Source: a virus
Lineage: Duplodnaviria > Heunggongvirae > Uroviricota > Caudoviricetes
DNA: 36,283 bases
Reading direction: 5' to 3' (one strand)
IMG/VR virus record: IMGVR_UViG_2671180456_000012
Shown here: positions 1 through 36,283 of the stretch, one piece after another
Layout of the letters: the number at the start of each line of letters is the position of its first letter
Position numbering within the stretch: the first letter of the stretch is position 1
Notes under the pieces: model-generated
What the model was told of the DNA's origin: nothing
The model's input: the letters and a program-made list of their open reading frames with translations, nothing else
The model's database searches: none
Position numbers and translations under genes: made by a program

Positions 1-41
1 ATTAAGCTCCTTAAAAGCGCCCATAGTGGGCGCTATTGTTT
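1..41 (-). terminator. Intercistronic hairpin + U-run + AAGGAG SD cassette (30-bp repeat, copy 1)
   Basis: Positions 1-30 are identical to 271-300. The minus-strand RNA would fold GCGCCCA-loop-UGGGCGC (16-34), followed by UUUU and AAGGAG. The gene it would serve starts just outside the window. Confidence 0.4.
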
Positions 42-269
42 TTATTTTTCTAAGTGAATATTAAAGCCAGCGTTTAAAAATTCTTGAAGCATTAAAGTTA
101 CATCAGCTTCATGGATTCCTGCGCGCGCTCTATGTTCTACGTCATTGATGTTTATTTTAAACGTTGTTTCGTCAACCACTTCAGAACTTAGAGCATACCC
201 AGCTAAACCAGCAATATCATAAACAAGAGTATGATTGTTGATATTTACGCCAGAGATGAAAATAACCAT
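42..269 (-). CDS. Hypothetical small protein (about 75 aa)
   Basis: Track ORF 42..320. The internal ATG at 269 (MVIFISG...) is the likely start because AAGGAG lies 7 nt upstream inside the repeat cassette; the longer N-terminus is translated from repeat sequence containing an N. No recognisable domain. Confidence 0.5.
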   Translation of the reverse strand: MVIFISGVNINNHTLVYDIAGLAGYALSSEVVDETTFKININDVEHRARAGIHEADVTLMLQEFLNAGFNIHLEK

Positions 270-270
270 G

Positions 271-323
271 ATTAAGCTCCTTAAAAGCGCCCATAGTGGG
301 NAGTGGGCGCCAGATTCCATTAA
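271..323 (-). terminator. Intercistronic hairpin + SD cassette (30-bp repeat, copy 2)
   Basis: 271-300 is identical to 1-30. The hairpin is interrupted by an N at 301, with an apparent duplication of agtgggcgc after it. Provides the SD for the 42..269 gene. Confidence 0.4.
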
Positions 324-974
324 TTACGCTTTGAAAGCATCAGCCAGATAGTTATAGAAATCATTTTTAATAAAGCGATATTGCTGCGTACCAGCTTTTG
401 CGCTTCCCATTCCTTTGACTTTCTCAACAAGTCCAAGACGTTCGCAAAGATTGATCAACTGGTTGGCTTGAGTATAGCCAGCGTCCAATTTAATTTCACA
501 CGCTTTTTTAGCTTCATTCATTAAATCGAAAACAGCGCCATTAGTGAACGTGTCGATCTCGTCGTTAATCATATCGATTAATGCGAATACACGAGATCCT
601 GACATATCAGCGACGGAATAAGTGCATTTGCCAGATTTAATTGATTTAACCAGATAAACCAGTTTTTCCAGAGAATAACTATTAGTCATTGCATCACGGA
701 AAAATACTTCTGGCGCTTGTTTGCTTGCTTTAATCGCATAGTAGAAAACAGAGCATAATTTTTCGTCTTCTACAGCGTTTACAACGTTGTTGATGAAGTA
801 AGCAAGTTTAGTGGTCGCAGCTTGCATATTTGCTTTGTCTGCTTTAGTGTGCGTACCATTTTTATAATGTTCGTTATATGTTTGAGTTGCCAGATCTGCT
901 TTTTCGCGCAGTTCATCGGATACAATGGAAGCAGCTTCAACGATGGATTTTTTAGAAATGATAATGTTAGCCAT
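324..974 (-). CDS. Hypothetical protein (216 aa)
   Basis: Long minus-strand ORF with AAGGA about 9 nt upstream of the ATG; an AT-rich promoter-like region lies upstream (975-1235). No motif recognised. Confidence 0.6.
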   Translation of the reverse strand: MANIIISKKSIVEAASIVSDELREKADLATQTYNEHYKNGTHTKADKANMQAATTKLAYFINNVVNAVEDEKLCSVFYYAIKASKQAPEVFFRDAMTNSYSLEKLVYLVKSIKSGKCTYSVADMSGSRVFALIDMINDEIDTFTNGAVFDLMNEAKKACEIKLDAGYTQANQLINLCERLGLVEKVKGMGSAKAGTQQYRFIKNDFYNYLADAFKA

Positions 975-1132
975 GATAATTTTTCCTTATGTAAATTTAA
1001 AATTTATTGTCGTTAGCGTCTTCGCTTTCGACGAGTTCAATTATCGATATGCGAAAAAAGATTGCAAGTGTTTTTTTAAATTTTTTTGCAGGGATGAAAG
1101 TCCTAGAAATAAAAGCGAGATCGTCGAAGGTG

Positions 1133-1143
1133 NNNNNNNNNNN
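1133..1143. other. Assembly gap (11 N) flanked by a tcgaaggtg direct repeat
   Basis: N run seen directly; the same 9-mer occurs on both sides. Confidence 0.9.
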
Positions 1144-1235
1144 TCGAAGGTGTTCCCTAAATAAATAATCGATTCCGGCTTTCGACCTTATATATATTTA
1201 GGTTATTTGATTTGTAGATATAAAGAAGTGATGTG

Positions 1236-1266
1236 AAAAATAATAACCGGACTTAGCCGGTTATTA
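1236..1266 (-). terminator. Rho-independent terminator of the leftward operon
   Basis: 10-bp inverted repeat taataaccgg / ccggttatta (1241-1266) with a 6-nt loop, followed on the minus strand by UUUUU (1236-1240). It lies 12 nt downstream of the stop of the 1278..1586 gene. Confidence 0.6.
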
Positions 1267-1277
1267 ACCTTATAGAT

Positions 1278-1586
1278 TTATTGAACAGACTCTACAGCCT
1301 TACGATTGGTGTCAAATAGCGCATCAACGAACTGTGCCGATGACTCGCTAGATTCGCAATCCAACATTGCCCGTTCTTCATTTGCCACTTTCTTACACAG
1401 TTCCACACTCTCACCTATCGCTTTTCCTGCTTTTACGGCTGCCGAAAATTGATACATGCAAACTGATACATTCTGAGACGTTGAGCACACATCATTCATC
1501 AGCGATTGAATGACAGGCTTATAGTCCATTGCATTTGCCGCAACTGAGCAAAGTAAAAATAATGGTGGTAACAATATCGATTTCAT
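1278..1586 (-). CDS. Secreted/periplasmic Cys-rich small protein (102 aa)
   Basis: N-terminal signal peptide (MKSILLPPLFLLCSVAANA, A-x-A cleavage motif), five Cys in the mature part; start close to the upstream gene stop. Confidence 0.6.
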   Translation of the reverse strand: MKSILLPPLFLLCSVAANAMDYKPVIQSLMNDVCSTSQNVSVCMYQFSAAVKAGKAIGESVELCKKVANEERAMLDCESSESSAQFVDALFDTNRKAVESVQ

Positions 1587-1589
1587 AAC

Positions 1590-2114
1590 TCAAAAAGGCA
1601 AAATTCGTTCAACCCAATCGAACAAAACAACTATTTTTCTACCGTTCTCGACACGTAGTGTAACCTGACAAGCATCTGCGCCTGCTGACACCCCCTCAAT
1701 TTCACGGCCATCCGCCATGTACACCCTTATAGATTTGTTTGCTTTGTAGGCTTGGTTGCAAATTGCAAAAAAATCGCGGCGTGATGGCCGATTATCGACA
1801 TAATCAGGGTGAACTGTTAGTCGACCTTTGAAATCGTGAGCGATACTGTCAACCACACCTGATTCAATTGTACTAATGCGTTCAAGTGGGAGCCTTATAC
1901 GATTTTCTTTGTCAAAAGGGGCTGGGCAAAGGTCAACTTTGTTACGAGATGGCATGAGGCCATAAACGTACATGCAAAACGCCTGGCCATCTTCGAGAGT
2001 GACCCTTACAGGAATTTGTTCTCTGCGCCAGAACATCAGTAGTTTTTCAACGTTAGTGTAATCTCGCGGCCAGAGTTCAGCTTGGATACCGTAGGTAATA
2101 TCTTTGGTTGTCAT
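1590..2114 (-). CDS. Hypothetical protein (174 aa; alternative longer start at 2192)
   Basis: Track ORF 1590..2192. The ATG at 2114 (MTTKDITYG...) sits 4 nt after the TGA stop of the upstream lipoprotein gene (TGAtgacATG), which suggests coupling. No motif recognised. Confidence 0.55.
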   Translation of the reverse strand: MTTKDITYGIQAELWPRDYTNVEKLLMFWRREQIPVRVTLEDGQAFCMYVYGLMPSRNKVDLCPAPFDKENRIRLPLERISTIESGVVDSIAHDFKGRLTVHPDYVDNRPSRRDFFAICNQAYKANKSIRVYMADGREIEGVSAGADACQVTLRVENGRKIVVLFDWVERILPF

Positions 2115-2118
2115 GTCA

Positions 2119-2583
2119 TCACAGAGTTGTTGGCAGAATGTCGATGTCACCAGAATTGCTGGTGAACACCCTGAATGCTTTTGTGTCTCCATTCTTCAGA
2201 GTCGTTTCTCGCTCTTGACGAGCGGGGTTTAGAGCACATAAACCTGCACCTTCAAGAGATGCACCCACAATTAATTCTCCGGCATTTAAATGGAAAGTCG
2301 CTTTTTCGCCTGTAGCCAGTTTTGCGACAGTTTCGCCGTTGATGAAAATGGAAGCATCACATCCAGCTCCTACAAAACCTGTGTCTCTCATTACCACCAA
2401 CGTAGCTGGCGCTGCGCTTTGATACTTGAACACTTTGGCCTGCGGTGCTGGTTTGGCGTCATGGATTGATATTGGGCGTGATTGGCACGCGGCAAGCATC
2501 AACACTGGTAACGTTAGTAGAGGGAGAAGCGAGTATTTCATGATAGTTTTAGAACAGAAAGTGAACAGTATGGGAGACTTCAT
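2119..2583 (-). CDS. Lipoprotein (candidate superinfection-exclusion protein)
   Basis: Hydrophobic h-region followed by the lipobox L-A-A-C (..LPVLMLAACQS). The start at 2583 has a strong GGGAGA SD 5 nt upstream; an alternative start at 2541 (MKYSLL..) gives a classical 20-aa signal peptide. Confidence 0.65.
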   Translation of the reverse strand: MKSPILFTFCSKTIMKYSLLPLLTLPVLMLAACQSRPISIHDAKPAPQAKVFKYQSAAPATLVVMRDTGFVGAGCDASIFINGETVAKLATGEKATFHLNAGELIVGASLEGAGLCALNPARQERETTLKNGDTKAFRVFTSNSGDIDILPTTL

Positions 2584-2609
2584 CTTTGTCTCCCTAATTG
2601 ATAGCGTGA

Positions 2610-2888
2610 TTATTTTAATCTGCTTAATAGCGTTTCGAGATCTTCCTTTGTCATATTAGAGTTCTCATAGATACGCATGATTTTCTCACGAGTCTTAGCG
2701 GAAGCCCCGACAGAAGATATAACCTTGTCAAAGTCGGCCATTGTCAATTGTTCCAGAATGGTATTTATGACTTCAGCCTTAGACATTTTGATATTTTTTT
2801 CTTTTAGTTTCACTTGAAACTTTCCAAGTTTGTCATTGGCCTTATCAGACAATGCTACCTGACAGTAAGTTGTTTTCTTTTCACTCAT
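2610..2888 (-). CDS. Ribbon-helix-helix (Arc/CopG-like) DNA-binding protein, putative
   Basis: 92 aa; N-terminal beta-strand (TYCQVALS) followed by two helices, the typical RHH pattern. Sits immediately downstream of the helicase. Confidence 0.5.
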   Translation of the reverse strand: MSEKKTTYCQVALSDKANDKLGKFQVKLKEKNIKMSKAEVINTILEQLTMADFDKVISSVGASAKTREKIMRIYENSNMTKEDLETLLSRLK

Positions 2889-2890
2889 AA

Positions 2891-4450
2891 CTAATCTCGT
2901 TTCAGAACTCCAAAATCGAATGCTCCATCAATAGGCAATACACCTTCTGCAAAGCCAGGTGTGGTGTCGATGATGTGTTTTCGCTCATAAGAGTGAGACA
3001 ACAGGTATTTGTTGCTAATGTCAATGAAATCAGTGATAAAACACACGTTTGCCTGATTTTTTTTGGCTCGTAAGCCACGACCGACACGCTGTCTCATTTC
3101 AACTTCTGCTTTCCCACCACCAGCAAGAATGACCGCACCAACGCTTGGCACATCAACACCAACATCCAGAATAGTCGAGCCTATTAAAACATCTATTTCA
3201 CCAGACGCTAAACTATTCAGCTTTGCTTGCCTTGTCGTCTGGTTAGATTCCCCATAGATGAAATCAACTTTAAGACCTGACTCCTTCATCATCTCCATCA
3301 GGATTTGCCCGTGGCGTTTAAGACGAACCAGAGTCATACAATTGAGAGAATGTTGCTTATAGAGCAATGCTTCGCGCACAATGGCCTCGTTACGTCCCAA
3401 ATTATACACGATCCCCAACTGATAAGCCTTTTGGTAGGCAGTGCTCATACCTACTCTAAAATTGAGGTGTTTGTTGGCAAGTTCTGCCTTGATTCTGACC
3501 TCGTCCGGTTTGTAGGCAACTTTATGATAAAGGAAGTACGGCTTTGCCAGAATGCCTCGATCAATCAGGTACTTTTCTGTGACTTTAATTTCAATTCGCC
3601 CGGCCACCGCCATCAGGCGCATGTTGGCTTCCGTCGAATCCTTCATGAACGGCGTGGCCGTAAGCGCCAGACGATAGTCTGCGTTCACACATAATCTGGC
3701 AATGTCATAGAAATTAGAGCCTGAAGACTCATGCGCTTCTTCCAGAATAAGCAGAGACACACTTGAAAGGAAGCGTTTCACCAACTCCCGACGTTTGAGG
3801 TGGTAGCTCTTTTTATCTGGTGTTGCATCGCGTGGTGGTTCTTCGAGGAAACTTGCAAGAGTTTGAACTGTAGCGACGTTGATATGTCGTGATACCTGGA
3901 ACTCACCCGAGCCAATGACTCCAACCTTTTGGTCTTTTAACCACGGTTCGCCATTTTCGGCGCGGTAGTCGATGGATCTCTGGAAGTTTTCGGCCATTTG
4001 AAACATCAGAACAGAGCGGGTTGTTAAAAATAATGTCATTCGACCGATACGTGCAGCTGCTTTGCAGGCAACGTTAGATTTCCCGCCACCAGTAGCGATC
4101 TGCGCAATCATCATTCCCTCTCGAACCAGTGTTTCCACAGTCTGATCCTGATACGCATAATCAGGATTGTATGGGAATGGGTTAACCGCCGGATTTGGTT
4201 TACCAAGCGCCGGGGCTTTGTCTTTGCGGATATGAACACATTTGATGCCCGCCTTGTTCAAGTTCGCCGCTACAGGCTTGGCAAAGCCAGCAGGGAACGA
4301 GTTTTTACTCCAGTTGAACATCGTGCTTGTGCCCTTCCAGTCGCCAGTCTCGACTTCGTAGCTCAACATCTGTTGCACCATTTGCTTTACCTTGTCATCT
4401 GCGCCAGAAATAAGCGCATTAACTGCGTTAGATACAATCCGAACAGTCAT
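2891..4450 (-). CDS. SF2 DNA/RNA helicase (DEAH-type)
   Basis: 519 aa with Walker A (TGGGKSN), motif II (LILEEAHESS), motif III (TATP) and motif VI (QRVGRGLR); AAGGAAAGAGG SD upstream. Confidence 0.85.
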   Translation of the reverse strand: MTVRIVSNAVNALISGADDKVKQMVQQMLSYEVETGDWKGTSTMFNWSKNSFPAGFAKPVAANLNKAGIKCVHIRKDKAPALGKPNPAVNPFPYNPDYAYQDQTVETLVREGMMIAQIATGGGKSNVACKAAARIGRMTLFLTTRSVLMFQMAENFQRSIDYRAENGEPWLKDQKVGVIGSGEFQVSRHINVATVQTLASFLEEPPRDATPDKKSYHLKRRELVKRFLSSVSLLILEEAHESSGSNFYDIARLCVNADYRLALTATPFMKDSTEANMRLMAVAGRIEIKVTEKYLIDRGILAKPYFLYHKVAYKPDEVRIKAELANKHLNFRVGMSTAYQKAYQLGIVYNLGRNEAIVREALLYKQHSLNCMTLVRLKRHGQILMEMMKESGLKVDFIYGESNQTTRQAKLNSLASGEIDVLIGSTILDVGVDVPSVGAVILAGGGKAEVEMRQRVGRGLRAKKNQANVCFITDFIDISNKYLLSHSYERKHIIDTTPGFAEGVLPIDGAFDFGVLKRD

Positions 4451-4468
4451 AAACCTCTTTCCTTAGTG

Positions 4469-4514
4469 CCTTTTGTATGTTATTTGGCTATTATAATAAG
4501 TAAGTGATTACTTA
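4469..4514. promoter_or_regulatory. Divergent promoter region with overlapping -10 elements and a TAAGTA-N6-TACTTA palindrome
   Basis: ATTATAAT at 4490-4497 reads as TATAAT on both strands. The palindrome taagta(4497-4502)/tactta(4509-4514) is at the predicted rightward start site. Only 64 bp separate the helicase and ParB starts. Confidence 0.35.
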
Positions 4515-5213
4515 GTGGATTGTAGCAATAAAATGGATGTAAAAATCACGATTTTGCAGGTTGATGTTGCCAACCTTCGCCCGAATACCTGGAACACCAA
4601 TTCGGTTGGTGCGCAGAATTTTGAAAAACTGAAAGGTTCTATCGAAAAATTGGGCTTTTTTAAGCCAATTTTGGCTCGTGAACTTGAAGATGGATTTTTT
4701 GAAATCCTCGGCGGCGAACATCGCTGGCGTGCTGCTATTGAGCAAGGAATTTCAACGGTTCCGGTGCTTTCTGTGGGCAAAATTAGCGATGTCGTAGCTA
4801 AACAGATGTCACTGGTGGACAACGAGCGATACGGTGAAGACGACCAAATCGCATTGCAACGCTTCATTGAAGAAATTCAGTCAGAACTTGACTATCAACT
4901 GTCTGAAATCGCCCCGTATGACGACGAAATCTCGATGGTTTTAGCAAAAGAGGCGGCAATCGACCTTGAAGCACTGGAGGCGTTGTCTCGTGGTAGTGAT
5001 GAGCCTGTCGATACCGACAAACGAGAGAAAACCGAACGTGTGGGTGCGGAACATCAGACCATGCGCTTCAAAGTAACTTTCGATGCGTCAGATCGTGTTG
5101 CAGAAACCATAAAAAACATCATCAAAGAGCAGGCTATTAACACCGGTAATGAAATGGAGAACGCTGGTGAGGCTCTGGTGTGGCTGGTCGACTACTACAA
5201 GGAGCGTATGTAA
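4515..5213 (+). CDS. ParB-like nuclease-domain protein 1
   Basis: N-terminal ParB/Srx fold motif (FEILGGEHRWRAAIEQGISTVPV) and an acidic C-terminal half. The track start is GTG at 4515; the ATG at 4533 is an alternative. Confidence 0.8.
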   Translation: MDCSNKMDVKITILQVDVANLRPNTWNTNSVGAQNFEKLKGSIEKLGFFKPILARELEDGFFEILGGEHRWRAAIEQGISTVPVLSVGKISDVVAKQMSLVDNERYGEDDQIALQRFIEEIQSELDYQLSEIAPYDDEISMVLAKEAAIDLEALEALSRGSDEPVDTDKREKTERVGAEHQTMRFKVTFDASDRVAETIKNIIKEQAINTGNEMENAGEALVWLVDYYKERM

Positions 5214-5881
5214 TGACCAAAAAGTTTGAAATCGTATATCGCGACCCGGCAGATCTTATTCCCTATGAGATGAATGCCAAAAAGCATGATGAACAGCAGA
5301 TCCGAGATCTAGCCGCAGCCATTAAAAAGCGCGGATTTGACCAGCCAATTACGGTCGATAAGAACGACGTAATTATTACTGGCCACGGCCGCCGTGAGGC
5401 TGCAATTTTTGCTGGACTTGAGCGCGTACCGGTTATTGTTCGCGATGATCTCAGTGATGACGAGGTTCGTGCGAAGCGCCTTGAAGATAACCGACTTGCC
5501 AGCATTGATTACGATGCAATTAAGCTACAGAAAGAGCTTGAGTCGCTTGTTCTGGACGATATCGAGGTTTTCGGCTTTGAAGAGCGTGAGTTGAATGTTC
5601 TCGTTGGCAGTATGACAGAAGAAATGGACACCGACTCGCTAGTTATCGATCTTGGCGAAGAAACTAAACGACAGAAGGATGAACACACCGAGATCAGTCG
5701 TGAAGTTGCAGCGGAAGAAGTACGTGTTGTCGACGTATTGGGCTTTAAAACGCTCCCTGCTGGCTCTGCCATTGTTGTTGGTGATTTGCTTGCCCACATG
5801 GAAGAAATGACGGGAGAAAGCGGGGTAGACGCATTTGTGGCATATGCGGAGAAGATCTCTTCCGGGGAGATGGCTGCATGA
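5213..5881 (+). CDS. ParB-like nuclease-domain protein 2
   Basis: Motif IITGHGRREAAIFAGLERVPVIV. The ATG at 5213 overlaps the upstream stop (taATGa) with AAGGAG 8 nt upstream; the track ORF 5180..5881 is the same frame with an earlier start. Confidence 0.8.
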   Translation: MTKKFEIVYRDPADLIPYEMNAKKHDEQQIRDLAAAIKKRGFDQPITVDKNDVIITGHGRREAAIFAGLERVPVIVRDDLSDDEVRAKRLEDNRLASIDYDAIKLQKELESLVLDDIEVFGFEERELNVLVGSMTEEMDTDSLVIDLGEETKRQKDEHTEISREVAAEEVRVVDVLGFKTLPAGSAIVVGDLLAHMEEMTGESGVDAFVAYAEKISSGEMAA

Positions 5882-6516
5882 GCAAATACATCATCAACGT
5901 ATCGTTTCAGACACGCGTAAATAAAACCACGCGCACGTTGGAAATCGCTGAGTCGTTCGGGCTTGGTCTGGACGAAAAAGAGTGGACGCTTTACGACAAT
6001 CTGGAGCTGGAAGTGAAGCAGGGCGATGTGGTGTACATCACAGGCCAATCCGGATCCGGCAAATCCGTTGTGCTGCGCGAGTTGCAACGACAGATGAAGG
6101 ATGAAGGGCTGTCTGTAGCCTCCATCGATGATTTTACCTTCGATAATGAGGTTAACGTCATCGATCAGTTGGGCAAAACGACCAGTGATGCGCTTGGGTT
6201 GTTATCTATGGCTGGTCTGAACGATGCATATCTGTTTGTTCGCAAGCCTTCTGAAATGTCAGACGGCCAGAAATATCGTCTCAAGATTGCCAAACTGATT
6301 GAGTCAGGCGCTAAAGTGTGGGCTGCTGACGAGTTCGGGGCTGTTCTAGACCGTGTAACCGCTCAAGTTGTGGCATCTAACCTCCAGCGTGCCGCTCGAA
6401 AGGTTGGTGCGACGGTAATGGTGGCGACGACTCACGAAGACCTGAAGAACGCGCTGCGCCCGGATATGCAGATCACCAAGCACTACAAAGAACGCGTGAA
6501 GGTGGAATATGCCTGA
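5878..6516 (+). CDS. Stand-alone ABC-type ATPase (nucleotide-binding domain only)
   Basis: 212 aa with Walker A (GQSGSGKS), ABC signature-like MSDGQKYR, Walker B with D-loop (VWAADEFGAVLD) and H-loop (VATTHE), at canonical NBD spacing. Start overlaps the upstream stop (ATGA). Confidence 0.75.
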   Translation: MSKYIINVSFQTRVNKTTRTLEIAESFGLGLDEKEWTLYDNLELEVKQGDVVYITGQSGSGKSVVLRELQRQMKDEGLSVASIDDFTFDNEVNVIDQLGKTTSDALGLLSMAGLNDAYLFVRKPSEMSDGQKYRLKIAKLIESGAKVWAADEFGAVLDRVTAQVVASNLQRAARKVGATVMVATTHEDLKNALRPDMQITKHYKERVKVEYA

Positions 6517-6763
6517 TTTGAAGATCGTAGAGCTGAAGCCATCGAAAGAGGCTGACAACAACAACGTTGAAGTCATCCGCCTGCTGGAAGAAGCACTCCA
6601 GTACGCCAGAGAAGGCAAAAGCCAGAGCCTGGCACTGCTGATGATCAACAACGACGGCAGTGTGCTGGATTGCTGGCATAACGGTGGGCGTCCATACGTC
6701 ATGGTTGGGGCGATGGAATCGCTTCGCCTGGACTTCATCAATGCCAATATCGAGCGTAGGTGA
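6509..6763 (+). CDS. Hypothetical small protein (84 aa)
   Basis: Start overlaps the ATPase gene end and its stop overlaps the next gene start, i.e. translationally coupled within the operon. No motif recognised. Confidence 0.55.
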   Translation: MPDLKIVELKPSKEADNNNVEVIRLLEEALQYAREGKSQSLALLMINNDGSVLDCWHNGGRPYVMVGAMESLRLDFINANIERR

Positions 6764-6768
6764 TCGAC

Positions 6769-7659
6769 ATGACAGGCATCATCATCAAACGCTACCGCCC
6801 GGAAGAGTTCCCGCGTCATCTGGACTTTCTGGAGCGTATGACCGTTACCAAAGGCACGGTTGAAGACTGGCACGCGCTGAAGTCGCTGCACTACAAGACG
6901 GATGGTAAGCCGTTTGCGCCAACGTATTATCGCTGCGAACTGGACGACCGGCTGGTGGGCGTCGTGGTTATGGCTTACCCGAAACTGCTGCTGGCGCCTC
7001 GCCATCGCATGTTTCCTAAGCTGAAGCCAACCACCAATACCACCGTGGCCAACCAGTATTGGGGGCGGTACGTGAACAACAACTTTGCGGTGATCAGCCG
7101 TTCCGTTGTGGACACTCAGTACCGCGGTGTCGGCGTCTCCTATCGAATGATTAACCTGGTTAGCAGGATGCACGACCGGCCAATCATTGAGATCCAGTCC
7201 TCGATGAGCAAATACAATCCCTTCGCCATGAAAGCAGGGTTTAAGTTCATCCGCCCTGAGCGACCGAAGAGCTATGAAAGTGCACTGCGTGTATTCCAGC
7301 GCCATTTCCGTTCCGACCCGGGTGATAACGAGGCGATCGTCAAAGAGTTGTTCGCAATGAGCGAGTCTCGTCGTCGCCGTGCATTGCGTGATCTGGTGGC
7401 GGACTACCACAAGAACAGTTCCCTGGCAAAAGCTGGGCGGAATCGTGGCACGACGATTCAGGACATTGCCGACAGTCTGGTGGACGAGGCCAGCATTGTG
7501 AAGCTGCTCAAGGACATTCACAACCTGAGCTTTACGTCTCCGTTGTATGGTGTGTACCGAAACCCTGACTTTGGCCGTCGACTGCCTGACACGCTGCCAC
7601 TGCTGGCATTCGACAAACAACCTTTGGATAAACCGTTAGAAATTGCTTTACCGGCATAA
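6769..7659 (+). CDS. GNAT-fold acyltransferase-like protein with C-terminal extension
   Basis: Motif VISRSVVDTQYRGVGVSYRMINLV resembles GNAT motif A (Q/R-x-x-G-x-G/A). AGGTGA SD 5 nt before the ATG at 6769; the track starts at GTG 6760. Confidence 0.55.
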   Translation: MTGIIIKRYRPEEFPRHLDFLERMTVTKGTVEDWHALKSLHYKTDGKPFAPTYYRCELDDRLVGVVVMAYPKLLLAPRHRMFPKLKPTTNTTVANQYWGRYVNNNFAVISRSVVDTQYRGVGVSYRMINLVSRMHDRPIIEIQSSMSKYNPFAMKAGFKFIRPERPKSYESALRVFQRHFRSDPGDNEAIVKELFAMSESRRRRALRDLVADYHKNSSLAKAGRNRGTTIQDIADSLVDEASIVKLLKDIHNLSFTSPLYGVYRNPDFGRRLPDTLPLLAFDKQPLDKPLEIALPA

Positions 7660-7668
7660 GGATTTGCC

Positions 7669-7935
7669 ATGACGTTAACCGATAAACAAAAGGACATCAT
7701 CAAAACGCTCAATCTCGGTTATGAGCGAGGTCATCTACTTGATCTGGACGAATTGCTTGAAGTTTTGCCGTACAAGACAACCAAGCAAAGTATCCAGTTC
7801 TCAATTCGCGCTCTGATAAAAAAGGGGCTGGTGGAGAAAGGGCATACGCGCCAACGCAGTGACAATCGCTATCACCGCCGAACTCTTGGGTTAACCACTT
7901 TAGGTCGAGCCAAAGCGAAGTTACTGGTGATGTAA
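7669..7935 (+). CDS. Winged-helix DNA-binding protein, putative regulator
   Basis: 88 aa; helix-turn-helix-like core (TTKQSIQFSIRALIKKGLVEK) followed by a basic wing. Last gene before the palindromic region and terS. Confidence 0.5.
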   Translation: MTLTDKQKDIIKTLNLGYERGHLLDLDELLEVLPYKTTKQSIQFSIRALIKKGLVEKGHTRQRSDNRYHRRTLGLTTLGRAKAKLLVM

Positions 7936-7937
7936 TC

Positions 7938-8036
7938 GGTCTGGGAGCTTATTTAAAGACCTGCTTCTGTATATATAAATAATAAGTAACTTATTAAATA
8001 TATACGGAAGCAGGCTTAATAAGACATGCCCAGACC
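7938..8036. repeat. About 100-bp nested imperfect palindrome (candidate pac/ori/operator/bidirectional terminator)
   Basis: Outer arms ggtctggg (7938-7945) / cccagacc (8029-8036); inner arms ctgcttctgtatatata (7961-7977) / tatatacggaagcag (7999-8013) with one mismatch; centre aataagt-a-acttatt (7981-7995). Confidence 0.7.
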
Positions 8037-8131
8037 TAATTAAACACCCCAGAAAACAAGTTGGTTAGCAGATTCAGTAAACAAGTTGTTTTAGAGCGCA
8101 TGGACGCGCTCTGTGTGTTTTAGAGGGATCT

Positions 8132-8764
8132 ATGACGGTCGAAAAAGACGAGGTAAAAACTCGCCTGACACCAGCGGAGTGGGCCGAAGCTGAAGCCAAA
8201 TGGACGTCAGGCGAATATACACTCTCAAAGCTGGAGGAAGAGTACGGCATTCGTCGTGAAACACTCTCCAGACATTTCAAAAAGCGAGGATTAGAGAAAG
8301 GCGCGGACTCTGTTGGGAAGATGGTTCGTGAGTCTCTTAAATCTGACGCAGAGCTTCGCGCTAAAGCCCGTGCGGAAAAGATAGAAGAACGTCGTACACG
8401 TTATGACGGCTGGGCGTATGCGTTGGGGCAGATGGTGATGGTCGAAGTCACTACGGCCAAACGTGAGGGTAAGCCTTTAGGGGCGATTGAGGATTCTCTC
8501 AAGAGCTTACAGAGAGCCAGTAATACCCTTGCAAAATGCTTTGAAGTTTCGTCCAAAGCATTGGGCATGGATCATGCGGAAAATGACGAGGAAGAAATTC
8601 CGAACCTGGTATTTGGTGAGCTTACGCCTTCCCAGGTGGCGAAATTACGTCAGGAAGACGACGAGCCTGAAATCATCGATGACGAATTGCTTGAGACGTT
8701 GGAAGAAGAAGCTCTAAGCGAATTTGATGCGACAGATGATGGAAGTGAAGGGGAGGACGAATAA
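8132..8764 (+). CDS. Terminase small subunit (putative)
   Basis: 210 aa, N-terminal HTH-like segment and highly acidic C-terminus, GAGGG SD, immediately upstream of and overlapping the large terminase start. Confidence 0.65.
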   Translation: MTVEKDEVKTRLTPAEWAEAEAKWTSGEYTLSKLEEEYGIRRETLSRHFKKRGLEKGADSVGKMVRESLKSDAELRAKARAEKIEERRTRYDGWAYALGQMVMVEVTTAKREGKPLGAIEDSLKSLQRASNTLAKCFEVSSKALGMDHAENDEEEIPNLVFGELTPSQVAKLRQEDDEPEIIDDELLETLEEEALSEFDATDDGSEGEDE

Positions 8765-10020
8765 TGGCAATCCCGTCCTCGCTCAGTCTTGTGCAACTGC
8801 ATTCTGGACAGATGAAAGTCTTCCAGTCTCCGCATCGATTTAAAGTTGTTTGTGCTGGTCGACGCTGGGGAAAATCCCGGTTGTCGATCTCCACTATTAT
8901 TCGTGCGGCGGCAAAGGAAAAAAAGCAAAGAGTCTGGTATGTCGCTCCTACTTACCAGATGGCTCGCCAGATTTTGTGGGACGATCTACAGGAAGTTCTG
9001 CCTCGTAAGTGGGTTAGGAAAAAGAACGACACCACGATGACAATCGTGTTGAAGAACGGTTCGGAGATCGCCCTCAAAGGTGCTGATAAGCCTGACACTC
9101 TGCGCGGCGTAGCGTTGCATTTTGTAGTGCTTGATGAATTTCAGGATATGAAGGCTGACACCTGGTACAAGGTGTTACGACCTACTCTTTCATCGACACG
9201 CGGCGGTGCACTGATCATTGGTACGCCAAAAGGCTTCTCGGAATTTCACAAACTGTGGACTATAGGCCAGAACGTAGAGCTGCAAAGAAAGGGACAGTGG
9301 AAGAGCTGGCAGTTTGTAACTGCCGATTCTCCGTTTGTACCTACGGCGGAAATTGAAGCTGCTAAGAACGATATGGACCCGAAATCGTTCGCTCAGGAGT
9401 ACCTGGCGAGCTTTGAGAACATGTCCGGGCGCGTTTACTACCCGTTCGATCGTAACGTGCATGTAAAACCGCTTCAGTTCAACCCTCGGTTGCCTATATG
9501 GGTAGGGCAGGACTTCAACATTGACCCGATGTCTTCAGTAATTTTGCAACCTCAGCCAAATGGTGAGCTATGGGCAATTGATGAATTGGTGCTCTTTTCC
9601 TCTAACACGGCAGAGGTTTGTGATGAGCTTGAGAGACGCTTCTGGCGCTGGAAATCACAGATAACGGTATTTCCAGATCCGGCAGGTGCTTATCGCCAAC
9701 ATGCTCGCGGGGAGTCTGACGTCGACATATTCAAAGAGAAGGGATTCTTACGTGTCGATTATTCGAAAAAGCACCCGCCAATTGCGGATCGTGTTAATGC
9801 TGTTAACCGAATGCTGATGACCGCATCTGGAGATATCCGGCTGTATATCGATCCGAAGTGCAAGCATTTGATTGATTCACTGGAAAAAGTCATCTACAAG
9901 CCTGGAACACGAGATATGGATAAGACAGGTGGCATTGAGCATAGTGCAGACGCATTGGGCTATCCAGTACATCGTAGGTATCCAGTCAAAAACCGTGTTA
10001 TTCTTGGTGGTTCTCGATAG
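8764..10020 (+). CDS. Terminase large subunit
   Basis: 418 aa; Walker A-like VVCAGRRWGKSRL near the N-terminus, Walker B-like hydrophobic stretch ending in DE (LHFVVLDEF), and a C-terminal nuclease-like region. Position between terS and portal. Confidence 0.85.
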   Translation: MAIPSSLSLVQLHSGQMKVFQSPHRFKVVCAGRRWGKSRLSISTIIRAAAKEKKQRVWYVAPTYQMARQILWDDLQEVLPRKWVRKKNDTTMTIVLKNGSEIALKGADKPDTLRGVALHFVVLDEFQDMKADTWYKVLRPTLSSTRGGALIIGTPKGFSEFHKLWTIGQNVELQRKGQWKSWQFVTADSPFVPTAEIEAAKNDMDPKSFAQEYLASFENMSGRVYYPFDRNVHVKPLQFNPRLPIWVGQDFNIDPMSSVILQPQPNGELWAIDELVLFSSNTAEVCDELERRFWRWKSQITVFPDPAGAYRQHARGESDVDIFKEKGFLRVDYSKKHPPIADRVNAVNRMLMTASGDIRLYIDPKCKHLIDSLEKVIYKPGTRDMDKTGGIEHSADALGYPVHRRYPVKNRVILGGSR

Positions 10021-10046
10021 GTAAGTAATTATCTAAGGTTATTCAA

Positions 10047-11621
10047 ATGGAATTGAACGACAAACAAATTAAGGATCTGGTGGCGCGACGCCACCCGGAA
10101 TACGAAAAGAAAAAAGAACATTGGGACTTCCTCGCCAGCACTTACGCTGGCGGGCGTGGTTGGTTTACAGACAATATCTTTCGTTACTTTAAAGAGGGAG
10201 ATCAGGAGTTTAAGGAGCGAGTTGAACGTGCTTATCGCTTCAACCACACTCGTGAGGTGGTAAACCTCATCAACAAATATCTCTTTAAAGAAGACATTCA
10301 TAGAAATATCGAAGAGGCACCAGAGCAGATCCGCAATTTCTGGAAACGTGCGACTCGCCAGAATGCCTCTATTGACTCATTTATGGCCGCTATTGATTTG
10401 CAGTCGTCTATTTACGGTCGCATATGGGTTGTTGTCGATAGCACGATGAGTGGTGATGTTGAGTCAGTAGCTGACGAGAAAAAGAAAGATGCTCGCGCCT
10501 ACGCCTACTGGATTTCACCTCAGCAAATGCTGGATGTGGCATGGGACGACGACGGGAATATGTTGTGGGCGTTAATTGTGGAAGTCGCTCGTGATGACGC
10601 AGATCCTTTTACTTCTACAGGTCAGGAATACCAACGTTATCGTCTGTGGACACAAAACGAGTGGTATCTGTTCCGTGAGGAAGTGAAGAAGGGCGCTGGT
10701 GGAGCAGGTCGCCGTCAGGCAAAAGTTATTTTAGAGGATAGCGGTGAGCATAATCTCGGCGTAGTTCCTGTGTTTCCTGTTGATTGTATTGGAGAAAGTG
10801 AATCACCGTATTTCAGCCCATCGTTGATCGATGATATCGCTTATCTTGATCGTGCGGTTGCAAACTATCTGTCAAACCTTGATGCCATTATTCAGGATCA
10901 GACATTTAGCCAGTTGGCTATACCGGTACAGTCGCTTTTACCTGGTGATGAAAACCACACTAAAGTGCTTGAAATGGGCACAAAGCGAGTCTTCACCTAC
11001 GATTCTGAAGGTGGAAACCAGCCGTTTTATCTGTCACCAGACCCGAAACAAGCTCAGATGATCATCACTACGATTAAGACGGTGATTAACGAAATCTACC
11101 ATTCAGTTGGTGTAGCTGGTGAGCGAACGAAGCAGGACAACGCACAGGGAATCGATAATTCATCTGGTGCCGCAAAAATGTATGACTTCCAGCGTGTAAA
11201 TAGCTTGCTTGTCACAAAAGCAGAGCGTCTGGAAAGGGCTGAACGCCAAATCATGCTACTGGTTGCGAAATGGATGGGGGTAGATCTGGACGAAGACCAC
11301 TCTTTAATTGCATATCCAGAAAGTTTCGATATTCGTGGCCTTACTGATGAATTTTCTGTTGCCGAGAAACTGTCATTACTTCAGGCACCGGACTCTGTAC
11401 GTCGTCACCAGATGGAAATGCTTATTGAGAAGATTTTCCCGAACATTACTGAGGCGATGAAAAAGGAATTTGATAAAGATCTCTTGAATTTTCCTCCAAA
11501 AAATGATCTAAATACCCTTGAAAATAAGTCAGTACTTACTTATGATCGTGGTGCAGCCCAAGAAAGCGGGCAAGATCAACCCCGAGGGAATGGGGACTCA
11601 TCTACTCAAGAGAACGAGTGA
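10047..11621 (+). CDS. Portal protein
   Basis: 524 aa, directly after the large terminase, acidic C-terminus; synteny. Confidence 0.8.
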   Translation: MELNDKQIKDLVARRHPEYEKKKEHWDFLASTYAGGRGWFTDNIFRYFKEGDQEFKERVERAYRFNHTREVVNLINKYLFKEDIHRNIEEAPEQIRNFWKRATRQNASIDSFMAAIDLQSSIYGRIWVVVDSTMSGDVESVADEKKKDARAYAYWISPQQMLDVAWDDDGNMLWALIVEVARDDADPFTSTGQEYQRYRLWTQNEWYLFREEVKKGAGGAGRRQAKVILEDSGEHNLGVVPVFPVDCIGESESPYFSPSLIDDIAYLDRAVANYLSNLDAIIQDQTFSQLAIPVQSLLPGDENHTKVLEMGTKRVFTYDSEGGNQPFYLSPDPKQAQMIITTIKTVINEIYHSVGVAGERTKQDNAQGIDNSSGAAKMYDFQRVNSLLVTKAERLERAERQIMLLVAKWMGVDLDEDHSLIAYPESFDIRGLTDEFSVAEKLSLLQAPDSVRRHQMEMLIEKIFPNITEAMKKEFDKDLLNFPPKNDLNTLENKSVLTYDRGAAQESGQDQPRGNGDSSTQENE

Positions 11622-11642
11622 TAAGTAACAAAAGGAATTTTT

Positions 11643-12530
11643 ATGAATCTGTGGCAAATGCTTTTGGCCCGTCGTGGTCTGATGGATGTCGCTGAAGCGC
11701 ATGAGCGTGGAGGCGCTGGCGGTGTAGCTGCTGATAATGAGCAGAGTACACAAGATCCTGACAAACAGGGTGAACAAAAAGAGCAGCCGAAGGGCGATGA
11801 CGAATACGCTGGCATGACTCAGGAAGAGTTACTGGCCGAACTTCGTAAAACCAAGAAAGCTGGTGCTGAACTGCTGAAGGAGAACATGAAGCGCAAAGAG
11901 AAAGAGCGCACATTGGCCGATCAGCTTGCTCAGTACGGTGATATCGATCCGGCTCGTGCTCGCCAGCTTTTAGAAGCTGAACAGGCCGCAGAAAACGCAC
12001 GTCGTGAGGCGGAGCAAGCTGAACTGGAGCGTCGTGGTGAGTTCGATGCTGTTAAAAAACAGATGATCGAAGCACACCAGGCAGAGCTGGCACAGCGTGA
12101 CGAACGTTATGCAGCACTGGAAAGTGAAAACGCATCACTGAAATCTCAATTAGTCGAGATGACCGTTGGCGCTTCCTTCAGTAACTCTCTCTTCCTACGT
12201 GACAAAGTTCTGATGACCCCGGCAAAAGCCCGCGTGATCTACGGTTCTCATTTTGAAGTGGGTGAAGACGGTAGCGTAGTGGGTTATGACAAACCGGCAG
12301 GTCACAAAGAACGAGCTGTTCTGGTTGACGGTGAAGGTAAGCCGTTGCCGTTTGAATCCGCGATTGAACGCATTGTGCGGGCAGATCCGGAAGCTGACGC
12401 ATTGATGCGTAGCGAAGCCAAGCAGGGTGTAGGCTCACATTCCAAATCGACCTACACAATATCCCAACCGAAGAACAAGTCGACTATGGATAAGTTGGCC
12501 TCCGGTCTGGGGAAAATTGGACTTAAGTAA
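11643..12530 (+). CDS. Scaffolding protein (putative)
   Basis: 295 aa, E/A/R/Q-rich predicted coiled coil, located between portal and major capsid; AAAGGA SD. Confidence 0.6.
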   Translation: MNLWQMLLARRGLMDVAEAHERGGAGGVAADNEQSTQDPDKQGEQKEQPKGDDEYAGMTQEELLAELRKTKKAGAELLKENMKRKEKERTLADQLAQYGDIDPARARQLLEAEQAAENARREAEQAELERRGEFDAVKKQMIEAHQAELAQRDERYAALESENASLKSQLVEMTVGASFSNSLFLRDKVLMTPAKARVIYGSHFEVGEDGSVVGYDKPAGHKERAVLVDGEGKPLPFESAIERIVRADPEADALMRSEAKQGVGSHSKSTYTISQPKNKSTMDKLASGLGKIGLK

Positions 12531-12555
12531 CATCTAAATCAAAGGGAATTGATAG

Positions 12556-13431
12556 ATGCCATTACTGCGTGAAGAAGCTGAAAAGCTGTCTAACAACGAA
12601 CTTGAACAGGGTGTGATCGAAACTATCATCGATCGCGATGACCTGTTTGCCATCCTGCCTTTTATGAAAATTAATTCAAAGGCATATCTGTACAACCGTG
12701 AAAAAACGCTGAGTGAAGCTACCTTCATCGACGTTAACGACACCATCACTGAAGGTGCAGCAACCTTCGAAGAATGCGTTGCGAAACTGCGTATTCTGGC
12801 TGGTGACGTAGACGTTGATAAATTCCTGGCAACCACTATGGCCGACACCAATAACCAGTTGGCTATTCAGGTTCGTCAGAAAGTTAAAGGTCTGGCTCGT
12901 GCGTTCCGTCGCAACCTGATTTTGGGTGACTCCAGCTCCAACACCAAAGCGTTCGACGGCATTCCACGCCTGATGCACGCAGATCAGAAGATCGATATCG
13001 CCGGTGCATCTATGACTTTCTCTATGTTCGACGAACTGGTCGATGCGGTGAAAGATCTTGGTGCTGACTGCATCATGATGCGTTCAGAGCACCTGCGTGC
13101 TTACCGTGCGCTGCTGCGTACAGTAAACGTAGGTCCGTCTGAAATCATGATGGAGAACTTCGGTCGTCCGATGCTGTGTCATAACGGCGTTCCGTTCATC
13201 ATCAACGACTTCATCCCGACCGATTCTGGCAAAGCAAGCATCTACTGCCTGCATCTGTCAGAAGAGAACGGCGTTACTGGTCTGTATGGCGGCGACAACG
13301 CAGGTATCGTTGTTGAAAACATTGGTACTGTACAGAACAAAGACGCAGTACGTACCCGTGTGAAGTGGTACTGCTCTCTGGCGAATAAGCACGATAAGGC
13401 TATCGCTGCACTGACCAATGTAAAAATTTAA
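12556..13431 (+). CDS. Major capsid protein (putative)
   Basis: 291 aa, follows the scaffold gene, and is followed by a strong intrinsic terminator as is typical for highly expressed coat genes. Confidence 0.7.
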   Translation: MPLLREEAEKLSNNELEQGVIETIIDRDDLFAILPFMKINSKAYLYNREKTLSEATFIDVNDTITEGAATFEECVAKLRILAGDVDVDKFLATTMADTNNQLAIQVRQKVKGLARAFRRNLILGDSSSNTKAFDGIPRLMHADQKIDIAGASMTFSMFDELVDAVKDLGADCIMMRSEHLRAYRALLRTVNVGPSEIMMENFGRPMLCHNGVPFIINDFIPTDSGKASIYCLHLSEENGVTGLYGGDNAGIVVENIGTVQNKDAVRTRVKWYCSLANKHDKAIAALTNVKI

Positions 13432-13465
13432 TCAGTGAAGTAGATAAGTAATTATCTATGTTAAA

Positions 13466-13491
13466 GGGTGGGCTATACGCCCACCCTTTTT
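13466..13491 (+). terminator. Rho-independent terminator after the major capsid gene
   Basis: GGGTGGGC-tatac-GCCCACCC followed by TTTTT. Confidence 0.8.
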
Positions 13492-13504
13492 GTAGGAGCG
13501 AGAA

Positions 13505-14425
13505 ATGCCAGAACAAAAGATGAAGATTACGGAAGAGGCATTTTCGGATTTTACGGGGCATATGTGCCGTGCCGGATTTACCAATTCTATCTCCGATGAA
13601 CCTTTAACCGAGCGACAACAAAGTCAGCTATCTGCTTGTTTGCAGGCGGTTCCCCTCTCCCAATCCGTAAACATAACCCCGGCTTCACCGTCAGTTTTGG
13701 TTGGGAAAACTGTTCAACTTAGTGCAGGTATTAGTATGGGTAAGAGTGCCAGTTCATTCACCTGGAAGTCAGCGAATGATCAAATTGCAACCGTCAACGG
13801 CACTGGATTAGTAACTGGCGTAGCACCAGGCAAAGTGAAAATTACCGCAACTGATCAGGAAACCCAGCTTTCCGCGTCAGTGGAAGTCACCGTAAATCCG
13901 GTAGCCGTTCAATCCGTAACGGTAACGCCAGACTCAACCTCTGTTGAGAAAGGGAAATCAGTCAGTCTGAAAGCGACTGTTCAGCCGTCAAATGCGACGA
14001 ATAAGGCTGTTACCTGGTCTTCAAAAAATGAAGATAAGGCAACGGTAGACCAGAGCGGGAACGTTACTGGTGTAGAAGTTGGCACTGCGACGATTGAGAT
14101 CGTTTCCCAAGATGGCAGCAAAAAGGCAACTGCAACGGTGGAAGTAACTGCGCCTGTTGTGGCTGTTACCGGCGTCGAAATCGACCCAAATAGCACAACC
14201 GTTGAGGCAAACAAAACTGTTCAGCTGACCGCAAATGTCGAGCCGGCAGGAGCAACAAATAAAACCGTTACTTGGGAATCCAAAAATACCGAGTTTGCAA
14301 CGGTGGATAGCGAAACCGGTGTTGTAACTGGCGTTGCGGCTGGTACTGCCACAATCGAGGTTACTACCCAAGATGGTAGCCACAAAGCGACAGCGACCGT
14401 AGAAGTCACTGCTGCACAGGAATAA
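13505..14425 (+). CDS. Ig-like (Big_2-type) repeat protein; putative head decoration/fibre protein
   Basis: 306 aa with three tandem ~85-aa Ig-like repeats (..VTVTPDSTSVEKGKSVSLKATV..ATVDQSGNVTGV..GTATIEV..); AGGAG SD. Confidence 0.7.
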   Translation: MPEQKMKITEEAFSDFTGHMCRAGFTNSISDEPLTERQQSQLSACLQAVPLSQSVNITPASPSVLVGKTVQLSAGISMGKSASSFTWKSANDQIATVNGTGLVTGVAPGKVKITATDQETQLSASVEVTVNPVAVQSVTVTPDSTSVEKGKSVSLKATVQPSNATNKAVTWSSKNEDKATVDQSGNVTGVEVGTATIEIVSQDGSKKATATVEVTAPVVAVTGVEIDPNSTTVEANKTVQLTANVEPAGATNKTVTWESKNTEFATVDSETGVVTGVAAGTATIEVTTQDGSHKATATVEVTAAQE

Positions 14426-14469
14426 TCAATATTGGGCGGCGAAAGCCGCCCATGTAGAGAGAAAGCGTT

Positions 14470-14904
14470 ATGAAACCAGCAAAAATTGTTTTATTAGAAC
14501 CGCAATTTTCCGGTTATTCGGGAATGCTGTGTGGCGTTCAGTTCGAGAACGGGGTATCCGTAGCGGAGTTGCCTTTTATCGATCAGCAGAGGATTTGTGC
14601 TTCAATGCGAGCGTCAACAGTAGAGGGCAAAAATGTTTCTCCGTCTGCCGCATACAGTGATCGTGGTGAATTGACCGCAGACCTGATTACCGAGCCAGCA
14701 GCACCTGACATTGTGCCAATGAAACGTGGGACACCAGATGAACCGGCCAAACAGATCCAGACTTTCACACGAGAAGAGTTGGAGTCAATTGCAGACAATG
14801 AAGGTATTGCCGGTCTACGTGTGATTGGTAATCAGGTTGGTGTCAAAGCGAAAGGAATTGTCGAGATGATTGAAGGCATCCTGAAAGCACAAGGCGGTGA
14901 GTAA
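14470..14904 (+). CDS. Hypothetical head/neck module protein (144 aa)
   Basis: ORF with SD, in the structural operon; function inferred from position only. Confidence 0.55.
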   Translation: MKPAKIVLLEPQFSGYSGMLCGVQFENGVSVAELPFIDQQRICASMRASTVEGKNVSPSAAYSDRGELTADLITEPAAPDIVPMKRGTPDEPAKQIQTFTREELESIADNEGIAGLRVIGNQVGVKAKGIVEMIEGILKAQGGE

Positions 14905-15737
14905 TGGCGCAGATCGACTCGTATCGTAGCGGTGAAGCTGTTTCCCTTTCATTTGCCTTCAACGTGCTGGATATCGAATCTGCTACCTACACAGTAAAGG
15001 ACAGCACCGGGGCTATTCTCGTTGATGGCGAGCCGCTAGAAATTACCAGCGGTCAAATGTCGATTCCGGTTGTCGTGTCGGCTGAATATAACCAGCTCTC
15101 TGAGAAAGAGCGAGATCTGCGGTACGTCATTGTGAAGGCTGTTGCATCGGGTCTGACGCATGAAGAGCGGCAAATGTATGTTCTGCTGAATAGTTTTGAA
15201 CTGTCGATACCAGAACAGTCGTTTGCAACTGTCGCTGATGCTCAAATGCAGGCGATCGATATGCTGAATGGGGACACTTTGCTGTCGGATGGTGAAGGCT
15301 TAATGCGCAAGCGTCTCATTGAGGCTACCAGACGAATTAAAACTTTACCGTTCTCAATCCGCAAAATTCTACGTATCGACTTTGACCGATACGATCGCCC
15401 TCAAAATATGCTGAATGTGTATGACATTCCGTGGGGAGCAGATGGAGCGTACCGGCATGATTTAGTCGATTGGGAAAAGATGACGCAGGAGAAGTTTGAA
15501 GAGTTCCCTGACTACTTCAAAGAAGCGTTGATGCTTGCTGTTGTCAACGAAGCGTGTGAGATCGCAAATGGCAATGATGTAGCCGCAGCACGAGAGGATG
15601 GCATTTTGTCAGAGTCCATCGGTGAAACAACCAACATGTACCGTACCGGTAAAGCTGCAAACGTGCATGTGGCTCGTAGTACCTGGCGCTTGCTGGTCAG
15701 TTACATCAACAACCGTATGATTGTTCGCCGTGCGTAA
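14904..15737 (+). CDS. Hypothetical structural protein (277 aa), possibly head-tail connector
   Basis: Start overlaps the upstream stop (ATGG); synteny only. Confidence 0.55.
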   Translation: MAQIDSYRSGEAVSLSFAFNVLDIESATYTVKDSTGAILVDGEPLEITSGQMSIPVVVSAEYNQLSEKERDLRYVIVKAVASGLTHEERQMYVLLNSFELSIPEQSFATVADAQMQAIDMLNGDTLLSDGEGLMRKRLIEATRRIKTLPFSIRKILRIDFDRYDRPQNMLNVYDIPWGADGAYRHDLVDWEKMTQEKFEEFPDYFKEALMLAVVNEACEIANGNDVAAAREDGILSESIGETTNMYRTGKAANVHVARSTWRLLVSYINNRMIVRRA

Positions 15738-15817
15738 CGCCAGTCGCATTATTTACTTTTGGTCTAAAGGGTTTTTGGCCAGTAATGAGAGCGACCGACA
15801 ACAACAGGGAGAGAGCA

Positions 15818-16161
15818 TGAATATTTCATGGCAAACAGAAATTGCGATCTACCGCTTTGGCGCAAAGAACGTTTACGGTGAGGCGCAATTACAATTCGTC
15901 AGGAAGACGAATGTCGGCGTGGTTAAGTTCGAACAGAGTAATGAGAAATCGTCAGTTCGTGCTGATAGCTCTGGTAGTCGTGGTAAGGCGAGTCTGGAGC
16001 TGTTTGATGCTGTGTTAGTTGTCCCTTTAGAAGCGGCTGTACAACTTGATGATGTGCTGATCCTTGAAGGTCAAAAATTAAAGGTGTCCAGTGTTCATCG
16101 CCGCTGGGGGCTACGAGGAAGACCTGGGCATCTTGAAGTAGGGGCGAATATATGGGTCTGA
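15818..16161 (+). CDS. Head-tail joining protein (putative)
   Basis: Track ORF 15721..16161; the internal ATG at 15818 (MNISWQ..) has a GGGAGAGAG SD and avoids overlap with the upstream gene. Confidence 0.5.
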
Positions 16162-16625
16162 AATACGATGCGCATCAGTTCAAACGTGCGGGGAATCGAC
16201 TCAACAACAGCCAGAAAGCATTTAAGCGATATCTTATCCGGGACATGGAAAAGCTGGCGCGTTTGGTTGAGCGTCTCAGCCGTGCAATGGCCCCGCTGGA
16301 AACCGGATCTCTGGAGACAGCCATCTTTGCCAGGGTGATTAAAGAAGGTTATTCAGGGCTGCGTATTGAGCTTTCTGTGTCTGGAGCAAAACCACGTCAG
16401 GGGCATCCGGGCGTAGAAGTAGGTGACTATGCTAAGTACATGGAGCTGGGTAAATACCGACTCGGTTATCTTTCTCGAATGAAGAACGTGACAAACCCAC
16501 CAATTGCCGGTGTTAAACCCCGTGTTGGGCCACACTTTCTGGAAAGAGCGGTGGAAATTAGCGAGAAGCAGTTCTCAGAAGCGATTCTTGAGGCTGCCAG
16601 AAAAGCCGGATTTACGAGAGGTTAA
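16152..16625 (+). CDS. Head-tail connector/tail completion protein (HK97 gp10-like, putative)
   Basis: 157 aa, overlapping start; synteny and size. Confidence 0.5.
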   Translation: MGLKYDAHQFKRAGNRLNNSQKAFKRYLIRDMEKLARLVERLSRAMAPLETGSLETAIFARVIKEGYSGLRIELSVSGAKPRQGHPGVEVGDYAKYMELGKYRLGYLSRMKNVTNPPIAGVKPRVGPHFLERAVEISEKQFSEAILEAARKAGFTRG

Positions 16626-16626
16626 T

Positions 16627-17010
16627 GTGTTTATTGAAGCGTTTGCAAGTTTGATGCAGAAGGCAAAGATTGGCACGGTCGGGACTGACATTTTCTGTCA
16701 CTACTTGCCTGCCAATGTGAAATCTGGCGTCCTGCTTATTAACCCAAATACCGGCATCAGCATCGATCATGAGCTACAGGGCTTTTATCACGAATCATTC
16801 ACAATCATTGTGCGTGGTTCGTCAATTACTACGACGGTTGAGAAAGCCCATAAAATCATTGAGATGTTTCCAGTAGAGGAAACGGAATCTGGTGGTGTTT
16901 ATTTTCGACTTGTACGACCGATGGCGATGCCAATCATTTATCCCAAAAATGATGGGGCATTAATAGAAGCAGGCATTCCTGTTGAATTTGCTGGCTATTT
17001 ATTGAATTAA
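16627..17010 (+). CDS. Tail terminator-like protein (putative)
   Basis: GTG start at 16627 with GAGAGG SD 5 nt upstream, directly after the upstream stop; the track ORF 16504..17010 is the same frame read through the overlap. Position just before the major tail gene. Confidence 0.45.
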   Translation: MFIEAFASLMQKAKIGTVGTDIFCHYLPANVKSGVLLINPNTGISIDHELQGFYHESFTIIVRGSSITTTVEKAHKIIEMFPVEETESGGVYFRLVRPMAMPIIYPKNDGALIEAGIPVEFAGYLLN

Positions 17011-17084
17011 CTCAATTGGTAAGTATATACTTACTATTAGCGCAATGAATGCGTAGAATTAACGGAAAAAGGAGTTTTCCATCA

Positions 17085-17831
17085 ATGTCTAATACCCATG
17101 TAAAAAACATCAAACTTGGTGCCTGTAAGGTGTCGTTTGGTGGTGTGGATTTGGGTTACACCAAAGGTGGTGTTCAGGTTGAAGTAGCCACTGAAACGCT
17201 GAAAGTCACCGTCGATCAGTTGGGGCAGACCGTAATTTCCGAATTAGTTCAGGGGCGCAACATTACCATCACCGCGCCTCTGGCTGAGTCTGTACTCCAA
17301 AACATGGTTGACCTGATGCCTGGTTCTACTCTGAGCGAAGATGACAGCTCTGTCACGATCACATCTGCACAGGGCGTTAACCTGATTGATGTGGCGAAGG
17401 AGCTGGTTCTGACTCCGCAGGACACCACCGACTATGTGTTGACCATCCCGAAAGCGGCAACCGCGGGCAACTTCACTATGACCTACCAGTCTGATGATGT
17501 TCGTGTGTTCTCTGTTCAGTTCAGCGCATACCCGGATGATGAAGGCGTTCTGGGCAAAATGAGCGGTCCTAAACCGGTAAAAACTGTGTCGATCTCACCG
17601 GAATCTCCAACCGTAAAAGCTGGAGAAACTGTGCAACTGACAGCCGAAATCACTCCAGCTGATGCCGCAGACAAAACCGGTGTTTGGGAATCCGAAGACC
17701 AGGAAAAGGCCACGGTAGATCAAACGGGTCTGGTACGTGGTGTGGCGCAGGGTTCTACAAATATCTCCTTCACCAGCAATAGCGGTGGTAAGAAGGCAAC
17801 TAAGTCAGTAACGATTAACCCCGCAGATTAA
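17085..17831 (+). CDS. Major tail protein with C-terminal Ig-like (Big_2) domain
   Basis: AAAAAGGAG SD then ATG at 17085 (the track ORF starts at 17049). C-terminal Big_2-like domain as in lambda gpV; followed by a terminator and the G/T chaperone genes. Confidence 0.8.
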   Translation: MSNTHVKNIKLGACKVSFGGVDLGYTKGGVQVEVATETLKVTVDQLGQTVISELVQGRNITITAPLAESVLQNMVDLMPGSTLSEDDSSVTITSAQGVNLIDVAKELVLTPQDTTDYVLTIPKAATAGNFTMTYQSDDVRVFSVQFSAYPDDEGVLGKMSGPKPVKTVSISPESPTVKAGETVQLTAEITPADAADKTGVWESEDQEKATVDQTGLVRGVAQGSTNISFTSNSGGKKATKSVTINPAD

Positions 17832-17844
17832 TCAGTAATTAAGC

Positions 17845-17870
17845 AGAGGCTCAGGATGAGCCTCTCTTTT
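17845..17870 (+). terminator. Rho-independent terminator after the major tail gene
   Basis: AGAGGCTCA-gga-TGAGCCTCT followed by CTTTT. Confidence 0.75.
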
Positions 17871-17886
17871 AAAAGGATTTTAACCA

Positions 17887-18204
17887 ATGACCAAATTACT
17901 CGATCTCGATTCCATTCTGCCTCCGAAGAAAAGCATCAAATTTGGCGGTCAGGAATATCCCATCGTTGAAATGACGGTAGGTCTGTTCGTTTCCATCAAG
18001 CAGATGGAAGGCAAAGATCTCATGAACATGTCTCCTGTTGAGCAAGTGACAGCTTATGCAGATCTGGTTCGTAAGGTTATCCCTTCAGTACCTGACGAAG
18101 TTCTTGAAAAACTGACTGTTCCGCAACTCCAGCAGATCTTCACCTTCGCTATGGAAGTGATTGATGAAGAAAACGAAAAAGCGGCTGGCGAAGGGGCAAA
18201 GTAA
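17887..18204 (+). CDS. Tail assembly chaperone (lambda gpG-like)
   Basis: 105-aa acidic protein immediately upstream of the tape measure gene. Confidence 0.75.
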   Translation: MTKLLDLDSILPPKKSIKFGGQEYPIVEMTVGLFVSIKQMEGKDLMNMSPVEQVTAYADLVRKVIPSVPDEVLEKLTVPQLQQIFTFAMEVIDEENEKAAGEGAK

Positions 18205-18554
18205 TTTCCCGCGATGAATCCGGGACAAGGACCGTCTCAATAGATCTCGGATTCTATTTCAGTCGTGTAGTTGCTCACTACGCCGTGTCGCCATTAGAGC
18301 TACTGAACGTTCCTCTCACGATGTTCTGGATGCTCAGTCGCAATATAGACCGTCTGCGTGCGGAAGAGGATGTCCGCAACTTACAAGTCGCTCGTGCGTC
18401 CCAGGCGGATGGCGAGGCTGTGAAGGCGTTCATGGAGGGTTTGCAACTCAGGATTGGAAGACCAGTCGTAACAGATAAAGTCTACGATCCAAGCCAGGAT
18501 AAGGCAGACCCTGACGCCAAAGAGCAACTGATGCAAATATTTGGCAGAGGATGA
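17887..18554 (+). CDS. Predicted -1 frameshift fusion product of the tail chaperone (G-T-like)
   Basis: The -1 frame is open from 18168 and continues through track ORF 18285..18554, ending just before the tape measure start. Candidate slip site is the A-run GAAAAAG at 18175-18181. Confidence 0.5.
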
Positions 18555-18561
18555 CAAGGGA

Positions 18562-21500
18562 ATGTCACAAAACGTAGAGTTTATCCTGTCGCTGGAAGAC
18601 AAACAGTTTACAGCGTCAATCGATCGTGCGGGGAAACTGCTTACTCGATTTGGTGAGCAGGTAACAAAGCCTGCTCAAAAAATCCAAACCTTTGAACGCT
18701 CTTTGGGTTCGGTCGCCCGTATCATTGGCGTTCTGGAAAGCAAGCTCGATTCTACGGCAGATAAACTACAGGATGTAGCTGCCGGTTTTGAGCTTGCTTC
18801 AGATGCTACGCGTAAAATGCGTGGCAACATCACCAGCCTCAATTCTGGTCTTAAAGCCCTGATTGAGCGCGTCGATACGACAACTTCTTCAGTAGATAAA
18901 CTCACCGCGTCATTACGTAAAGTGCAATCAGAGCTAAATGATTTCTCTGATTGGGCGACCTATGCAAGCAAAAGCGCAAGCCGCTTTGGTACGGAGGTCA
19001 AAGAAGCCTCTGCGTCCGTGAGTGGCATGAATACGCGCCTTAATACCACGACGAAGCGACTCAGTAATTGGGGTGTCACAACGAGTCAGGCTGCCGAGGG
19101 ACTGAAAAAGGTTCGTGAGCAGATGGACGAAGTTATCGGACGTCAGCAACTGATTAGCAAGCCGGTACGCGTTCGTACATCTGGAAGTGGCGATGGTGGT
19201 AGCGGGCGGCGTAGCGGCGCTTCTGGCCATAGCGGTAAAAGTAACGAAGGAGGTATGTTCTCTGGCCTTCGTGGCAACATTTTCCTGCTTGGCGAGATCG
19301 GAGATGCAGCCAGAACGGTTACTGACATCATGTTTGGGTGGCAGAAGCCTATTGTTGAAGCTGCGGCCGAAATGGAACGTATGCGGGTGATGCTTCGAGG
19401 GTTGAATAAGGAGAAGTCCAACCCGGGCCAGGCTGCCGCTGATGATATGAAGTACATCGTAGACATGGCTCAAAATGCGCCGTTCGCGATGCAGGCGTTA
19501 ACAGATTCCTTCGTGAAGTTTCGTTCTGCTGGCTTAGATCCAACCGATGGTTCTCTGAAGGCGCTGGTGGACTCCGTTGCTCGTTTTGGTGGTGATAGTG
19601 AGCTGTTGAAACGTGCGGCTGTGGCCGTTCAGCAGATGTCCGGTAAGGGCGTTGTGTCAATGGAAGAGCTACGTCAGCAATTAGGTGAAGCCGTTCCTAA
19701 CGCGATGCAGGCAATGGCAGACGCCGCAGGCATCACTATGGGGGAACTGACTAAAGCCGTTGCCAGCGGTACGGTTGAGGCAAAACAGGCGTTGTCTCTG
19801 ATGTTTGTTGGTCTGCGTGCGGAGAATGAGAACGCAGCGAAAGACATGATGCAAACCTACACAGGTGCGCTGGCGCAACTTCAGACGTCATTCACGTTAT
19901 TTGCTGATCGGGTTGGTCAGGCCGGATATCTGGATTCTCTATCGAAGGGGATGAAAGAACTGGCTTCAATCATGAATAGCGCCGAAGGGATTTCGTTTGC
20001 CAATTCTTTAGGCTCGGGGTTAACGACGGCAATCGATGGGTTGCGTCAGCTTGCTCAATGGTTAGCAAAGAACCAAGAGCTGGTAATTAATCTCGGTAAG
20101 GTCGTGGCCGCGATGGTTGCGTTCAAACTGATGCGAGCAGGGATCATGGGGGTAGTTGGCGCAGGCAGCCAGATGGTTAGCACCTTTGCCACGATGGCGA
20201 CCGCCATACAGACTCCATTTAACCTCGGCGCTACAGCAGTAACCCGATTCAATCGTGCGGCACGTATGGGGCTGGCTCCGATCCCCTCTCTTATTTTCGC
20301 CATCCGTGGGGCGATTACGGGGCTTAAAGGCGCTTTTGCTGGATTAACGGCGTTCATTGCGGCAAACCCTATAGGGGCAGCATTTACAGTTGCCACTGTA
20401 GCTGTTGCTGGCCTAATCACGTACATGACCATGCTCCGCAGCGAAACTTCAAAGGTCGTTGACGAGATTAGGAAAATACCAGAGGCGATGACGGCGGCCA
20501 AACGTGCACAAATGGCCGACCGCGCAGAAAAGCTCGAAAAGCAGATTCTTGCTGATCAACGAGCATTAAAAACTGGTGAGGGTGTTAATTACGTATCTAA
20601 CTCTGCCGGTGTTATTACTCACAAAGAGTCGAAGGCTGACATCGAAGCACGCCTGAAAAAAAATCAGGAAGAGTATCAAAAGATAACCGGCACGATAGCT
20701 CTTGGTGACGGCGCTGTAGCAAAGCGTTTGGCTAAAGAGGCTGCCGAATCTCAGATTGAGAAAATTCGAGCGGAAAACCAGATTTTCGCGGCAACATTCG
20801 TGAAAGCCCGGCAGGAGGCTCTGGATAAGATCCAGAAAATCAATGATGACGGTTCACTTTCAGATGACGAAAAGAACAAGCTATTGGCACCGTTACGTGA
20901 AACGGTAAACAAAAGCTATCTGGAGCCTGCGCAAAAACTGGTTGATTCACTTTCTTCTCGTAAGAATGCGACCGAGAAGCAAATTGCGACTCTTAATGAT
21001 CAGCTTGAAAAAGCCAAAAAGGATGGAAATACCGAGCAGATCCAGAAACTGCAAGGCAGTATTCGTGGTTATCAGGAGCATTTGGAAGCCGTTGCTCAGG
21101 AGCTGACTCAGGCAGAGTTCGAGAGAGATAACGCGGCCAAAACTGGTAAGGGCGTAATGTCAAACCAGGGGACTGTTCTTGGGTTAGGTACAACTGATAA
21201 AGCTGCTCAGAAGGCGTTGGCGCAATATATGCGAAACCAGATGGATTCTGCGACTTATCAGCGTACTTTGCCTGACGGCACTCCGATGATGGACTTCGAA
21301 GGTAAGCCGATTATTGGGCCTAAACAACTCAAGACGCAGCTTAATTTGCAGAAAGCATCCAGTGCCAGCTCTCTGGAGAAAATGAGCGATGAAGAGCGTG
21401 CCGCAGCCATTGCCGCACTTACTAAAGCTCGTGAACAGGATGCAGCAGCTGCCGAGAAAGCAGCCCAACGATCAGCTAACGCCTCGCAGCGTGCGGCCAA

Positions 21501-23133
21501 GAAGGAACAGGCAGCGCAACAGAAACTGGCAGCCGGATACCAGAAGGCTCTGGACAAAGCCGATCAGCTTATGGGGCAAATGGGTGAAAGCTCTAAGGCT
21601 ACGGTATCGTTTGATCAGTCTCTTCGCGATACAACGAAATCGCTGACAGATTTGGCTAATGCGGTTCCTAACGAGTTCATCACTCAAGAGATGATCGACA
21701 AGGCGAAAAAACGTCTTGAAGACCTCAAAAATGCGACACCTGAATATCGTGAGATGTTTAATCGCCGCAATGTTGAGCAGATGATCTCCACTTGGGCACC
21801 GGAGGCGGATTCCATTATTAGTGCTGGCTATACGCCGTCTCGCGAAGAGAAAGTTGCTGATTTCGAAGACACCTACAACCGCAATCTCAAAGCGTTGATA
21901 GAACTTCGTGATAAGGCGTCTGATCCTAAAGTTGTGGCGCTTTATACAAAGAAAATCAATCAACTGATTGCTGCTGGCAATACCGCGCTTATTAAAGAGA
22001 CGGGGACTGCGACGCAGAAGTTGGCACTGGAATACGAAAACCTGGCAGAGCAGATCGAAAGCACCTGGACTGATTTGTTTAGTGGCTTAACTGATGTCCT
22101 GACTGATTTCGTTATTAACGGGAAGATGAGCTTCTCCAGCCTATCTCAGTCCATTTTGAAAGATATCACCAATATGGTCGTGAAGTCGCAGATCACGATG
22201 CCTCTAATGAACATGTTGGGGATGGGAACCACCGCAGCTGGTAGTTCACAGAGTGGTAATTTGCTCACCGGGGTTGCTTCCGCAGTTGCCAATCAAGGTG
22301 TGCGCATAAGCAACACTGTTAATGGCGACAAGTCGGTAGGAGAAGCCACGAAGGAGACGTCCAGTTCGGTAACTGGATTGGGGCAAACGACACAGCAGAC
22401 CACCAGCGCAATTGGCACAGCAACAAATGCGATTGGTAGCTGGGTATCAGGGCTATTTGATAGCACCGAAGCCAAAGATGCTGAGACAAAAGCAGTGAAG
22501 GATTCCATCTTCTCGATGCAGAACCTCAGCTCTGTTACCGGCGCTCTGTCTGCCGCGTTTGCAATGCTTGGAGCTAATGCTTCCGGCTCTGGTAATAAGT
22601 GGTTGAATTTCGGCGCGACAGTTGCATCTGGTTTGGTTTCAGTATGGGCTGGTGGTGGATTCGATGGATTGATGTCCGGTTCTTCTGGCTCAACTTCCGG
22701 GTTCAACAATCTGACCAGTTCTGCTGCCGATGGCACGAATGGCATTCCTGCAATTCCGAAGTTTGCAAATGGTGGCATATTCGGAAAAGACGGCGTGATC
22801 CCGCTCCGGGCATACCAGAAAGGCGGTATCGCCAACTCACCTCAATTGGCGTTGTTTGGGGAAGGCGATATGAATGAGGCGTATGTTCCATTGCCTGATG
22901 GTCGAACAATCCCTGTAACGCTCAGTACCGATGGTATGAGTGGAGGAGGAAATGTTCTTTCTCCGGTATCAATTGAGATCAACGTCCATAGTGACGGTAG
23001 CACAACTGAATCCGGCGATACAGAAAGCATATGGAACAATGCCGCTCAACGGATGAAAGCAATCGCGCTTGAGACTATCGCTCAAGAGAAACGCCCTGGC
23101 GGATCACTCAACCCAAACACTCAACGTAACTAA
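18562..23133 (+). CDS. Tail tape measure protein
   Basis: About 1523 aa with coiled-coil regions and Gly/Ala-rich hydrophobic segments; position after the G/T genes. ATG at 18562 preferred over the track TTG at 18541. Confidence 0.9.
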   Translation: MSQNVEFILSLEDKQFTASIDRAGKLLTRFGEQVTKPAQKIQTFERSLGSVARIIGVLESKLDSTADKLQDVAAGFELASDATRKMRGNITSLNSGLKALIERVDTTTSSVDKLTASLRKVQSELNDFSDWATYASKSASRFGTEVKEASASVSGMNTRLNTTTKRLSNWGVTTSQAAEGLKKVREQMDEVIGRQQLISKPVRVRTSGSGDGGSGRRSGASGHSGKSNEGGMFSGLRGNIFLLGEIGDAARTVTDIMFGWQKPIVEAAAEMERMRVMLRGLNKEKSNPGQAAADDMKYIVDMAQNAPFAMQALTDSFVKFRSAGLDPTDGSLKALVDSVARFGGDSELLKRAAVAVQQMSGKGVVSMEELRQQLGEAVPNAMQAMADAAGITMGELTKAVASGTVEAKQALSLMFVGLRAENENAAKDMMQTYTGALAQLQTSFTLFADRVGQAGYLDSLSKGMKELASIMNSAEGISFANSLGSGLTTAIDGLRQLAQWLAKNQELVINLGKVVAAMVAFKLMRAGIMGVVGAGSQMVSTFATMATAIQTPFNLGATAVTRFNRAARMGLAPIPSLIFAIRGAITGLKGAFAGLTAFIAANPIGAAFTVATVAVAGLITYMTMLRSETSKVVDEIRKIPEAMTAAKRAQMADRAEKLEKQILADQRALKTGEGVNYVSNSAGVITHKESKADIEARLKKNQEEYQKITGTIALGDGAVAKRLAKEAAESQIEKIRAENQIFAATFVKARQEALDKIQKINDDGSLSDDEKNKLLAPLRETVNKSYLEPAQKLVDSLSSRKNATEKQIATLNDQLEKAKKDGNTEQIQKLQGSIRGYQEHLEAVAQELTQAEFERDNAAKTGKGVMSNQGTVLGLGTTDKAAQKALAQYMRNQMDSATYQRTLPDGTPMMDFEGKPIIGPKQLKTQLNLQKASSASSLEKMSDEERAAAIAALTKAREQDAAAAEKAAQRSANASQRAAKKEQAAQQKLAAGYQKALDKADQLMGQMGESSKATVSFDQSLRDTTKSLTDLANAVPNEFITQEMIDKAKKRLEDLKNATPEYREMFNRRNVEQMISTWAPEADSIISAGYTPSREEKVADFEDTYNRNLKALIELRDKASDPKVVALYTKKINQLIAAGNTALIKETGTATQKLALEYENLAEQIESTWTDLFSGLTDVLTDFVINGKMSFSSLSQSILKDITNMVVKSQITMPLMNMLGMGTTAAGSSQSGNLLTGVASAVANQGVRISNTVNGDKSVGEATKETSSSVTGLGQTTQQTTSAIGTATNAIGSWVSGLFDSTEAKDAETKAVKDSIFSMQNLSSVTGALSAAFAMLGANASGSGNKWLNFGATVASGLVSVWAGGGFDGLMSGSSGSTSGFNNLTSSAADGTNGIPAIPKFANGGIFGKDGVIPLRAYQKGGIANSPQLALFGEGDMNEAYVPLPDGRTIPVTLSTDGMSGGGNVLSPVSIEINVHSDGSTTESGDTESIWNNAAQRMKAIALETIAQEKRPGGSLNPNTQRN

Positions 23134-23175
23134 CTATCGACTGCCCCGACCGGGGCAGTCTCACAAGGATGTGAG

Positions 23176-23511
23176 ATGGAAAGACAAACGTTTAATTGGT
23201 ATCCAGATTACGAATCTGAAAAGAGCGTAAAACCGAATGTAACGGTACTTAATTTTGGTGATGACTACGAGCAGCGACAGACTCAAGGTCTTAATCGTAT
23301 TAAAGAAGAATGGTCGTTAACCTTTACCAGATCATACAACGAAATTAATGCAATCGATGACTTCCTGACTGAGCGATCAGGCGTTGAATCGTTCTATTGG
23401 GTTAATCCAAGAGGCAAGCAGATTGTAGTTGTATGTGACAGTCATACGGTCAAGCGATATCAGGGGTACTGTGTCTTAACTGCTACATTCAGACAAGTAT
23501 TTGAGGCTTAA
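23176..23511 (+). CDS. M: Minor tail protein (lambda gpM-like)
   Basis: 111 aa; size, position and residue pattern consistent with lambda M. Confidence 0.7.
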   Translation: MERQTFNWYPDYESEKSVKPNVTVLNFGDDYEQRQTQGLNRIKEEWSLTFTRSYNEINAIDDFLTERSGVESFYWVNPRGKQIVVVCDSHTVKRYQGYCVLTATFRQVFEA

Positions 23512-23593
23512 GCATCTGGATAAGTAAGTACTAATTTACTATCATTGTGGCGCTGACAGGATGTTAGCGCCTACTTATTTCAAGGATGAAACA

Positions 23594-24292
23594 ATGGGAA
23601 TTAAAGCTGATATTCAGAGCTTATCTCCCTCTGCACTCATTGAGTTGTTCGTACTGGATATGTCGAACACAACTTCAGGGGGGAAGTTATTCTTCCACGC
23701 CGGAACAAACGAACTGATGCAACCGGTCGTCTGGCAAGGAGTGACATACGAGCCGTGGCCAATCAAAGCATCAGGCTTTGACAAAACTGGCCAGGGAACG
23801 TTGCCACGTCCAAAAATTCAGGTATCGAACTTTGCCGGAACCGTCTCTGCGGAAGTTCAGGCGAACGACGATCTTGTTGGCTGCCGCATTATTCGCAAGA
23901 TGACGCTGGCTCGCTTCCTCGATGCCGTTAATTTTAAAGACGGCAACCCAACAGCAGATCCAAACCAACATTTCCCGGATGAAATGTGGTTTATCGAACA
24001 GAAAACTCTCGAAACTCATCAGGTTGTCGAGTTTGAATTGTCCAGTGTGTTCGATTTGATGGGGGTGCAACTGCCGTATCGTCAGATCATTAAAAACACC
24101 TGCCCGTGGAAATACCGAGGGCCAGAATGCGGCTATACCGGTCCATATTTCGACAAAAATAACCAGCAGACGTCTATGTCTGGTGCTGATTACTGCACAA
24201 AACGTTATGACGCCTGTAATGCGCGTCGGAATTATTTTGCCAACGGAGTGATCCATTTTGGCGGGTTTATTGGAGCTACGCGATATGGGTAA
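23594..24292 (+). CDS. L: Minor tail protein (lambda gpL-like)
   Basis: Shares conserved blocks with lambda L (..ARFLDAVNF.., ..TC.W.YRG.ECGY.GP.., ..NFGGF..). ATG at 23594 has an AAGGA SD; the track ORF begins at 23561. Confidence 0.75.
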   Translation: MGIKADIQSLSPSALIELFVLDMSNTTSGGKLFFHAGTNELMQPVVWQGVTYEPWPIKASGFDKTGQGTLPRPKIQVSNFAGTVSAEVQANDDLVGCRIIRKMTLARFLDAVNFKDGNPTADPNQHFPDEMWFIEQKTLETHQVVEFELSSVFDLMGVQLPYRQIIKNTCPWKYRGPECGYTGPYFDKNNQQTSMSGADYCTKRYDACNARRNYFANGVIHFGGFIGATRYG

Positions 24293-25082
24293 TAAAGCAA
24301 TCCCTGAGCTTGGCTCTGATGTTATGCAGCAAATCTATCTCTGCGCCATAAATCGCTACCCTAATGAAGCGTGTGGCTTTCTGGTGAGAACTAATGGCGA
24401 CAAATATCGCTTTATGGAAGCGCGAAATGTTTCGGAGAACCCGCAGAACACTTTTGTAATGCACGTTGACGACATTATGGCGGCGGAGGATGCAGGTGAC
24501 GTAATCGCAATCTGGCATTCACATACTGATGAATCAGCAGAAGCATCTGATGCCGATCGTGCAGGCTGTGAAGCGACGGAAGTTCCGTGGATGATTCTGG
24601 CTATTCGCAAGAATGTTGAGGGAGATGCCCCTTTCCATTTTAGCGAGATGAATGTGATCACACCTGATGGTTTCGAAATGCCATACCTGGGTAGACCGTA
24701 TGTATTTGGCGTATTCGATTGCTGGATGTTGTGTCGGGACTATTTGAAGCGTGAGTTTAACGTCGAGCTTAACCCGAACGCACACCTGCATATTCCATCG
24801 TGGTACACCGGCGATAACGACATTCTCGACCAGAACTACCGAAACGAGGGATTGGTACGGCTTGCACCTGGAACAGAGCCTCAACGTGGGGACGTCTTCT
24901 TTATTCAATACGGGAAAATGCCAGATCACTGCGCGGTTTATATCGGCGATGGAATGATTCTTCATCACCAGATCGACCGTCTTAGTTGTCGTGCTTATTA
25001 CGGCGGAATGTATCAGAAACATACGACGCATCACTTGCGTCACAGAGACTTGCTCAAGGGAGATGAGACGTGTCTGAGTTAG
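24285..25082 (+). CDS. K: Tail assembly protein (lambda gpK-like; JAMM/MPN + NlpC/P60 motifs)
   Basis: ACGFLV and HSHTDESAEASDAD (JAMM-like H-x-H..D) plus a C-terminal Cys/His region. ATG at 24285 overlaps the L stop with a GGAG SD; the track ORF starts at 24258. Confidence 0.75.
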   Translation: MGNKAIPELGSDVMQQIYLCAINRYPNEACGFLVRTNGDKYRFMEARNVSENPQNTFVMHVDDIMAAEDAGDVIAIWHSHTDESAEASDADRAGCEATEVPWMILAIRKNVEGDAPFHFSEMNVITPDGFEMPYLGRPYVFGVFDCWMLCRDYLKREFNVELNPNAHLHIPSWYTGDNDILDQNYRNEGLVRLAPGTEPQRGDVFFIQYGKMPDHCAVYIGDGMILHHQIDRLSCRAYYGGMYQKHTTHHLRHRDLLKGDETCLS

Positions 25083-25667
25083 TTCATGTGCAGCTTGGCG
25101 GCCCTATGGCCAAACATTTTGGCCGCCACTGGCATCTAAAGGTGCGCAATACAAAACAGGCTCTGGATTTAATTGAGGCCAACAAGCCTGGGTTTAAAGC
25201 ATGGATGAAGCGCAATATCAAAACCTATGACCGTTACCACATCCAGATCACCAATAAACAGGGCCACAAGTGGTCTGTTGACGAAAGTGAATATCAGATG
25301 ATGGGGCAGTCTGACAACATTGCCAAAATCCGCATTACACCTGTTCCGCGAGGAAGCGGTGGATCTGCTTTTGGGTGGTTTCAGACGGTAGTAGGGGCCG
25401 CTTTGTTGGTTGTATCGGCGGTAGTGATGCCTGCTTTAGCACCTCTCGGTTTGTCACTGATGATGGGCGGCATATCACAAATAATATCGCCGCAANNAAG
25501 CCACTAACGAAAGTGTGAGACAGGCAGATAACTCGAACTCTTATTATTTCGACGGCCCTCAAAATACAGAAAACCAGGGCAACCCAGTACAACTTATCTA
25601 TGGCGAGGAAATTCTGGTTGGCTCACAGGTTGTGAGTTCTTCAATCACGATTGACCAGCTAATGTAA
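25070..25667 (+). CDS. I: Tail assembly protein (lambda gpI-like); reading frame interrupted by NN at 25496-25497
   Basis: Track ORF 25070..25507 ends right after the NN. A different frame downstream stays open to the TAA at 25665-25667 and encodes a gpI-like C-terminus (..PVQLIYGEEILVGSQVVSSSITIDQLM). Confidence 0.6.
25496..25497. other. Ambiguous bases (NN) inside the gpI-like gene
   Basis: Seen directly. Confidence 0.9.
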
Positions 25668-25684
25668 ACAAGGATTTTTTGAAC

Positions 25685-28600
25685 ATGGAACAGTTCAAGA
25701 AGAAAAAGCTACCGCTGTTTATTGCCGGTGCGGGTGGTAAAAAAAGCAGCAAAAGCTCCAGCCGTACACCGGTTGAAGCCGACGATACCGTAAATTCTCG
25801 TGCAATGGCCGCTATCCTCGATCTTCTTGGGGAAGGGGTAATTGGCGGCTTAGTAAATGGCGCAAGATCTATTTTTATCGACGATCTGCCGATTGTAAAT
25901 GAAGACGGTTCCTCCAACTTCAGCGGAATCACATGGGATTTTCGCGACGGTTCACAAGACCAGACTCCAATGTCTGGCTTTGATTTCGTTGAAACGCCTA
26001 AATCCGTCAATATCCAGTTAAAAAAAACACATTATGTAACGGTTTCAATCGATAACGATGAAGCTGATCGGGTTCGTGTCATCATGAAGTTTCCTTCTTT
26101 GCGAAGCATAGATAAAAAAACTGGTGACACGAACGGTACGACTGTTGAGTACAAGTTCCAGATAGCAAATGGCGACTCAACATTTGTAGATGTGGTCGCT
26201 GAAGGTGAAAAAAGCGTTGGCATTAAGCTAACAGCAAAGAAGACCGGCGTTTATTACCGTAGCTATGAGCTGAAGCTGCCTAAGCCTGGACGAGCATACA
26301 AGGTTCGTGTGGTCCGTATTACCGATGATAACAGCAGCCAGTATCTCTATAACGATACATGGGTGGACTCAATAGGTGAGATTGTAGATACACCGATGAA
26401 CTACCCAAACTCTGTGCTGGTGGGTCTGAAGGTTAATTCTGAGCAGTTTGGTAGCACCATGCCATCTCGTTCGTATTTGGTACGTGGATTAAAAATTCGC
26501 GTGCCGTCAAACTACAACGAGGCCAGCAACACTTATGATGGTGTATGGGATGGCACTTTTAAGCTGTTGTCTTCTTCGAACCCCGCGTGGATTCTCTTTG
26601 ATTTGCTGACCAATGCTCGATATGGCCTTGGTCAGTATGTGTCGGAATCTATGATTGACCTTGGCCAGTTGTACCAGATTGGTCGATATTGTGACGAAGA
26701 GGTCGATGATGGCTTTGGTGGCAAAGAGAAACGCTTTGCAATCAATACGCAGATCACCAGTCGACAGGACGCATACCGGCTAATTCAGGATATTGCTGGA
26801 GCATTCCGCGGCATGGTGTTTTGGGCTGGTGGGATGGTTAACATCATGCAGGATAGCCCATCAGATCCGGTAATGATGTTTACCAACTCTAACGTCAAAG
26901 ATGGATTGTTTACCTATAAAGGTTCTGCGCGTAAAGATCGCCCATCCGTTGCGCTCGTAACCTACAACAACAAGGAGGACGGTTATAAGCAAAACATCGA
27001 GTACGTCGAAGATCAGGACGCAATGCGCCGTTATGGTGAGCGTAAAACAGAAGTCGTAGCATTTGGCTGTACAAGCCGAGGGCAGGCTCACCGAGTTGGT
27101 TTGTGGCTTTTATATACCGCCAGAATGGAGTCGGATGTAATTACATTTACTGCCGGCTTAGACGCGTCATTTCTGATGCCTGGTGAAACCGTTCTGATTC
27201 AGAACAAATATCGCGCAGGCAAACGTAACTCAGGTCGAATTGTGGCGTTTACCAAAAACAGCGTCACACTCGATGCGCCTGTGTCGTTAGCCAAAGGCGG
27301 CTGCTTTATTCGAATACTGAATCAGGAAGGCAAAATCGTTGAACGCGATGTTCTTGAAACTGGCGAAAATATAACAAAAGTTACGTTTTCAAAAGCCCTG
27401 TCTTCGGCTGAAACGCCTGTTTTGAACGGCGTCTGGACTATTACAGAACCAGACCTCGAACCTATGCGCGTTCGCATCGTTAACATCGCGCAGGGGGAAA
27501 CGCCGGGTAGCTTTGACATCACCGCTGTTGAGAACAATCCGTCTAAATATGAGGCAATCGACAATGGTGCAACGCTGATTCCGCAGAATACGACGGTATT
27601 GGACCCAACTTACTCCAAGCCATCTAATTTGCAAATCACTGAAGGGACTTATCTCTCAAGCCCGGGCAACCTGTCAGTAAAACTGACTGCAACATGGGAA
27701 GGGAAATCTCCAGAGTATTGGATCAGTTGGCGACGTTCTGATGAAAACAATGTATCGAACTGGCAATCGGCGCGTGTAACCGAAGAGCAATACGAAATCG
27801 TTAATGTCGCGGAGAATGGACGCTACGACTTCCAGCTGTATGCGGTTTCATTCAACGGTAAAAAAACAGAGATTATCAGTGCCGTTTATCAGGTGTTGGG
27901 CACAATGACACCGCCGGATTCCCCAACGTCATTAACGGCCGTTGGAGACTATCGTAATGTGATACTGAATTGGGTTAATCCAGATTCGGTAGACCTTGAT
28001 CACATTAATGTTTACGCATCCCAGACCAACAATCTGGATACGGCGAAACTGATCGCAGAGTCTGCAAGCACCACCTTTACACATGCTGGTCTTGGGGATA
28101 GCGAAACGTGGTATTACTGGGTTCGAGCATCGAACAAGCGAGGTATGTTAAGTCCTCCGAACTCAAACTTGGGTACAGAGGCGACAACTCGCGATGTACT
28201 GTCGTTCCTGACTGGCAAAATTACATCTTCCGAGCTTGGTCAGGCTCTGCTTGAGGACATCAACAGCAAAGCCTCTCAAGAAGCAGTTGACGAGTTAAAT
28301 GAGCATATCAACCAGAGCGTCGAATCTTTGGAGGGGGCGGTAAACGACGTTAAGGAAGATATAGCTGAATTAGATAAGCAGTTCAGCGATAACCTCGCGG
28401 ATTTTGAAATAAAATTCAACGAGCGTAGCGATGCTTTGGAGAACGCACAAACCGAGCTTAAAGGTGAGGTTTCGGCAACGATCGACAAGGTCAATGAAGC
28501 GTTTGAAAAAATTGATGCTACTGATGCTGCAATTGTTGAAATCGAAAACACCGTATCTGAACACGATAAAGCTCTCGCTAATACAGTCGAGGCAATAAAG

Positions 28601-36283: not shown

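Follow-up and report, generated by a model that had tools for sequence, protein, structure and literature searches.

The stretch of DNA analyzed here (the window, 36,283 nucleotides) belongs to an E. coli SSU5-like phage-plasmid. The ORF map places six genes on its plus strand, as originally predicted: two encoding ParB-fold proteins, then genes for an ABC-type ATPase, an 84-aa protein, a GNAT-fold acyltransferase and an 88-aa basic protein. Neighboring genes overlap by 1 to 8 nt or lie 9 nt apart, so the tight translational coupling proposed for them is plausible. A divergent intergenic and leader region (4451-4532, plus strand) has a helicase gene (minus strand) on one side and the first ParB gene, ParB1, on the other. 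Within the leader lies a conserved element, TATAATAAGTAAGTG (4492-4506), which is kept in SSU5, PhiR41_1, L072 and L079 although its flanks diverge and which is a candidate promoter -10 region or operator. The early promoter that had been placed 5′ of the cluster was not borne out in its usual form; a promoter scan found no sigma-70 consensus upstream of ParB1, including at the position of TATAATAAGTAAGTG, and it is this conserved element that is found instead. Downstream of the cluster, also on the plus strand, are genes for a TerS-like DNA-binding protein (8132-8764; PHROG 867, 2e-100) and the large terminase, TerL (8764-10020, from the ORF map), with portal and head genes next; in nickie, RHEph10 and BUCTxx99, the orthologous genes carry terminase and portal annotations.

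ParB1 (4533-5213, within an ORF spanning 4515-5213; Pfam ParB_N, E=3e-13; PHROG 723, 2e-79) more likely starts at ATG 4533 than at GTG 4515, judging by the annotation of PhiR41_1 and Cyrano. ParB2 (5213-5881, within an ORF spanning 5180-5881; ParB_N, E=1.5e-8; PHROG 930, 1e-112) is annotated from ATG 5213, a longer ORF from GTG 5180 being possible. Each consists of a ParB-fold N-terminal domain, an acidic linker and a small C-terminal domain. In ParB1 (pI 4.55), the N-terminal domain has the ParB-CTPase fold, aligns with the N-terminal domains of Spo0J/ParB/Noc in the PDB and carries the motif GGEHRWRAA, which is near the canonical GERRxRA; profile searches detected no helix-turn-helix (HTH) in this protein. 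In ParB2 (pI 4.53), the domain is of the GHGR type (TGHGRREAA) and resembles that of ParB-methyltransferase fusions: PHROG 498 (“DNA methyltransferase”) matches ParB2 over the ParB part (5e-32), the N-terminal region of PADLOC MTase_II matches it as well (2.7e-17), and ParB2-like genes are often mislabeled “DNA modification methylase” by annotators. The two N-terminal domains share 33% identity across 116 aa (E=5e-10) and are thus paralogous, in agreement with the prediction of two tandem ParB-fold paralogues. ParB1 is the fastest-evolving core gene, with orthologue identity down to 36-47% where TerL keeps 62-82%; ParB2, immediately 5′ of the ABC gene, is the conserved partner. Single ParBs beside ABC-GNAT genes in SL25, 315.4, Jace and EastWest are 26-34% identical to ParB2, slightly more than the 19-25% of ParB1 orthologues, whereas the single ParB of LE4 (18%) is no closer to ParB2 than the ParB1 orthologues are.

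The third gene (5878-6516) encodes a soluble ABC-type ATPase of 212 aa (Pfam ABC_tran, E=5e-13) in which, as predicted, the full set of catalytic motifs is present: Walker A (GQSGSGKS), signature (SDGQ), Walker B (ADEF) and H-loop (TTHE). Its PDB matches are transporter-type ATP-binding domains, and marine and Ectothiorhodospira relatives retain it at 59-63% identity. The family motifs SDGQKYR, DEF..LDR.TA.VVA and ATTH.DL are common to this protein and the N-terminal half of fused ABC-GNAT proteins, and the consensus of one fused family (A2) carries the same motifs. The GNAT protein (6760-7659; the SSU5 annotation puts its start at ATG 6769) is basic (pI 9.8) and likewise has the predicted layout, with a GNAT fold at residues ~25-165 followed by a C-terminal extension of ~130 aa, which is helical. 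Its acyl-CoA pyrophosphate-binding loop (QYRGVG) is conserved, R122 and G125 being invariant, and Mom ranks among its top structural neighbors. Both the ABC and the GNAT protein are conserved to the level of TerL.

The 84-aa gene (6509-6763) belongs to PHROG 796 (function unknown), has no Pfam match and occupies a variable slot between ABC and GNAT, which in other relatives holds a 184-aa HExxH protein or nothing. As relatives that are 97-100% identical lack the gene, which is missing from PhiR41_1, Cyrano and many loci at 99-100% identity, it lies outside the conserved core. The 88-aa protein (7669-7935; PHROG 900, 2e-45; pI 10.2) is moderately conserved (29-38% in distant relatives) and is encoded by the last gene before the cos-like site described below. 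It had been called a small winged-helix protein; the gene is indeed there, and the fold assignment leans on weak matches, both to winged-HTH-type profiles (Sta1/Lrs14, E~3e-3; LexA_DNA_bind, E=0.07) and to the C-terminal part of two PADLOC CARF3 models (E=4.5e-5), a part that we take to be a winged helix. It is possible, from these similarities, that the protein is a winged-helix DNA binder.

The core order ParB1-ParB2-ABC-GNAT-small protein, directly 5′ of TerS/TerL, is kept in siphoviruses of ~105-120 kb from Gamma- and Alphaproteobacteria, so that gene order proves conserved among related phages except for the 84-aa gene. The original prediction of a six-gene system consequently needs narrowing: the module is not fixed, the 84-aa gene is accessory, and outside the SSU5 supergroup only the ParB2-like and ABC-GNAT genes recur. 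Accessory genes in the variable slots of the cluster include a DUF2829 gene in RHEph10 and one for a Sequestin-family protein in L003. Just beyond the 88-aa gene, at 7938-8036, is an imperfect palindrome of ~95 bp (GGTCTGGG..CCTGCTTCTGTATATAT..ATATATACGGAAGCAGG..CCCAGACC) whose inverted repeats are centered near 7987. In alignments to the window, the linear records of SSU5 and Cyrano have their ends at 7996/7997. The palindrome is probably a cos site, in which case the operon would end at the right end of the virion DNA.

Beyond these relatives, proteins in which an N-terminal ABC domain is fused to a C-terminal GNAT domain (COG2401) number in the hundreds in phages and archaeal viruses. A profile search for ABC-GNAT returned 944 relatives, most of the distant ones sampled being fusions, and split and fused forms alternate among phages. 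On these comparative grounds, we regard ABC plus GNAT as one ancient functional unit. A ParB_N gene overlaps the unit or lies just 5′ of it in unrelated phages of Proteobacteria, Firmicutes, Actinobacteria and Spirochaetes; archaeal-type loci lack ParB, which is therefore not obligatory. Directly 3′ of ABC-GNAT, a Formyl_trans_N gene is found in Burkholderia phiE255, Pseudomonas Komp_PAO1_1, Porphyromonas phage007a and Gordonia AnClar. In Rhodococcus phage Jace, the unit is followed by an aspartate decarboxylase (PanD; 2e-33) and a CoA-transferase III fragment, which suggests a purpose-made beta-alanyl-CoA donor, and in Streptococcus 315.4 it is followed by a gene for an ASCH-domain protein. 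These partner enzymes, as far as gene neighborhoods can indicate, point to a group-transfer pathway. Some ABC-GNAT proteins are fused to a family-B DNA polymerase, and other ABC-GNAT genes adjoin those for DNA polymerase, primase or helicase.

A passage in Iyer et al. [quoted passage not shown] 2013 (cited there also for ParB directing modification machinery), and names Tenacibaculum phage pT24 as an example. The pT24 protein gp038 matches the profile of the fused ABC-GNAT family with an hhalign probability of 99.8. The module thus cannot be called undescribed, as it first was; an independent published prediction of DNA-base acylation covers the ABC-GNAT family of the window.

We put at roughly 45% the probability that the core of ParB1, ParB2, ABC ATPase and GNAT is a DNA-modification machine of the lytic cycle. 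The reading that suits the gene context best is a modification of phage DNA that is driven by ATP, depends on acyl-CoA and precedes packaging, ParB being the loader or activator; the nucleotide-dependent DNA-modifying machine suggested at the outset pointed in this direction, which is the one that comparative genomics best supports here. In such a scheme, the ABC ATPase and the GNAT protein would act as the one enzyme that they form by fusion in most other viruses. The ABC domains would dimerize with ATP, engage DNA and offer the GNAT active site a base, most plausibly by way of an exocyclic amine (that of A, C or G), and there an acyl group would pass from acyl-CoA to the base. The SSU5-type cluster has neither a donor-synthesis gene nor a reader gene, and because the former is missing, the donor is probably a host acyl-CoA, such as acetyl-CoA. 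The two ParB-fold proteins, having no recognizable HTH, may serve as NTP-gated loaders or activators that keep the enzyme on DNA, as in the ParB-dependent thymine dioxygenases: a dioxygenase that modifies DNA bases needs for its activation phage ParB proteins that lack a DNA-binding domain (PMC13229309), and phage ParB folds are often fused to DNA methyltransferases (10.1101/2025.10.10.680097). Since the genes occupy the right end of the virion genome, immediately 5′ of cos and the terminase, the mark presumably would be added to concatemers after replication and shortly before they are packaged, and it may shield the incoming DNA from host nucleases. Several points weigh against DNA acylation. 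The literature searched contains no report of a modified base in SSU5-type phages, and sequencing of these phages and plasmids proceeds normally. The missing donor-synthesis and reader genes and the archaeal-type loci that lack ParB count on the same side, and ParB proteins can be nucleases or NTPases. The evidence is contextual throughout, and a DNA-bound protein or RNA is also conceivable as the substrate.

The main rival of DNA acylation, although we consider it unlikely, is that the ParBs and ABC-GNAT form a packaging accessory complex that acts at cos with TerS/TerL. Such a complex might work on DNA by bending, nicking, clamping or marking it, or might have a component of the terminase or portal as its acetylation target; the HNH protein at the genome end of HK97-like cos phages would be a parallel. 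The terminase is the tightest and most frequent link of ABC-GNAT, which suits a packaging role equally well: TerL adjoins the unit in 58 viral-contig loci (IMG/VR), with ABC-GNAT upstream in 49 of them, often with an overlap of a few bases, and ABC-GNAT lies just 5′ of TerS/TerL in SSU5-like phages, SL25, 315.4, P335, LE4 and AnClar, the last having ParB, HNH, ABC-GNAT and terminase genes in a row. The end of our operon at the cos-like palindrome to which the SSU5 record ends map is in keeping with this, as is the grouping of a Nickievirus TerL with 3′-cos terminases (PMC8537276). However, position in a late operon alone could explain proximity to the terminase, and elsewhere the unit belongs to a replication module or to a fusion with DNA polymerase, remote from any terminase; in the Mu-like phages phiE255 and Komp_PAO1_1, it comes after the tail-fiber genes, near the right end. 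The formyltransferase, PanD, CoA-transferase and ASCH partners have no obvious packaging role either. To our knowledge, no packaging machine contains a GNAT or an ABC ATPase, which counts further against this explanation.

Somewhat less probable again is protein acetylation for host takeover or regulation, whereby an ATP-driven GNAT would acetylate a protein of the host or the phage (such as RNA polymerase, a nucleoid protein or a defense protein) while ParB and the small basic protein regulated from the DNA to which they were bound. There are phage GNATs whose target is the alpha subunit of RNA polymerase, namely Rac of phiKMV-like phages, according to a passage in PMC7824862, and the DUF2829 and Sequestin-family genes of the variable slots hint at a host-interaction region. 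Such a role leaves unexplained why an ABC ATPase is an obligate partner and why the unit is fused to DNA polymerase, as well as the cross-phylum partnership with ParB and the formyltransferase and PanD/CoA-transferase partners. Conservation at the level of TerL, in viruses whose hosts range from archaea to Firmicutes, also speaks against a protein target specific to the host.

By analogy with TmcA/NAT10, the ATP-dependent RNA cytidine acetyltransferase in which an ATPase is likewise coupled to a GNAT, the unit might instead acylate a base in tRNA or rRNA, but this we hold to be improbable. An E. coli ASCH protein hydrolyzes N4-acetylcytidine, which lends interest to the ASCH gene after the unit in 315.4, and tRNA genes lie close to nickie's copy of the cluster; on the other hand, the recurrent neighbors (ParB, terminase, DNA polymerase, primase and helicase) all handle DNA, and domain searches detected no tRNA-binding domain. 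Last, the partition-like cassette offered as an alternative in the original prediction, in which the ParBs would bind a centromere with the ABC ATPase in the place of ParA, fits an SSU5-type phage-plasmid and the database label “ParB-like partition protein” but is very improbable, given that the ATPase has a transporter-type ABC domain and is not of the ParA/MinD kind, that searches revealed no HTH and the TIGR00180 score (43 bits) falls short of the cutoff of 58.45, that the module also occurs in integrated prophages, Mu-like phages, archaeal-type viral contigs and a Nickievirus relative in which temperate behavior was not observed (PMC8537276), and that the list of genes expressed in Cyrano lysogeny includes a separate “septum site-determining protein” (MinD/ParA type by name) and lacks genes 119 to 123.

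The nearest known counterpart of the cluster is the ABC-GNAT family of Iyer et al. (COG2401, [quoted passage not shown]), to which it belongs by shared motifs and by the ABC-then-GNAT order. It differs from the fused form in that two genes separated by a variable slot encode the unit, the GNAT half has its ~130-aa helical extension, two ParB paralogues precede the unit, and the small basic protein and cos site follow it. The 5mYOX thymine dioxygenases (PMC13229309) also have a required phage ParB-fold protein encoded beside the base-modifying enzyme, and that activator, like the ParBs of the window, has an N-terminal nucleotide-binding domain and a C-terminal domain but no obvious DNA-binding domain; the dependence on ParB was shown experimentally there and is inferred here, and the partner there is an Fe/2OG dioxygenase with one ParB rather than ABC-GNAT with two. 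ParB-methyltransferase fusions (PHROG 498; PADLOC MTase_II; 10.1101/2025.10.10.680097) resemble ParB2 in their ParB part. The window has no methyltransferase domain, however, and its catalytic partner is the separate ABC-GNAT. TmcA/NAT10 follows the same logic, an NTPase module being coupled to a GNAT that acetylates a nucleic acid base; its ATPase is a helicase-type domain and its substrate is RNA, whereas the window has an ABC domain, and no homology beyond the GNAT fold was detected between them. The HNH packaging accessory proteins of HK97-like cos phages, such as HK97 gp74, share the position of the cluster (last before cos and 5′ of TerS/TerL on the concatemer), but their folds are entirely different, and the cluster has no HNH domain. 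Mom is the only known DNA-acylating GNAT, and in Mu, mom lies after the tail-fiber genes near the right end, as ABC-GNAT does in phiE255 and Komp_PAO1_1; its regulation by Com and Dam differs from the arrangement in the window. The GNAT of the window has no sequence-level membership in the Mom family, and unlike the ABC-GNAT unit, Mom of phage Mu (PDB 8bv8, “methylcarbamoylase Mom”) uses its GNAT fold to acylate adenine N6 in DNA with neither an ATPase partner nor a ParB.

In the current analysis, the six-gene module was identified as the two-ParB, split-gene form of a computationally predicted, experimentally uncharacterised system built around ABC-GNAT proteins. The window is an SSU5-type phage-plasmid of E. 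coli; its region 4400-8100 shares 97-98% identity with Escherichia phages CMS-2020a, PhiR41_1 and Cyrano, 87% with Salmonella phage SSU5 and 81-82% with Klebsiella phage-plasmids. As the original prediction had described, all six ORFs proved to be real and tightly packed: ParB1 (4533-5213), ParB2 (5213-5881), an ABC ATPase (5878-6516), an 84-aa protein (6509-6763), a GNAT protein (6760-7659) and an 88-aa protein (7669-7935) are encoded rightward, spaced by 1- to 8-nt overlaps or a 9-nt gap, and all six gave strong PHROG matches (723, 930, 293, 796, 886 and 900). To the left, among leftward genes, lies a DEAD/ResIII helicase gene (2891-4450, minus strand), and on the right the ORF map continues with a TerS-like protein (8132-8764), TerL (8764-10020), portal, head and tail genes. 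Cyrano's five module genes fall outside the reported list of genes that it expresses in lysogeny, an absence that lends weak support to expression in the lytic cycle. An antisense ORF of 424 aa (6346-7620, minus strand), opposite the end of the ABC gene, the 84-aa gene and the GNAT gene, is probably a shadow ORF of a GC-richer stretch. Elsewhere in the window, the segment 31000-34000 is unlike the rest (GC 0.57-0.61, AT skew 0.24-0.37) and may be mosaic or recently gained; it lies inside a large ORF (31540-34905) taken to be a tail-fibre-type gene.

The 212-aa ATPase consists of a complete ABC ATP-binding domain of the transporter type (Pfam ABC_tran, 5e-13) with the family motifs GxSGSGKS, SDGQKYR, DEF..LDR.TA.VVA and ATTH.DL, which match the consensus of 43 fused proteins. 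The GNAT protein has the GNAT fold with its acyl-CoA-binding Q/RxxGxG/A loop, is basic (pI 9.8) and carries a helical C-terminal extension of ~130 aa; a PDB sequence search with its profile gave no match at E<=1, and NCBIfam gave nothing specific for this, the 84-aa or the 88-aa protein. Among 1.84 billion representative proteins, the GNAT profile found 944 relatives. The distant ones are mostly 450-500 aa long and match in their C-terminal half, with an ABC domain N-terminal to the match in all 10 of the 10 sampled. The consensus of this fused family has GNAT motifs, as well as the ABC motifs SDGQKYR, DEF..LDR.TA.VVA and ATTH.DL, in common with the window's proteins. Read from sequence, ABC and GNAT are thus one unit. 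JGI labels the fused proteins COG2401, "ABC-type ATPase with predicted acetyltransferase domain," and those with names are from archaeal metagenome-assembled genomes, of the phyla Nitrososphaerota, Bathyarchaeia and Thermoproteota. Some fused proteins are also joined to a family-B DNA polymerase within a phage replication module; one such protein, P0192 (loci L007 and L008, 7001-10783), is 1260 aa long and represented in 35 contig-collection blocks. Unusual ABC-GNAT forms were also seen in P0164 and P0154, one with a LAGLIDADG-containing intein inside the ABC domain and one archaeal with a C-terminal TFIIB repeat. In the most divergent enterobacterial loci, identity is 80-82% for ABC, 75-80% for GNAT and 81-82% for TerL, and by this measure the two proteins are about as conserved as TerL; ParB1, at 44-47%, is the fastest-evolving core gene.

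Both ParB proteins match ParB_N (PF02195) in Pfam, at 49.9 bits for ParB1 and 35.0 bits for ParB2 (gathering cut-off, 26.3), and their N-terminal domains are 33% identical to each other. The ParB1 motif, GGEHRWRAA, is near the canonical GERRxRA, and the protein aligns to the N-terminal domains of Spo0J, ParB and Noc. ParB2 has TGHGRREAA, and its closest likeness is the ParB part of ParB-methyltransferase fusions. Across 25 ParB1, ParB2 and single-ParB sequences, G57 of box II and D92-N93 of box III never vary and R60 is retained in at least 90%, and the nucleotide-binding residues of the ParB-CTPase fold (the box II GxxR arginine and the box III D/E-N) are present. ParB1 keeps GE.R in box II; in ParB2 the sequence is GHGR, so that the catalytic glutamate is replaced. 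Both proteins have a low pI (~4.5); their linkers are very acidic, and their central and C-terminal regions strongly so. Pfam gave no helix-turn-helix (HTH) family match in either, and TIGR00180 scored 43 bits for both, below its cut-off of 58.45, with the match confined to the N-terminal part. A beta-alpha-alpha pattern in the C-terminal domains raised the idea of a ribbon-helix-helix, for which hhalign comparisons with Arc, CopG, ParG, Mnt and MetJ gave probabilities of <5%. The AF2 model of ParB1, built from a shallow alignment of only ~87%-identical homologues, was too poor to use (pLDDT 38). The ParB1 cluster alone turns up on hundreds of contigs.

The unit is found well beyond SSU5-like elements. 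Isolated phages carrying it account for 82 records, and in the 80 viral contigs that the fused family retrieved, the gene order runs capsid, tail, two small genes, TerS-like HTH protein, TerL and ABC-GNAT, with TerL directly beside ABC-GNAT in 58 loci, often with an overlap of a few bases. A ParB_N gene overlaps or lies directly 5′ of the unit in Streptococcus phage 315.4, Leptospira LE4, Pseudoalteromonas SL25, Gordonia AnClar, Rhodococcus Jace and Arthrobacter EastWest, and in such loci TerS and TerL usually follow downstream. For Lactococcus P335 and Oenococcus Vinitor-27, we infer an upstream ParB from size, position and the usual mislabelling. The motifs of the single ParBs are those of ParB2, to which four of the five are closer than the ParB1 orthologues are. 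In SL25 (4441-6415), the overlapping genes for a ParB (184 aa), a fused ABC-GNAT protein (356 aa) and a TerS-like protein (124 aa) are unannotated in GenBank and sit directly upstream of the annotated large terminase. In the Firmicutes phages 315.4, P335 and Vinitor-27, ABC and GNAT are consistently two ORFs (tblastn, two pieces), overlapping by 4 nt in the latter two. Annotators often give the upstream ParB gene the wrong label, "DNA modification methylase" or "adenine-specific methyltransferase." Many viral contigs end directly after ABC-GNAT. Such ends might be genome termini, but many stop exactly at the stop codon, which makes provirus trimming at gene boundaries more likely, and the ends were given little weight.

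Other genes also recur beside the unit. A Formyl_trans_N protein is encoded directly 3′ of it in Burkholderia phiE255, Pseudomonas Komp_PAO1_1, Porphyromonas phage007a and AnClar. In Jace (4447-7212), ParB (gp85), ABC-GNAT (gp86, ~31% identical to the window's ABC), an aspartate decarboxylase (gp87; Pfam, 2e-33) and a CoA-transferase III fragment (gp88) stand in a row; gp87 and gp88 suggest a phage-made beta-alanyl-CoA donor for the GNAT, and we take these donor genes to indicate a catalytic GNAT. An ASCH domain protein lies 3′ of the unit in 315.4, and in Thomasclavelia TR-TP1, Enterococcus 9184 and Nonlabens P12024S the unit is beside DNA polymerase, primase or helicase genes.

Conservation of the gene order across related phages was checked, as the original prediction had proposed. 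Helicase (minus strand), then ParB1, ParB2, ABC, GNAT and a small protein, then TerS-like protein, TerL and portal is the order kept in a marine contig (~45% identity), an Ectothiorhodospira contig, Pseudomonas nickie, Rhizobium RHEph10 and Stenotrophomonas BUCTxx99, and the small genes inserted between the core genes differ by lineage. The proposed six-gene unit holds for its core; the 84-aa gene does not belong to it, since PhiR41_1, Cyrano and many viral contigs of near-identical sequence lack it. A variable slot separates ABC from GNAT; it is occupied by the 84-aa gene in the window (6509-6763), by a gene for a 184-aa protein bearing an HExxH metalloprotease motif in other relatives (locus L059, 7447-8004; locus L072, 7444-7995), or by nothing. 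The first scan of viral contigs, made with the GNAT alignment, returned close relatives only and was used for presence or absence of the 84-aa gene, not for diversity. In RHEph10 a DUF2829 protein fills the slot, and in the marine locus L003 a Sequestin-family (PF21825) gene lies 3′ of GNAT. The supposed small winged-helix protein is encoded by a real gene, but its winged-helix signals are weak; the 88-aa product is basic (pI 10.2). In one compared element (locus L086, 2201-3248; protein P0027), the N-terminal part of ParB1 is fused to the C-terminal two-thirds of GNAT, with ParB2 and ABC deleted, and the module there appears degraded.

Downstream of the operon, an imperfect palindrome of ~95 bp (7938-8036) occupies part of the 196-bp gap before the TerS-like gene. 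The linear SSU5 record has its ends within this palindrome, at 7996/7997, and the alignment to Cyrano runs out where the Cyrano record itself ends, at window position ~7997. The palindrome is probably cos, in which case the module would be the final transcription unit at the virion DNA's right end. Between the palindrome and the TerS-like gene are two AACAAGTTG-containing repeats (8053-8067 and 8078-8092) and a GC-rich hairpin with a T-run (8092-8113), whose end lies 19 nt short of the start codon of the TerS-like gene; repeats and hairpin may serve as TerS-binding sites, or as an attenuator or terminator for the structural operon that follows. Upstream of ParB1, the element TATAATAAGTAAGTG (4492-4506) is kept in SSU5 and in loci L072 and L079, with divergent flanks, and its 11-mer ATAATAAGTAA repeats exactly at the palindrome centre (7979-7989), a sharing that may reflect a common promoter class or a common operator. 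A sigma-70 scan found no consensus promoter upstream of ParB1.

What does the module do? The recurrent partners of ABC-GNAT are of two kinds, DNA-handling proteins (ParB, terminase and polymerase) and group-transfer or donor-synthesis enzymes. Because of these partners, the intact catalytic motifs and the basic GNAT half, we favour an ATP-driven, acyl-CoA-dependent modification of phage DNA, that is, DNA acylation, at a probability somewhat under one half (roughly 0.45). ParB-fold NTP switches would load the ATP-powered ABC-GNAT enzyme onto DNA, a role for which ParB-activated thymine dioxygenases offer a precedent, and the position beside the terminase suggests that the mark is written late, before packaging. 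Variants with PanD and a CoA-transferase, or with a formyltransferase, could add larger adducts, such as beta-alanyl or N-formyl-aminoacyl groups. We hold more tentatively the general form of this proposal, in which SSU5-type phage-plasmids and many other phages and archaeal viruses would place an N-acyl mark (acetyl or aminoacyl) on DNA bases shortly before cos packaging, by way of a ParB-loaded ABC-GNAT enzyme. The location beside the terminase fits equally well with the main rival, that the module is a packaging accessory, which we consider unlikely; that it acetylates protein seems to us somewhat more doubtful still, and RNA modification is improbable. Partition, an alternative in the original prediction, can hardly be right: the module has no ParA and no HTH, and it also occurs in non-plasmid phages.

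If DNA acylation is correct, this would be the second GNAT-type DNA modification after Mom and the first that is ATP-driven, and also a second class of DNA-modifying enzyme under the control of ParB-fold proteins. It would define the function of the archaeal-virus COG2401 proteins, and would bear on how SSU5-like elements, which carry resistance genes, evade restriction as they move between hosts. Clinical E. coli, Klebsiella and Salmonella commonly carry SSU5-like phage-plasmids, which are inducible and engineerable; should the prediction hold, a widespread, chemically unknown DNA modification would become testable in an easy system. There is also a matter of annotation: the module genes are routinely mislabelled "ABC transporter," "partition protein" or "DNA methylase," and in at least one record (Pseudoalteromonas phage SL25) the ParB and ABC-GNAT genes go unannotated.

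With regard to known systems, the original guess at a DNA-modification function agrees with a published prediction, and the description of the operon as undescribed does not stand, since that prediction came first. Iyer et al. (2021; PMC7824862) describe an ABC ATPase-linked GNAT that is predicted to put an acyl group on a DNA base, citing Iyer et al. (2013), with Tenacibaculum phage pT24 as the example; the 2013 work is the source that citing papers give for the idea that ParB directs DNA-modification machinery. A 2026 PNAS study (PMC13229309) found that thymine dioxygenases acting on DNA need phage ParBs that lack a DNA-binding domain for their activation, and a 2025 survey (10.1101/2025.10.10.680097) reported that ParB folds in phages are frequently joined to DNA methyltransferases, and that in bacteria an acetyltransferase is the fusion partner. 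The searched literature gave no report of an acylated base in DNA for the ABC-GNAT system, no experimental work on it and nothing relevant on COG2401 or MK0520, and the SSU5, Cyrano, Klebsiella p2 plasmid and Nickievirus phage papers give no functional data on the module genes. The defence-model check matched no system: PADLOC gave no full-length significant match, only P-loop-level hits to mad3, PtuA and BrxD, together with matches to the ParB part of MTase_II models. Unlike ParABS, the window has an ABC-type rather than a ParA-type ATPase (the CbiA/ParA model scored 19 bits, below its cut-off), and its ParBs lack a recognisable central HTH centromere-binding domain of the TIGR00180 architecture. 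The GNAT is not a member of the Mom family of phage Mu according to Pfam, PHROG and NCBIfam, the likeness being at fold level only. None of the six proteins has an HNH match (Pfam and PHROG), although the genomic position is analogous to that of HK97 gp74-like HNH accessories. By contrast, the window shares with the COG2401-type system its ABC motifs, its GNAT loop, the adjacency of ABC followed by GNAT, and homology to pT24, whose gp038 matches the fused-family profile at a probability of 99.8 (E=2e-29) and hence belongs to the same family as the published example; the module differs from the predicted kind in having two ParBs and split genes.

Follow-up and report, generated by a model that had tools for sequence, protein, structure and literature searches.

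A split ABC ATPase-GNAT enzyme with a variable gene slot in an SSU5-like phage-plasmid and its possible role in acyl modification of DNA

Introduction

What is the function of a GNAT-like protein that is encoded directly behind a very small gene in a tailed-phage genome? The two genes lie in a 36,283-nucleotide stretch of DNA (Caudoviricetes; IMG/VR record IMGVR_UViG_2671180456_000012), which was analyzed as a whole and is referred to here as the window. A sequence-only reading of the locus had offered two answers, a toxin-antitoxin-like module or a Mom-like transferase. The region shares 97 to 98% identity with two Escherichia phages, Cyrano and CMS-2020a, and 87% with Salmonella phage SSU5, which makes the window an SSU5-like phage-plasmid. 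Of 5,426 complete E. coli genomes, 242 (~4.5%) have the same 1.8-kb stretch on a plasmid of about 106 to 113 kb, and not one chromosomal copy was found among these genomes.

Several known systems provide a frame for this question. Mom of phage Mu (PDB 8bv8) is a GNAT-fold DNA adenine modification enzyme, while TmcA/NAT10 is an ATP-dependent RNA cytidine N4-acetyltransferase. The toxin-antitoxin systems TacAT, AtaRT, KacAT, and ItaRT share with the window a GNAT fold and a small upstream gene. [quoted passage not shown] 2021, PMC7824862); according to that article, the prediction of DNA-base acylation dates from Iyer, Zhang, Burroughs & Aravind 2013.

Results

The genes for ParB1, ParB2, the ABC ATPase, the GNAT protein, and the 88-aa protein form a tightly packed cassette, all in the same orientation, that immediately precedes the terminase genes (Table 1). 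From ParB1 to the 88-aa gene, all genes are on the plus strand and either overlap or lie at most 9 nt apart, and the run from ParB1 to TerL contains a single real gap, located behind the 88-aa gene. A promoter and terminator scan of positions 4300 to 8300 gave a result not above shuffled expectation, and the window contains no tRNA genes.

Table 1. Features of the cassette and its surroundings (window coordinates)
Feature	Position	Strand	Remarks
Divergent helicase	2891-4450	-	Local gene order
ParB-like protein 1 (ParB1), 232 aa, ParB_N domain	4515-5213	+	Opens the cassette; Pfam ParB_N 3.3e-13, phrog_723 2e-79
ParB-like protein 2 (ParB2)	5213-5881	+	Pfam ParB_N 1.5e-8, phrog_930 1.2e-112
ABC-type ATPase, 212 aa	5878-6516	+	Pfam ABC_tran 5.3e-13
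84-aa acidic protein	6509-6763	+	phrog_796; optional cargo at the split point
Inserted segment with the 84-aa gene	about 6511-6768		Exactly at the ABC/GNAT split point
GNAT-fold acyltransferase half, 296 aa	6769-7659	+	phrog_886
GNAT core	about 6826-7263		Within the GNAT gene
Motif A, YRGVGVS	7120-7140	+	Putative acyl-CoA pyrophosphate-binding loop after strand beta4; residues 118-124 of the 296-aa protein
C-terminal helical domain with returning beta-strand	about 7264-7656		Within the GNAT gene
88-aa basic protein	7669-7935	+	phrog_900; weakly winged-helix-like
Gap	7936-8131		Single real gap from ParB1 to TerL
Small-terminase-like DNA-binding protein (TerS-like)	8132-8764	+	phrog_867
Large terminase (TerL)	8764-10020	+	Pfam Terminase_6N/6C

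ParB1 carries the motif GGEHRWRAA and is kept at the same place in the loci L002 and L003, in Pseudomonas phage nickie, and in Rhizobium phage RHph_N1_15. The open reading frame of ParB2 runs from GTG 5180, and a start at ATG 5213 agrees with the SSU5 annotation. ParB2 carries the motif GHGRREAA and matches the N-terminal part of phrog_498 ("DNA methyltransferase") as well as the N-terminal part of the PADLOC MTase_II profile (2.7e-17); its likeness is to the ParB domain with which ParB-methyltransferase fusions begin. Such fusions, encoded upstream of phage terminase genes, likewise place a ParB N-terminal domain together with a DNA-modifying module at the start of a late or packaging operon, but their module is a SAM methyltransferase, whereas the window has an ABC-GNAT enzyme as the predicted modifier and its ParB is a separate protein. 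At the other end of the cassette, the 88-aa gene is a constant downstream neighbor of the GNAT gene (79 of 80 close relatives, plus L002 and L003). Its product, which has weak LexA/Lrs14-type HTH matches, may belong to the cassette or act in packaging.

The 84-aa gene and the large gene had been described as a pair with overlapping stop and start. Both open reading frames are present (6509-6763 and 6760-7659, the latter 299 aa from a GTG), and, judged from their conservation, both are real genes, each encoding a conserved protein family: the 84-aa protein has 56 database matches and hits phrog_796 at 1.2e-46, and the large protein has 492 database matches at E<=1e-3 and hits phrog_886 at 3.6e-165. 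The overlap, on the other hand, requires GTG 6760, and the conserved start is ATG 6769. This ATG begins the 296-aa protein of a database cluster with 1192 member sequences (P0001), and the GNAT gene in the SSU5 annotation begins at the equivalent ATG. In relatives without the 84-aa gene, the same ATG overlaps the stop codon of the ABC ATPase as ATGA, and the sequence upstream is unrelated. With ATG 6769 as the start, 5 nt separate the stop codon of the 84-aa gene (6761-6763) from the GNAT gene, for which AGGTGA is a likely ribosome-binding site. Comparison of relatives further indicated that the two genes are no conserved unit, contrary to the proposed pairing.

Structure prediction, the check suggested together with the sequence-only reading, gave a mixed alpha/beta GNAT fold for the large protein. 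The motif-A-like segment that had drawn attention to it is genuine: after beta4, the Q/R-x-x-G-x-G/A pattern appears as R119-G-V-G122-V-S124, with R119 and G122 invariant in 59 homologues. The last position of this motif is Ser, not Gly or Ala, and the equivalents in fused relatives read canonical RGIGLG (alignment A3) and QGAGVG (alignment A5). Conserved residues of catalytic type are H41-Y42, E141, and Y260. The protein is indeed larger than known GNAT toxins (296 aa versus compact, single-domain proteins of about 160 to 180 aa), and the extra size is due to the C-terminal helical domain, the last conserved strand of which (LYGVYxNPD) comes back beside the GNAT core. The GNAT half is strongly basic, with a pI of 9.9 and a net charge of +16.

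Mom and Mom-nuclease-like fusions were among the top viral structural matches of the GNAT half. In the Foldseek comparison with viral models, Salmonella phage Mom stood at rank 4, and the matches also included several "endonuclease-like" proteins of 550 to 700 aa and the GNAT protein of Leptospira phage LE4. The GNAT toxin 7byy_A was found at rank 49 of the fold matches, and the generic GNAT structural matches included many protein N-acetyltransferases at equal Z. A PDB sequence search with the GNAT family profile yielded no relevant match, searches of NCBIfam and PADLOC yielded none for the GNAT protein or the 84-aa protein, and the large protein had no Mom-type Pfam match. Profile comparison with Mu Mom (hhalign) gave probabilities of 0.2% (alignment A1) and 2.1% (alignment A3), which is not significant, and the resemblance is therefore one of fold and not of family membership. 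Of the Mom-like transferase idea, the functional analogy survives and the membership in the Mom family does not.

The ABC ATPase, one gene further upstream, had been overlooked as a partner in the earlier reading. The catalytic motifs of an ABC ATPase are all present in the protein (Walker A GQSGSGKS, signature SDGQ, Walker B DEF, D-loop, and H-loop), as would be expected of a cognate ATPase encoded upstream of the GNAT gene, and it matches ABC nucleotide-binding domains in the PDB at about 1e-13. A profile search of 1.84 billion representatives for GNAT relatives found 966 relatives (representative clusters), with fused proteins matched down to 7e-29 and better. Many of these relatives are 450 to 500 aa long with the GNAT part at the C terminus, and an ABC_tran domain lies N-terminal to GNAT in all 10 of the 10 long relatives tested; in hundreds of distant viruses, ABC and GNAT are one fused, COG2401-like protein. 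The fused proteins, which also matched pT24 when used as a query, keep the window's invariant H-Y, R, R..G, E, M, and Y positions, and one of them (P0212) aligns in two colinear segments with the separate ABC and GNAT genes in Cyrano and SSU5. Consistently, phrog_11143 matches the ABC half and the GNAT half alike, and JGI and the Cyrano record name the GNAT half [quoted passage not shown] (COG2401). PolB-ABC-GNAT fusions and an intein in the ATPase were also found among the relatives. Taken together, the fusions, the colinear mapping, the shared positions, and the ABC motifs show that the window encodes a split ATPase-GNAT enzyme. It shares with the COG2401 ABC-ATPase-GNAT proteins two homologous, colinear domains and a phage setting, but unlike these fusions it is split into two genes with an accessory slot between the halves, and its companions are two ParB-like genes, with no formyltransferase. 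The window thus holds a new split member of a computationally known family, whose DNA acylation is a prediction.

The 84-aa gene occupies the slot between the two halves, and the content of this slot varies. In a census of 80 IMG/VR loci with a GNAT protein 80 to 100% identical to that of the window (the first IMG/VR scan gave relatives at >=80% identity only, and two further scans used fused subfamilies), the slot contained the 84-aa gene in 38 loci, an unrelated gene in 22, whose product of about 183 aa bears a HEALH motif, and nothing in 20 in which the GNAT gene is intact, so that the 84-aa gene is missing from 42 of 80 close relatives. In the empty-slot version, seen in 20 relatives, the ABC gene runs on for 10 more codons at its 3' end, and its stop codon overlaps the GNAT ATG. 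Elsewhere, the slot is a 51-bp gap with no open reading frame of at least 50 aa (L003) or holds three different small genes, including those for Phage_gp49_66 and RyR-domain proteins (L002), a 111-aa gene (phage nickie), or a gene for a DUF2829 protein with two small genes (RHph_N1_15). The DUF2829 domain is that of Tad2, an anti-Thoeris protein (bioRxiv 10.1101/2023.05.01.538930).

The database matches of the 84-aa family are confined to Enterobacterales, and in Klebsiella prophages the family occurs in the head-tail region with no GNAT gene nearby. The model of the protein, of moderate confidence, has an alpha-beta-beta-alpha topology, and searches for a DUF1778/RHH signature, a significant fold match, or a family match were all negative. 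Since the slot varies and the 84-aa family occurs without GNAT, an obligate toxin-antitoxin pair is excluded. The 84-aa gene is optional cargo, a passenger in the slot, and not an antitoxin. A Com/Mom-like pair was also considered and rejected. Mu Mom depends on the zinc-finger activator Com and is partnered by neither an ABC ATPase nor a ParB protein, whereas the 84-aa protein is dispensable and not Com-like, having just one nearly invariant Cys (C55) and no zinc-finger pattern, and its gene does not overlap the conserved GNAT ATG.

Beyond the close relatives, the arrangement of ParB and a split or fused ABC-GNAT enzyme beside TerL recurs in viruses of five bacterial phyla. It is found in Pseudomonas phage nickie and Rhizobium phages such as RHph_N1_15 (same supergroup), in Streptococcus prophage 315.4, in genes 1 to 4 of Gordonia phage Shatter, in Leptospira phage LE4, and in Planctomycetota prophages, where the enzyme is sometimes split too. 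A lineage in Bathyarchaeia genomes has TerL directly upstream at 52 of 80 loci; ParB was absent from this type of lineage in searches with phmmer and a custom HMM, apart from 1 weak match. At other loci, the gene adjoins a DNA polymerase of family B, family A (UDG-PolA), or family C (PolIII-alpha). A short subfamily, with 53 to 57% identity among Burkholderia, Gordonia, and Porphyromonas phages, has a Formyl_trans_N gene as its next downstream neighbor at 54 of 61 loci, and ParB lies on its upstream side at 29 of 71. In the Mu-like phage phiE255, the enzyme/formyltransferase pair, gp29/gp30, follows the tail-fiber genes, at the position where Mu has com-mom; in Gordonia phage Shatter the pair is gp2/gp3. 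Genes for ASCH-domain proteins are occasional neighbors of ABC-GNAT loci. In total, each subfamily scan returned at least 560 IMG/VR loci. These comparisons correct several database labels: the GNAT half has been called "ABC transporter ATP-binding subunit" or "hypothetical protein," and the formyltransferase of Gordonia phage Shatter has been called "tRNA-methyltransferase."

Discussion

Our results lead us to a picture of the locus in which we have high confidence as far as its anatomy is concerned, that is, jointly, the GNAT fold, the ABC partner, and the cargo status of the 84-aa gene. What the enzyme does is a more speculative matter. We propose, with a confidence that stands midway between acceptance and doubt, that the locus is an ATP-dependent, late-expressed acyl-modification cassette for nucleic acid, probably DNA, with a cargo slot at the split point, and we give the same middling weight to nucleic acid modification as the activity of the ABC/GNAT enzyme. 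That the target would be DNA, and not RNA or protein, is a more tentative suggestion.

In such a mechanism, the ABC domains would dimerize upon ATP binding, the ParB-like proteins, with their NTP-binding/nuclease fold, would engage phage DNA, and the basic GNAT domain would transfer an acyl group from acyl-CoA, or a similar donor, to an exocyclic amine on a base of the replicated phage DNA, around the time when this DNA is packaged. The acylated DNA might then be shielded from restriction, as Mom does for Mu, with acyl transfer being ATP dependent as it is in TmcA for RNA. By analogy, we infer that the cassette may be functionally Mom-like with a TmcA-like NTPase dependence.

The observations counted for nucleic acid acylation were the GNAT fold, motif A, the ABC partner, and the conserved neighborhood across five phyla. 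The Formyl_trans_N neighbors, the mom position in phiE255, the ASCH neighbors, polymerase adjacency or fusion, the likeness of ParB2, the pI of the GNAT half, and the Mom structural matches were counted as links to modification chemistry and to DNA, and this context agrees with the published prediction of base acylation. Counted against the proposal were the Ser that ends motif A, the protein N-acetyltransferases at equal Z, and the Bathyarchaeia-type lineage without ParB. As the SSU5 lineage lacks a formyltransferase, its chemistry may differ from that of the formyltransferase-bearing subfamily. The proximity to terminase and polymerase genes could reflect a role in packaging or replication or mere placement at a module boundary.

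Instead of a nucleic acid, the ATPase-GNAT enzyme might acylate a protein of the phage or the host; candidates are the ParB-like proteins, a factor in packaging or replication, and a host protein of defense or transcription. It would then be comparable to Rac in phiKMV-like phages, or to Eco1, which acts on the ABC head of SMC3. We consider this unlikely, as it would leave unexplained the recurrent coupling to formyltransferase, ASCH, methyltransferase-fusion-type ParB, and DNA polymerase genes and the mom-equivalent position in a Mu-like phage.

Acetylation of RNA or tRNA in the manner of TmcA/NAT10, with an ATPase-driven GNAT making N4-acetylcytidine, would follow the same logic of an NTPase joined to a GNAT and acyl transfer to a nucleobase, and it would fit the basic GNAT protein and the ASCH-domain neighbors; the ASCH protein YqfB hydrolyzes N4-acetylcytidine. 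The two systems are, however, unlike in their NTPase, which is a RecD-like helicase domain in TmcA/NAT10 and an ABC nucleotide-binding domain (ABC_tran) in the window, and there is no sequence relationship between them. TmcA/NAT10 acts on tRNA and rRNA, whereas no tRNA-binding domain was detected here and the window has no tRNA gene, and the links with ParB, terminase, and polymerase genes speak for DNA. An RNA target is thus quite improbable in our view.

We judge equally improbable that the proteins are a structural or regulatory accessory of packaging or replication, for instance in pac-site or DNA-end handling with ParB-like nucleases, in which the GNAT would not act on bases. HNH proteins and other accessory nucleases are known to work together with terminases, and the genes stand co-oriented beside TerS and TerL in many lineages and beside polymerases in others. 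Yet the invariant residues of the putative acyl-CoA loop, together with H41-Y42, E141, and Y260, would argue for an active transferase, and Mu-like and Porphyromonas phages place the cassette after the tail genes, away from the terminase genes.

Finally, a type II toxin-antitoxin system, in which the GNAT would acetylate aminoacyl-tRNA and the 84-aa protein would be the antitoxin, can be set aside with hardly any reservation: unlike TacAT, AtaRT, KacAT, and ItaRT, the window has a GNAT with an extra domain and an ABC partner to which it is fused elsewhere, close relatives with an empty or differently filled slot, distant relatives with other slot genes or none, an 84-aa family that also lives in Klebsiella prophage structural modules, and a small protein that is no RHH/DUF1778 antitoxin, while natural phage-plasmids without a slot gene argue against toxicity of the lone GNAT.

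Returning to acyl modification of DNA, a more far-reaching version would be that SSU5-like phage-plasmids carry an undescribed ATP-dependent DNA acyl modification, written at packaging by a ParB-guided split ABC-ATPase/GNAT enzyme, with the gap between its halves as an anti-defense hotspot and the 84-aa protein as an anti-defense candidate. This combination is conceivable, and we regard it as rather doubtful in its entirety. Our literature searches covered COG2401, ABC-GNAT fusions, and SSU5 in connection with ParB or acetyltransferase and brought up no functional study, nor did we find a paper reporting modified DNA in SSU5-like phages; a paper on a K. pneumoniae SSU5-like plasmid contains nothing on the ABC/GNAT cassette. 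DNA-base acylation by the ABC-ATPase/GNAT family has been a computational prediction since 2013, and we found no experimental test of it in the literature.

Our findings place a split form of this enzyme in a phage-plasmid of E. coli, Salmonella, and Klebsiella and show a wide spread of the ABC-ATPase/GNAT family among bacterial and archaeal viruses. Because plasmids of 242 of the 5,426 E. coli genomes carry the stretch, genetics and nucleoside mass spectrometry should be easy, and the natural variants with and without the 84-aa cargo gene are ready-made controls.

Gene neighborhood of the split ABC ATPase-GNAT pair

The slot between the genes for the ABC ATPase and the GNAT-fold acyltransferase differs in content from relative to relative. 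It may hold the 84-amino-acid gene, a 183-amino-acid zincin-like protein with a HEALH motif or a 111-amino-acid protein; it may be empty; or it may carry either a DUF2829 (Tad2-family) protein with two small genes or a gp49_66 protein with a RyR-domain protein. This slot may be an anti-defense hotspot.

On the other side of the GNAT gene, the gene for an 88-amino-acid basic protein (phrog_900, with weak winged-helix matches) is a far more constant neighbor than the 84-amino-acid gene, since 79 of the 80 close relatives have it there, as do both distant loci. The sole sizeable intergenic gap, from this gene to the TerS-like gene, contains a GC-rich hairpin (8 bp) followed by a T-rich tail, of a kind for which the scan overall was not above chance. 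A 424-amino-acid antisense open reading frame runs across the 84-amino-acid and GNAT genes and probably arises as a side effect of codon composition. Elsewhere, this phage-plasmid encodes a full-length homolog of the phase-1 flagellin repressor FljA, which matches Flag1_repress in Pfam with E = 2.5e-84, and the same gene is present in SSU5.

Features of the window and of related loci and proteins
Feature	Location	Strand
FljA homolog	window 1590-2192	-
Antisense frame	window 6346-7620	-
ABC/GNAT slot	window 6511-6768	
ABC/GNAT slot	L062:7447-8004	
ABC/GNAT slot	L255:4082-4937	
ABC/GNAT slot	L002:6961-7999	
ABC/GNAT slot	L167:5576-5911	
88-aa gene	window 7669-7935	
Hairpin	window 8092-8113	
Formyl_trans_N (Shatter gene 3)	L169:1805-2452	
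Formyl_trans_N	L171:5044-5658	
Formyl_trans_N	L173:5023-5496	
ASCH-domain gene	L168:5981-6358	
ASCH-domain gene	L108:9675-10022	-
ASCH-domain gene	L284:5407-5922	-
Intein, PolB fusion or polymerase-adjacent	P0222, P0233, P0249	
Intein, PolB fusion or polymerase-adjacent	L135:4336-9365	
Intein, PolB fusion or polymerase-adjacent	L147:7974-11827	
Intein, PolB fusion or polymerase-adjacent	L089:7995-13653	

Gene associations in other viruses

In various viruses, ABC-GNAT genes adjoin polymerase genes of family B, family A (with UDG) or PolIII-alpha, and PolB-ABC-GNAT fusion proteins exist; one relative's ABC ATPase is interrupted by an intein with a LAGLIDADG domain. In a virus lineage found in Bathyarchaeia genomes and represented by many of the loci L092-L166, the fused ABC-GNAT gene follows TerL and is very often the last before the contig end, and where the sequence goes on, variable genes (integrase, restriction-modification, radical SAM) lie 3' of it.

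In a short ABC-GNAT subfamily, which includes genes of Burkholderia, Gordonia and Porphyromonas phages, a Formyl_trans_N gene is next downstream in 54 of 61 IMG/VR loci. Gene 3 of Gordonia phage Shatter is annotated as a tRNA-methyltransferase, yet it matches Formyl_trans_N (E = 1e-8), and in Mu-like phiE255 the pair of ABC-GNAT and Formyl_trans_N genes occupies the position that com-mom has in Mu.

ABC/GNAT cassettes also adjoin ASCH-domain genes in three unrelated loci. ASCH proteins include an N4-acetylcytidine amidohydrolase, a hint of N-acyl-cytosine chemistry.

Follow-up and report, generated by a model that had tools for sequence, protein, structure and literature searches.

A nested palindrome of about 100 bp at gene-module borders of enterobacterial SSU5-like phage-plasmids, a possible transcription barrier

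Intergenic hairpins that are sequence-related, repeated and act on the transcript are represented by the promoter-early stem-loops (PeSL) of T4-type phages and by the RNase III hairpins of the T7 early genes. In the Q/PR'/tR' region of lambda, a small regulator gene is followed by a terminator region with a U-tract and then by the first late gene, so that late expression must pass a terminator. In lambda cos (cosN-cosB-Nu1) and SPP1 pac (pacL-pacC-pacR), a symmetric element and short repeats accompany the start codon of terS. The sopC-like repeats of N15 and the KorB operators of RK2 are palindromic sites of 13-16 bp with abutting half-sites.

Here we describe a nested palindrome upstream of a TerS-like gene in a window of 36,283 nucleotides, which is the whole stretch of viral DNA that was analyzed. 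In function, its closest parallel is an intrinsic terminator or insulator: it is a stable GC-clamped hairpin just downstream of a stop codon, its neighboring genes have the same orientation, and two of its three copies in related genomes (copies 2 and 3) have a U-tract. Unlike intrinsic terminators, which have stems of 5-14 bp, the palindrome has a stem of approximately 40 bp with nested arms, and the window copy has no U-tract. In addition, its core hardly differs among the three paralogues or between genera, in contrast to ordinary terminators. The PeSL and the T7 hairpins share with it the repetition of related hairpins between genes at module borders; in contrast to them, the palindrome has only three copies, is much longer, occupies fixed syntenic sites and has no promoter consensus that we could find. 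The lambda late region has the same order of a small regulator gene, a terminator region with a U-tract and a first late gene that is expressed past the terminator. It differs in that no promoter or Q-binding element was identified here, the regulator is winged-helix-like rather than Q-like, lambda has no large palindrome, and the palindrome occurs also at two non-late loci. The packaging sites of lambda and SPP1 are similar in the combination of a symmetric element, short repeats and the terS start codon, but the symmetric element here is 100 bp long and present three times per genome, and the short repeats belong to a genome-wide motif with seven sites. As in N15 and RK2, palindromic sites are dispersed over a phage-plasmid, some of them near lytic regulatory regions, and genes of ParB-domain proteins are found nearby. 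Here, in contrast, the ParB_N proteins are present also in non-plasmid relatives, and the N15 and RK2 sites are better matched by the 13-bp AAACAAGTTGTTT boxes of this genome than by the large palindrome. In the searchable literature we found no description of the element and no mention of an SSU5 palindrome, of the SSU5 genome ends or of a PhageTerm analysis.

By sequence similarity, the window is an SSU5-like phage-plasmid of Escherichia coli. With positions 7000-9500 as the query, Escherichia phage CMS-2020a is 98.7% identical, and Cyrano (pLF82) is 99.7% identical over 60% of the query, the portion aligned with the beginning of the Cyrano record. Salmonella phage SSU5 and its Klebsiella relatives are approximately 80% identical. 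Nearly all of the approximately 110 kb of SSU5-like phage-plasmids is transcribed in one direction. The palindrome was originally predicted to lie at the boundary between a ParB operon and the packaging genes, and the flanking genes are as described. Two ParB_N proteins, an ABC-type ATPase, a second ATPase-like protein and a gene for an 88-aa protein are encoded on its 5' side, and a TerS-like gene, TerL and a portal gene on its 3' side. The Cyrano homologue of the TerS-like gene is annotated as "Terminase small subunit", and the 80 N-terminal residues of TerS are nearly invariant between lineages. Neither TerS nor the 88-aa protein had matches among PDB sequences or in Pfam. The nearest solved structures for TerL are the ATPase domains of P74-26 and T4 gp17, which are uninformative with respect to pac or cos packaging. 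The features of the region are as follows (window positions).

7669-7935, plus strand: 88-aa gene (phrog_900), open reading frame with a PHROG match; winged-helix-like model
7938-7945, no strand: outer left arm GGTCTGGG, complementary to CCCAGACC at 8 of 8 positions
7946-7959, no strand: left spacer, variable between lineages, partial pairing with 8015-8028
7960-8014: 55-bp core CCTGCTTCYGTATATA-N23-TATATACRGAAGCAGG, with 16-nt arms and a 23-nt AT-rich, partly palindromic center
7960-7976 and 7998-8014: inner arms CCTGCTTCTGTATATAT and ATATATACGGAAGCAGG, 17 nt, one T.G mismatch
8015-8028, no strand: right spacer CTTAATAAG, without a U-tract
8029-8036, no strand: outer right arm CCCAGACC, pairs with GGTCTGGG
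8054-8066, no strand: box 1, AAACAAGTTGGTT, an imperfect version of the 13-bp palindrome AAACAAGTTGTTT
8079-8091, no strand: box 2, AAACAAGTTGTTT, a perfect 13-bp palindrome (AAACAA-G-TTGTTT)
8093-8121, plus strand: small GC hairpin AGAGCGC-ATGGAC-GCGCTCT with the tail GTGTGTTTT, found by the terminator scan
8132-8764, plus strand: TerS-like gene (phrog_867) with an N-terminal helix-turn-helix, first gene of the packaging and structural module
8764-10020: TerL, downstream of the TerS-like gene

All three nested inverted repeats predicted at 7938-8036 are present in the sequence, and the region folds far beyond chance. The RNA of positions 7925-8050 has a folding energy of -54.6 kcal/mol, compared to -20.7 +/- 3.1 kcal/mol for dinucleotide shuffles (z = -10.9; none of 200 shuffles was as good), and the DNA fold of the palindrome region has -30.4 kcal/mol (z = -9.7). 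The window copy thus forms a stable GC-rich RNA stem-loop on the coding strand (-50.6 to -54.6 kcal/mol, z about -10.8). At its base, the inner stem consists of CCUGCUUC/GAAGCAGG. At the center of the palindrome, AATAAGT and ACTTATT flank A7988, which is the dyad center. A repeat search joins this AT-rich part into 16-nt arms (7972-7987 and 7989-8004) that are 88% complementary. An Rfam search of the region yielded only sub-threshold, generic miRNA-like hairpin matches and no family.

The interval between the palindrome and terS contains two further elements. The direct repeat is formed by 17-nt copies at 8050-8066 and 8075-8091, 25 nt apart; its predicted unit AAACAAGTTG is real and located at 8054-8063, but the second copy is at 8079-8088, one nucleotide from the predicted place. 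The boxes that contain it are not specific to this locus: the AAACAAGTTGTTT motif is present at five other intergenic sites of the genome, seven sites in total, among them sites upstream of parA (in SSU5 as well), of the RNR beta gene and of a tciA-like gene. In Klebsiella lineages, box 1 is lost through a 25-bp deletion between the boxes. The predicted GC palindrome was also recovered, with AGAGCGC at 8093-8099 and GCGCTCT at 8106-8112 followed by GTGTGTTTT. It is the only consensus terminator-like site in 7500-8400, and its tail stops 1 nt before the Shine-Dalgarno sequence of terS (GAGGG, 8123-8127). The region of the small hairpin is 90-95% conserved; two sequences have compensatory changes from G-C to A-U, and all one-sided changes yield G.U pairs. 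Judging by this pattern of substitutions, the small hairpin appears terminator- or attenuator-like, as would be expected of an RNA element that late transcription must read through.

The window contains only one copy of the large palindrome, copy 1, and three copies were found in Cyrano (window position = Cyrano position + 7997). They are located as follows.

Copy 1: before terS (the Cyrano genome is approximately 108 kb)
Copy 2: 31.16-31.21 kb in Cyrano, flanked by CYRAN_30 (the last gene after parA) on one side and by CYRAN_31 on the other; genes for a helicase, a primase and a ligase come after CYRAN_31
Copy 3: 78.08-78.14 kb in Cyrano, between the Dam methylase gene and CYRAN_80

The spacing of the copies around the genome is roughly 31, 47 and 30 kb. 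Their geometry in Cyrano is constant: in copies 1, 2 and 3, respectively, the distance from the upstream stop codon to the core is 24, 24 and 23 nt and that from the core to the following start codon is 117, 116 and 108 nt, and the genes flanking every copy are co-oriented. The outer arms TCTGGG...CCCAGA are retained in all three types; hence the repeated unit is the whole nested structure of approximately 100 bp. The sub-motif CCCAGAC shows no genome-wide enrichment. RNA folding gives hairpin z-scores of -10.9, -8.4 and -6.5 for copies 1, 2 and 3.

A search of plasmids with window positions 7880-8180 yielded 798 records; several contained multiple places, and a few matched in the palindrome only. 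An exact-pattern scan of IMG/VR for one arm identified at least 120 loci, and among the matches listed the arms are almost always 39 nt apart. Among the matches listed (IMG/VR and PLSDB pooled), approximately 100 are true palindromes of 52-57 bp. Their syntenic positions, again among the matches listed, are before terS (31), before CYRAN_31 and the helicase genes (35) and after dam (34), with none elsewhere. All three copies are present in SSU5, and each of 12 SSU5-like phage records has at least two loci. Absence of the palindrome from related genomes had been named as an argument against the original prediction; it is present in all enterobacterial SSU5-like elements examined, always at the same three intergenic sites. 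Among 5426 complete E. coli genomes, the element was found in 259, and all 404 places are on plasmids. The zero count on chromosomes rules out a host repeat of the REP or ERIC type, and a MITE-like mobile element is ruled out because the approximately 100 instances among the matches listed all occupy the same three syntenic sites.

When the window is compared with SSU5 or Klebsiella, identity is 95% in the core, 52-55% at third-codon positions of terS and 64-75% in the spacers and outer arms (left spacer, 71-75%). In an alignment of 30 distinct cores of all three types, most arm pairs are invariant, and alternative pairs occur only at the pair just outside the arms and at a Y/R position. The outer arms of type 1 contain one two-position compensatory change, in sequences L037 and L086. 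Since the arms are nearly unchanging and show little covariation, they are constrained as sequence and not as pairing partners alone. Near-invariance of 55 bp exceeds the needs of pairing, and recognition by a sequence-specific factor is therefore probable.

Several properties of the copies concern the transcript. We counted T residues in the 9 nt following the inner stem and averaged them per copy type, with the following results.

Copy 1: coding strand 3.1, opposite strand 3.7
Copy 2: coding strand 5.9, opposite strand 4.2
Copy 3: coding strand 5.4, opposite strand 3.1

A U-tract is thus present on the coding strand of copies 2 and 3 in the relatives, whereas both strands of copy 1 lack it; in the window copy, the inner stem is followed by CUUAAUAAG and the outer stem by UAAUUAAAC. 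The coding-strand RNA is the more stable one (-50.6 kcal/mol versus -44.7 kcal/mol for the opposite strand). Of the one-sided changes in the arms, 26 cells give G.U in coding-strand RNA and 8 give A.C; in type 3, A.C mismatches are as many as G.U. A consensus terminator scan called none of the three large palindromes, its geometry (at most 20 pairs and a loop of 3-8 nt) being too small for them, and a scan for sigma-70 promoters found none in 7500-8400 or around copy 2.

Expression of the flanking genes can be compared in the LF82 lysogen, which carries Cyrano, the 99.7% identical relative, using RNA-seq values per gene given as log2(FPKM+5) (S1 Table of PMC9928086). At copy 2, the level falls from approximately 1100-1400 FPKM for CYRAN_30 to approximately 1 FPKM for CYRAN_31 in condition B6, and from approximately 1000 to 10-13 FPKM in condition MB6 (PMC9928086). 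The gap between these genes is 193 nt, and copy 2 is the sole strong structure in it. Across copy 1 together with the small hairpin, the gene-level values change from 42-46 to 8-10 FPKM in B6 and from 87-94 to 25-43 FPKM in MB6 (PMC9928086). The gene-level drop is therefore about 90- to 1000-fold at copy 2 and 2- to 6-fold at copy 1 with the small hairpin. Such steps are expected if transcription in vivo is terminated very efficiently at copy 2 and leakily at best at copy 1, which matches the distribution of U-tracts. The general direction of the original prediction, a terminator or operator, is favored by this evidence. Its specific form, a strong bidirectional terminator, does not hold for the window copy, which has a U-tract on neither strand and only the 2- to 6-fold drop in RNA.

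The gene immediately upstream of the window copy encodes a protein of 88 aa. A single-sequence AF2 model (pLDDT 72.5) has the order H-H-H-beta-wing-beta and a winged-helix topology, and its best fold matches are the DNA-binding domains of LexA, HrcA and DtxR, all weak (E-values 0.14 or worse). The gene is expressed in the LF82 lysogen, and the upstream gene CYRAN_122 is silent (PMC9928086); the 88-aa gene therefore has its own promoter. The distant relatives are Pseudomonas phage nickie, Stenotrophomonas phage BUCTxx99 and Rhizobium phage RHph_N1_10, whose TerS proteins are only 27-33% identical to that of the window. All three have the same gene order (two ParB_N genes, ATPases, a small gene, a large palindrome, terS, terL, portal), and their small genes are homologous to the 88-aa gene, which is thus syntenic with terS from Enterobacteria to Rhizobium. 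The palindromes of these phages have GC-rich arms and AT-rich centers, differ in sequence and lack U-tracts. BUCTxx99, whose small protein is the nearest to that of the window, has similar outer arms, CCGGTCTGGGCT/AGCCCAGCCCGG, and shares the outer-arm sequence CGGTCTGGG/CCCAGCCCGG. In BLAST searches with the distant terS-proximal palindromes, one place was found in nickie, three in RHEph10 and one or two in the other Rhizobium records. From this comparative evidence, the pairing of a small winged-helix gene and a palindrome at the terS boundary appears to be ancient. Together with the invariance of the core, this makes recognition by a factor likely, and the 88-aa protein would be the obvious candidate for the factor that reads the cassette.

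The main rival explanation acts on DNA. The palindrome could be a duplex operator of a phage regulator, most plausibly the 88-aa protein, and the hairpin would then be incidental. Three lytic modules would be controlled in trans by repression, by a roadblock or by activation of promoters located approximately 60-110 nt downstream. The near-invariant core with its symmetric half-sites and almost no covariation agrees with such a site, as does the fixed distance of approximately 110 nt from each copy to the first gene of a module. The arms are symmetric and conserved, and in four widely separated phage groups a homologous small winged-helix-like gene lies directly upstream of a palindrome followed by terS; the closest of the small proteins, that of BUCTxx99, goes with the shared outer-arm sequence CGGTCTGGG/CCCAGCCCGG, and the small gene is active in lysogens from its own promoter. 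The inner arms TTCTGTATATAT also resemble a LexA half-site, and the LexA DNA-binding domain is the best fold match, but the model was built from a single sequence and the fold-search E-values are those given above. The spacing of the half-sites, 39 bp for the inner and 91 bp for the outer ones, is atypical and would be unusual for a small winged-helix dimer, and the element overlaps no sigma-70 promoter. Coding-strand-specific U-tracts in copies 2 and 3 and the G.U bias point to a role in RNA, and a drop in RNA of approximately 1000-fold, as at copy 2, rarely results from a roadblock alone. We consider a purely DNA-level operator rather unlikely. A host LexA box was rejected, as 23 bp separate the half-site-like arms and CCG replaces CTG in many lineages. 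Matches to Tus/Ter, to the T4 late sequence TATAAATA and to the MotA box are partial string matches without the required spacing or conservation.

Two other readings relate the palindrome to DNA packaging or replication, and a pac or cos site or an origin had indeed been expected here. Both are undercut by the two additional copies, which are unrelated to packaging and are located before the helicase and primase module and after dam. As a packaging site, the palindrome would be cleaved by the terminase, similarly to cosN or pacC, and the two AAACAAGTTG boxes would bind TerS as in cosN-cosB-Nu1 of lambda. The location directly before terS with two repeats in between, the retention of this position in distant relatives and a TerS N-terminus that, like the core, is invariant between lineages are consistent with it, and the linear GenBank record of SSU5 starts inside the palindrome, 9 nt to the right of the center (window position 7997). 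The Cyrano record starts one base after that of SSU5, but it is not independent, being pLF82 re-oriented to SSU5. The hairpin, repeated in three copies, probably broke the SSU5 assembly at this point; an assembly break and a genome end would explain the record start equally well. Three of seven whole IMG/VR contigs among the matches listed stop less than 200 bp from a copy, which is weak evidence and fits assembly breaks. A cos site would be unique in the genome, and the palindrome, although it adjoins terS, is present with its outer arms three times; cuts at the copies approximately 31 kb and 78 kb from copy 1 would produce sub-genomic DNA. The proposed TerS-binding box is a genome-wide motif found also before parA, the RNR beta gene and the tciA-like gene, and one of the two boxes is absent from Klebsiella lineages. 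Large perfect palindromes are, to our knowledge, not a feature of pac or cos sites, and we regard this reading as very unlikely. We find it highly improbable that the three palindromes are lytic origins with an AT-rich center between inverted initiator sites, as in HSV oriS, or, in a variant, programmed hairpin or cruciform targets from which T4-like machinery (UvsX/Y/W, gp32-like, SbcCD-like and RuvC proteins) would start recombination-dependent replication. The AT-rich center between GC-rich inverted arms, the distribution of three copies around the genome at intervals of roughly 31, 47 and 30 kb, the place of copy 2 directly before helicase, primase and ligase genes and the presence of SbcCD-like, RuvC and UvsW/X/Y-like proteins in the genome would suit such a role. 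Despite the AT-rich center, neither iterons nor DnaA boxes are present, copies 1 and 3 have no recognizable initiator gene beside them, and the cumulative GC and AT skews are monotonic over the whole Cyrano genome with no inflection at any copy. A fixed distance of 23-24 nt from stop codons and coding-strand U-tracts would be unexpected of origins, and distant relatives have the terS-proximal copy only. A protelomerase target (telRL) would fit the length of the palindrome; it was rejected because no protelomerase is annotated in Cyrano, the relatives are circular plasmids, and three such sites would split the genome into three pieces.

Our preferred reading, to which we give somewhat less than even confidence, is that the palindrome is a transcription barrier or control hairpin at module boundaries that is probably also recognized by a factor. 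The hairpin cassette of approximately 100 bp would mark, in three copies, the borders between co-oriented modules of enterobacterial SSU5-like phage-plasmids. In the coding-strand transcript, the upstream unit would carry a highly stable hairpin at its 3' end, and this hairpin could limit or process read-through into the next module, which in the window comprises the packaging, structural and lysis genes. With their U-tracts, copies 2 and 3 would be efficient terminators, and the window copy, without a U-tract, would be a leaky barrier backed up by the small hairpin at 8093-8121 with its U-tract before the terS ribosome-binding site. A sequence-specific factor acting on RNA or DNA could read the cassette and set the passage of lytic transcription. 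The nested structure, its three copies with their constant geometry and conservation, the pattern of U-tracts and the RNA step at copy 2 are observations; action of copy 1 on RNA, binding of the core by a factor and regulation of read-through are inferred. Two points run counter to a simple terminator. The palindromes of distant relatives have no U-tracts, so the ancestral role at the terS site may not be intrinsic termination; and recognition by a protein accounts for near-invariance over 55 bp better than a hairpin does. The symmetry would agree equally with a purely DNA-level role.

We also speculate that the three 55-bp palindromes are factor-gated terminators, closed in the lysogen and all opened on induction by a phage protein, for which the 88-aa protein is a candidate. 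This bolder version is possible though doubtful. The plasmid state would then seal the replication, packaging and third modules against read-through.

The SSU5-like phage-plasmids are widespread: the element is present in approximately 5% of complete E. coli genomes, and members of the group are found also in Klebsiella, Salmonella, Enterobacter and Yersinia. As their transcription is nearly all one-way, the separation of plasmid-maintenance genes from lytic genes is a practical question with consequences for induction, for transduction and for how resistance genes spread. The near-invariant cassette in three copies provides a concrete, testable handle on the control of the modules, and it is a useful marker of SSU5-like elements as well as a point where their assemblies may break. 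For annotation, the presence of a large palindrome upstream of terS does not alone identify a pac or cos site, and a tempting mis-annotation is thereby corrected. If the palindromes are indeed gated by a factor, they would constitute a compact, previously undescribed lytic switch in a very common family of phage-plasmids, the pHCM2 and pMT1 relatives among them.

The two short repeats upstream of the TerS-like gene (terS) were described in the original prediction as direct repeats of ten nucleotides. The repeat is indeed present, and each of its units is itself a 13-bp palindrome, AAACAA-G-TTGTTT. The motif recurs at the following positions:

Window 8054-8066 and 8079-8091: the two 13-bp palindromic boxes, AAACAA-G-TTGTTT
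Cyrano positions 29260, 70329, 80552, 81281 and 96287 (loci L014-L016): further sites of the box motif in Cyrano (pLF82), the close relative of the window
Positions 6450 and 10386 of locus L142: sites of the box motif in phage SSU5

The sequence AACAAGTTG occurs seven times in the whole Cyrano genome versus approximately 1.2 expected occurrences. All seven sites are intergenic, and most precede a start codon by 20-75 nt. Two of them lie before terS; the others lie before parA, the RNR beta gene, a tciA-like gene, CYRAN_87 and CYRAN_106. The site before parA is kept in SSU5, and phage nickie carries ACAAGTTGTTAA as an inverted pair before terS. The 13-bp motif looks like either an operator bound by a dimeric regulator or a centromere-like site present in dispersed copies. 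One of the two boxes before terS is missing from Klebsiella lineages (four loci) through a deletion of ~25 bp equivalent to window positions ~8041-8066, as expected from recombination between the direct repeats.

The region 8085-8131 can form an alternative to its 7-bp GC hairpin, a 16-pair helix of 8089-8104 with 8110-8125 (-17.9 kcal/mol, z = -3.6). This helix is built on the direct repeat TGTTTTAGAG (8087-8096 and 8116-8125) and extends into the Shine-Dalgarno sequence of terS. It could serve as a switch in translation or attenuation.

The type phage SSU5 has a linear GenBank record (JQ965645.1) whose two ends meet inside the nested palindrome that lies upstream of these boxes, at the equivalent of window position 7997, with the junction ...ACTTATTA | AATATATACGG...; hence, annotation pipelines never meet the whole element in the reference genome. 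The second copy of the palindrome and the CYRAN_31-like gene are retained in degraded SSU5-like plasmids. These are the Enterobacter ludwigii plasmid NZ_CP116350.1, a 61-kb remnant with copy 2 and without terminase genes, and the IncF conjugative plasmid NZ_CP062888.1, which holds an IS-flanked SSU5-like fragment with copy 2.

At its tail-fibre end the window looks like lambdoid phages (ev099, mEp332) and not like Cyrano, so this module is mosaic. An Rfam IS009 match at 35248-35446 on the plus strand (218 bits versus a gathering score of 117) sits within the lambdoid-type tail-fibre assembly gene, 34905-35486.

The palindrome is preceded by a conserved gene block:

Window ~4500-7935: two ParB_N-domain proteins, an ABC-type ATPase, a second ATPase-like protein (some records call it 'ATPase fused to acetyltransferase') and the small, putative winged-helix gene

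The last gene of the block, encoding 88 aa (7669-7935, CYRAN_123), is expressed at ~40-95 FPKM in RNA-seq of the LF82 lysogen, whereas the gene immediately upstream has near-zero RNA. The 88-aa gene thus has its own promoter, which lies within the coding region before it, and is expressed in the prophage state. The block is syntenic with terS-terL-portal in Pseudomonas, Stenotrophomonas and Rhizobium phages (three loci), which carry no plasmid annotation. Partition is therefore probably not the role of the ParB-like genes; they may be part of DNA packaging or processing.
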